From NCBI GenBank assembly GCA_964016885.1, contig OZ024743.1:151590001-151654000 (forward strand): 64,000 nucleotides of DNA, read 5' to 3'. The notes below the pieces were generated by a model that was given only the letters and a program-made list of their open reading frames with translations, searched no databases and was not told the DNA's origin. The stretch comes from Eledone cirrhosa. Lineage: Eukaryota. The first letter of the stretch is position 1. Each line of letters begins with the position of its first letter. A program made the position numbers and the translations under genes. This document shows positions 1 through 64,000 of this stretch, one piece after another.

Positions 1-644
1 TGAGGTTCTAGGGTCTGAGTTTGTATTGTATCTTGAGATTTTTCTTAATAACAAAGGGAAAAAAATAGAAGCAAAAAATAAAAAATAAAGAAGATAAAAT
101 ACAAGAGGAAGAAGAAACAAGAAACAAGAAACAAAAGGAAGATTTTCTAAAATCTGTAAGATTACTGTTGATATCATGTATCGAGTTAAATTTCTCCTCC
201 AGTTATGTCCTAAGTAGGTAATGTGTTTGTTTCTTTATATTACAGGCAGAGAAAAAGGACTTGTACATATATCACTATCACTGAAGAACAGTTTTTCAGT
301 AAAGTAGGCATACATAAATTATCACCAAAACAGTTCATGGCAATACCAAAGAAATGCATGGCTTTAAGGGAAGTTTGTTCTGTTTTATTTTCTCTAACTA
401 GAAGATAATAACACAAGAAAGTAATATGTGCCATAATCCCATGCGACCAGAAAAAATAAAATAGATGACAGTAGATGAGATTAGATGGCTAAAACTAGAT
501 GCTTTGTATTTCCAATTCATGTTAATATTTACATTTTATATTTATATTTTTATTTAGATAAAAACAAATTTTGTGAAGTGAATACAGAAAAGATGTTGAA
601 GTAAATTAAATATTTGTTGTGAAATAATAGCAATAATGATAATA

Positions 645-737
645 ATTGTTTCTGCTTTTGGCACAAGGCCAGCAATTACCCAGTGTATTACTGGTACTTT
701 ATTTTATCGACCCCATAAGGATGAAAGGCAAAGTTAA
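645..737 (-). mobile_element. tRNA-derived SINE family A, 3' part only
   Basis: Reverse complement of the TTTGCCTTTCATCCTTAYGGGGTCGATAAAATAAAGTACCAGT...GGCCTTGTGCC...GAAACA body and tail seen in full copies. Confidence 0.9.
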
Positions 738-771
738 AACAATGAGATAAAGCAGAAATGTACAATAAATG

Positions 772-945
772 ACAGCATTGGTAGAGGGTCGGACGTCATG
801 CTTTCCAGCATAGTTACGTCCCTTTATGATCTGAGTTCAAATCCCGCCGAGGTTGACTTTGCCTTTCATCCTTACGGGGTCGATAAAATAAAGTACCAGT
901 AATGCACTGGGTAATTGCTGGCCTTGTGCCTAAAGTAGAAACAAT
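772..945 (+). mobile_element. tRNA-derived SINE family A (central domain resembles the Meta-SINE domain)
   Basis: B box GTTCAAATCC, conserved GCCTTTCATCC..GGGGTCGATAAA core, tail GAAACA; slightly 5' truncated. Confidence 0.9.
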
Positions 946-959
946 TATGACTTGACTTC

Positions 960-1865
960 ACTAATGAAGATTTATAAAGGAGCCTGCCCACATCTATCAC
1001 AGGCAGACTTGGCCACAGTGGCTGCAATAAAAAATCTGATCTGGGTTTGGTGTTGTTGAGCTATATTTCTTCCACCTTCTCAATGTTGGCATTTGATGAG
1101 ATAATGCACACTAGGTAAATGAACTGTTGGACAGTTTTTAGCTTCGTTTCACTGATGGTGATGTAATGAGAGTAATAATTGCTCTAATGTGTGGGCTGGT
1201 AGAAAACCACCATCTTCTTCAAGCTGACCTGAATTCCGAAGAGCTCAGTAGCTTTGGCAAAGCAAAATGTTAATTGCTGTAGGGCTGATTGTGTGTGGGC
1301 AACAAGAGCAGCATCATTGGCAAAGGGTAATTCCAAGATGAGCTGCTTCAAAGTCTTGGAGGAAATGGAAATGAACTTTGGTTAGGCAATCTTTTCTAAG
1401 GCAATCTGTGCAAAGCAAACAATATTATCCCCAAAGAAGGCTGCTTGGTCATCCAGAGTGCTGGCAAATGTGGTCATCACCTCCAGTCCACTTCAGGCGA
1501 CCCATACATCTGAAACATCTGCATGCAGAATTGTGGATTCCAGTGCCATCTTTCACCTGCCATTTTTGCTCTCTTCTCTATGCTGCAGGGATTGGTGAAT
1601 TGTTAGAAAATGGTTGGAGACATGAACATATGCTTTGACCTGCACAATGAATTTTGTTCAGGTGGAGTGTAGTGTGCACAATACTACCCGTCACACTGGG
1701 GGTACTTCTGCCACCATCCAGCAAACTGAGACAGTGAGATCCTCAAGTCAGGGTTATAACGTAAGTGTGTCTGTCTCTTAGATGGGTGACCTAACAAGTT
1801 TATCTGGCCAGATTTAGAGTTGTCCTACTTATAGGTTGGATGTCAACCAACGCTGATTGTCCCAG
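960..1865 (-). mobile_element. Decayed, internally deleted RTE (BovB-like) LINE
   Basis: Minus strand ~1200-1345 translates LELPFANDAALVAHTQSALQQLTFCFAKATELFGIQVSLKKMVVFYQP (RT FADD-like region); GC-richer 5'-like sequence continues to ~1865. Confidence 0.65.
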
Positions 1866-3713
1866 CATATACATTATCTATATACTTATAAAAAGGAAGT
1901 TTGTTTCTACATTGACTTTTAATAATACTAAATAAAATTGGTAATAATTAAGGTTTTTCATGTTTTAAGAATGTCTTCCCACCATTATTCAAGACCTGAG
2001 AGTACATGAAAGAATATTCAACATAGTCCCTGGAAAGAATATTTTATACTGTTGGATATATGAGTGTGCCATGATATAGCTACCTCCATTTGGAAATGGT
2101 GTGGCATACACAGATGAAAATAACTTATCCAGTAGTGCAAATAATAAACCAATAATTAGTCATGATGAAAATAGATTGATCAGAAGCCAAAAGGAAGAAA
2201 TTGTCACGATAAACTTATTTATTTTTGACAAGAATAGGCATGTGGAATTTGAATAATAAATATCTCCTACTTTTATTTAGATATGTTGTGTTCAGATGCC
2301 ACATTTTTTCTTATTTTTTAAACAAATATAAATTTTCTGAAGTTAAATATTTTATGTATGTCTATAATCAAAGCCTGCATGTTGATTGGGTCAACAAAGA
2401 CAATTAGACCAAAGTATTATTATTTTATATAAGTGAGTATGGTTTTATAATGAAAACAATATGGATAAATCAAACTCTGAGAAAGCCAGCCTATCTTTGG
2501 TTTGTACCATTTTCCTACATTTTTATCACTACTATTCAGAAATTGCTAATTAAATCCAAAGCTTCCTTGCATTCTCAACTATCTGCAAAGTCTTGAAAGA
2601 AACACAAAAGAAACCAATTGATTTTCAATAATTCTAGAAGGCATAACAAAAGTTTATTAATTCAAAATTGCTTTATAAAATTATGGATACAAATAAACAC
2701 AATTTATAAAGAAGAAAAGAAAGACAAAAAAATGTTAAAGAAGATACATGCTCTCAATATCACACCACAACAAGGAGTTTCTCTCTAATAATATTGGAGG
2801 CAAGCTAACACACATACAGCATAACTATTAGTGATAGTGAGGCTATTGTGATAAAATAACAAAGCACTGATGTGGGTATCACCTGATGTGTTGATTAGTT
2901 GAACTGGCAACAATGACCTTGCTGTCAACAGCCCCCACTCCACCCCAAACGTCTTAAAAGACACAGGCTGAAAAAAGTACTTTATCAATAATTTCTGGTA
3001 TTTTAAAATTCTATTGTGTTCAGGGATGCAATGTTCCTTGCCTTCACTGCATCATAAAAGATGTGAGAAAGAGCAAAAAAGATTCTAACTGTGGTATCTT
3101 TAGCATTTAAACCGGCCATATCTGACCAGAATTCTTTCACATATTTCTGTTCAAATTGGACATAATCAGCTGCTCATACTGATGTTAAGGCATTGTTCTC
3201 AAAATAAATAATGTCAAAATCTTGTAGAATTGATATTATGTGAGATAAAGCCTATACTATGAAAATACAATAGTAAATATAGAATAATGTAAATGCTAAA
3301 GGTTTAAATAAGACATCATGTGCTTACTCCTCAACTCTGCTCAATCTGGCTGGCTTTAGAGTTGAGGAGAGATTGACATGAGCCAGGACCCACTGGATAA
3401 TTAGGTTTAGCTTAATATGATGAGTGAAGTGACCTGCATTTAGACCGCAAGGCAATCTGAATAGTAGTTTTGTATTTTGTAAATAGCAATTTAAGTACTA
3501 TGGAATGAAAGCGGAAAAGAAACCAAACACCAATAAACAATTGATATACTGACTCGGTGCATTTATACATAATTAAGGTCAGAAAAGAAAGAATTGCCAT
3601 ATGGTAGGAATGAATAGCTTAAAATGTTATCAGTTAGGATGAAAATCTAGGATGGCATTAATTTGATGTTTATAGAAATAGTCCTAAAATACAAGATGAT
3701 GATGTTGACGATG

Positions 3714-4381
3714 ATCTTCTTCACTCATTTATTCCTGGGAGAGTCATGGGGGCAGGGACTTCAAATATGCTTTTCAGAGGAGCCTATCAGAAGCAACTCT
3801 CTCCAAAGGATCCAGCTGATTCCCCAAGCGAGAACAACCAAGCTTATAGATGTTATCCACCCATCTTGCTCGTGGTCTACCCCTGGGTCTCCTGCCAGTT
3901 GACTTTGCCTGTAAAATCTGCTCAGCGATTCTTTCCTTAGATATTCTAACCACATGTTCATAGTACAGTAGTTATGATGTCTTCATGTGAAGAGGTAGTG
4001 ACTCTACCTAAAGCAACTCCCTAATCTCTGAGATATGCACCTTATCGAGTAATGTTACACTGAAAACCCATTGGAGGAATCCCATTTCATCCACTTGTAT
4101 TCATGATCATACTCTTGTGGTCATTACCTAAGATCCATGACCATAAGTAAGCACAATGTATTCTCTACTTGAGTAGAGTTATATTAAAGCAAACAGAGAA
4201 GTTCAAGCATCTCAGGTCCATTTTCACAATTGATGGAAGTTAGGAGGTGGAATTAAAAGTCAGAGTTGCTGGAGCTAGTGCAATAATGTGACAACTTCAG
4301 CACTCAGCCATCAGATGAAGGGAGGTAGGTGTAAAAGCTAAACTTACTATCTTCAATTCGGTGTTCATGCCCATCCTTTCC
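3714..4381. mobile_element. RTE family 2 3' fragment with 5' inversion (3714-4154 minus, 4154-4381 plus)
   Basis: Plus part reads QCILYLSRVILKQTEKFKHL...KAKLTIFNSVFMPIL; minus part starts VLTYGH and runs to the 3' end also seen at 16596 and 40866. Confidence 0.85.
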
Positions 4382-5796
4382 TAGAATACAAGATACAAAT
4401 CAAATTGGGGAGAGTTGCATAAAAGACAAACTTATTAACAAACATTTCTCCAGAGTATATTTATTTAGTACTGAAAAGTAAATTTTAATATGTAATGTTG
4501 GGAGGTAATTATTTTGGTAAAAGAACTACTGAATAATGAGTCATATAATATCAAGCAAATAGAGATGGCTTTAAATAAACATTTGCTGATTTCATCCCTG
4601 AGCTAATGAAATCATCACATTGCATATAAAGCCAAAGTAATGTCATATAACAAATTTGATGATACAACTACCAAAGTGGTTTCGTTCACAATCCAACTGC
4701 ACTACACTATCTTACACATACACAATTACCAAGTGCAAGACATTCTTTTCATCATTTCAGTTCAATCATTCCTAATGGCTTTCTGGCAATTATTCACAAA
4801 TTAATGAGTTTTAAGTTGGGCTCTTTTCTCACTAAATCTAGAAACCTTTCTTTTTTTTACAGTGTATAGAAGCATGCATGAGTATGTTCCATTTCCAAAA
4901 GGAAAATCTATTTGTCCATGTTGATTATCTGCCTCTTACTCTCCTTTCCTGGATCTTAAAGGAGATGGAAATAGTTATAAATCACCACTTCTTTCATTAT
5001 ACAGAATGGCTGACACTGCAATTTCTACAAACACCAACCAGGCTCAGTTATGACTCCAATGCTACTCAATATTACTTCTAGACACATACTGATGCAATAA
5101 TCAGTTTCCATGCACATTAAATTTGAATATATTTTGCAAAAGGAACATAGCAACATGTTTCCTGTACCAGTACCAAAATGCAATCACTATATACATCAAG
5201 GAAACAATCTCACAACATTACATTCCTCGTGTTTACGAAACCCACAAACTTATTAAAAATGTGAGATTTCATAAGGCTTTATCACAGCCAAACACTAATT
5301 TGGCTATCTCAGAAGGTCAAATACTATCTCACCATGGAACAGCTGATGACTTCATACAAAGCACAATTGAGATTCACTCTAAAACACTGACATATCAGAT
5401 GTGACAAAAGTTGTTATTCAAAACCATGATGAAACCATGTATGAAAAAAACAAATCAAATTCAATTGACTGATTGAGAAATTCCAATCTGCAATGTATGC
5501 TCTCATCAATAAAGCTCACCTTGTTCATCTTCAACTCCTCCAATCATCATTCACACTGTGTCGGCCTTGTAAAACTACACACAAAACACATTTTCCAAAA
5601 CTTTATCCACAAAATATTCAAAGTGTCTTTTAGAGCGTAGTTTTTGTTTCATAATTCCTATAACATAATGATTTTTTAGCAAATTCTAACCATTTTGAAG
5701 CCCATATTCATTCAAAATATATTTTAAAAAAACAATAGGAAATATGAATGTCACAGCGAAAGTGAAACCAGTATAATATTCACCTCCAAAGCAAAA

Positions 5797-6194
5797 ATAT
5801 TTCAGCATCTCATTTACATAGCATTTTGAAGTTTTAAAACTTGGAAAAATATTGACCTCAAATATATGCCGACCCCCATTTCACCACTGATATTTTTTGT
5901 CATATATTTCTTGCTCTGTATACGAGTATATACGGAAAGTCACAGAGAAATATAGTTGGTGTGCATGTGCATGCATATATGTGAAGGGAATATTTATACA
6001 TTAATTCTCTAAATAACACTCATAACAATGTAGTAAATGTAGAAAACTAGTGTTACATTGTAAAATAATTACTCCAGATATTTTAGCATCTTATTTACGT
6101 AGAATTTGAAGTTGGTGAAAATCATCAAAATATTGACCTCGAATGTATGCCGCCCCCACTTTTAACATCAATTGTTTTGTCACATGTTTCTTGG
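5797..6194. repeat. Imperfect ~115-bp direct repeat (5797-5913, 6079-6194), probably internal to an old DNA element
   Basis: Both copies contain AGCATCT.ATTTAC.TAG..TTTGAAGTT...AAAATATTGACCTC.AAT.TATGCCG.CCCC...TTTTGTCA.AT.TTTCTTG. Confidence 0.7.
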
Positions 6195-6206
6195 CTTATA
6201 AATGAT

Positions 6207-6495
6207 TCATCATCATCACCGTTTTACGTCCATTCTTCCATGTTAGCATGGGTATGATGGGTTGTCCTGCTGTGGGCAATGCTTAGTCAGGTGACCATGT
6301 CTTGCTCATACAGAATTGATTTGGGCTTGATTTCTACAGCTGAATGCCCTTCCTAACACCAACCTCATTTACACTGAGTACTAGGTGCTTTTTTACTGTG
6401 GCACCTACACGACCACTTTACAGTCTGGACTGGGTGATTTTTGTTGTGACACCTACACGACCACATTACAGTGGGAGTGGGGTGGGGGCATACAT
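6207..6495 (-). mobile_element. 3' UTR fragment of the young RTE family (family 1)
   Basis: Matches 22864-23150 and the reverse complement of 43745-44018, including the (CAT)n tail. Confidence 0.9.
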
Positions 6496-9400
6496 TACAT
6501 ATCGTAAATAGTTGCATTTAAAATCACAGTTAATCTGAGATTATTTTCTCAAATTTATATTATTTGCTCATAAACAATTAGATTACATTATACATTTTTA
6601 AATTACAGAATTGTACTGTTCAATCTTCCGATTCAAAACAAAATTCTTAATTGATACTGCATATAAGTGTAGTGGTGAGTTGCTGAGTGTTTGTAAAGTC
6701 AATTGTAAAAGTTATAGTGAATGTCCTCTCTACGAGTGACCATATGAAAAATGGGAACAGATTTCTAAGGTGCTTTAAACCGTGATATTCTAAAAATTTG
6801 GTTGATAAAATGGTTTTGTATTCAAACTTTTAGGAATTGGTTAATGATTTATAAAAAAACAAAAAAAAAAACTTTAAAATAGGCAATAAATAAACAGAAG
6901 TTGATCAATGACTTGAGGTGGATGGTATTATTTCTTTAAACATTTTTATAAATATATAATACTAAGTTGAATACCATTTTCATTCTATTCCTCTTTTTTT
7001 TTTGGGGGGGGGGGGGGGGGTCTCCTCTCTTTCACACTGGGAGGAGAGAGAAAGAAAGCATTAAAAAGAATGGTAGATTAGGTAGATACACAGGTGGAAG
7101 AGAGAATTAAAGAGAGTGAGAGAAAGTGAGAGAGAGGTTTGTGTATGGTATCAAAGTGAGCAGAGAAGAGATGTTGGGAAATAAAAAGCAGAGATGATAG
7201 CAGATTTTCATGGGAAAAAAAAAGAAAGGATAGAGCGGAAGAGAAGAAAAAATGAGGCAGTGAGAATACTATCAGTGAAACTAAAAAGAATAAGAATAAT
7301 TGCAAGAAGATAAAATGAAACTCAAGAAAATGAAGCAAAAAATATTATGAATTGCTGAAAGGAGATAGAAATAAACCCTGTCATTTTTAAAAGGTAACTA
7401 TGTCAATAATTGTATAATTGAAACTTACAAACTGTAGTAAAAAAAAGTATTTTTTTTTTAATTAGTTAAAAGGAAGGAAAGTATAACGTTTTCTGAAATC
7501 AGAAAACATTGGGAATAAACATGGTTTTTCTCAGTTTTCATTTTTATTAGACAAATGGTCCTTTTCATTTAGATTAACTGGCAGCTTGAAAAATATGAAA
7601 CCTAACCCCATCGTTTCTTCCACTAAGTAAATATATAAAAAAATGAAAATCTCTTCAGTCAGAGTAAAACATACCTCTCACAATACAATTGAAATAAAAA
7701 GTTCTCAAAAAATATTTACAAATGTACAAAGAAATTTGAAAGGAATTATGAAACAGCAATTTGGTATTATCTGACACAGATTTTTGATACCCAGAAGCAC
7801 AGAAGTGAGGGTTATAAAACACTTCAAACTATAACGTGATGCATGAAGACATTGAGAAGTATGAGAGGCTAAACTATCTTCAACATAGACTGATAACATA
7901 GAAACCAGATGTAGACATGTCAAAAGAGATAGGATAATATAATTTCTGTTGCTGTCTTTCAAACTAGGTGTTGTGACAGCATAAAAAATAACCCAGAAAA
8001 AGACACAAAACAATTGATCAAAATTTTGCTTGTGGTAGTCATTTCATTATACATTTTTGTAGGATGATGTATCTCAAAACTGTCCTGTGTGTTTTTAAAA
8101 ATAATATGTAAATGTATGACATCTTCCTTCTTATATATAGGCTTCAATTGGATTTGATAGGAAATCTAGAATTTTTCAATAAATTATGACTATGTGTCAC
8201 ATTTTAGAAACAATCTTATCAGGTCAAACCTGACATTTTCTTATGTTTTACTAAAACTACTATTTACATCCAGCCTGAATTGAAAGAATTTTTCACCAAG
8301 TATGTATAATAAATTATGTGTGTTTGTGTGTTTATACACATACATTTACTGTAATCGCTTACATTTTTTTAACACAATATCTTACTTTCTTATTGCTTTT
8401 TTCTTTTCTTTTTTTTCTTCCTTTTTCATTGTGTTTCATTTATGACTCTCATGCTATAAGAGGCACCACACCTTTTCCTTGATATCAAATAAATTCTTTG
8501 TGTACTTGTAGCTTAATTGCTATAAATTAATGTTTTGTCTCTAGTCTCTTACTCCACGGGACAGTGTTTGACTTATGTCAGATGCTGTGACCTCAGCTGG
8601 ACCAGCAGTAACATTGGTAGGGGCTGAAACTGCCAAAGTCTATCTCAACAGCTGGTGACCCTGGAGTTCTGTGTCCTTCGTTTGTTTATTTTCAAAAAAT
8701 AATTTTTTAAGGTTTCCCCTTAAAAAATTATTTTTCATTTTGCCTTGTTTCCGTTTTTTAGTCTTGTTCTGAATATTAAGAAAAACCACTCTCATGTGCC
8801 TATAATTCTACTACCAAACTTAATCTAAAGCATATTCACTATGAATTAATTTGATTGAAAACTCTGTCAGAAGTGTGAGAGATGCTTCAACCAACCTGTT
8901 AATTCTGCTCATATTTAAAGATTACAACGGCAGGCACACAATGAATATAACAATCTAATTAGTCTGACATTTATTATGTAAACAGATAGATTTCATTTGA
9001 TTATATTGATATCAATATAGTACTAAATACTGAACTTAGAGGAAGAAAATGGAAACTGAAACTTTTTTGAATTTGAACAAGGTTGTGAGAAATATCAAGT
9101 TGGATATTATTGTAAAATATCCACTTTACAATTTATACTAACTTTTTATGAGTATATAAAATTATAATCACAAAACTGTTAGTTCTAAGAAAGGATCAAA
9201 TAATTGTGTAGCAACATCAATTTGTTCATCATCGCAGTGTCCAAAGTTTCTCAAAAGAGTGAATGCTATTCTGATAGTGAGTCTCAAAAATAAAGAATTT
9301 GAGAACAAGTAGGAAACATCTCAATGGTTAATGTACCAAATGATTCAAGAAATATTTCTATGGACTACCCAGGACCTCTTAAATAACTACTATATTTTTT

Positions 9401-9914
9401 GTTCACTACTTACATAGAAAAAAAATACATTTTTCCTTATGGATAACCACTGTAACAACTGAATCATTATATCAAGATAACATATGAAAGGAACTAGCAA
9501 TCTTGTCTAATTTGTGGACAAAATGTTACAAGTACTTTATGCTCTTACAAATTACAACAGTGAAGTAAAGATATTTTGAATGATTTGATTAGATATATAA
9601 ACAGCTTTTACAGCCTTAAAAATAACAGGGTTTCAGTTTTCAAAGTTGTTGCTGGAAGATCTGTTGTTCTTTTTTAATTTTTTGTTTCTTCAGAACTGGG
9701 AATTGTATTAACATTATATGAATTTGACAGCTTCATATATATTCCTTTAAGCTGGTTTTGCCCTAATTCTGCTTGCACATTCTTTTTTCTTATACCCACC
9801 CCTTATGTAAGATGGCAATCATAAAGTGCATCTGTCTGAATATATCCTTCCTATTTTTTTTTTATTTTCAATATCTGAATGGATATACATTAATGTTATC
9901 ATCATTTCAAGCAC

Positions 9915-10060
9915 AGCTTCCCTCCACCTGTCGCATTCCTTTGTCATATCCTCTGTGACATCCAGAGTCTTGAAATCAGCTTTCACCACTTTTGCCCAAA
10001 TCTTCCCCTTCCACAGCTATTTGAGACTCGCCATTTCTTCACCCAATGATCATCCTACAC
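9915..10060 (-). mobile_element. Old RTE C-terminal relic
   Basis: Minus translation KIWAKVVKADFKTLDVTEDMTKECDRWRK aligns with KTWDEVIKADLTQLHLSKAMTHDRDLWR of family 1. Confidence 0.7.
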
Positions 10061-10934
10061 ATGTATCACACTAGAGAAAGGAAGTAATTTCTTCTTGCTG
10101 ATCACTGTGAGTATATTTATTATATTTGTGGTGTATCAACATTGAAGGAATTTTGTGCAAAATCAAGTAATGGGGAATTTAATTTCAAAATAGGGAGACA
10201 TTCTATTCAGTAACATAAAATATCAATTACAGCTCTACCAGTATATCAGCTTAGTATTACTTTTAAGAACAACACTAATAATAGTAATAAAAGACTGGCT
10301 TGAATAAAGCATCTTTCCTGTCACTAGTTATTGAGAAAATACATCATTGAAGGATAAAGAAATATAGCTGAAGTAAAAGAGAAATGTGAGAGCTACTGGA
10401 ATGAAAGTATTTGAACATGATCAAATTAAGAGATATGTGCACAGGAAAATACTGTTATGGTTTGAGTTAGCAGAGAAAATTAGTCACTATAAAATAATGG
10501 ACAAAAGAAAATATTTCTTAAAGTTAGTAGGAAAAAAATGCAATAAAATAGATAAAAAATATATTAATTGTAAAGCAATTGGGAAATCTTTCTGATATCA
10601 CAATAAAATATTGTAATTTTTCCTTGTAAGATATTTCTGTGAAGATCAATATATTGAAAAAATTACAAGATAAAGCATGAACTCATGCTGAATTTGTTTG
10701 CTATGGGGTATGGATACTGTCAAAATATTGCATTTGAATTGATATTTCATGATTTACATTTAAAGTTAAACTCTACCTACCTCGTTAAAATGTCTATCTG
10801 TAATGAACAATATCTCTATTTGTAACAATAATCCAAACCTCAATTAATCAATGGTCTGCAATGATTCCTAATACAAAGAAACACCAGATTTATATATCTT
10901 GTAAAAGAATATTATTGAAAGTGACAATGTTTTT

Positions 10935-11085
10935 GTTTTTTTAGTCTTGGGTGAGTCCCGATTGCCAAAACCATTTCATACTACCCAATTGTCCTTTCTA
11001 TTTTAATATGCTCATGTATGATTCTAGAGATTTGGCCACTACAACTAGTAGATGAAGCACCTACATAGAGGACCTCTTGGTTCAA
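10935..11085 (-). repeat. Old dispersed repeat family C (probable ancient SINE); related pieces near 27295, 34770-34960, 55660, 56125-56320, 61350-61480
   Basis: Shared motifs CTAGAAA..GCAGCCAAATC and GGTCATG...GAATGCCTTTGATCAT among copies, all heavily diverged. Confidence 0.5.
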
Positions 11086-12559
11086 CCGTCAATGCTGGTG
11101 TGTGAGTTGGTGAGCTTTATTAAGTTAATTGTACAAGCCTTGACTCCAACAAATGTGTACTATTTGGATTAAATAACCTAGTAAGCAACAAACGGTGACA
11201 ATTAAAAGAATAATGTAGTAAAATTAGATGAATTATCATGTGTATTAATATATATATATTTTTTTGTAATTGGCATACTGTATGTACTTGTATATAAGTT
11301 AGTGATAGATAAGTCACACCCCTTTGTGTTTATAATATTTTAGTTTCAGCCTTTGACACATAAGTCATATGTTTCAAAGAAAATGCTTCGCTAAAATAAT
11401 AACAATCATAGTCAGTACAGTCTAGCTAAGTTCTGGAATCATAGATATAGTAATGTTTTGAAACATGCAAAATGAAGAGATAAACTGGTGGTTATTAATC
11501 ACCACTCCTAATTGAATAACAATATATATAGCAGCCAATAAACATTAGAATTACAGCTGGCTGATAGAAACTAAGCATATTTGTTTCACACATGGAAATT
11601 ATTTTTGTTTTCATGTGAGATGTCATGAATATATATTTTACAATGTTTACAATGCTGATATTCACATAGAGTAAAAATTATTATGGCAGATCTACTCTAT
11701 ATATTTAACCATTTGGCTCTCTCTCAATCTTTAATTGGCTGCATATATTGAACTGCAGCAATGCTGGCACACTGCCTTTAAGGGATTTAAGCAATTGTAT
11801 TAACCTCAGTACTTATATTTTCAAATCTGGTAATTATTTTATCGATCACCTTTTGTTAAATTACTACCTCATGGGATATAACCACAGACATGAACAGATG
11901 CAGGCACATATGACAGGCTTTCATGCAATTTCCAAATTTTACTCACAAGGTATTAGTCAATCCAAAGTTATAGTAGAAGGCCCTTGCCTAAATTTCCACA
12001 CAGTGGGGCTAAACCTAAAACCATGCAGTTGTGATGCAAACTCCTTAATCATACAGCTATGCCTACTAGTTATGGCTATAAACTGTAGGTATCACTGAGT
12101 GATAGTTATTGTTCAACAGTGTAGTCTAGAATAATATGAGTGATTTTATAAAACTATCTGAATCCAATGTATGCCCTTACTGCTTCTCATCCATAAACTT
12201 AGCTATATGTGATCTTTGCCTTTACCTATGGAAATGACGAATTTGAGACAAGCTTCTGTAGAGTTAAGCAATGTTTAGATTGGTTTTAGAAAAGTTCCGA
12301 TATATATATATTTAACTAATATTAAATAAGAAGAATTAATGCTCTCTCAGGATTAAACATTGTAACATATTTATAAGCCCTGTATAATTTAATGTTTCTT
12401 TTTTTTCCCACTGTTTATTTAGATAATACTTTCCAGAGCCTCTGAAATTGGAAGGAGAGAGAATTGTGTCCTTAGACCAACGACCTGGCTCAAATACTTT
12501 CAACAGAGTAGACTGTACTGAAGGCATCCAAAGTTCAGGTGGTTGTATTATGTCCACTT

Positions 12560-12800
12560 CCTAGGTATGACACAGCAAGATTTGAACTCAGAATTCAAAC
12601 AGCAAAAACAAATAGTGCAAGGCATCTCATCTGACATGCTACTAATTCTGCTAATCTACTGTCTCACACTGGTACTTTATTTTAATGATCCCAAAAGTAT
12701 GAAAAGCATAGTTGATTTCAATGGGATTTGAACTCACAGTGCAAAGAACTGAAACAAATGCCAGAAAGCATTTTGTCCGACACTAATGACTCAGCCAATC
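12560..12800 (-). mobile_element. Two decayed SINE-A-like copies
   Basis: GATTTGAACTCA (antisense B box) occurs twice, plus CTGGTACTTTATTTTA. Confidence 0.65.
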
Positions 12801-14659
12801 CTGAGTATTAGTGAATTTGAAAGTCAATGTTGATTTTTTTTTTGTTGTCCATTTATTATTATTATTCTTTTTTTTTTTTTGTGCGCGCGGGGGGGGTTCA
12901 GAAATAATGATATGAATATAAATATACCTAGCATTGGTAAACTATCTCTAAGGTTATTCGATACCATTCACAATTTATTTACAGTTCTACAGAACTTGCC
13001 CAAAAAAATATTTATGAAGAATGTGTTTTCAAATAATAATTATATGAAATGTATTAAAAGTTATTAACAAATGAAATTTAATCAATATTTTCCTAACAAT
13101 TCTGATTGATAATATAATTTTGTAAGTAGTGCTTCGAGAAAATTGCTGCTACATTACCAAAAACATATATTAGAAGAAATTTATGTTTGCTTTGTTTTTT
13201 TATTTCACAAACAGTCAACAATATACATTCATATTAAGTAATACAATGACAGTTTCACAAAGCTGAACCCAATCTCAGGATTATTCTCTTCCCTATAAAA
13301 TGATAACATGTTTTTATATGTATGAAGTCACACAAATAACTGAAGCATTTATTTCTCAGTCACGAGTTAATTGTAAGGAATCACCATCCATAGAAATTTA
13401 AACTGGTTTCCGAGGATTTCTTTTCATTCTCTAAATTTCAATAACACTTTAAAGGATTTATACTAAGTCTATCAACACTTTTTGAAGACTAATATGATTC
13501 TTCTTCATGTTAATATAGATATTTTTCAATGTTAGAAAGAACACATAACTTATCTCTTTCCATTCTAGTCACAAGTATGTAAAGTTAAATTTTAGTAGTA
13601 ATATGAATATCTGAGAAATATATACAGCAATACAATAACATCTTGCAAGGCAGCTTTTCAAAATATTCCTTTAATACATTACAGTCATATTTTAAACTAC
13701 CAATATCTATTCCAATACACATTATTTGCATAAATTGTGTTCTGACTACTCATGACAGTGAAAGTGTTTTACTTTGAGGCTGTTCAATACAATCAAACAA
13801 ATGATGGAGACAATAATCTTATGTATGTCTCTTTACATTAGATACAGTATTAAATTTCATAAATATGCAGCTTCCACACAAATGAGTCTGTGCTACTACT
13901 GCTGCTGTATAGGTTAAAATGACAACCTAAAATAAATGAAGAAAATCTTATATCACATTCATCTGTAAACTCATTTCAAGAAAACTATGAAGAGAGAAAA
14001 TAAGCTTTTGTGCAATGCATTGCATGCACACTCTCTGCAGCTGCAGACATACATTCTGGTACATTGCTAGGATTTCACCCAACTTTTGATGATTCTTCCC
14101 ACCTGCCACTTCACTAACCAGATGGCTCTTTAAACAGCACTCCTGTAGAGAGATTCAGGCCTTTACACTGCATGCTTTGTTTCCAACTACTCTAAACACA
14201 CAACAGATCCTCTGTTAGGCTCCCTTTCTCTAATATAATCATCATATACACACTAACTGTAGGTTCACATATGCCAAGTGCAACAACTCTGTTGTTAAAA
14301 CTATCTTAATGAAAGGGTCTGATAGCATACCAGCCACTATCCTTTAATAGCACACTGTCAAATTGGTACATGTCCTTATTATGTTAATGTTTCTTTCTAG
14401 GTTAATACTTATCTTGAAACTGGAAACATGAAAGAGGATGTCCCATACTGAAAAGAGTTTCAATATCAACAAATTTGCTAAATATTAAACTATTGCTTTC
14501 TCATTCAATATCTTCAAGTTAATGGAAATAATGGTAAATAGCTACTTTCTGAGTCTTGTAAAATCCCCCCACCTCTCTCTCTTCTTTCTCTTCAGGGCTA
14601 ATGTACAGTTACCATAGAATCAAACTCATCAGACATCTCTCTTATATACCTGTAATCTC

Positions 14660-14990
14660 AAATGTAAAACAACAGTGAATGTTATCTCAGTTACTCTAGA
14701 TATTACCAAAGCCTTCAATAAGATATTTAATTCAACATATACAACCAGAGTATTCTTTTCTTCTACTTACCCTTTACATTAACAACATACTGTCATCTTT
14801 AACGATACATACATTTATACAGATGATGCTATCCTACATTTCTCCTTCACCCTTTCACACACTGGACATGCATAATGTCAATACTTTTCACCAAGCCTGT
14901 ACTTTGTTCTTGATCAGAAATATTTGAGCATCATAAAACATAGACTTGGGAATTTAGTCTCATTCAAAAGTAACAAAACACTAATATCAG
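14660..14990 (+). mobile_element. Old CR1/Jockey-group LINE RT relic
   Basis: Translates VISVTLDITKAFNK and HIYTDDAILHFS (RT motifs), with deletions between them. Confidence 0.65.
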
Positions 14991-15119
14991 GTATTTTAAG
15001 AAAGCAAATTATTGCAATATAAAGTTAAAATAACAATATACAATCACATTTCCTAGAAATATATCTCTAATCTTTTATAATTGATCTATTTGAAATAAGG
15101 TAGTGGAGAAGAATGAGAA

Positions 15120-15360
15120 TATGATGAACATAAAGAAAAACAAACCTGAGAGCACTTTGGAGGCACTGAGTGTTAAAGAAAGATTTAAATTCTTTGGTCA
15201 TGTCATGTGAAAGAGAATTATGTTAGGAAAAATTGAACGTTCAAGAGGAAAAGAACGACCACGTATGAAGTGGGTAGATGGGCAGAAGGAACTGCATAGA
15301 ATGACATCCCTGGATTAGCTCCAGATTTGTGTGAAGAATAGGTAGAACTGGAGATTGTCA
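15120..15360 (+). mobile_element. Old RTE 3' relic (another family)
   Basis: KPESTLEALSVKERFKFFGHVM*KRIMLGKIERSRGKERPRMKWVDG is a typical RTE C-terminus. Confidence 0.75.
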
Positions 15361-16595
15361 GAAGTTGAACACAAGAGTAAATTTCTGATAAACTTATATG
15401 AAACTAAATATGTTTTTAAATATGCAATACTGCTTTACAAAGGATACATTTCCTCTTTAGAGAGAAACATCTCTGCACACACATACACACTTTAGTAATG
15501 AATTAGTTCCTGATACTATAGGAAACTAAGTTGGTTTAGACTGCAGTATTGATCACATATTTGGGATGAAATACCTACTATAATCACCGATATTATTATA
15601 TATATTCTATACGATACTGTAGAAAAATAGCTAGATCTCAATAATACTCTGCAATATATAACTATATAGTCACCATATCTTCTCTTTTATTGTTTCTAAA
15701 TTGGCCTATTCTGCCAAGACTTTACCAAATCTATACTACCCCCTCTAAAGAGATATGATGCACCCACCTCTAATTTTTCTAGAACCAAAGTATCTTTCTC
15801 CAAAATCTGTATCAATTCACCATACCAATCAGAACTGTACTCACTTCCCTACACCCAGCTACCTACAATAATTCAAATGAAAGTTTAACTGAAATAATCT
15901 TATTTCATACTCTTCAGAATAAATAGGGAAGCCTAAAAATAACAAACTGTCCTGTTCATCATTCCCAGTCTAAGTATTAAAAAAAGCCTAAAAGTAGAAG
16001 TGATTCATAGTATTTAGTCAGTTACTTATTTCAGTATAAACTTTAACAGTAAATATACAACAAAATGTCTGCAGATTTTCATAGCATATGTTAAAGGAAC
16101 TTAAGTCATTTATATGCACAAAACGATGATATGACACTTTAGCAAATAGATCATATGAATCACAATGTAACAGTTTGTAATATTTATATCTTGAAAATAC
16201 ACACATAAAAATTAGTCAAGTTGCAGCGGATATGGGTTAAATCTTTTAAAACTCTAAATGATTTATGCTTGTATATAATTTAATGAGAAACAGATGAGCA
16301 TTTTGTGGAATAGATGATTAAAAATGGCCAAACAAACCATGGAATGAAAAGAGAATAAATAAATTTAATGCTTCACCAAAACATGAAGTTTTTCAAATAC
16401 AAATTCATGTACTTGAAAATTTATCTTCAGAAAAAAAAAAAAGAATATCATCTTCAGATAAAAAAAAAAGAATATTAGCTTCAGAAAAAAAGTAGTTATC
16501 AAATATACATATTAAGATGAACGGAATTATTTCTCCATATTTAAACAGTTGTACATGATGATAGTAATATTAATATTAGTGAAAATTAAATTTTT

Positions 16596-16720
16596 TCTTC
16601 TTCCTGTGAGGGTCATTGGAGAAGAGTCTTCAAGCATTCTTTCCAGCAGGTTGTGTCAGAAGTAACTATCTCCTATTGATCTGGCTGGATCCCCAAACAA
16701 GACCAACCAAGCTCATAGAC
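16596..16720 (-). mobile_element. RTE family 2 extreme 3' end
   Basis: Similar to 3714-3850 and 40866-41000. Confidence 0.7.
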
Positions 16721-17272
16721 AGCACTGCTGAATTTGGTATGTTCATACAAATTTGGTATTATTTGCCCTTAATTTGACTTTTATGTACATCTGGTACCAT
16801 GTCCAGATTTTTTTGGTACATTTTAGAGATTATCCTTGCTTTGTGAATTTGGCTTAATTAATATTCTAAAATCACCATTTAACGATTTACCCTTCATCAT
16901 CTATAATGACTTTTATGTTGAAAAGCTATCCATTAAATATATTTGCCTGTCAAATCTCAGTTGATATCAATGACTTTTCTGGTATTATTTCAAATCAGTA
17001 GCCAACCATCTGTCTTATCCTGGTAGCCAATAATAATGCACTATTTGCTCACAATCAATCAGTGGACGTTTTACTGACAATATGCAAGGACATCTAAATA
17101 TAGACAGATTAAGACAAATTCTTGGAAGACAACCATATCAGTTCAGTTTAAGCATTTGTCTCACAGCGTGCAGTGTGCTTTGGTAGTGTCATCTTTTAAT
17201 ATCTGAACTGTTTTGCATTTTTGAGAAACATTTTGAACACATCATCAGTAGAAAAACATTGAAAATGAAATA

Positions 17273-18150
17273 TTGATAGTGACGAAAATGACACTCCTCA
17301 GAAGAAAAAAACTGATACCCACTTTCTATGAAAGAAAAGTTCCCTTAAAATTATTAAACAATGAGAAATTTTCATCGTGGCTGGAATTGAGTAAAAACAA
17401 CAGAAGTAAAGGCTACTGTAAATTGTGCAATTGTGAGATAGCTGGTAGCTTAAGTCAAATAGTAAGACAAAAAAGACCAAAAGAATGCAAAGGTATCGAA
17501 ACAAACAGTGATGGTAACAGATTTCATAAAGCTTGCTCACTTAATGAAAATAGCATCGGCTGAGCTGAAAATATGTGGATTTATTGCTGAGCACAACCTA
17601 CCTATTGCTATTTTGGATCATTTGCCTGGTCCTATTGTCAACATATGCTCTAATTCAAAAATCACCAAAGGTATCACGTGTGCAAAAACTATAGGAACTT
17701 CCACTTTTTCAAATGTGATCGGTCCCTATCCTTTCAATGATTTATTGTCTAAGCCAAATTCAGCAAAGTTCTCCATTATTGTAGATGAAACAATGGACAT
17801 TTCTACCAACAAGCAGTTTGTTCTAGTAGCTTTAGACCTAACTAATGTTATTGAAGGTAAACCAAAATTGATCACACCATTGGCAATGAAATTTTCCAAC
17901 CTTGTGCATGAAGAACAATAAATAGAGAATACAGGGAATTGACTCTGCAAGCTGCATCTCTTAATGCACAAAATGAGCCTGAGAAATGCTGGTTTCTTGT
18001 TTTTCAAGAAAAACATGGTGGCATATATCTGTTGAAAATCATTGCCACATACTTCAGCAGCCTCAGAAAGAGTTTTGTCCCCTCTCAACAACATAAAAAC
18101 AAAAGATCGCAATGCTTTATAAACATCAACATTAAAGTCTTTGCTGCAAA
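17273..18150 (+). pseudogene. hAT transposase pseudogene (BED-like finger, first catalytic Asp region, dimerisation motif), internally deleted and frameshifted
   Basis: WLELSKNNRSKGYCKLCNCEI; FIAEHNLPIAILDHL; FSIIVDETMDISTNKQ; LPHTSAASERVLS at ~18042-18080. Confidence 0.85.
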
Positions 18151-18329
18151 ATGTTTACTGCACTAAGTGGCATCCATAACAGCAACTGTCTCAAACTGCA
18201 AGGAAGTGGTACAGCAAAAGTGTGGAAAAAGACATTTATTTTAATTAAAATATATAAAGTAAATGTAAAACATTTTCATTTTTTAATACTTGTGGGGTTT
18301 CATCATTGCCATCACTGTTTAAGAGCAAT

Positions 18330-19930
18330 CTCTCTTGTTTCCCATTTTAAAAATTGGGATTATCATTGCCATTTCAAGAGCTCCAGGATGATTCGCACAC
18401 ATGAGTCAGCCAGAAAATACCTTCTCTTTTCTTATCTCAGGCCGAATTTCATCCACCCCAACGGCTTTGCTACATCTGAGCTCTTTAATTGCTCTTGTGA
18501 CTTCAGCCTCCAAGGGATTAGTCATTGCTCCCAGATGCACCTCATGTACATCAAAAGATGCTTTTGTGATCAGGTTTAAGAGATCAGCAAAGTATTTTCT
18601 CTACTTTGTGAGGATGCACTTCTCTGAAGATGCATTCCTGATAGCAGGTGTGTAGGAAGACTTCTTATTATGAAGTTGGCAAATCGTCTGCCAGAACACT
18701 TTATTTGCTGATCTCAAGTCAGATTCCAGCTTAACCCCAAAGTCCTCCCAAGTCTTAACTTTGGATGCCTTTAATCTCTCTGCTGTGGCTTTTTGCACTG
18801 GCTTGTATCACAAGTACACTAAGGGGGGCTTATTTCCAAGCCAAGCTTTGTAAATCCCCTTCTTTGCTTGGATAGCATCTTTGGCCACTTGATTGAACCA
18901 AGGAGTTCTCCTGCCACCCAGTGCCACAACAAACTGCTTTCAGCTGCAGCATTTAAAAGCTGAAGCAGAAACTTGATTTAAACAGTCTTCACTCTGTTTC
19001 AACATCCTCACTTTGTTCAGGGAGCTCTCTGAATTTAGATGCAATAGTATCTGCAAGCCTGTTCCTGGCTTCCTTATCTACCTGCACTTCCCACTTTATC
19101 CTTAAGTCAAGTTGGATCTGCTATTTTGTGGGCTTCTTTGGCTTTAGGCAGTTTCAAGTTGCAGATAACTAGATGGTGATCAGTTGACAGCTCAGCCCTT
19201 CACTTAACATGAACATCCAGCACAGAGTCGAAGAGATCAGAGACAATAACAAAATCAATTATTGATCTCTGTCCCTGTTCCTCTTATACTATATATAATT
19301 ATGGATGTCTTTGTGCTGGAAGGTGTTCATAACATAGAGCCCATTACTAGTACAGAAATCTAATAAGGCATCTCCATTTGTATTTAGATTAGGATCTTTG
19401 TACATTCCAATCAATCCTTTCAGGTACTCAGTGCCAGCATGTGCATTGAAGTCTTTACTACATCTAATGCCACAATGACTTCATCAAGGAAGGATCTGTA
19501 TTCAGACTGTTTGGTAGAGACCTTTCTTTCAGCATAAGCTTCAAGAAGCAAATCTTCCCTCCCAGTGGGATTTAGTCCATAACACATTCTGACAGCTGGG
19601 AGCTTGTGAATATTCCCACTCCTCGCTGTGCATTCTTTTCAGGTGCCACACTTGAATAGTGGAATTTTCATCCTCCATCCAAATCTACAGTAGCAGAGCC
19701 ACAGAACTTTATTGAGGAAACCCCGACTATATCTAGCTGGTAACATCTAGCCTCCTCCACTAGTTCCTGCTTCTTGCTCGCAGATGTTGTAAAGTTCCAG
19801 TTACCAATTGTCAAGATTTCCTTCACTCTGGACCCTCTTTGGAGTCTCGGGATATATAACCTTTGTGCTTCCATCCCACACCTCCCAGGAGAGGTTGTAT
19901 GTCCATCGCCAGTTCTTGCAACATTGCATG
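18330..19930 (-). mobile_element. RTE LINE 5' half (AP endonuclease to start of RT), decayed
   Basis: LTIGNWNFTT...ELVEEARCYQLDIVGVS (APE start); TWEDFGVKLESDLRSANKVFWQTI; DEIRPE near 18440; many stops and frameshifts. Confidence 0.9.
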
Positions 19931-20357
19931 GAGACAGCTTTACATTTTTGAATAGGTAAAAATGAAATTTAGGCTATAATAGTTATTTTAGTTTTTGATT
20001 ATACATGTTGATTATTCTGTTATGGACATCGCTAGTTCATTTATTGTTCTGTGGATGATGTTTCTTTATGTTTTATCTTTTAAGCACAGAGAACTATGTG
20101 AAATAGAGTTATTGCTATTGTGAATGAACTCACTAATGCAGCAAACCTAATTTCTAAAATTATTTTATATTATGGTTGATAAATAAACTAAGATAATGGT
20201 TTAATAACTTTTCCAGTGCTGGTGCCATGATAAAATACAACCAGTACACTTCGTAAAGTGGTTAGTGATCAAATGTAACAATATAAGGTATAGGAAGATA
20301 TTTCAATCTTGCTGAGGATATGAAACCTTTCTACTGCTGGAAAACATGTAAAATAAT

Positions 20358-20535
20358 TGTTTCTACAATTGCCTAAGGCCAGCAAATACCCAGTGCATTA
20401 CTGGTACTTTATTTTATCGACCCCGTAAGGATGAAAGGCAAAGTTAACCTTGGCGGGATTTGAACTCAGAATGGCAAGGGCTGTAACTCTATACGTCAAA
20501 GCATGGCGTCCGACCCCCCACCAATCCACCGCCAC
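20358..20535 (-). mobile_element. SINE family A, near full length, 19-bp TSD
   Basis: TSD GGAAAACATGTAAAATAAT at 20339-20357 and 20536-20554. Confidence 0.95.
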
Positions 20536-22210
20536 GGAAAACATGTAAAATAATGTTGTTGATTATGGTATGTGATTACTGCTCACTATAGTAACTTGGG
20601 TTTTGTGTAAAACCTTTTCTCTTAGTTATCAGAATATGAAATTTCTTCACTCAAAAAAAAAAAAAAAAAAAAAATGTTCATTTTACATATATTTTGCTTT
20701 GTAAAACATAGGAATATGTGAAAGAATACGAACAGATAAATATGGCATACTACTCCCTGAGGTTAAATATCATTGAAAGATTAGTGAATATCATGCAATC
20801 AATAATCTTTGTTAAAAGCTTTGTTTGTAGACCCTACTATTCTCCACCAGTGATTCTACATAACTGAAGCACAGCACATACAAACATATTCTTTTTACTA
20901 TCATTTTTAGTCAGTTCTGTTTATCACATTTTGTATCCTAAGATTAACTCTCCACACTTTTGTAAATGTCTTCCTTGGTTTTTTCCTCTTCCACAGCTTC
21001 CTTCCAGTTATTTACCCAACTCTCATCATCCATACATGTTACATATCTGTACCTGTGTAATCTTTCTTGCACACAGAATCAGATTCCTTTTATACCCAGT
21101 TTTTCACTTAATTTATGTGTGCTTTGTCATGAACACAAACATTACGCATCCAGTAAATGTGATGGTGATGATATATGATATATATATAATATATCATCAC
21201 CATTATACATCTATTTTTTATCTGGGCATGAGATAGATAGATTAGACTGGCAGACAGACAGGCAGTTATGTACTCAATTAAAGTACCTGTAGGAACAACT
21301 TAAATGTGTGTGTGTAAAGGGATGATTGGAAATTTCTTTTTGTTAGAATGGGGTTCAAATGAAGAAGATAACGACTATAAGATATGTAATATAAAGTGTA
21401 TATATAAAATATACACCACAAGCATGTTCTGGATTAATTGGAAAGTATCGCAACAGATTCCATATTTACATTCAAAGTAGCTTGGAAAAGTATTCTATTT
21501 ATTCTCTTAAAAAATATGGAAAGAAAATATGGAAAGAAAGAGAGGGAGGGAGAATGAAGTGAGGAAAAAGAGGGATTATGAGACAGAAAGAGGGAAATGG
21601 AAAAAGAGAAAGGGAAGAGATAGAGAGAGATAAATAGCTTGTGTTTATGTGTGTATAAGTTTGTGTCTCATACTCCACTGGGCTATATACATTACTTTGC
21701 TTGTCAGATAAATGATAAGGACAGTTTCATTACCACCCCATTACTCTATATAAATCCACCCCAGCTGCTATTTTCTACATCATGCCATGCATTTATAAAA
21801 ACAGAAGCTAGATCTAAATAAGATGTTTTTCTTTCACCAAAGGACATGGATGTGTCTCAGTACATTAAAAAAGTAGAATTGAACCTAAGATAGGGGGGGA
21901 ACTGACAAATGATGCACCTTACTGTTTTAACAACCACAAGAGTTTATAGTGCAGAGAAAAAGTTCACATAGCCTTACATAATTTACACTAAAGAATAAAA
22001 ACAAATGAAGGTAAAAAGGCCAAAAAAAAACAAGATAATCATTAATATAGAAAGTAGAACCCTCCCTGAAAAGGTGTACTTTTATATATATATATATATA
22101 TGCAAAACAGGGGGGGGGGGAGACAAAGACAATGGAAATAACAAGAGAAAAATGGGCAGACCATTCCCCTCAGTGAACACTGGAATGCAATATATGTATG
22201 TAAGTATATA

Positions 22211-22308
22211 TATATAAAGTCTGAAGAGCAAATCGGGCTAGAGTCAGGTCTATAGCATTAATATAGATCCTGAGCCACCCATCTGTGAAATGGTTGTAAC
22301 TATGTATA
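22211..22308 (+). ncRNA. Minimal type-I hammerhead ribozyme with long helix II (Penelope/retrozyme type)
   Basis: Helix I 22211-22220 pairs with 22299-22308 (9/10); CUGAAGA 22221-22227; long imperfect helix II; GAAA 22287-22290; short helix III; GUA cleavage triplet 22296-22298; AATAAA at 22312. Confidence 0.65.
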
Positions 22309-22559
22309 ATCAATAAAGACCTTAATGTGAAACCTTACTATGTTTTCAATATATACATTCTGCCTTAGCATAGAATGTTGATTTTAGTACCCACTTCAGT
22401 AAGCCACAAATCTACTGAACCATCTATTATTAGTTTATATATATATATATATATATATGCAGAGGTTATATTTAATTTGTTGGGATTCAACAAGCTTAAA
22501 CATTTTTATAACTGATATAAAGCACTCAACTATTTAGTGGAGTAAATATACAATATATT

Positions 22560-22806
22560 AATAAATGGAAACTATATTTATAAAACCATAATTTTTTTTA
22601 TTATATATATTTTATATATTTCAGGGGTGACCAAGGTAAATTATGGTGCGCATTTCAACCGTTGAGGTTGTCTTTTTTCCGGGTATGTCAATATTTATTT
22701 ATAAAACAAATCTGTATTTTATCTGATGAAAGCGCACCATAATTTACCTTGGTCGCCCTTGAAATATATATAATAAAATAATTATGGTTTTATAAATACA
22801 GTTTCC

Positions 22807-22813
<7 letters not shown>
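22560..22813. repeat. (TA)n-flanked fold-back element with ~90-bp imperfect inverted arms, probable inverted Penelope terminal repeat
   Basis: AATAAATGGAAACT.TATTTATAAAACCATAATT...GACCAAGGTAAATTATGGTGCGC and its reverse complement flank a ~70-nt spacer. Confidence 0.85.
22715..22780 (+). ncRNA. Minimal type-I hammerhead ribozyme
   Basis: Helix I UAUUUUAU/AUAAAAUA (8/8); CUGAUGA 22723-22729; helix II 22730-22760; GAAA 22761-22764; palindromic UAUAUA helix III; AUA cleavage triplet ending 22772. Confidence 0.7.
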
Positions 22814-22863
<50 letters not shown>

Positions 22864-22865
<2 letters not shown>

Positions 22866-24372
22866 CATCATCATCATCACCATTTTATGTCCGTTCTTCC
22901 ATGCTAGCTGGGTTAGACGGGTTGTCCTGTTGTGGGCAGTGTCCGGTCGGCTGACCACGCCTTGCTCATACGGGAACTGATTCCGGCTTGATTTCTACAG
23001 CTGGATGTGCTTCCTAATACCAACCTCATTTACAGTGAGTGCTGGGTGCTTTTTTTCCATGGCGCCTACACGTCCACTTTACAGTGTGGGCTGGGTGCTT
23101 TTTTACCGTGGCACCTCCACGACCACTTTGCAGTGGGAGGGTGTGGGGGCATATTGTCTATATGCTTCAGCTTCGGTTTGTACCCGTGGGGGTCGGGTCT
23201 TCTGTATTACTGTGTGACGCCAGAGGTCACGGTCGTGTGTCATCGCCTTTGAGAGGTGTAATTGGGTAAGGTCGGCTTTTATCACCTCATCCCAGGTCTT
23301 CTTGGGTCTCCCCACTCCGTGGTTTCCATCGACCTTTTTATGCAGCTGTCATCCTTCATACGCATCACATGTCCATACCAACGCAACCGCCTCTCCTGCA
23401 CACAGCATTTGCTCATATGCTCAGTCTCTCTCTCAATTCATTTATGTTTTGCCGTTCGTGTATATTACAATTACACATCCATCGGAGCATGCAGACTTCG
23501 TTTCTTTCTAATCTACGCAAGTCTTCTACATTCAGCGCGCAGGTCTCACTACCATATAACATTGCTGTTCGTATACATGCATCATACAGTCTGCCTTTGA
23601 TTTTGAGGGAAAAGCCTTTTGCAGATAGCAGTGGCAGTAGTTCCCTGAACTTCTGCCATCCTGTTCTTACCCTAGTTATTGTACTTTCCGAACACCCACC
23701 TCCGCTGCTAATTTGGTCACCTAGGTAGCAGAAGCTGTCTACTCGTTCTACAGAGCCCTCCCAGAGATTGGTGGTACTTGTTTCCTGTGGCTGTTTGCGG
23801 CTTGCTGTCCCAGCACAGCTGCTACATGTGAAGCTTACATTCTTAGTTAAGCTTCCTGAGATCCCGCTACATCTCTTGTGTACCCATTGTTTGCATTTGG
23901 GGCAGAGAATCGAGTTCCTACCTACACCTTTCCTACATACTGAGCAAGGCCATTTCCCTGGGGGAATCTGGGTTCTGTTTTCTCGTTTACTTACAAGGAC
24001 CTTAGTCTTTGTCATGTTGACTTTGAGACACTTTCTTTCTAGTCCCTTCTTCCAAGTTTGTAATTTCTTCTCTAGTTCTACCATAGATTCAGCTATAAGT
24101 GCGAGGTCATCTGCATACAGAATTGCCATGGGCATCCGGTCTTAAACTCCTCCGTTATTGCCTGCAGAACTATGATGAACAAGAGAGGGCTAAGAACAGA
24201 GCCCTGGTGGACACCTACCTGTACGCTAAATTCCTCGCTATAGTCATTGTTAATCCCAACTTTGCTGACTGCTCCCCTATACATAGCTTGTACAGCTTTC
24301 ACAAGCCATTCATCTACTCCTAGTTTTCTAAGAGCCCACCAGATTATAGCACGGGGAACTCTGTCAAAGGCT
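22864..24372 (-). mobile_element. Young RTE LINE (family 1), 5' truncated, RT plus PHD-like finger, frameshifted, in (TA)n
   Basis: GVHQGSVLSPLLF, LYADDL, CSVC...CPKC..WVHKRC...CSSC, FCYLGD, AMLYGSET, GRPKKTW; (GAT)n tail. Confidence 0.97.
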
Positions 24373-24401
24373 TATATATATAAATATATATATATATATA
24401 T

Positions 24402-24765
24402 CACTTACAACTGCGGTGATCGAACGTCTGTCTCTTTCCTCTCGATCACTCAGTCTTAAGTTCTCTTATCAAGTGGTCTTGAATTTCCTACTTATAGCTG
24501 CTCGCATATTGCTCGGTTTGTTGTCTTTTTTCCCTGTTTTCTCTTTTCTTCCCCTTTGCTTTCCTTACCTCCTTCCTCTATTTTCCCAATAACTTATCCA
24601 GTTATTGACGTACTGGGGTGAGGTATATTGTCTTTAAAGCGTAGAAATATCCAAGACCCCCAGTAGACAACTGATGAGGAAACCCCCCGTTGTTGCTTTC
24701 TTCGTATTCCCACTGCATTTTAAGTTACCTTAAATAGCAACTACACAGCCATTTCTATTCTCCAT
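24402..24765. repeat. Unclassified (TA)n-flanked insertion
   Basis: CpG-retaining, pyrimidine-rich block bounded by TA runs on both sides. Confidence 0.45.
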
Positions 24766-24777
24766 AAATATATATAT

Positions 24778-25093
24778 TGGCCTTGCAATCGAAAGGTTGT
24801 GAGTTCAATTCTCAGACTGGGTGATGTGTTGTTTCCTTGAGCAAGACACTTTATTTCACATTGCTCCAGTTTATGCAGCTGTAGAAATGAGATGATAGGG
24901 ACTGGGGTCCATATCATTCCACTGCAAAGTGGTTGTGGAGGCGCCACAGCAAAAAGGCACCCAGCACTCACTGTAAATGAGGTTGGTGTTAGGAAGGGCA
25001 TCCAACTGTAGAAATCAAGCCAGAATCAGTTCCCGTCCCACCCTTGCAAGCAGGGAAAAGCGGACGTAAAATGAAATGAAATGATGATGATGA
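24778..25093 (+). mobile_element. SINE family B (tRNA head, CORE-like middle, RTE family-1 tail), 5' truncated
   Basis: GTTCAATTC B box; CCTTGAGCAAGACACTT; tail near-identical to RTE 3' UTR 43750-43908 and its terminal CGGACGTAAAA. Confidence 0.9.
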
Positions 25094-25184
25094 TATATAT
25101 AGACTCTGATCTCCCCAATGACTATCTGTTCTCTTTCGTGCCTCCTCTTCTTTTTGGTCTTAAACTTCTACTCCATCTACTCCT

Positions 25185-25272
25185 AGTCTTTTAAGAGCCC
25201 ACCAGATATTGAACTGAGAAACTGTCAAAAGTAAACGTTCTGCAGGTCAACAAATGCCAAGTAAAGGGGCTT
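25185..25272 (-). mobile_element. Short older RTE family-1 RT fragment
   Basis: Reverse complement encodes KPLYLAFVDL...IWWAL, matching 42474-42570. Confidence 0.75.
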
Positions 25273-25366
25273 AGGTACTTCTGTATGTATATATATACAC
25301 ACACACACACATCACTGAATATCGATCTAAACTCTTATTATTATTATTATTATTATTATATACATC

Positions 25367-25416
<50 letters not shown>

Positions 25417-25419
<3 letters not shown>

Positions 25420-25701
25420 TGTGCCTCCGGCATCTGCAGCCATGGTTAATCACAGAATTTTCCTGAGAATCTAACTAATAATTGTTCGTGGAATCGTAAA
25501 TATCTTCCACGATTTTTTATTCCTTTTTTCGTGGCAATATATACTTTTTCACGTTTTTTAACACTAAATTATTCATAACAATATACAGTATTTGCTGGCC
25601 TATAATTTATGTTATGTTTTGACGTTTATAGGCATTCGTATTTTTTCACTCTTCGTGGGCGTTTTAGGAATGTAACCCCCCGCGAAAACCGTGGACAACT
25701 G
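25417..25701. mobile_element. Tigger/pogo-type MITE in (TA)n
   Basis: TA|CAGT...ACTG|TA termini; right end reads CAGTTGTCCACGGTTTTCGCGGGGGGTTACATTCC on the minus strand; TIRs imperfect. Confidence 0.7.
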
Positions 25702-26060
25702 TATATATATATATATATATATATATATCTTTTTTTTTCCATGGTAAACGAATATATTTATATATATAAAACAGAAGTTTGCTAAGTTAATGAAGGTTCA
25801 TTCTCTTGCAAGTTGTACATATAAATAAAGTAACATTTAAAAACCTTGCCTATTGAACTGTCTATTAACTTCAGTTAAAATTACATTAAAGTAAAGAAAA
25901 CAAAATTGAATAAGTCCATGATTTAGCTACTCATGTTTTTATATGCATAAAGTATACATGATCATTAATAAGAGTATAACTTGATAATGCAGCCAACAAG
26001 ATCTTGATGGGAAGAAATTATTTCCAACGTAACAATATAAATGTTAGCTATTAATATAAT

Positions 26061-26431
26061 TGTTTCTACTTTTGGCACAAGGCCAGAAATTACCCCAGTG
26101 CATTACTGGTGCTTTATTTTATCGACCCCGTAAGGATTAAAGGCAAAGTTAACCTTGGCGGGATTTGAACTCAGATTGTAAAGGCGTGTAACTATGCTGC
26201 AAAGCATGGTGTTCGACCATTTACCAATATTGCCAGTATTGGTAGAGGGCCGGACGCCATACTTTGCAGCAAAGAGTTATGGCCCTTTATGGTATGAGTT
26301 CAAATCCCACCGAGGTTAACTTTGCCCTTTGTCCTTACGGGGTCGATAAAATAAAGTACCAGTAATACACTGGGATAATTGCTGGCCTGGTGCCAAAAGT
26401 AGAAACAAATATTGCCAATCCACTGCCTTAC
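26061..26431. mobile_element. Nested SINE-A pair: plus copy (26236-26407) inserted in the head of a minus copy
   Basis: Inner TSD AATATTGCCA 26226-26235 and 26408-26417; outer TSD CTATTAATATAAT 26048-26060 and 26432-26444. Confidence 0.92.
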
Positions 26432-29039
26432 CTATTAATATAATGCCCACTCCCTTACGTTGATGTACTTTAGAAGAGTTTATAACATTGTAACTTGACA
26501 TTGCATTAAATCAATGCTGCAGTACATCTCTAGCTTTTTAGAAGTCTTAATCTTGATTACTATTACACAATAACCTTTCATGCAAACTAGATCATCCATT
26601 TGTATAACATACGTTTACAAGCGCAACCTATTTACAAACTGTTTATATACATTACTTAATACTTTTGATGCCTGGTCAATTTCTTGGCTTTCAGCCAACC
26701 TATGTCTCCTGGCATGCAGCCTCTATAATCACTACAGAACCTCTGTTTATACTGCCCTTGCTTTATAGCATATGGCATAATACTTCTTCTAAAACATACA
26801 GTAATATGATATATTAGTACAAGGAGAAAATACTTTTGTCACCAATAAGGGAAACTGTTCTAAACTTCTATTCAGTTTGTACTTTAGATAGTAAACTATC
26901 ATAGTTTCCTAAATAATTAGGAAACATAAATAGCATAATCTTTCGATTATCTCCAGTGTAATGTTGGATGAGTTTGCCCCCCCCCCCCCCCCCCCACACA
27001 CACACATTCACACTATGATGCATCCAAGTATATGGTGTATATAATTCAAATGCAAATTCCTTATCTAGCTATTCAAAATCCTATAAATGTTCATCTACTC
27101 ATTGAATGTATTGCTTACTCAACATAAATATATAATTCACATATAGCATACTGAAATTCAAACAACTCTTTCTTACCCAATACAAAAGATGCTATTTATA
27201 TGGTCACTTAACCTGTGTAAAATAATCATCAAATCTTTCTCTAGCCACACCATAATGTCTTTTTAAAAAGAAAACTTTTACATTGAAAACAACAAAAACA
27301 GGACGGTCATGGCTTGAATGCCTTTGATCATGGCTGACTAAGAAGTAAACAAAAACTAAGCAGACTTAATTGCAATGTCCATACTATTCATTCTATTAAC
27401 ATACAAACGTCTACACAATAATTTATGACATATGATATGAAACATTTAGTAACTGTCAAATATAAAATGATAAAATACCAATTTTAGATATTATAAGTTC
27501 CGATTTTGATAAGCAAATAAAAAGCAATACTTCTGACACTATTCACACCATATATCTTATTGCTTACCAAACGACCATGCTACCAATTACACTATGGAGA
27601 GTTACATATATGTGATCCAAGTACTCTCAGTATGCCTGTTTCTCTTTTTCTGCCTCAACTCTTTTAATATGAAACTGCTTAAATCTATCTGAATTGCTTC
27701 TTTTAAAGTGTTTATATCTATCTAGAAACATCTCATAATTTTGTGTGAAACCCTTTGTTAAATTATGTTCCAAACACCAGCTTAATATTGAGAAAGCTAG
27801 TGATTATACTAAATCCCTCTGTGTACTCTGTAACATGGTTGACAATCAAAGACAATATAGAGAAGAGAGAAGGGTTTTTAATCTTTCTGAGTATGTGATA
27901 TCCTCTCTAGTGTCCACTACCAAATGAACCCACTACATTCTGACACACTTACTATACTCTATAAAGTGGTAGTGCTGGTGTTACAATAAAATGCATCCAG
28001 TACACTCAATAAAGTGGTTGGCATTAGAAAGGGCATTCAGGCATAGAAACCATGCCAAAAATATGGAATGTATGAGCAAGGTATGATCATTTGACCTATC
28101 TTGTTTTGGACTGTGACAAGCTGTCAGCATTGAAAGCAGATGAAAAGGGTTTATGTTGATGATGAGGTTATATGTTTCTTTTAATGTTTAGTGGATAATA
28201 TGGTTAGTTTTTCATGCAATGTATTCTATATTAGAAAAGTGATAAAGCACAATTGATAAACATCTTAATATAATTTGCTAAAACTGATGGAGATATTGGC
28301 AGAATCAGTGGAGTATGAAACAAAGTGCATCACAGTATTGAGTTATCACCTCTTTATGTTCAAATCCTGCTAAAATGTTAACTCTGCCTTTCATCTTTCC
28401 AGGGGCTTGATAAAATAAAGTAATAAAGTACCAGTCAACGACTGTGGTCAATTTATATTCCTATAAAGCACCCTAGATGTGAATAAAATTACAATACTCG
28501 ACAAGAAAATATTAAATGAAAACTGGAAGATGAAAAGTAATCCTGTGTATTACACAGCATTTATATTACTAGATATATTATTCATATCTAAAGTAAAATA
28601 TACTATTATGTGATAAAAGCAATCACTCAGTTAAAATGGCACATTTGTAAATATTGATGTTGGAAAATATTGGTTTTCAATATTACTCTTTCCATTAAGG
28701 TCACGTTGATAGAAATGATAGTGCACTAAAGCATATAGCCTTAAATTATTTAATCACCTTTCACTTTTATCCCTTCAACATTGATAAAAATCAGTTTTGG
28801 TAATATCCTAGAGAGCAAGTAATTTGCCTAAAACTCCTCCCTTTAAAGATGTTGCCCTTGTGATGGTTCCTAAGAAATCAATATTATAATTTCAAGTGAA
28901 CAAAGTGAAAAATACATTTCAAATAGTAATTCATAAAAATAAGAAAAGTAAACAAAAGCAATTTAACTCTCAGGAAGGATATGACCTGAAATTTCGATGT
29001 GATGTTGACAAGATATTTTCTATTCAACTCTGAATTTAA

Positions 29040-29570
29040 AAGTTGGTTAAATTAGAGAAGATATAGTGGAAGAGATTATAAGTAATCATCCTTAAATGTT
29101 ACCCCAGATAGAAAACACACGGAAGTAGGGAATTTCCTGTTTTGTGTGGGATTTAAGCAAAAGTTCTTTAAGTTAGCAGAATGACTGACATATAGCTTAA
29201 TTCTTTTGAATGTAGAGAATAGGTCATCATGCAATTCCTTAAAAGAGGTAAGTATTTAAAATAGGAGTAAGTGTTACTGCCAATTGGTTTACAGTGAAGG
29301 AAGTGAAGAGATAGAAAGAGAAACAACACTAGAATGTAAAGTTATGCAGCGTGAAAGCAATAGTGGTGGAGAAGAATGTCAGCTATACAAAATGGGAAAG
29401 CTATAGCTAGAAAATTTAATGTGAAATGGAAGTAAAGAGTTGGGAATTAAGTAGATGAAATGACAAATGATCTGTTACACTGAGAGGAAGTTAAAATACT
29501 GGAAATAGAAAGAAAAATAATGCTTGATTGGAGACAACAAAAGAGATCTTGTTGTTAAGTCATTTCAGAC
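29040..29570 (-). mobile_element. Old CR1/Jockey-group LINE 3' relic
   Basis: Purine-rich decayed block resembling the 3' part of the relic at 48720-49640. Confidence 0.45.
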
Positions 29571-32500
29571 ACTGTCTAAATTGATCCTTACTTAAACTGA
29601 TTCTGAAAAGTTCTTCCTATAATTAGAGACAAAATAAGACTATTTCATTTTGTTGTTTTCTAGAGTATTATTTTTTGATGTAAGGGTAACTAAATATTTG
29701 CAGCTATACTGGGTATATATTTAAATAGCATCTAATAGCACAACATTCAATGACGTAACATTCAATTGGACTTAAATCAGAATATAACATCAAGAATTTA
29801 CTTCCCACATTTAAAGTATCAACACTAAAGTTTAATCAACTGAGTTCAGATTCCATCAAAATTCCCTCACATCAAACAAAACACCCTTACATACACACAC
29901 ACACTCTCTCTAAGGTCAACTGATCGATTCTAAAAGCAACAGATACTGTTAATTTGGTTCCTTTCTTGTGTGCAAGAAAGCCAAATAAGCAATAGAAACA
30001 ATATTGTTAGGTAAATATTTCTATATACATCACATTACCAAATTCCATAAATCAACCATTTCTAAATCGTTTCTGACATATTGTGCTGCTGCTATCGATT
30101 GCTGCAGTTCTACAAATATAAGGTGCAGCCTGCAACACCTGGAAGGAACTCTAAACTAATACCAATTAGGACCAATTCATATGCAAAGATATTTCAAATA
30201 TGTTCAACCATAGAGCAAAAGCTGTCTTTGTAAATGCATAACTTGTAAGCACTTAGTCCTACTTTAGTGCTCCAACACATTCTTAGATTTTTGCCTATTG
30301 TAAAAATGTCTTTTAAATATTTTCCTTTGCTTTTATTTCAAACATCAGAAAGCTTTTATATAACTTGGGGTGGGAGGAATCATCTCCCCATTATCTGATT
30401 ATCTATCCACATGGCTTCTCTCTGCCTGTATCCATTCTCTGTATTCTTTTATCTCTTCATTTTCTAACCTACCATTTCTATCTCACCCAATTTTGTCTAG
30501 GCTTCATGTCTGTTCATTATTTTGATGATTAATTGTCAGACATTTTATGTACTTTCAGTTAAAATATCTAACTTTAATCAAATCACATGTTGATGCTCCC
30601 CCTCTCCCCACTTTTGACCACCACCGCCAACAACAATCACACTTTAGTTTGCAATCTTGCAATCCAGTTCTAATTTAAATTTCATTTAGATTACAGACTT
30701 ACAAATTTTATTTCCCTGTCAACAAAACTTATTACTCCTCCATATATATGCAATCTGTTCAAATAATTTTCTCCTATTCCCATTTATTTCATCCTTCTCT
30801 TTTTAAATGTTTACACTTTTGGTAGCCTTGCAGAAAATTCACTTTGGGAGAGACATGGTTTCTATAACTATAGTGAAGGCAGCCAATCAAAGAACTATGG
30901 CAGCCACTTTGGATGATAAACGACTAGCACTAAACAGAAAATGCCCTGAATCCTGAAAAATAACACAACTTCTCTCTCTAGAGGTGATGCAGGATAAAAC
31001 ATCATGGTACTTTTTAAAAAATGTTAGGGGGCTGTAGACCTAATATTCAATCTAGTTTACTCTGCTATAAGAAGCATCCAACTAAATGCTCCAGTTTGAG
31101 AAGGACAGTTTTCTTATGCACTGCTTCTGATTATATTTTCCCTTACATAGTGCTATATATACAGTTTAAAAAAGTAAGCAATAACCCAAGCTACTTGATA
31201 ATACCCAAGGAGCTTGACTTATTTGCTGGGTTATTATTCTGAATCTACATCATCAATAGTTTGGCTGCTCAGCAAGTGATAGATTGCAAGAGCTCCAACC
31301 ACAGCAATTAGCAGCAGTTTATGAATCATGACTTTTTCAATTCATCATCCAAAACAAAAACAGTGGAGAAATATATTAGAGATGTGAAAATGTTTAATGT
31401 TCTGTTTCTTTCCCAAGAAAAGTAAGCTCTCATTCTGCCTACTAAGCTGATGACATGATCTAACATATGTTCACTCTTTGGTTCATTTTCTCTTCTCAAT
31501 ATTTACTTGACCAAGTTCTCGAATGCCAGATTCAATTAACATCAACTCCTCTATTCCTGACACCAATAACCTTTCATCTTTGAGAACTTTAGGAACAGCC
31601 CATGACATTAACAAAACTATGAACTATGTTTAGTATTAGAAATTCAATTTTAATGCTTTGAACTAGCCATCCTGGTATTCTGGTACTAACAATATTTGGT
31701 TATATACCAACATTTTAGATCATACACAAGTGATACACAGATCTTTGTCCTGTCTGGGAGATCGGTAGGCTCGCTTCAGTACTGACTTGGTCTATGTAAA
31801 ACCATCTAACCCTTGCAAGCAGGGAAAATGGATGTTAAAACAATGATGATGATTAGTTATCTCATTAAGACTTTTTTTGTTTTCTATATCTAGGACCTAA
31901 CTCTTGAGTTCTCCCTTCACTTTCATACACACAGTTTTTGTAAAAAAAAAAAGCATTACTTGTAATTCTCTGTCAATGCACACAGGTATGGTTGTAATTT
32001 CAACAATTCTCACTGAGCTTACACATCCTCTAAAACATTGTACAATAAAGACTCAATGACTTGGCCTCAAATAACAACATCAAATGCAAAAACAAAATCT
32101 TATCATTTCTCTTCTTCATAAAATCTTATACACCCATTCATCTGACAATCAGCAATAATGTCTCAGAGATGACACACAGATTTATAAAGGCTAGGTTTCC
32201 TTTCTAAGATAGATAACCTGAATACTACTCACACTCCTGATATGCTTACACTTATCTTATTTGATAGCTTGAAAACGTTTCTGACAAATATTGGCTCAAA
32301 AGAAACCAGTGTTCTCTCAGTATCTTATGATACTACCCAAGCAGTCACTGCATCTCTCCTGTAAACCAGCAAACTAAACAATTTCCTATAAACAATTTCC
32401 ACTTCTTGGAATACAATAAATGAATATAAAAAACATTTAATATCTATTATTTATCTACATGATCATGGGACCCAAGAAGAGTAAATGGACTTAAACTACT

Positions 32501-33748
32501 TTTGAAAAAACAGTAAAGTTTATGACAAATCTATATAAGATATAGAGATTGAGAGAGAAAAGGAGACAGAAAGAGCATATTAATGAACATTTTTTTGTGT
32601 GTTAAGATTTATGAATATAGTTAAATGTATATTTGTAAATGTGCTCACACTTTCTTGAAACAGGGCAAAGTATTTAACAAATGATGCATGAACAGAAACA
32701 TATTTTGAAACAAAATATAAATCTTTTGTCTTATAGTTGGTTATGTTGGAATATGATGAATTAATGGAACAGTGGTATATATCCAGTTTAATTGCTGAAA
32801 CAATGAGGTCATGGAAAAGAATGGAAAAGAATGGAAAAGAATGGAAATGAAAACGAAAACAAAAACAAATCCAAAATGATATTCAGAGAGAAGTTAGCTC
32901 TCATGAAATTAGGTTATAAATGTAACACTGACAATTGTTGCCTGTAGGGGGTAGGGAGTGGGTGGCCTAGTTTTTAAGTACCCCTCTCCCTATATATCTC
33001 TCTTATTTGAAAGCATTAAAACTTTTTCTTTTTTCAGGTGAAGTGATATCTAATGATATCTCATTTTCCATTTTTATGATTTATGTTTGTAAATGTATTC
33101 AGGATGTACTAATGAATTAATGGTCAATAAAGATTTACGTTTTCTTCATCACATTTTTGTGAAAAGATATCTTCTTCAGAGAGAAGAGATCACACTGAAA
33201 AATGGTGTCTGTATTGAATTTATATGTTATTGTTTCTATGGCTCACAACAGCATTGGTCTAGGCAGCCTTCCATGAGGCTGCATTGCATAGCAGGGCTCT
33301 TGGGCAATTTTTCTGGTGACAAGGTGGAATTTCATTCAATTCAGGATGCACAGATTTGGAACACATTGATATTGAAACAATTCTGCCGATCCACCAACCA
33401 GGAGTGGTACTTTATTTATAGATTCTGAAATGATCAAAGGCAATGGTGAACATGGCAGGATTTGAATTCAAAGAACAGAGAAGCTGAATAAATACTGTGT
33501 GTATCCAAGTTTTTTAGACTAAGTGCATCATATCCATGCATATCATAAGAGGTGACTAAAAGGGCACCCGGCTGTAAAACATTGTCTCAAACCATCTAGT
33601 CTAACCCATACAAGTATGGAAAAGGGAACATAAAAGCAATGATGGTGACAGAGAAATCAGTTTTTACCAAATTCTTAAATATGGATGTATATGTTCAATT
33701 ATGTGTAAGACTAAGTAATAGTGTGAGTATAAAGGCATCTAACCTGGG

Positions 33749-33811
33749 CAGATATGTTGAAATAGTGATTATTAAAGCATTGCTTTAATAATCACTATTT
33801 CAACATATCTG
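33749..33811. repeat. Perfect 63-nt palindrome (31-bp arms, 1-nt centre)
   Basis: CAGATATGTTGAAATAGTGATTATTAAAGCA-T-TGCTTTAATAATCACTATTTCAACATATCTG. Confidence 0.98.
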
Positions 33812-36709
33812 ATAGGATAGTACACCTTTTCCAAATGTGTGCAATTACACTATTTTACAAGTTATATCAGTTGAAGACAGTGTTATAACTGTGGTGTCTG
33901 TACTTATAAAGTTAGGATTAGGGATGGATGGAGACATGCTGTTCATTGTAGCTGCATTTTAAGGTCAAGTATATTGATTAGAGATATAATGCTAAACAAA
34001 TTCTGAACTTAAAAGCAAAAAAATATCTCTTGCCTTTGGTAACTTAGAAATGAAAAGTATTCAATAGAGTTTCAGATGAATTGAAGAAGAACCTAAGCTT
34101 GAGTCATATAGTGCTGTTGAAATCATTTATAAAAGTGCATACCATGATATCAAGATTTAGAAAGACATCTAGCAATTAATTCTATACAAGCAGAATGCTC
34201 ATCAAGATTGTTTTCAACTTGTTTTTATTGAACTAGTTGTGAAATTCATAGATATATAATTTAGTTAAAATTTTAGAATTGAGCAAAGAAATAACTTGTG
34301 TAGTGTAAAGAAGACACCTTGGATCAAAATGAGATTTCCATCTTGGAAAAGAGATGGTAGATAATTCAATCAATATAGATGAAGCAGAATTTCAAGTAAA
34401 CAAGATTAAAAGAAAGAGAAAAAAAAACAATCCAACTAATAAGACACAGAGCTGAAGTTCAAAGACATTGAACAATATTGATTGCACAACTACAAAGGAA
34501 TATTTTTTTTAACTAAATGATATCAGTTCTTCAGAGTTTGATAAGTTCAATTGCTACAAGGAGGGGGAAAAGTAACATTTCAGGTACTTGCTGTTTAGCT
34601 AAGAGTGAGGAAGAGAATGAAAGTGATGTCATCTCGTTGGATGCAAGTCGAGATAGTATAAGGGGTTTATTTCAATACCTACAATCCAACAGCCAGCCTG
34701 TGTCATACTTCCTCACTGTCATAAGAAATAGGAACAGTTTATAACTCTAGATAAGATAATTGTTGAAGTTTATTATCACCAAGTCAGTCCTAACAAGGCA
34801 TTTCAACAGTGATCATCCTATCCTTTTAAGACAATATATTTTGTATTACATTATCCAATGTCTCCTTCCCATTTTGTAATGAGATTTGACAGACATTTTG
34901 AATGAGATTTGACAGACATTTTTTGCAGGTCAAACAACCATGTAGAAGCTCTCTTGCTGGTTTGAAGATTATCAATTAAACTTGCAGAAAATCAAGAGTT
35001 TGCAAGTATGTAATAAAATAACTAACATTTTGTTTCATTTATTGGTATATTAAGCTGATTTTTGGAACACATCAACAGAAAATTTCTTGAGTAAAAAAAA
35101 TAGAAAGTTTAATTTAAATATTGAACACTTGAAAACAAGTGGTGTTATGTTTTTAAGAAGTCCAGATGCATGCCAACGAGGTTGATATCAAAATTGTTAA
35201 TAATACCTTTTAGACTTTATATTTTTTCCTTCAAAAATATATATTAATCAGATAGATTTCTATGAGTACCAAATTTGAATAACAAACATTAACGGAATGA
35301 AATATTACAACACTTAAATAATCAGAGTATGATCATATGTAAAAAATAGTGAATTTGGGATAGTTGATAATTGACAAAACAGAACATTGAATAAAGTAGA
35401 ACAGATAATTGAGAAATTATTCTGAATAGCTATCATGAGATTATGAACCATCATGGAGATAAAACTCTCTCTAGAGGTGAAATTTATTAACACATTCTTT
35501 ACCATATTTATAATGACAGATACTGCCTGTGATTTTCAAGTGATTTTGAAAATAATAAAAAACCGAAAGGATTTAATATGATAAATATAAGTTTCTGGTG
35601 TTTGAGACATAACTTAGCATAGATTATTTCAAAAGGCTTTTAGACAAATATAAATACTTAAAAACAAACAGTTTTGCATTGTAAAATGACAGGTGCTTTC
35701 AGCTGATTTGGTATTAAAAAAAACTTAAACAAAGAATATGAACTTTTATAGGCTCAAATTTCACACAATAAAATTCGCATTACTTTTAGGAAAACATGTA
35801 ATAAAATACAGTGATAAATATAGCTGAGGGTAGGAGATTTGATTGAATTTGCAGCCTATTTATATGCATTTATTATTTATTTCAGTGTAGTTGTTTAAGT
35901 GAACAATTTGGTAGAGTCATTAGAGTGTCAGTTATTTGTTATGAACTTCTGAGTTCAAATACTGCTGAGGTCCACTCTGCCTTTCATATTTCCAGAGTCA
36001 ATAAAAAGTTAGTATCAGCCCAGTGCTGGTACAGCTCTCTTTCCTTCCAACTGTTTGAATGTTCCATTGTTTTGGGCTACTTTCTCTCTTACGAAAACAT
36101 GCTGAAGGAAATGATACATAGCAGAAAACAAAATATAACGGATGGATCATCATTTCGTACAGTTGTGTTTATTTGGTTTTGAATAGTCACATCACATCCG
36201 TGCATATTGTAAAAGGCAGGGATGTGATGTGACTAAAGGCAACTACCGTATATACTGGCGTATAGGTTGCACCTTTCTAACGATAAATAAGTATAAATTT
36301 TTGGGGTGCGACCTATCCGATCGACATCAGACTGACCAATGATTTTTCATAGACTTAATCAACGATGGGTATTTTTAAAAATAACTTTGTTAATATTTTT
36401 TTTATTATTTAACATAATAATTTCATATATCTACCTTCTTATACATATATTTCTTGATTTTAAATTTTTTACTAAAACTTTGTAGTGTTTACGTTTTTTT
36501 CTATCTGACCGAACCATCAGTCATTAAAATCCATAGAAATGCAAACCCGGTATTTAAAATGTGATTTCATTGTCTTGGCGTTGCTATGAACACGTATTGT
36601 GACGTATTTACTTTAACAGGAAACAGATTATTGCACGTGGCGTTTCTTTTCAAAATTAGCAAGTGAGAAAAGTTGGTAGTTGACATTTTTTTATAATTCA
36701 TTGTGAAAT

Positions 36710-37010
36710 ATGAATTCCGGTAAGAGAAAACGTTATCAAACAGTTTTCAAGTTAAAGGTGGTTGGTTATGCAGAAGAATTTGGAAATAGATCAGCAGAAA
36801 TGGAGTTTGGAGTGTCAGAAAAGGTGGTGAGAGGTTGGAGGAAACAAAAAGACAAGCTGGGAGAAATGCCTAAATCAAAGAGAGCAGCAAGGTTTGGAGT
36901 ATCATCAAGATCTTGAAAAAGAGCTAAATGATTGGGTTTTAGATATCAGGGAAAATGGACACATTGTTACAAAACTTTCTATAAGAACGAAAGCCCTTCA
37001 ACTTGCACAT
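36710..37010 (+). pseudogene. pogo transposase N-terminus (Brinker-like DBD plus CENP-B HTH), one frameshift, DDE domain missing
   Basis: KRKRYQTVFKLKVVGYAEEFGNRSAEMEFGVSEKVVRGWRKQK, then DLEKELNDWVLDIRENGHIVTKLSIRTKALQLA. Confidence 0.9.
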
Positions 37011-37146
37011 ATTGCACAAAAGATATTGATGACAAAGTACAAAATGTATAAAACCTTTTCACCAGTCAAAATAATATTTGCAATGTACTCTTACACAATG
37101 TACGGTGTAAATTTACGTAACAGAATGTTCCCAACATATAAGTTCA

Positions 37147-37381
37147 TTAACAGGTGTGAACATGTATTGGTGTTGTATTTTTCAACCACGTTGCGGTAAT
37201 ATTTTCAATGGTGTCCGTCAGATCTTCGCTTTCACTTTCCAAGTAACTATCATCGTCAGAAATAAATACGTCTGATTCATTTGAAGATAAATCACTAATA
37301 TTATCTTGTGTTTCTTTTTCATTTCGAATGTCGTCGCATGTAAAACCTTCAAAGTCGGTATTCGCTACTTTGGGAAGCCAT
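37147..37381 (-). pseudogene. Acidic N-terminal reading frame resembling a piggyBac-type transposase N-terminus
   Basis: MASQSS, one frameshift, then NTDFEGFTCDDIRNEKETQDNISDLSSNESDVFISDDDSYLESESEDLTDTIENITATWLKNTTPIHVHTC*. Confidence 0.5.
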
Positions 37382-39599
37382 GTTGATACGCAAAAAATCT
37401 GTTATACTTTCAACGTTAAAAAACGTGTTATTTCAAGTTGTTTCACTATATTAAGAGTTAATTTTCGCGCTTAAAGGCTTTATCTCGCAGTAATCTCGAA
37501 TTGACGAAATTTCGATGACGTTAATGTTTATTTTATAAATAAAACATGGTTTGGAGTATATATCGCAACGGCGAAGTAATGGAAAACTAACAGATTATTA
37601 GTTTCAATTATCATAAAAAATAGTAGTTTGACAGCCCAAATTTCAGTGCAACTTATCTGCGAGTCAATGGCAAATAGCCTATTTGTTAAATGAAAAGTGG
37701 GTATGCGACCTATACGCGAGTATATACGGTAGACATGGCACCAGTAAGAGCATCTGGTTATAAAATATTACTTTAAAAAGAACCCCCTGATCAATATGAA
37801 GCAAGTGATGGGATGCAAGGCTAGCCTCTGTTTCAAGAAGGAAAATGACCTTTAAAATGCTTATTGTTGGTTAATACTATATAGACAGAAAAAGGAAACC
37901 ATATTAAAAATGTTAGCTTTCTTAGTTGACAGCAAGAATTAAATTCATCAGTGAAAAAGTAAAAATATTTACGAAACAAAACAGTAAAGAAATATGAAAC
38001 TTCAATTCAGAATCCACATATATTAGTTTCTTTTACATTTCAATAAATCGTTTCTGACATTTCCTATGTCATGTGTATTGCTATGCTGACGAGTTATAGT
38101 AATAGTGTTTAAAAATAATGCTTCATATGGTGATAGTTGTCAACAGATGTGTCAATTTACTAAATGATAGAATACATACAAGCTTTAATAAAGTTTTCAT
38201 AAATTTAATATAGAAATTTAAAAAACAAAAACAAATTGTTTCAAATAAATTATATTTTGCTAATTTAAATTTCAGTATTTAATAAAATACATAAAATTCT
38301 AAACATGTATTATAACTTAGAAATAGTGTTAATTACATTTTAAAATAAAACTGATATTCTTAGATTTTAACCGTTTTCACACAATTTGAGACCAGCTTTT
38401 GTCTTAATATACAAAAAAAAAAAGAAAAGAAATAACAAACCGTTAACCATTACTGTTTTCATAATTAAATCAAAACAATCCATTATAATTATTTATAAGA
38501 TGATACTGTTATGATACATCAGCTTAATAATGAAAAAATGAGTTATTTTACTAAATCTCGATAAATTCTTGATTATTAAAAAATAAAAATATTAAAATAT
38601 AGGCAGTGTAATTATACTAGAAATATATGATAACTTGATATTGTTTTATTTTTGATACAAGACTTTTTCAGATAACTTATATATGTTTTTTTTTTTAAAT
38701 GCTATACAATTTTATTCCCAGTTTACTTTTATTTTATTGTTTTACAAACATAAAAAAAAAGAGAAGAAAAAAACAACACACAAGCAGGTAATACACACAT
38801 CTAGGACCACATACAACAAAAGGCAAGCGAAAGGAGTTGATAATGATATCGCGACGAAGATATCACTATGAATTTTTGAAAATATTTAAATCTAACTTCT
38901 ATGCCTTGGAGAGCATCTAAAAAGAAACAGTTTGATATCTCATTTGTGAAAATTTGGTGGAATATTTTAGGAAAAGTGACAATTTGAATGGTCAGTGAAT
39001 TGGTCGAAATCTGGGCTAAATGAATAATTAGCCATATTTGTGATGTTAGATCTTTGAAACTGGTTATAATCATCTTCAAATGATATAAATTAATAGTGTT
39101 CATGGGATAGCAATTACCTATTTTTTTTTCAGGTTCTTGAAAATGAAATTTATTTTTGGCAATTTAAAAAATATTTTTGTAAAACCTATTTTGTTGCGAG
39201 CGTAAGTTTTTCATATGATTTCAGACCTAGCTAAATCCAAAATTACAAACCACAGAGACTTGCTTTTTGGTACAACTGCAGTAGGTATAGAACTAAATAA
39301 ATTGTGAGATTTTGGCATATGATTCCATTTCAATAACATTTTAATGGATTATTAAAAATAGATATAAACAATTAAATTACAGTGATTAAAGGCCACCACA
39401 AGGTTTTCATGTATTTTTAAACATGGCTAATTAGTATATTTTTATCCCTAGTTGTATAAATAACATTACAAATTGTTCACAATTTTTACAAAATATAAAA
39501 AAAAAATACACACAGCATTTATAAATCAAAATATAATTTATGGATGACCAGAGCAAGAGAGAGAAAAAAAAGGAGGGGGGGGGGGGGCAAAAACGACCA

Positions 39600-39745
39600 T
39601 CAATTCAACACCAAGTGCGACAATCGGCCACACATCACAAAGGTCAATGGAATATTTTGAGGAATTACCATGAGTGATGGCGAGGCTAAGGTGCTGAAAC
39701 ATCCAGGCACCTTTAAGGGCATCACCTGACACCCCAGTAAGGCGA
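39600..39745 (-). mobile_element. 3' relic of a restriction-like-endonuclease non-LTR element (CRE-like)
   Basis: RLTGVSGDALKGAWMFQHLSLAITHGNS resembles the FQRLSxAIxRGN C-terminal motif; abuts (TG)n(GA)n. Confidence 0.6.
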
Positions 39746-39978
39746 GTGTGTGTGTGTGTGAGTGTGGAGAGAGAGAGATAAATAGACAAACAGACAACAC
39801 TGTTAGCAGAGAATGCTGATTTCTAGCATGAATGATAACATTTGAAAACATTTTAAGACACATTTTTGTCTTATGTTTAATTGTTTCATGAATTCTAAAA
39901 AAAAAAAAAATTTAGAATGTCTTTGTCAGATCAAAGCATATGAGTGATAAGTGGACAAAAAGATTATGTATAATTATT

Positions 39979-40162
39979 TGTTTCTACTTTAGGCACAAGG
40001 CCAGCAATTACCCAGTTCATTACTGGTACTTTATTTTATCAACCCCGTAAGGATGAAAGGCAAAGTCAACCTCGGCGGGATTTGAACTCAGATCGTAAAG
40101 CGACGTAACTATGCTGGAAAGTATGGCGTCCGACCCTCTACCGATACTGCCAATCCACCACC
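39979..40162 (-). mobile_element. SINE family A, full length, 17-bp TSD
   Basis: TSD GATTATGTATAATTATT at 39962-39978 and 40163-40179. Confidence 0.95.
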
Positions 40163-40659
40163 GATTATGTATAATTATTAAATGTAGATTATATGAAGTA
40201 AAAGTTTCTTCTAATAGAAGTGACTATTATATTATTTTTACAATTTCTTTAGTGAATATAAGTTTTCTATGCAAACTTTTGTTTGTTTTTGTAAACAAAT
40301 TTTGTTCATTTTTTTAAATATAATGGTTTGTTCAATATTCTTTTCTTTCTTTCTCTTCTCTAAATTGGCTATGCTGTACTGTGAGAAGAGTTGTGGGAGA
40401 GCATTCTCCAGAAATGAAGAAGTGTTGAAGAAGGGGCTATAACAACTTTTTTTACATAGCAAAAAATGTTATGCCACTAGAATCATCTAAAGATGGCCCA
40501 ATGTGCAGTATACCATAGAACAGAAATAAAGAAGAAGGTACAAAATTAAACAACAAATAAATGTTAATTGTGTTAACCCTTTTGATATCAATCCATCTGA
40601 AAATGGTTCTGATTTTATAATACAAAACTTCACATTTCAAGTGAGTGTTCATATTATCA

Positions 40660-40840
40660 TCATCATTCAATATTTGCTTTCCATGCTGGCAAGGGTTTGA
40701 CAAGTTGTTACAGTTCGACACTCAATATCTTGCTAATATACTCCATATTTTTGGCATGATTTCTTTGGCAGAATGCCCTTCATAATGCCAACCAGTTTAT
40801 AGAGTGTATTGGATGCTTTTTATCATCACACCAGCAATAA
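40660..40840 (-). mobile_element. Decayed RTE/SINE tail
   Basis: (CAT)n, TTTCCATGCTGGC and GCCCTTC.TAATGCCAACC similar to the family-1 tail. Confidence 0.65.
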
Positions 40841-40865
40841 AACTTCACACAACAAAATTAAAACC

Positions 40866-41210
40866 TTCTTCTTCGCCCACTTATTCCTGAGAGGGTCATG
40901 GAGGTAGATACACATTCCTCCAGAGGGTCCTATCAGAAGCAACCATATCCAAATAATCTGGCTGGATCCCCAAGCAAGACCAATTGAACCTTGTGAAAGT
41001 TATCCAACCCCCTTGCTTGAGTTCTATCTGTGTCTCCTGCTGGTTGGCTTAGCCCATAAAATCTGTCCAGCGATTGTTTCCTGAGACATTCTAAACATAT
41101 GTTTATAGTACTGGAGCTGTGATTTCTCAATACAGAGAAGTAGCAGCTTTACCTAGAGTGACTCTCTGGTCTTTGAGTTACACACCTTATCAAGACCATT
41201 CAGAAGACTC
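40866..41210 (-). mobile_element. RTE family 2 3' end
   Basis: Collinear with 3714-4070. Confidence 0.85.
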
Positions 41211-42124
41211 ATTTTTATTTGTGATCATATTTTTTTAAATGAATTATTTAGTACAATATCATCTGATCCTACACCCACAGGTTTTGATCCCATTTCCAAT
41301 TTGGCTGCACATGTCAATGCTGTTCATGAAGATTATGAACAGAAGAGATGATGATACAAACACTTCATGTAGTCGGACACACATTTATCTGAATAAAAAT
41401 ATGAAGGCATTTTTATAGAGACTTCAAGGCAACAAGAAGCTGTCCATACTATTGCAGAACCTTCTACATGTCCTGTGGAACATGATTTTATGCCCTTTTC
41501 AAGTCCACAAAACAAGCATACACTTCATGACAATACTCGTTCAATTTCTCAAAGTGAATATTTGTTCAGCTATGCTACATTCAGAGTGAAAAGTTTCCAT
41601 TCTAATTTTATGTAAGAACCTTTTATTAAGTAATGTTCCAAACATCAGTTTAATAATGAAAAGTTTAAGATATGTTACTAACTTCCTTCAAATTCTTATT
41701 ATTTTCAAAATAAATTGTAGTGTAGGCTATGCATTTTATTAGAAATAAAATATATAAAGGGTTAATTTATATGCTATCAACACAAGTCATAAAAAGAATA
41801 TATATAACTAACAATTAGTTCTCTATTTAATCACATCCTCCCCTCTCTATCTGAATGAAAACTCTTTCAAATTTGGTTTGGTTGATACAAATGCAGCAGC
41901 AAATTCTTATGACAAATTTGAGTTTCAGATTATCCTTATTAATTATAAGCTCATATTTAACTATCACAAATATATATAAATTATGAATTTATCATATTTA
42001 AATATCAGTACCTCCTCCCACATTGGTGAATTATGTATATATATATATATATATATATATTGGGAATAGTTTTCAACTAGCAATAACCATGACTCGGATA
42101 TACCTCACTGGCCATAGTACTGCC

Positions 42125-42280
42125 TAAGGCCAGTTACTACAATGGCACCATACCAGGTACGTATGCTTTGTAAGCCCTGAGGACCAGCTTGTTCAACCTG
42201 TGCTGAAGTTGAACAAGTTGGTCCTCAGGGCTAATGAAACGTATGTATCTGTTATCGTACCGTTGTAGTAACTGGCCTTA
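42125..42280 (+). other. 73-bp ungapped hairpin with 10-nt loop inside a (TA)n-flanked insertion
   Basis: Arms 42125-42197 and 42208-42280; 61 Watson-Crick pairs, 7 G:U pairs and 5 mismatches on the plus strand. Confidence 0.95.
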
Positions 42281-42470
42281 ATAATTATATTCAAACTTGC
42301 CCTACAGACTTGAGTTGCTCTATACCTTGGATATTTTTACTTACTTCTGTGTGTGTGAGTGTATATATATATATACACACACACACATATATATATATAG
42401 AAACACATACACATATATACACACACATATATATACACATATATATATACACATATATACACACACATAT

Positions 42471-44018
42471 AAGTAAGCCACTCTACTTGGCATTTGTCGA
42501 CCTTGAGAAAGCCTTTGACAGAGTTCCACGTGCTGTAATCTGGTGGGCTCTTAGAAAACTAGGAGTAGATGAATGGCTTGTGAAAGCGGTACAAGCCATG
42601 TATAGGGGAGCAGTCAGCAAAGTTAGGATTAGCAATGAGTATAGCGAGGAATTTAGCGTACAGGTTGGGGTCCACCAGGGCTCTGTTCTTAGCCCTCTCC
42701 TGTTCATCATAGTCCTGCAGGCAATAACGGAGGAGTTTAAGACCGGATGCCCATGGGAACTCCTGTATACTGATGACCTCGCACTCATAGCTGAATCTAT
42801 GGTAGAACTAGAGAAGAAATTCCAAACTTGGAAGCAGGGACTAGAAAGAAAGGGTCTCAAAGTCAACATGACAAAGACTAAAGTCCTTGTAAGTAGACGA
42901 GAGAACAGAACCCAGATCCCCTCAGGGAAATGGCCTTGCTCAGTATGTAGGAAGGTGTAGGTAGGAACTCCATTCTCTGCCCCAAATGCAAACAATGGGT
43001 ACACAAGAGATGTAGCGGGATCTCAGGAAGCTTAAGAATATAGGATTCACATGCAGCAGCTGTGCTGAGACAGCAAGCAGCAAACAGCCACAGGAAACAA
43101 GTACCACCAATCTCTGGGAGGGCCCTGTAGAAATAGTAGACAGCTTCTGCTACCTAGGTGACCGAATTAGCAGCGGAGGTGGGTGTTCAGAAAGTACAAT
43201 AACTAGGGTAAGAACGGGATGGAAGAAGTTTAGGAAACTACTACCACTGCTAGCTGCAAAAGGCTTCTCCCTCAGAATGAAAGGCAGACTGTATGATGCG
43301 TGTATCCGAACAGCGATGTTGCATGGTAGTGAGACCTGGGCGCTGAAGGTGGAAGACTTACGTAGATTAGAGAGAAACGAAGCCTGCATGCTCCGATGGA
43401 TGTGTAACAGTAATATACGTGAACGACAAAGCATAAATGAATTGAGAGAGAGACTGAGCATAAAAGGAATCAAATGCTGTGTGCAGGAGAGGCGGTTGCG
43501 CTAGTATGGACATATGATGCGTATGAAGGATGACAGCTGCATAAAAAGGTGCAGAGCACTAGAAGTTGATGGAAACCGCGGAGTGGGGAGACCCAAGATG
43601 ACCTGGGATGAGGTGATAAAAGCCAACCTTACCCAATTACACCTCTCAAAGACAATGACACACGACCGTGACTTCTGGCGTCACGCAGTAATACAGAGTA
43701 CCCGACCTCCCATGGGTACAAGCTGAAGCATATAGACAATATGCCCCCCCACTGCAAGGTGGTTGTGGAGGTGCCACGGCAAAAAAGCACCCAGCCCACA
43801 CTGTAAAGTGGACGTGTAGGCGCCACGAAAAAGCACCCAGCACTCACTGTAAATGAGGTTGGTGTTAGGAAGGGCATCCAGCTGTAGAAATCAAGCCAGA
43901 TCAGTTCCTGTATGAGCAAGGCATGGTCAGCCGACCAGACACTGCCCACAACAGGACAACCCGTCTAACCCATGCTAGCGTGGAAGAACGGACGTAAAAC
44001 GGTGATGATGATGATGAC
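42471..44018 (+). mobile_element. Young RTE LINE (family 1), 5' truncated, with premature stops, in (TA/CA)n
   Basis: KPLYLAFVDLEKAFDRVP...QGSVLSP...LYTDDL...PHD-like finger...AMLHGSETW; 3' UTR with ~45-bp tandem unit and (GAT)n tail. Confidence 0.97.
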
Positions 44019-44078
44019 TCACATATATATATATACACAGATATACATATATATACACATATATATATATATATATAT

Positions 44079-44117
<39 letters not shown>

Positions 44118-44134
44118 TATATATATATATACAC

Positions 44135-44187
<53 letters not shown>

Positions 44188-44491
44188 CATATATATACAT
44201 ATATATACACACATATATACATATATATACACACATATATACATATATATACACACATATATACATATATATACACACATATATACATATATATACACAC
44301 ATATATATACATATATATACACACACATATATATATATACATATACACACACACATATATATATATACATATACATATATATATATATATATATATACAT
44401 ATATATATACATATATATACATATATATATACATATATATACACACATATATACATATATATACACACACATATATATATATACATATACA

Positions 44492-44529
<38 letters not shown>

Positions 44530-44820
44530 CATATATATACACACATATATATACATATATATACACACACATATATATATATACATATACATATATATAT
44601 ATATATATACATATATAAATATATATATACATATATATACACACATATATACATATATATATACACACACATACATATATATATACACACACACATACAT
44701 ATATATATACACACACACATATATACATATATATATACACACACACATATATACATATATATATACACACACGTATATATACATATATATACACACATAT
44801 ATGTACACATATATGTACGT
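44019..44820. repeat. Compound (TA)n/(CA)n microsatellite
   Basis: Direct inspection; explains the I/Y/H/T-rich ORFs. Confidence 0.99.
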
Positions 44821-45412
44821 ACTCTTTTACTCTTACCAGTTTCAGCCATCCGGCTGAGGCCATGCTGGGGCACCGCCCTTGTTGCTACACATTTATCTCG
44901 AACCTGTATAGGTTGGCCCCTGGTGTAAGAGGGAGTTTGTTGCTGCTGCCCTTAGGTTTCCCTCGTGTCTTGCTGTGGGCTCATCCGGAATCCTGGATAA
45001 CAAGGTGTCGAGATGTTTCTTAAAGACGTCCACCTCCACGTCATGCAAGTCTCTCAGATCCCTCGGCAGCCTGTTGAAGAGTTGAGGGCCCTTGAATCCC
45101 AGGCTATTGCAATACCTGCTCCTTATTCTGGATGTGGAAGACGGGACCCTTGGCACCACACAGTGACGTCCTGTTAGACGGTTGGTCCAGCTCCCAATGC
45201 CAAAGTTTGGTGCTAGTCCCTCCAGGATTTTCGACATGTAGATCACTGCGTATCTCTCCCGTCTTCGCTCCAAGAAGTAGAGGTTCAGTTCCTTCAGCCT
45301 CTCCCAGTAGCTTGTCTCCCTCATCTTGGCAATCCTCTTGGTGTAGCTTCACTGGATTGCCTCAAGCTCCGTGGTTAGTTTGACACTATGGGGTGACCAC
45401 AACTGGGAGCAG
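44821..45412 (-). mobile_element. CR1/L2/Jockey-group LINE 3' end
   Basis: [19 protein letters not shown]...SYWERLKELNLYFLERRRERYAVIYMSKILEGL...GPQLFNRLP...FKKHLD; tail GGCGGTGCCCCAGCATGGCC...GAAACTGGTAAGAGTAAAAGAGT. Confidence 0.9.
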
Positions 45413-45496
<84 letters not shown>

Positions 45497-45497
45497 C

Positions 45498-45596
<99 letters not shown>

Positions 45597-45613
45597 TATA
45601 CATATATATATAC

Positions 45614-45658
<45 letters not shown>

Positions 45659-45725
45659 CATATATATACATATATATATACATATATATATATATCTATC
45701 TATATATATATATATATATATATAT
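45413..45725. repeat. (TA)n microsatellite with CA interruptions
   Basis: Direct inspection. Confidence 0.99.
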
Positions 45726-45834
45726 TAATAAGAGGAATTCCAACTTTGTCTGATTTACTCATTTTTATTTACAATCCTTTAAAATTTATAATGGTATTAT
45801 AATGAAATAGTATGATAGAATGTTAAGTGTTAAT

Positions 45835-45873
45835 TGAACAAGTACTTTCATGCTTTCGCAATCTTCAGGTTCA
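45835..45873 (-). ncRNA. Minimal type-I hammerhead ribozyme (39 nt)
   Basis: Minus strand reads UGAAC CUGAAGA UUGC-GAAA-GCAU GAAA GUAC UU GUUCA: 5-bp helix I, GNRA-capped helix II (first pair U/U), 1-bp helix III with palindromic GUAC loop. Confidence 0.7.
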
Positions 45874-45896
45874 TAATATGTGGTGACAGTCAAGTT

Positions 45897-46205
45897 TGCA
45901 ATCGAAAGGTTGTGAGTTCAATTCTCAGACCGGGTGATGTGTTGTTTCCTTGAGCAAGACACTTTATTTCACATTGCTCCAGTTTACTCAGCTGTAGAAA
46001 TGAGATGATAGGGACTGGGGTCCCTATCATTCCACTGTAAAGTGGTCATGGAGGTGCCACGACAAAAAAGCACCCAGCACTCACTGTACATGAGGTTGGT
46101 GTTATGAAGGGCATCCAGCTGTAGAAATCAAGCCAGAATCAGTTCCCATCCCACCCTTGCAAGCAGGGAAAAGCGGACGTAAAGTGATGATGATGATGAT
46201 GATGA
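45897..46205 (+). mobile_element. SINE family B, 5' truncated
   Basis: Near-identical to 24783-25093. Confidence 0.92.
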
Positions 46206-46239
46206 TATATATACACACATATATATATATACATATATA

Positions 46240-47436
46240 TCATGAATCGAGCGTGGAAGGACCGCTCTACAAAATTTCATGGCTCCTAGCCAGAATACTC
46301 AAACCTGTACTAGACACCTTCCCGGGACACGTAAAAAGCTCCGAGGAAGTGTTGGAGCATCTACATCAAATGGATCCCGACACCAGAAAGGCTAACAGAT
46401 ATGCCTTCAGCCTTGATGTGGTCGCTCTCTACACCTCCGTCCTGGCGCTCCCGGCCGTTGATATACTGATGGAACGCGTTCAATCTACCGACCTACACTG
46501 CTTCAGGCTCACCCCCACTGACATCCACCAACTCCTATCCGTCAGTTTTCTCGACCAAAAATACCAGCAAAACCTCGGGGCTGCCCATGGGCTCAAGGTT
46601 GTCAGGTGTGTTAGCAAGGCACTCAACACCCAAGGCAAGTGCTTCCTAAAAATACCACCCCTGGGCGAGAATACCACCAACGCTATCCACAGGGCTATAC
46701 AGAGAGGGGGCCTCGACATCCACCTGGCCCACTTGGGCCCCTCCCTGCGGAGATGCCTCTCCAGGAAACCCGGGAAATCGACTGATGCATGTTCTCTCAG
46801 AAACTGTCCGATGCGCCATACGAACTGTTGCTTACGCACATACGTTGTATACAAGGTGGTATGTGACAACCACTACTATATCAGTAGCACAATCCGGCCG
46901 CTACATATCCGGATCAAGAAGCATATCAACACCAGGGCCTCGTCTTTCTGGAAACACATAACCAAATGCAGAAACAAAGATGGAAGGCCGATTGTCACAG
47001 AGCTAGTGACGGAACGCAACGTCAGCACGTTACAAATCAAGAAAGCACTTTGGATCAAACGCCTAGGGTCACAAATAAATAACCGATCCGAGAGAAGCGA
47101 GATGAGGTGGTTGGTGTAAACAAACGAGACAACAACACATGCATACACACACCCACAGTGGCATTCGAACGATTGTTATTGTGTGTGTGTAGCACCGCCA
47201 CCTTCCAACAAGCGACCAAGCAGACTACTACCATACTACATGGCTAATACCAAAAACCAGCACAGATAAATAGTACAATGGATTGACAGCTAATGCCATC
47301 CCACTATTAAAAGAACTGCTTCGACCTTTGCTTGACCACACCTATTCCGCACGCATGTGCGATCTGCAGAATACCTCAGTTAGTCACAAACAGCGAACAG
47401 CAGCGGACACGTACCGTTCCTCTCCGACAGATAACT
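46240..47436 (+). mobile_element. Penelope-like element, internally deleted RT fused in frame to GIY-YIG endonuclease, in (TA)n
   Basis: SSVEGPLYKISWLLARILKP, AFSLDVVALYTSV, then C..C...C...VVYKVVC..YISSTIRPLHIRIKKH...IKRLGSQIN; no YxDD motif. Confidence 0.9.
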
Positions 47437-47580
47437 TATATATATACACATACACACATATATATATACACACACAAAAAAAATATACATATATATATTT
47501 TTTTTATATATAAACACGCACACATATATATATATATATACATACACACATAAGTACACATATATATACATGTATGTATG

Positions 47581-47757
47581 TACAGGAGGTGGAAGGAGGC
47601 TAAAAATGTTATAGGCTGACCATGAAGGAGTGCTGCTAGAGCTGTGAAATTTTGCTTCTTATTAATAACTGCATTGTTTATTTCCTAAAGATTATGTTGA
47701 AAAATAAACCTGAGAGTATCTTGATCAACCTATGAATTTTTTCAGCTGACCCCTGTG
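47581..47757. mobile_element. Decayed mariner-type MITE
   Basis: Imperfect inverted ends GGCTAAAAATGTTATAGG and CCTATGAATTTTTTCAGC, starting at TA. Confidence 0.55.
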
Positions 47758-48299
47758 TGTGTGTGTGTGGGTGTGTGTGTGTGTGCCAGGCCATCTATGT
47801 GGGTGTGGAAAACCCAATATCTTACACTTCCCATTTCTTAGTTTACCATAAAGTTATCTGAAACAACATTATATTTACTGAAAAGCAAATGTTAATGGGA
47901 AATGGTTTCGGAAAATTGTACTGAACATATGCTAATATTCTCATATGGACTGATCAATAAATACATGTCATAAATACACTTGATAATATCCATGTCCACA
48001 CCAATCACTTTATAATGATACTGCTAAATATCAGGCATTTAGTACTCTTAAAGTGACTTATTGTAAACATAGATGGACTCTGATCTGAAAGGAAAACATA
48101 AATACTTGAATACTGCACTTGATTCTAAGTAGAAAGTAGAACAGCTTCAAAGAAGTGCGTTTGTTTTCCACTTACATTCTATACATTTTACTATATGTGT
48201 CTTGCAATTTGTCTTAGGTCAACAGAAAGATAACATGTTATGTTGTGTAGCTAGATTGTTGTTGTTATAATAATACTGAAGAAAATGATGATGATATCT

Positions 48300-48660
48300 A
48301 ACAGTGAGACAAGTCCACATATTTTGGGGGTGGAGCCAGCCAATGATATTGACACCAGTAGTCTACTGATACTTATTTTATCAACTTTGGAAAGATAAAA
48401 AGTAATGTCAACGTTGATGGGATATGAGTTTTATAACATAACTAAATACCACTAGGCGTTTTGATTGTTGCTCTACTGATTCCGAAAATTTACTGCCTAA
48501 CATGGATATAGGCCACAGTCAACCTCATTACTTGTCTGGTGATTATTTTATCAAATCTGAAAAAGTGGAAAGCAAAGTTGAACTCACTGGTTTTAAAGTC
48601 AGAGTATAAAAGTATGTAACTAAATATTGCAAAGTATTTTGTATGGTGCTCTAACATGAG
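48300..48660 (-). mobile_element. Two decayed SINE-A-like copies
   Basis: TACTTATTTTATCAAC..GAAAGATAAAAAGTAA and TTTTATCAA..GGAAAGCAAAGTTGAACTC. Confidence 0.6.
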
Positions 48661-48719
48661 CAAAAATAAGATTTCTAGCATTAATTTTTTAAATATTTGT
48701 TTGGTCCATAAGAAGGGTC

Positions 48720-49640
48720 TGTTTCCATGGACAATATCAATCTTCCAGGACTGGTGACATTGACATACTTAACGTTCAACAGTTGCAAATTGATGGTTGC
48801 AGAAAAAATGTGTGCAAGCAGGGAATTTTTGTGGGCTCATGTTCTGAAGAGGAAGGCCTGAGAATAGTCGTTAGTAAGGCATTTAGAAAGAGCTAGTTAT
48901 GAGCAAAATATGGGTGATAAAAGTAGCGATGAGTTGGCCAAGATTACATGAGCAAGGGTGACACAATTAGAGGAACAGAGAGCACTGCTATAAAGTATAA
49001 AAGGCAATGAAGACAGACTACAATGTGTTGGTGAGCAACTTCATGCCAATCAATTGAGTGGCTTTTCTTTAGATGTACTCTAGGAAATCTATGTCTGTAG
49101 CATCAGATGTAAGAGGAGTACTCTTATGTGAGTTCCTCCAAGTTTTGTAGAGAATTCGTAGTTGTTAAGACTGTAAGTATTTTCTGGGTGAGTCAAGTTA
49201 TAGTACCATCTGTAAAGGAGTAGGTGTTGTTGAAGGTGTCAGCAAGTAGATCATTTATGTATAGATTAAAGAGTGTAAGAGACAAAACTGAACCTTATTG
49301 CACACCAGTGTTGATAGAGAGTGTGGGTCAGAGAGAACTCCATCACTACACACAATGACGGCAGAATGTGACATGAGCAGCACATCCAAAAGACAAGAGA
49401 TGATGGAACATGGATGCAAACAGTTTTGGCATGAGATTTGCATACCATACATGGTTAAATGCTTTTCTAATGTTGAGTGCAACAATACTGTTTTCAGTAA
49501 GTTGTCTCATGGGTAAGGTCCCACAGGTGAGTGACAAAGGAGAGTAAGTTTCAAGTACATTTGGCATTATGAAAGCCATACTGGTGGTCACTTAGGAGTT
49601 AGAGAGATTCAAGATGTTGAGGAAGATTGTTGTAAATACC
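48720..49640 (-). mobile_element. Old CR1/Jockey-group LINE RT relic
   Basis: IVALNIRKAFNHVWYANLMPKL (RT LDxxKAFDxVWH motif) and downstream decayed RT sequence. Confidence 0.7.
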
Positions 49641-49675
49641 TTTTACATCATAGACTGAATGACACAAATATTAAT

Positions 49676-49863
49676 TGTTTCTATTTTAGGCACAAGGCCA
49701 GTAATTACCCAGTACATTACTGGTACTTTATTTTATCGACCCCGTAAGGATGAAAGGCAAAGTTAAACTCGGCGGGATTTGAACTCAGATCATAAAGGGA
49801 CGTAACTCTATGCTTCAAAGCATGGTGTCCGACTCTCAACCGATACTGCCAATCCACCGCCCT
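49676..49863 (-). mobile_element. SINE family A, full length, 16-bp TSD
   Basis: TSD TGACACAAATATTAAT at 49660-49675 and 49864-49879. Confidence 0.95.
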
Positions 49864-50340
49864 TGACACAAATATTAATGATAAATAATAATGCTTTCTA
49901 CCAATATAAAAATAAGAAAGCATAATTATGAGGATAATGGCAAATTATGGCACAAGCCTATAAATTATAGGTGAAGAGAAAGAGTACATCAACTAAATTG
50001 ACTCCCATTTCATGACTGGTACTATTAATCTCTGAAGGATGAAAGACAAAGTGAACGTTAGCAAAGTGTTTGTACCTAAACACCAAAAGGGATTTTGTCT
50101 AGTAGTTCCTCAGTTCTACAGCTCTAGTACCAAAATTATGATAATGATGATTTCTAAATTTGGCACAAGCCAACAGCCTATTTGAGAGGGAGAGTATAAT
50201 CAATTAGATCAATCCCATAAGAATGAAGGGCAAATTCAACCCAGTAGGATTTCAAATGTAAAATACAAAGTATTTTATTTGGTGCTTTACTGATTTTAAT
50301 AATGATAGTAAAAATAATCATAATTAAGATATATATATAT

Positions 50341-50900
50341 GTTGAATTGAAGATAGCGAGTTTGGCTTTTTCACCCACCTCCCTTCTGATTACTGAATGC
50401 TGAAGCTGGTGCATTACTGCACCAGCTCCTGCAATTTTTGCACTAAATTCAGCCTCTTGCCTTCCATCACTCATGAATGTGGTCCCAAGATATATGAACT
50501 TCTCTACCTGCTTCAGCAGAACTCCATTTACGTGTAGAGTGCACTGCACAGGTTTCCTTGAGAAAACGAATGTCTCAGTTTTTGCAGCACTCGGCATCAA
50601 ACCTATTGAGTGCAAGTCGGAGATCACCTTGTGTCATGTGCCAAGCTTTACTTATGGTCATGAATCTTGGGTAATGACCAAAAGAATATGATTGCGAATA
50701 TAAGCGGCCAAAATGAAGTTCCTCTGAAGGATCTTTAGAGTAACGATACTCAATAGAGTACGTAGCTCGGAGATCACTCCAGGTAGAGACGCTACTTCTC
50801 CGAATTGAAAGATCACAGCTCTGATACTATGGGCATGTGGTTAGAATGTCTGGACAGATTTTATAGGCAAAACCAACCAACAGGAGATCCAGAGGTAGAA
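50341..50900. mobile_element. RTE family 2 fragment with 5' inversion (50341-50628 minus, ~50633-50900 plus)
   Basis: Minus part: QCTLHVNGVLLKQVEKFIYLG...KAKLAIFNS; plus part: VPSFTYGHESWVMT. Confidence 0.85.
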
Positions 50901-50909
50901 TAAAACAAG

Positions 50910-51195
50910 AACTCGGAACTGTACAGGAGCCTCACAAAAGTCAGCTCGAAAGTAACACAGGAGATTGAGGTTAGCTGGACATGCTCACCGACATTCAGAG
51001 TTGACACTGCACTCAGTGGTCTGGTGGGAGTCCCTACACAGACACACTAGAAGAGGGAGACCGACGTTGACATATAGTGATGCCCTAAGGGCAGACACTA
51101 GTCTCTGGGAGATGCAGAACATAGCAGCGATGTTGAAGGACAGAGACTGCTTGAGAGAACTCATCCATGGATCTTGGGAATTTTACCTGCCCTAG
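50910..51195 (+). mobile_element. RTE 3' end of another family
   Basis: RLAGHAHRHSEL...VVWWE...RRGRPTLTYSDALRADT...LKDRDCLR. Confidence 0.8.
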
Positions 51196-51607
51196 ATAAG
51201 AGATATAGACAATATTAGATAATTTGCTCTCATCCATTTTATTCTTTATTTTTTCCACATAAAAATGAGTGATCTTGAGAAGAAAACTTTTTCTAAACTA
51301 TTGTAAAACTTATGAAATGAATTTGCAGTAGAAGCTGTTACTTATATATTGCCATGCTTTCAATTTGAATGAGTCACAAAGTTATTGGTCATTGACCTAG
51401 TAGATTTTTATTTTCATTTTTCAGATATTAAATTCATAAAAAAATGGATCGAGATCATTTGAGTTTTGTTGAAAATATTGTGAAAAATATATCTAGCAAT
51501 GAGCTTATTATATGAGATTATATAAAGAGGAAAGGCATCACCCATGACTTTCTTCAAGTCTAAGTTTTCATTAAATTAGAAAGTGGCCCAAATACTTGTA
51601 AGAAAAG

Positions 51608-51638
<31 letters not shown>

Positions 51639-51955
51639 TCAGTATGTTTAAGTCTTCGCTAAAATACATATATATCTCTTGCTGTATTTAATTCCTAGTC
51701 TCTACCCTTGGGAAAAATTATTCAAATGTTTTCCTCATGGTGTAAATATAACGGAATATATATATAAAGGTAGGTAAACAGGACAGGCCTTATGGAGTGC
51801 TAGAAAGAGCTCCAAGTTAATCCATTTCAGTCAGCTCAAAACAAATTTAGAGAAATTAGGAGCAAAAATAAGTTAATTTTAGGTTTAATCAATACATATT
51901 AAATATTCATAGATAATGTTTTTCAGTAAAAAGCTCAATAAACTTCTGTTCAGAG

Positions 51956-52125
51956 CATCATCATCATCATCAACGTTTAACGTCTGTGTTCCACGCTTGC
52001 ATGGGTTTGGACGGGGGTTTTCCCACTTGAGGCAAGAATGATTGTCTTGCTCGCATAGGACTGTCTGGCAGGTTTTCTACAGTTGGATGCCCTTCCTAAC
52101 ACCAACCACATTTACAGTGTGGGTC
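51956..52125 (-). mobile_element. RTE-type 3' tail fragment
   Basis: (CAT)n and TTTCTACAGTTGGATGCCCTTCCTAACACCAACC. Confidence 0.8.
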
Positions 52126-53119
52126 AATAATATAAAATCAGTATGTTTAACTCTTCGCTAAAATACATATATATCTTGTGCTGTATTAAATTCCTAGTCT
52201 CTACCCTTTGGAAAAATTTGGTTTCACATTTTTATGATTTTCAAATGTTAAGTGAAATGGAGAGATGTGTGGCTATGTTATGATGTGTCTGAGATCAAGT
52301 GCATGTTGGAGATCACCTGGTGAGTTAAGTAATACCATGACATCTACAAATTCCAGCCAACTGATCCTACACCCACCAGTTGTGACACCACTTCCAACCT
52401 GAGGCTCCATATGTTAATTGTTTATAAATATATAGTATATGCTTTCATATACATCCCTATTATGCTTAACGCTAACTTAGTGCTACTACCAATTAATTAT
52501 AACTAGGTTCACACTATATGCAAATGAGTATTTCCAGCCAGTGTTTTTTATTTGCTAAATGTAAATGAGTATCGCCAGCAAATGTTCAATACACAAAGTG
52601 TGTATAGTCTCTAGTCTATTTTCATTTCAGTACTGGTTGAGTAAGTGTCACTGATAAGAGAATCTTGAAATAATGAATCTTGAAACAGCTGTCTGGCATT
52701 CTCAATGGCTATCTGTAACATGTTCACAGAACAAAAGAAAAAAAAAAAATTCTCATAAAGAAAACAACATTTTCTTTGATAGTGTGTTCCTCATCTTTAT
52801 TGTATATAAAGATATAGCATATGCTTTCATATACACACCTATTATACTTAACCTTAGTGCTACTGCCAAGCAATTAACCAATCAATCAATATATATTTAT
52901 AAATAATCAATCAATATATCGACAGTCGATCGACTTGCGTCAAGGAAATAATGTTTCCGTTGGTCTTTCCAATTGCTAATACTATCTATCGGTTGCAACT
53001 CCAGGTAGAAGGCACAATGTGAAGTAAAGTGTCTTGCTCAAGGACATAATGCATCGCCTGGTCCAGGAATTGAACTCACAAATATATATATATAAATCTA
53101 AGTATGCACACATATACAC

Positions 53120-53150
<31 letters not shown>

Positions 53151-53454
53151 TATACATACATACACACATACATATACATACACACACATACATATACATA
53201 TCGGTTATATCAAACATTAATAACAATGTTCGATTCATTTATAAACAAGCGGCCCAATTTGAAGCTGTGCCATGCTGGTGACCAATTGTCACCTATTTGT
53301 TCAACATTGGCTTTGAGGAACAATCAACATGTTTCTAGGTCATTACCCGTCATCATACATATGTGTGTACATATGCATACTTACATTTATGTATCAGTTG
53401 TACAAGAGCGAGAAATAAAATTCTAATTTTATACATATATATCAAAACATATCA

Positions 53455-53485
<31 letters not shown>

Positions 53486-53549
53486 AATATTTTGATCTGT
53501 GTCTCATTTTTAATAGTGTATGTGTATATATATATATACACACACACAT

Positions 53550-53858
53550 TTCATTTCATTCATTTCATTTTATGTCCGCTTTTTCCCTGCTTGCAAGGGT
53601 GGGACGGGAACTGATGCTGGCTTGATTTCTACAGCTGGATGCCCTTCCTAACACCAACCTCGTTTACAGTGAGTGGTGGGTGCTTTGTTTTGCTGTGGCA
53701 CCTCCACAACCACTTTGCAGTGTACAGCTGAGTAAACTGGAGCAATGTGAAATAAAGTGTCTTGCTCAAGGAAACAACACATCACCCGGTCTGAGAATTG
53801 AACTCACAACCTTTCGATTGCAAGGCCAATGCTCTAACCACTAAGCCATGTGCCTCCA
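53550..53858 (-). mobile_element. SINE family B with intact tRNA-like head
   Basis: Minus strand GGAGGCACATGGCTTAGTGGTTAGAGCATTGGCCTTGCAATCGAAAGGTTGTGAGTTCAATTC (A and B boxes), CORE-like middle, RTE tail ending (AAATG)n. Confidence 0.93.
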
Positions 53859-54664
53859 TATATATATATACTAGATATTTTTTTGTAATGGAAAAATGGC
53901 ATATTAAAAAATAGTCTTACAGCAAATCCGTTAGTTTCCAAAATATGCAAAAGAAATATACATACAAGAATACCTAAAGGCCAAGTTATGATGCACTTAA
54001 CATTAACCCCCCTCCCCCCAAAAAAAACCCCAGAGTTTGAGTGAAGACACTATTGATGATCTGCAAAACATATTTTGTAAAGTTTGGAAATATGGATAAT
54101 TATGTATGGTGAGGGGAAGGCAAGCATACTGTTTTAGCATTGAAAGGCTTTGCTACAAACATCAGTATTCTCACCACTCATATTCAGTTATCCAAATTTG
54201 CAAATAGTACAGTATAGTTCATTAGAGTACATTTATTCTGAATATATCCTTTATATAAATATTCAACAAATGATATTAATTTGAGAGCATAGCCACAAGG
54301 CCACACATTTTATGCAAGAGATATTATCGATCTTATCAATCCTATTACTTTTTCTATTGATACCGTAAGAATAAAAGGAAAAGCTGACCTCTGTGGAATT
54401 CAAACAGAGAACATAAGGAGTGTAACTATATACCACAAGTTAGTCTGTCTAACGCTTTACTATTTCTACCAATTGAGAGGGAAAGAAACTATATTCAGAA
54501 TAACATCTCTTTCAAAGTACTTTACAAAACAATAAATATATATTTATGTAATGATTAGAAACAAAGTGAATGCTTGGGTACATAATATATTGTTTTTGGT
54601 TCCTCTTGAGACTAATAAATCTTATATGCTAGTCAAACTTATGTAAAATAATAATTATAATAAC

Positions 54665-54877
54665 GGTTTCTGATTTAGGCACACGGCCAACAATTTCTTG
54701 GGAAAGGGAAAGTCGATTAAATCAACTCCAGTGCATTACTGGTACTTTATTTTATCAACCCCATAAGGATGAAAAGCAAAGCTAACCATGATTTGAACCC
54801 AGAACGTAAAGAGCTGTAACTCTATGCCACAAAGCATGTTGTCTGATGCTCTACCGATTCTGTCAATTCACTGCCCT
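54665..54877 (-). mobile_element. SINE family A, longer subfamily
   Basis: Family A body with ~30 extra nt (GGGAAAGTCGATTAAATCAAC), shared with the copy at 57221. Confidence 0.88.
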
Positions 54878-55027
54878 ATAATAATCACGATAACTATAAT
54901 AACAGTAAGATTTAGCATTAAAAAGAGATGTTAGATGTAAAATAAATTAATACTTTTATAAAACTGACAGATCAGTGAAGTTAGTTCAGTTAATTTGAGT
55001 GGTAACCAATTACATTATTAAAGTAGT

Positions 55028-55215
55028 GGGCGGTGGATTGGCAGTATCGGTAGAGGGTCGGACACCATGCTTTGCAGCATAGAGTTACGCACCTTTACAG
55101 TCTGAGTTCAAATCCCACCATGGTTAACTTTGCCTTTCATCCTTATGGGGTCGATAAAATAAAGTACCAGTAATGCACTGGGATAATTGCTGGCCTTGTG
55201 CCAAAAACAGAAAAA
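55028..55215 (+). mobile_element. SINE family A, full length
   Basis: Head GGGCGGTGGATTGGCAGTATCGG (A box), GTTCAAATCC (B box), core and tail. Confidence 0.95.
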
Positions 55216-57220
55216 ATATCTTATGTTGGAAAAATATTGGAATTATATTCTATTAAAAAACATAAAAGTTGTAAGTAAATGGAGAGATGTTAAATAACTT
55301 ACAGCTGCTTCAACTTATAATCAGCATATCTTTTTCTTAATAAGACTGACAGACATGTAGGGGTTGTTGTGCCCATATTTGTAAACCTATTGGGAATCTA
55401 AAAAAATGTGAAGCTCTCAAAGAGAAAATATATTGCTTATTGCATTTGAGCTAGAAATATTATGCCTGAAATGAATGATAAAAACATAAAATCTGTTGAC
55501 CATAACCATAAAATATGACATGTTCATCACCTCCCTATCACTAAAAACTTTTAAACATTTGCTAGAAGTTGTAGGCTCATTTCCATCAAAACACATCCAA
55601 CTGTCCTGAAGGGGACACATAAAACAATGTGCTTTGGGATGCACACTGTTGATAAAATAACAGGGAGATGATCATGATTTCAACAACTTTGATCATAGAT
55701 CTGCTCAATCATTGCTGACCTAGGGCTAAGCAACACCATCACTATAAGACAATTAAAGATATCATGTTTATCACACATTTTCATATGTGAATCTTTTGGT
55801 TTCTTTGTGGGAAATTGATATACTCTTGGCCTTTCACAACAAAGATCAGAGACTCAGGTGATGATATTTCATAGCTATCATATAGTGAAATTTAAAGCCA
55901 TAAGTTGTGAGCTGTGTTAATAGACTCCCTATATTAACAGGAATTGTTCTACTTTAACTACATTCACGTGCAGTGCTACTGTTTGAACCTTTAAATCAAT
56001 AAATACAATGATAGAAACTGATTGCCGAACTGCTGCCTACATAATCACAGAATTACTGAATGTACAACATAGTAATATGCCAAAAGAAACCAAATCATAT
56101 CCAGGTGAGATGCACTGAAAGTTTATAAAGGTCACTTGGCCTACTAGAAAAGGCAGCCAAATCACACTTAAATTACACTGTAATGTCTCAAAAGAAAAAC
56201 TGGATAATGTAGACTAAAATATACTAAGTTTGAAAATATGACAAAATGGTCATGATTGGAATGCCTTTGATCATAGGTTTTCTTGATCAGGGTTAACATT
56301 AAGGCTAGGCAACAGCAACAATTCTATCCAGCAAATTGTGTCTATGACTCACACCTAAGTATTTAATTAAATAATCCAATGAGTCAGCTTGAAGCTCTGT
56401 GTGAGAGTTTTTATAGAAGGCCAGCAGTTGTCTCCCCTCTTCACTTCACTGATATTTCCCAAGGCAAAGGCAAAAGCCTGCAATGATTGAGATGCATCAA
56501 AGGATCAAACTAGGATTCTTTGATTTATTGCATCGTCATTAACTACCACAAGGAGAGGCAACAGCAATACATTGTTGGTAAGCAAAATAAAGGGTTAACA
56601 TACACAGTAAGATAACAACTGCACAAATGACTAATACATGATACCTTTTACAAAACTTATCTGACCAACCAAGTAATTCAACTTGATGAGCATCTCAGTT
56701 TCTAAGTGCTTTGTATACCAGCAAAGTTTGAAAACCATACCCTACATGATCCCACCTTCATTAAAAGTAACCAAGATGACCATGAGAACAAAGCAAAGCA
56801 TTCACAGCAAGTAATGCTTTTTCTCCCCTGCCCTCTTCAAAAACAAAACACATTAGTACAAAAAAAACAAAACAAACATAGTTGATGCAAGAGCTGCTGA
56901 GAGAATTTTTGCAATGCTGACCAAAACTAATGAGTCGAGAAGAAGCTCTTCCCAAAATTTAAGGTAATATAGTAGTTTTTCTTGAGTGTGGAACAATGTA
57001 CTGACTGACCCCCTTTCTAATAGGCCCTGGTTGACACAAGAAGAAGAAACTAGACTGCCAGCGAGTGACAGCAATAGAGGGCCACATTCTTTGGTACCAA
57101 TCTAGAATATCAGCACAAGATGCAGTAACATATGTAAAAAACGTTCTGAAATGTCCTGTATTTGAAAGCTTTTATTATGTCCCTGAACTTTTTAATATGT
57201 ACAAACTTTCATTTAATAAT

Positions 57221-57438
57221 GGTTTCTGATTTAGGCACAAGGCCAACAATTTGAAGGTGAGGAAAAAGTTGATTAAATCGACCCAAGTGCCTGCCTAGTA
57301 CTTTATTTTATCGGCTCCTTAAGGATGAAAGGCAAAGTTAACCTTGGCGAGATATGAACTCAGATCATAAAGGGCCGTAACTCTGTGTTGTAAATCATGG
57401 CGCCCGACCCTCTACTGATACTGCCAATCCACTGCCCA
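57221..57438 (-). mobile_element. SINE family A, longer subfamily, imperfect TSD
   Basis: Flanked by AACTTTCATTTAATAAT and AGCTTTCGTTTAATAAT. Confidence 0.92.
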
Positions 57439-58961
57439 AGCTTTCGTTTAATAATACCAAACAGTTTATGCTTTTGCATTTGTTATTGACCTCAGTTTGT
57501 TTAGTATGGAACAATCTTAAGATATTTAACATGTATGAAAGTTAACTTGAAGTTTGCTGTCTTTTGAAGAAATACAATGTTTCCATCAACAAACTCCCAA
57601 ATTGTCATAAGCTGATACAGTTTGGCCCTAGTGTCAGTAGGATTTGAACTAAAAATGTAAGAAGCCAGAACAAATGCTCTAAGGCATTTGACTGATGCTC
57701 CAGCGATTCTGTCAGTCTACTTCCTTGTTAAAATAAAATCAAAAACAAAACATGATAATAATTACAATGGAATGGGTTTGCTTCATCAGAGAAAAGAATG
57801 GCAAAATAAACAAAACATTAATGGCGATTAACAAGCCATAGCCAACCAAATTTACTATTAAATAGGTCAACATAATACTATATAATAATATATAATTTAT
57901 ATTGTCTCAGTAACTAAGTTTCCACTCCTAATTATCTGTATTCCTATATCCTATTTCCAAACTATGTTGCTGTCAATTATTCTATTAAACACAAGCTTTT
58001 GCTGTGACCTTCTCTACAATCTCTATCTCTTAGCCTCTTAATTTAGGTTTCCTTTTATAATTTATTTCCCTCTAGTATCTCACCTTTGCCTTTGTAACAT
58101 TTAATAATAGGTCTGACATGCTGCTCAGCCCTTGATTACCATATATGGCATTAATTACTTAATGAGAGGTTTTTTTTAATGTACTTGTTATTAAAACTAT
58201 TTATAGTTAATTCTGCATTTGCTTCAAATTTGACAGGATTTGTGTTTTGGTAAATAGAACAAACTGTTTGTATATATTTTGTTCACATTAATGCTCTCAT
58301 TTTGGTATTTCACATGGAAGATAACCAAACTTTGAAATCTAATTGTTGTTCATTTTATCTTAACATACATACATCCAGGCTCAGTGTAGCATATATATAA
58401 TTTTTTTCACTGGAGATATTAGAAATATAACTGTTGGTTAGGGGTAATATGATGTAGACTAAACAGAAACAATTTCAATTACTATGTCTCATATTCTTCC
58501 CACTGAGATACCCTGTAAAAATCTATTATCAGAAATGACCTCAAGATAAGAGAAAACAAAAACATGCCCGAAAATAAAAGAAGAGCTTCCTTAGGAGTAA
58601 ATTTATTGTCTGTGTCTATGCCTGTATTATTACTCTTGAAAGAAGAATGCAAATTGATCTAAACAATGGTTAATTGACATTCAAAAATGGGTAGCAGTCA
58701 GTGCATACATATTAAAAAAAATTCTTCTTTTGCAATTTGATATTATTTGTTTAACTGAATTCCTGCCAATATCTCCTTTACAAAAAGAAAAAAATGATTT
58801 GTCATTATTGGCTATATAGTGTTTATATAAATAAATAACAGTCACATAAGAATAGCAAAAAGTACATTAGACAAACTAATGAATACATATATAAACTAAG
58901 GTTAAGTAAAAGTTATATATTCCACTAAGACTCTCAGAAAATATATTAACTATAGCAAGTA

Positions 58962-59912
58962 CTAGCAGTAAAGCCCGGCGTTGCTCGGGGTCGCTCAGTA
59001 GCTGTGTTAAAGTTACAATGTTAAGTTTCTTTCTTGGCTTAAAAACTGTAGTGTCTACTGTGCAGACTTGCATGTGGTGTTTTTGATTAATATTCCCTCA
59101 ACCAACAATATGCCTTATGAAGTTAAGAAAACATAACGATAACCCGAATGTTATAACAAAAGAGGATGCTGGGGATAGAAACTGCACTGGTTATTTATTA
59201 ACAAAGATCGAAAATGTAAACACTGCAACGCAGAGAAAAACATTAGTGTAACCAAATTATCAGTTATGTCTGTCTGCACGCCTATATCACCTCTCTGCAC
59301 GACTGTCTGTCTGCACGCCTATATCACCTCTCTGCACGACTATCTGTCTGCACGCCTATATCACCTCTCTGCACGACTGTCTGTCTGCACGCCTATATCA
59401 CCTCTCTGCACGACTATCTGTCTGCACGCGTATATCACCTCTCTGCACGACTGTCTGTCTGAACGACTGTCTGCCTGCACGCCTAACGACGAAATATTTG
59501 CTTGTTTTACGTAGTCTTTAAATAGACTTGTTTTCAAGTAAAAATATTGTTTTAAAATGCTTTTAAATGGAAATGAAGCAAAACGGAAGCTTAGTGTTCG
59601 AACTGATGAATTTTGCAGGTCAATATTTTGCTGGCTCGACAACTGTTAAAGCCAGCGTAATTTTTTACGTAAGACGCTCAATGTAAACAGAACAAAGGGA
59701 AATAACTGATCACTTACGCTCAAAAATCGATACATTATATTCGATTTCGTCACATAGGGTGGGTCAATTTGAAATTTTTTTTTTCCGATGTCTTCGCTAG
59801 GGCTCAATGTACAAGTATAGCAATTTCGGTGCAATTCCGTGAGAGATTCTAAGAGGAGATGTGTGCCAAAAATCGATAGACAGACAGACAACCACAGTTT
59901 TATATATATAGA
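58962..59912 (-). mobile_element. Non-autonomous Helitron
   Basis: Minus strand starts A|TCTATATATATAAAA and ends with hairpin CCCGAGCAACGCCGGG then CTAG|T; no TSD. Confidence 0.92.
59267..59485. repeat. 37-bp minisatellite, 5 copies plus a degenerate end, inside the Helitron
   Basis: Unit T(G/A)TCTGTCTGCACGCCTATATCACCTCTCTGCACGAC. Confidence 0.97.
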
Positions 59913-59945
59913 TAATATAACTACAGCAAAACATTTCATTTAGTC

Positions 59946-60225
59946 CAGAGGCTCTCAAAGTGGGCACCACCACTCCCCGGAGTGGGGGGGGGGGTTAGGG
60001 GGAGGTCGGTAGAGATGATATAATAGTATAAATGTATCTAATGATACATATATATAAATATAGTAACGTAAAAAATATATAAATTAACAATTTTATTTAT
60101 TAAATATTATTTACAATTTGCATGTAGGTAGGTCTCTCTAGAAATAAGATTGGGGGGGGGGCCTGAGGGTATTATGTGGCCATGAGGAGGGAGGGGGCGG
60201 TGGCCCCAAAAATTTGGGAACCTCT
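59946..60225. mobile_element. hAT (Charlie-like) MITE
   Basis: Ends CAGAGGCTCTCAAA and TTTGGGAACCTCT; 8-bp TSD ATTTAGTC at 59938-59945 and 60226-60233. Confidence 0.85.
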
Positions 60226-63062
60226 ATTTAGTCTCTCCTTTGAGTATTTTATGAAATTGTTGGGTTAGTAGTGACCATCATTCAACAGGTGTTATATTAG
60301 TCATTTGCAATTTTTCACCAGTTTTATTTAGACTGAACATAGAGCAATATCCTTCTGCTGTTTCAAGGGGACTCACAAATCATTTTGCCATGCTTTGTCA
60401 GGACTGTAGCAAGTTTTTGTTTTGCTCTTTTTCAACCATTATAGAGTAGAGCTACATTATAGAACAGAATTGGCTGTGTGTCCACTTATATTTCAGCTGT
60501 CTTAAATTAAAAAAGATGTTTTAGTTGAATGGGAAATCAATTCACCATAGCTCATTCTCTGTCAGTCTCCCATATCAAATGTATTATTTTCTTTTCAGTT
60601 TACCTCAGTGACATTACCAACTTTCACCTTTTGTGACACTCTAAAGGAACTTTAAATTCAAGCACATAGATATAACACTTTTTCTACAACATTGAATCAC
60701 ACAATTGACTTTACAAACATGAATATGTATGTGTTTAAGCTTTTTCTACAATACATTTACACAAAACTTGCTTTTATTAATGTTGTAATTTGAAACTTGC
60801 TATTTTTCTAAGCATGAATTACTTTGTTTCAAACTTGTCTCACAACCTTTAAAAGAACACGTGCTGTTTAACTACTTTTAAATAACAGTATCACTTTGAC
60901 TGGAAGAGTTTTATATTTCTGGTGATATGTAAAAAAAAAAAACTATTATAATTAATTTGTTGTTCTCTCTGTGCATCTGTATTTTCTACATGTTCTGTTA
61001 GCACAAGAGAACATTCATAAGTGTGTCAGTAATTATTTTATTGGGAAGAGACAAAAGATTGCTATTTATTGTAGGTAGATACACTTGGCAGAAATAAGGA
61101 GAATATGCTACAAGGCTCTCTGTCAGGCCAAAATTTTGATTACTATTTTCATAAATGATAGTTTGGTTCATTGCAAGTATATGCAAGCTGCTTGCTGATA
61201 ACTAAGACAGTCAATGAGAGACCACTTGTGAATATAAAGGAAAGGAATGAAATGTTTGGTATAATGGAATCAACATCATTACTATCAGCCATTATTTGCG
61301 TGTGTTGGCAGGTCTACAGTACCTCATGTAACTACTCCATCAAATATTGAAAGTCTCTAAAGAGCTGCTTGACCTGCTAGAAATAGCAAGTAAATCTCCT
61401 TCAAATAATGCTCCATTGTCTTAAAAAAGAGTAGCACATTGCATAATGTAGTCCTAGGCTTACATAAATATGGGGTGGTTATGTTTAGAATACTGAGGAC
61501 TCAACAACGAAAGTGTGTCATTTGTAAGGTCCAACAGATTGAGATACCTTCTACTGTCAATAAACAACAGATTTCCACACAAGCCCATAGCCATGCTTGC
61601 ACACATCAGTTGATAACTTCATGTAAGTTGATGACCAATAGACTATATTCAAATCCTTTTTCTCCAGCCTCAACATTCAATGATCAATTCAAGTTACTGT
61701 ATAGCACCCCCCTGCCCAACCTACATATGCTCCACACAATCTAATGTTTGTAATTTAATCCTATATCTAGGCTGAATCATCAACTAACTTATTGAATATA
61801 TGACTATATCTTTGAAGCTGTTAAGACAGAAAAGATATTGATGTGATCACACTCCAAACATACTACTGTTGCAATCAAGAAGAAACAAATAGGATTTTGG
61901 AATACTAAAATAAACATAGACCATGACCGCCCCTAGAAAGGAAGACACCTTTCTAGCATTCTTTGAGCATATGGTGAGATCGCACATCAAATATAGTAAC
62001 AACATTTAGGGAATATGTTTCAACAAAGATAAGATTCTTGTGGAAAATGAACAAAGAAAGGCTGCCAAATTGATTACAACCCAAAGTGAGACTTAAGGCA
62101 TTTGATTTGCTTTGAAAGCATGTTAATAGTTTAGAGAGTGGGGTCTGATATAAACCAATAAGATAAGATGGAAAAAAGTAAATCTGAACAATGATATCTT
62201 GGAATTTGATCAATTAGAACATAAATTATTTAAGAGGTGATGCATCAAGCTAATGCAGTATCAAACATTATTAAAGATCTATGAAAACTAAAACTGATTT
62301 CCAAAGAAGGTTGTCGATACAACCAACCAATTCAGGAATAGATTTAATAAATATTGGAAAAACATTAAATTTGAAACAGCCTTTTAATATCACCCTCTAA
62401 AAAATGAACATTACAATCTAGTATTTATAGGCTTTGTCTATTAACCATTAAAAAGCTATAATTTTATATAATCTAAGGAATAAATCAAATTAATTCAAAT
62501 TTTGTTATTTTGTGAAGCAAACCTACTGAATCTAGATATCAACTAAATATTTTATAAATCCATAAAACTGCGCAATATTTCAAAAATATACATTTAAGTA
62601 ATAGATGTGCCTTCTGATTTTACTCTTTAGTCTAGATATTTAAAGAATTTCAGTCAATAATCTTGTTAACAATGAAAGAACTTGGCTAGCAGTACTAGTC
62701 AATTGAGCTTGAGCAGGCAATGAATGATGCAAAGTACAAATTAAATTATCAAAATAACATTTCAAACAGAAGTCTGCAAGAAGACAATACATTGAACAAT
62801 GGTGTATTCTATAATCATCCCCTTTTCTATAGTTTATAACATCAAGTTCATCTAAAATTACACTTAAAACAGCTAATCATTATCATTTCTTCATTAAAAA
62901 CGTTTTATTGTTATCCAACATGCTAACGAAGAAAGTAGTGTGCTTCTTAGCATAATGCCAACAAGTGCAAGTCTGTTTATCAAAATGAAAACAGTACCAG
63001 ACAAAAGCTAACTAAATTATATACACAGTATTATAACTCAAGTGAAAACGGAATTGTTCTAT

Positions 63063-63063
<1 letters not shown>

Positions 63064-63127
<64 letters not shown>
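63064..63127. repeat. (CA)n microsatellite
   Basis: Direct inspection. Confidence 0.99.
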
Positions 63128-63129
<2 letters not shown>

Positions 63130-63159
63130 TTGTCTCACATTGAGACAGATAGCATGTGG

Positions 63160-63600
63160 ATTAGAAGGAAGAGGAGATAAAAGATATAGGAAAACAAGAG
63201 GGAGTGAAAATGAAAGAGGATGATGGAGGAGAGAAGAGGGTGGAGAAGGAGAGAAGGGGTGATGAAGAAGAAATAAAGAAAAAGATGATGGAGAAGGAGA
63301 GAAAGGGGTGATGAAGAAATAAAGATGATAGAGGAGAGAAGGAGGTGATGAAGAAGAAATAAAGATGAGGGAGGAGAGGAGGAGATGAAGAAGAAATAAA
63401 GGAGAAGATGATGGAGAAGAAGGAGAGAAGGGGGTGATGAAAAAGAAAAGAGAATGAACAATGGAAAATAAATAAATGAAGAGTAAGAGAATAAAATAAA
63501 TAGAATACAGAAATAGATGCTGAAAAATAAAAAGCAAATGATGAAAAAGAGAAAGAAGAAACAAATGGATATAAAACGAATGAAAGAATAAGAAGAAACA
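63160..63600. repeat. Purine-rich low-complexity tract with degenerate tandem units
   Basis: Recurrent GGAGAAGGAGAGAAGGGGTGATGAAGAAGAAATAAAG. Confidence 0.9.
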
Positions 63601-64000
63601 GGAATAAATATGCCAGATGCAGCATATTTGCTGTGGAATATAAAACCTAAGAGAGCCAAGAAATATTTTGGCTTCTTAATAAACTAGCCAAATAAGACAA
63701 TGTAGGCATAAAATCAGCAAACTGTTTCACAAGTCACTATCAAATACATTATCAATTACCTCCCTTAAAATCTTTTTACAGGAATTTGATGGCTCTTCTA
63801 GGAACACAAATAATTCTAATGACGACAAAAGCCATTTAGTATTCCTAAGCTACTTCCTCCCCCTCCTTCTGAAATAATAATAATTGTAATTTAAATGAGT
63901 CAAAGCAACAATTCCTCAAAAAGAATAAACAAAATAAATCTTCATAATAAATATATAAGCTTTATTTTATGATATAACAACTGTTGTTACAAGATATGCC

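Follow-up and report, generated by a model that had tools for sequence, protein, structure and literature searches.

The Hydra clade of Penelope-like elements is defined by the protein motifs RW(K/R), DKT, CxCx5C, CxxC and CxH, by the lack of GxKF, and by a C-terminal GIY-YIG; hammerhead ribozymes of this clade, in elements with (TA)n targets, have already been published, including that of Hydra-1_Obim from Octopus bimaculoides (Craig et al. 2021, PMC8557442). In another clade, the Anolis Poseidon element PAc carries a hammerhead in its pLTR, has AT-rich targets and two 3' ends split by an optional tail of 30-40 nt, and its ORF overlaps the hammerhead (Frangieh et al. 2024, PMC11167929). The function of Penelope hammerheads is still open according to the accounts given in these sources (PMC8557442, PMC11167929). 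Animal non-LTR retrozymes are described as non-coding and low in GC, a single unit being repeated in tandem with one type-I hammerhead shared by all units (PMC7229834; 10.64898/2026.07.22.740005). A further published set of hammerheads has the type-I order, a short palindromic helix III, and a G10.1-C11.1 pair, and consists mostly of dispersed single motifs from truncated elements, with opposite-strand pairs 100-700 bp apart.

The window, i.e., the 64-kb stretch of DNA analyzed here, contains two minimal type-I hammerheads on one strand, named HHR1 and HHR2, which belong to two repeat families, A and B, respectively (Table 1). Here it is proposed that the locus very probably consists of two high-copy repeats nested in (TA)n, in which a Hydra-type Penelope-like element supplies HHR2 as the hammerhead of its terminal repeat and HHR1 likely stems from the decayed 3' end of a further Penelope-like family; both copies are predicted to be inactive here. 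The two 3' ends split by an optional tail, the AT-rich targets, and the pLTR hammerhead described for Anolis PAc have counterparts in the families found here; however, the tail is ~75-85 nt here, and the ORF of family B begins ~220 nt past the cut site. Like the non-LTR retrozymes, the elements of the window are non-coding, with a type-I hammerhead and low GC; in contrast to them, each carries a motif unrelated to the other, and one arm lies inverted. The further set resembles HHR1 and HHR2 in motif order and helix III and includes opposite-strand pairs as here, whereas HHR2 has an AU-rich helix II base in place of the G10.1-C11.1 pair, and in HHR1 helix II is long (~20 bp) and helix I is bulged, with 11 bp. 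In a by-eye comparison, neither motif matched any of the hammerheads given in File S2 of the Hydra-clade study, including Hydra-1_Obim (PMC8557442). No description of family A or family B was found in the literature searched, as far as the texts available in part go, and both may already stand in Repbase or Dfam.

Table 1. Features of the hammerhead-bearing locus and its neighbor, in window coordinates.
Feature	Positions	Strand	Remarks
(TA)n run	22205..22216	.	Point at which family A is 5'-truncated; source of 6 nt of helix I in the initial annotation
Family A copy	22217..22435	+	5'-truncated; ~85% identity to other copies
HHR1	22217..22311	+	CUGAAGA 22221-22227, GAAA 22287-22290, UGGUUG, U22297-A22298; predicted cut after 22298
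(TA)n run	22436..22457	.	Between both elements; likely target of the family B insertion
Inverted family B arm	22458..22651	-	5'-truncated, with ~85-nt tail and 9-nt insertion, without CUGAUGA
Family B sense arm	22652..22813	+	Truncated 3' end (pLTR) of Hydra-type Penelope-like element; 99% identity to many genomic copies
HHR2	22715..22780	+	CUGAUGA 22723-22729, helix II, GAAA 22761-22764, UAUAUA, U22771-A22772; predicted cut after 22772
(TA)26 run	22810..22862	.	Right flank
LINE fragment	22864..24360	-	Neighbor outside the hammerhead elements; (GAT)n end adjoins the TA run

The neighboring LINE fragment, which we take to be RTE-like, contains an RT-like open frame (23416-24141) and has inverted or direct partial matches around 24900-25210 (24909-25207). 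Elsewhere in the window, 42018-42131 of the minus strand has a partial match to U4 snRNA (65.4 bits, above the gathering score), which runs into (TA)n and is likely a truncated retrocopy.

Both motifs present CUGANGA, GAAA, and NUH in type-I order together with helices I-III. In HHR2, helix I is formed by 22715-22722 and 22773-22780 with 8/8 pairs, the helix II region folds at -7.7 kcal/mol, helix III is the palindrome AUAUAUAU, and the cut triplet is AUA. The helix II region of HHR1 is 59 nt long (22228-22286) and folds at -17.5 kcal/mol, its cut triplet is GUA, and its helix III is AUGGUUGU, which two CpG-type changes have made degenerate; other family A copies mostly have A-CAGUCG-U or A-CGGUCG-U. 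The initial annotation had helix I pairing in register in both motifs; on the 5' strand of HHR1, only AAGU (22217-22220) belongs to the element, the remaining 6 nt being flanking (TA)n. Because the family A copy of the window starts at AAGU, most of the helix I originally assigned to HHR1 is flank; the element-derived part is only 3-4 bp, and most of helix I has been lost. The helix I proper to family A, as present in genomic copies, has 11 bp with two bulged A, and other copies have GATTAAC where the window copy has (TA)n.

A type-I descriptor, written once both motifs were already known, matched HHR1 and HHR2 and nothing else on either strand of the window; 200 block-wise dinucleotide-shuffled windows gave 5 matches (0.025 per window), or 2 when helix II had to fold at -4 kcal/mol or below. 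The two same-strand hammerheads initially annotated, with cuts after 22298 and 22772, were recovered, and equally good motifs were rare in shuffled AT-rich controls. An Rfam scan of the window gave 48 matches at E<=1, none of them to a hammerhead model.

The HHR2 stretch, searched against the 3.0-Gb host genome, gave 1,718 candidates, with 99% identity for the top copies among the 40 scored, and a 31-mer spanning the HHR2 core had 4,458 exact genomic matches (0 for the reversed control). Some family B copies reach >700 nt further upstream, with a GIY-YIG-like fragment beside one of them, and this fragment, used as a query, had at least 150 genomic matches. From the 150 listed matches, 20 GIY-YIG loci were selected by score or long open frame; 18 of them have the family B hammerhead in the sense orientation, 1.2-2.3 kb downstream of GIY-YIG. 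HHR2 is a pLTR hammerhead of an ORF-bearing Penelope-like family, and the window copy is a truncated insertion of it; the earlier label of HHR2 as non-autonomous is not supported, given this linkage to an RT/GIY-YIG ORF. One full-length copy (L091, ~4 kb from pLTR to pLTR) has, in order, an inverted tail, a pLTR bearing both the hammerhead and the tail, a frame of 743 aa, a 3' UTR of 1.3 kb, and a second pLTR/hammerhead. This frame contains RWR, DKT, CxCx5C, YVG, CxxC, and CxH, and no GxKF; its RT motif reads YRDY, as against YRDD in a sister family, and therefore the L091 element itself is probably defective. In the ESM Atlas, the nearest clusters to the L091 frame scored 0.96-0.98 and included GIY-YIG and RVT_1 clusters. 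Pfam gave no RT or GIY-YIG match for the whole frame, and a GIY-YIG match below threshold (E 0.00048) for one frame fragment.

Judged by its protein motifs, family B appears to belong to the Hydra clade of Penelope-like elements. It shares with that clade the motif set (with RWR in place of RWK), (TA)n targets, present here as the flanks of the family B loci, a type-I hammerhead near the 3' end, and inverted 5'-truncated copies (PMC8557442). It differs in length, as Hydra-1_Obim has 2,507 bp and the clade is generally <3 kb, a general trait rather than a strict criterion, whereas family B has ~4 kb and a 3' UTR of 1.2-2 kb (PMC8557442).

The arrangement of the copies is also that of Penelope-like elements, with pLTRs, an inverted 5'-truncated copy, and a tail at one end only. 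In a count of 30 family B loci, in which L026 and L027 are one insertion and ~3 rows refer to another copy within the locus, the inverted partner was present at 20 and absent from 10, and the tail stood on the sense arm in 9 and on the inverted arm in 15, never on both. The arms are unequal, and the position of their junction varies among loci. The initial annotation did not mention the partial, inverted copy of the HHR2 element at 22458-22651; this arm and the tail at one end match the published inverted 5'-truncated Penelope copies and the two reverse-transcription start sites described for the Anolis element (PMC11167929). A recurrent point of truncation or inversion is seen in many family B copies (L002-L030), around CTATCC, ~75 nt upstream of the core and ~5-25 nt upstream of the match (22652 in the window).

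The HHR1 stretch gave 1,014 candidates in the genome search, and full-length matches among the 40 scored were 81-89% identical. As the initial annotation had stated, HHR1 and HHR2 are unrelated in sequence; each belongs to an independent repeat family. A family A 24-mer had 126 exact matches, and 52 among the 100 listed fall in one 50-bp array of a partial motif. The family has two preferred 3' ends, a main end and an optional tail, which in the window copy correspond to a common end near 22358 and a ~75-nt tail reaching ~22432, and TA follows the end in 22/29 loci. These fixed 3' ends are accompanied by 5' truncation, TA flanks, and inverted partial copies, the inverted partner being present in 10/29 and 8/31 loci. 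The assignment of both motifs to the Penelope kind of minimal hammerhead is borne out, family B being the pLTR of a Penelope-like element and family A having Penelope-type ends. Many family A copies begin ~20-30 nt upstream of helix I. Tandem arrays of partial family A hammerheads, with 50-bp and ~64-bp units that are incomplete ribozymes, were seen in L299 (G000:C3:170870463-170873384) and L285.

No RT/GIY-YIG ORF linked to family A was found in 144 loci scanned, some of which are one place counted twice, and 40 regions around pattern matches had no consistent ORF linkage. None of five Penelope-like families examined in the genome carries family A. Longer copies of family A run 300-500 nt upstream into a TG/TA-rich tract, because of which the upstream walk failed; the 3' UTRs of two other Hydra-type families of this genome also hold a TG/TA-rich tract. 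As candidate parents, the GIY-YIG families beside L034, L282, L243, and L268 were rejected, all of them lacking family A, and so was the upstream continuation common to L195 and L198, which is a duplicated locus plus another repeat.

Across 22 B-like variants, which are related to one another and were chosen by a pattern fixing the core and helix I, there were 48 double-change cells against 16.6 after shuffling, with 0 of 500 shuffles as high, and 10 of 21 pairs change on both sides; given this selection and relatedness, helix I is discounted, and the outcome of the shuffling cannot be taken as a probability. Helix II covaries in 8/9 pairs, and the helix III palindrome is kept in all 22 rows, alternating among UAUAUA, UAUGUA, and UGCGCA. 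Covariation of the helices, proposed earlier as a check, was thus found in helices II and III of the B-like variants, and was not found in family A, where 38 rows gave 13 cells against 13.4 in shuffled alignments. For family A, RNAalifold favors a 5-bp hairpin that sequesters the core and does not recover the hammerhead. Core conservation in family A copies, another proposed check, was upheld: among 414 cells at the 11 core positions, 17 are mismatched, where 27.6-31.7 would be expected from other non-CpG positions (P 0.02-0.003), and all 11 bases are intact in 23/38 rows. CpG sites decay heavily (98/298). Such a pattern would be consistent with a motif that functioned in the source elements and with copies that then decayed neutrally.

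The initial annotation further suggested that, if both ribozymes were active, their cuts in a plus-strand transcript would free a ~474-nt RNA able to be circularized. Both cores and cut triplets are indeed intact and on one strand, 22299-22772 spans 474 nt, and hammerhead cleavage leaves 5'-OH and 2',3'-cyclic phosphate ends, which can be ligated. However, in equilibrium predictions the probability of HHR2 helix I on the plus strand is ~0 with the inverted arm and 0.54 without it, and 55 kcal/mol are needed to force this helix in 22299-22812; for the inner 3 bp of HHR1 helix I, the cost is 8-11 kcal/mol. Since the inverted arm is predicted to sequester HHR2 in a long hairpin, the circle is unlikely. 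Predicted helix III duplexes are favorable for B/B (-3.2 kcal/mol) and unfavorable for window A/A (+1.4) and A/B (+1.7), and the family B 5' and family A 3' helix I strands are predicted not to pair. The circle junction would rebuild no hammerhead. The pair is not recurrent either: family A was found within 1.5 kb of 0/29 other family B loci, and a diverged B-like copy lies within 1 kb of 2/62 family A loci (69 examined), with a spacing unlike that of the window. Outside the 62, locus L196 has a family A tail, (TA)n, and an inverted family B tail, an order that would also be expected if insertions were nested in TA ends. In vitro, no cleavage was detectable for a single minimal Penelope hammerhead (PMC4209133), and the Anolis hammerhead is reported to have required its protein (PMC11167929). 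Retrozymes comprise two or more units in tandem, all carrying one and the same complete hammerhead, and the window departs from this: its motifs are unrelated to each other, it has no such period, and the pair does not recur. Two contig runs of unspecified kind confirmed the repeats, with many variable joints. Release of a 474-nt circle is regarded as highly improbable.

The repeats could also be read in two other ways. The inverted repeat at 22458-22813 might be a MITE (a DNA transposon) and the hammerhead patterns might be chance in AT-rich DNA; this would account for a long TA-flanked inverted repeat, for the Rfam result, and for the lack of covariation in family A, yet it is hardly tenable in view of the unequal arms and variable junction, the loci without an inverted arm, the low rate of chance motifs in shuffled windows, and the covariation of the B-like variants. 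The sense arm leads into a Penelope-like ORF, and this linkage contradicts the MITE reading of family B. It is rather unlikely that family A is a short, non-autonomous hammerhead element (SINE-like or a solo retrozyme) that arose from a Penelope pLTR and depends for its movement on a Penelope protein acting in trans. In favor of this, the loci and families scanned yielded no parent ORF, the longest stop-free stretch is 39 aa, the preferred 5' start of many copies would suit such an element, and a preprint derives animal retrozymes from Penelope pLTRs (10.64898/2026.07.22.740005). On the other side, longer copies continue into the TG/TA tract, family B likewise has a preferred 5' junction despite its parent ORF, and a second same-strand copy lies within 1.5 kb in only 2/31 loci, the arrays being of partial motifs. 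Because of the Penelope-type ends and the tract resembling two Hydra-type 3' UTRs, a truncated Penelope end is likelier for family A than a non-autonomous element, and HHR1 is likely the decayed 3' end of a second Penelope-like family.

Under the nested Penelope reading, the GIY-YIG nuclease would nick (TA)n, and reverse transcription would begin inside the element RNA at either of two sites, the main end or the tail end, and stop early, leaving an inverted partial copy. The younger family B would have inserted into a (TA)n end provided by the older family A copy. Precursor RNA of the parent element may be cleaved weakly by the hammerhead, acting as a dimer through the helix III palindrome or with the element protein assisting. 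The earlier suggestion of dimers through helix III would fit family B, with its palindrome in 22/22 rows and the favorable B/B duplex in the model.

With this locus, which is otherwise ordinary, a known class gains two hammerhead families. The locus shows that two hammerheads on one strand of a repeat-rich animal genome need not form a circle-making unit and can instead be Penelope ends that are nested and unrelated. Family B, being young, with thousands of copies and a covarying helix III palindrome, appears to support the dimer model and may allow an easy in vitro test. Should family A, against the odds, be an uncatalogued hammerhead element that is non-autonomous, has a long helix II and a dimer-type helix III, and is mobilized in trans by Hydra-type Penelope proteins, then several Hydra-type families, each with its own hammerhead and one with a variant CAGAAGA core, would form a natural series for testing the roles of Penelope hammerheads.

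Other Hydra-type families were seen in the genome. A second one, with a ~705-aa frame (L172 4630-4900, L175, L178, L180, L380), has a terminal hammerhead-like motif in which the core is the variant CAGAAGA, helix I has 5 bp, and helix III is a stem-loop; CAGAAGA was present in 42/43 occurrences, in partly overlapping loci. A third (L332-L347) has ~750-aa frames and a pLTR hammerhead of its own, and TA/TG microsatellite extends over kilobases of its 3' UTR. In a very young family (L348-L359, L382, L383; G000:C1:183739171 onward), ~100 of the 150 listed GIY-YIG matches are 100% identical; it has many 830-aa open frames and tandem units ~6.7 kb apart, and no clear hammerhead was found in it. Among the loci examined, at least 10 further distinct types of hammerhead-like motif were present.
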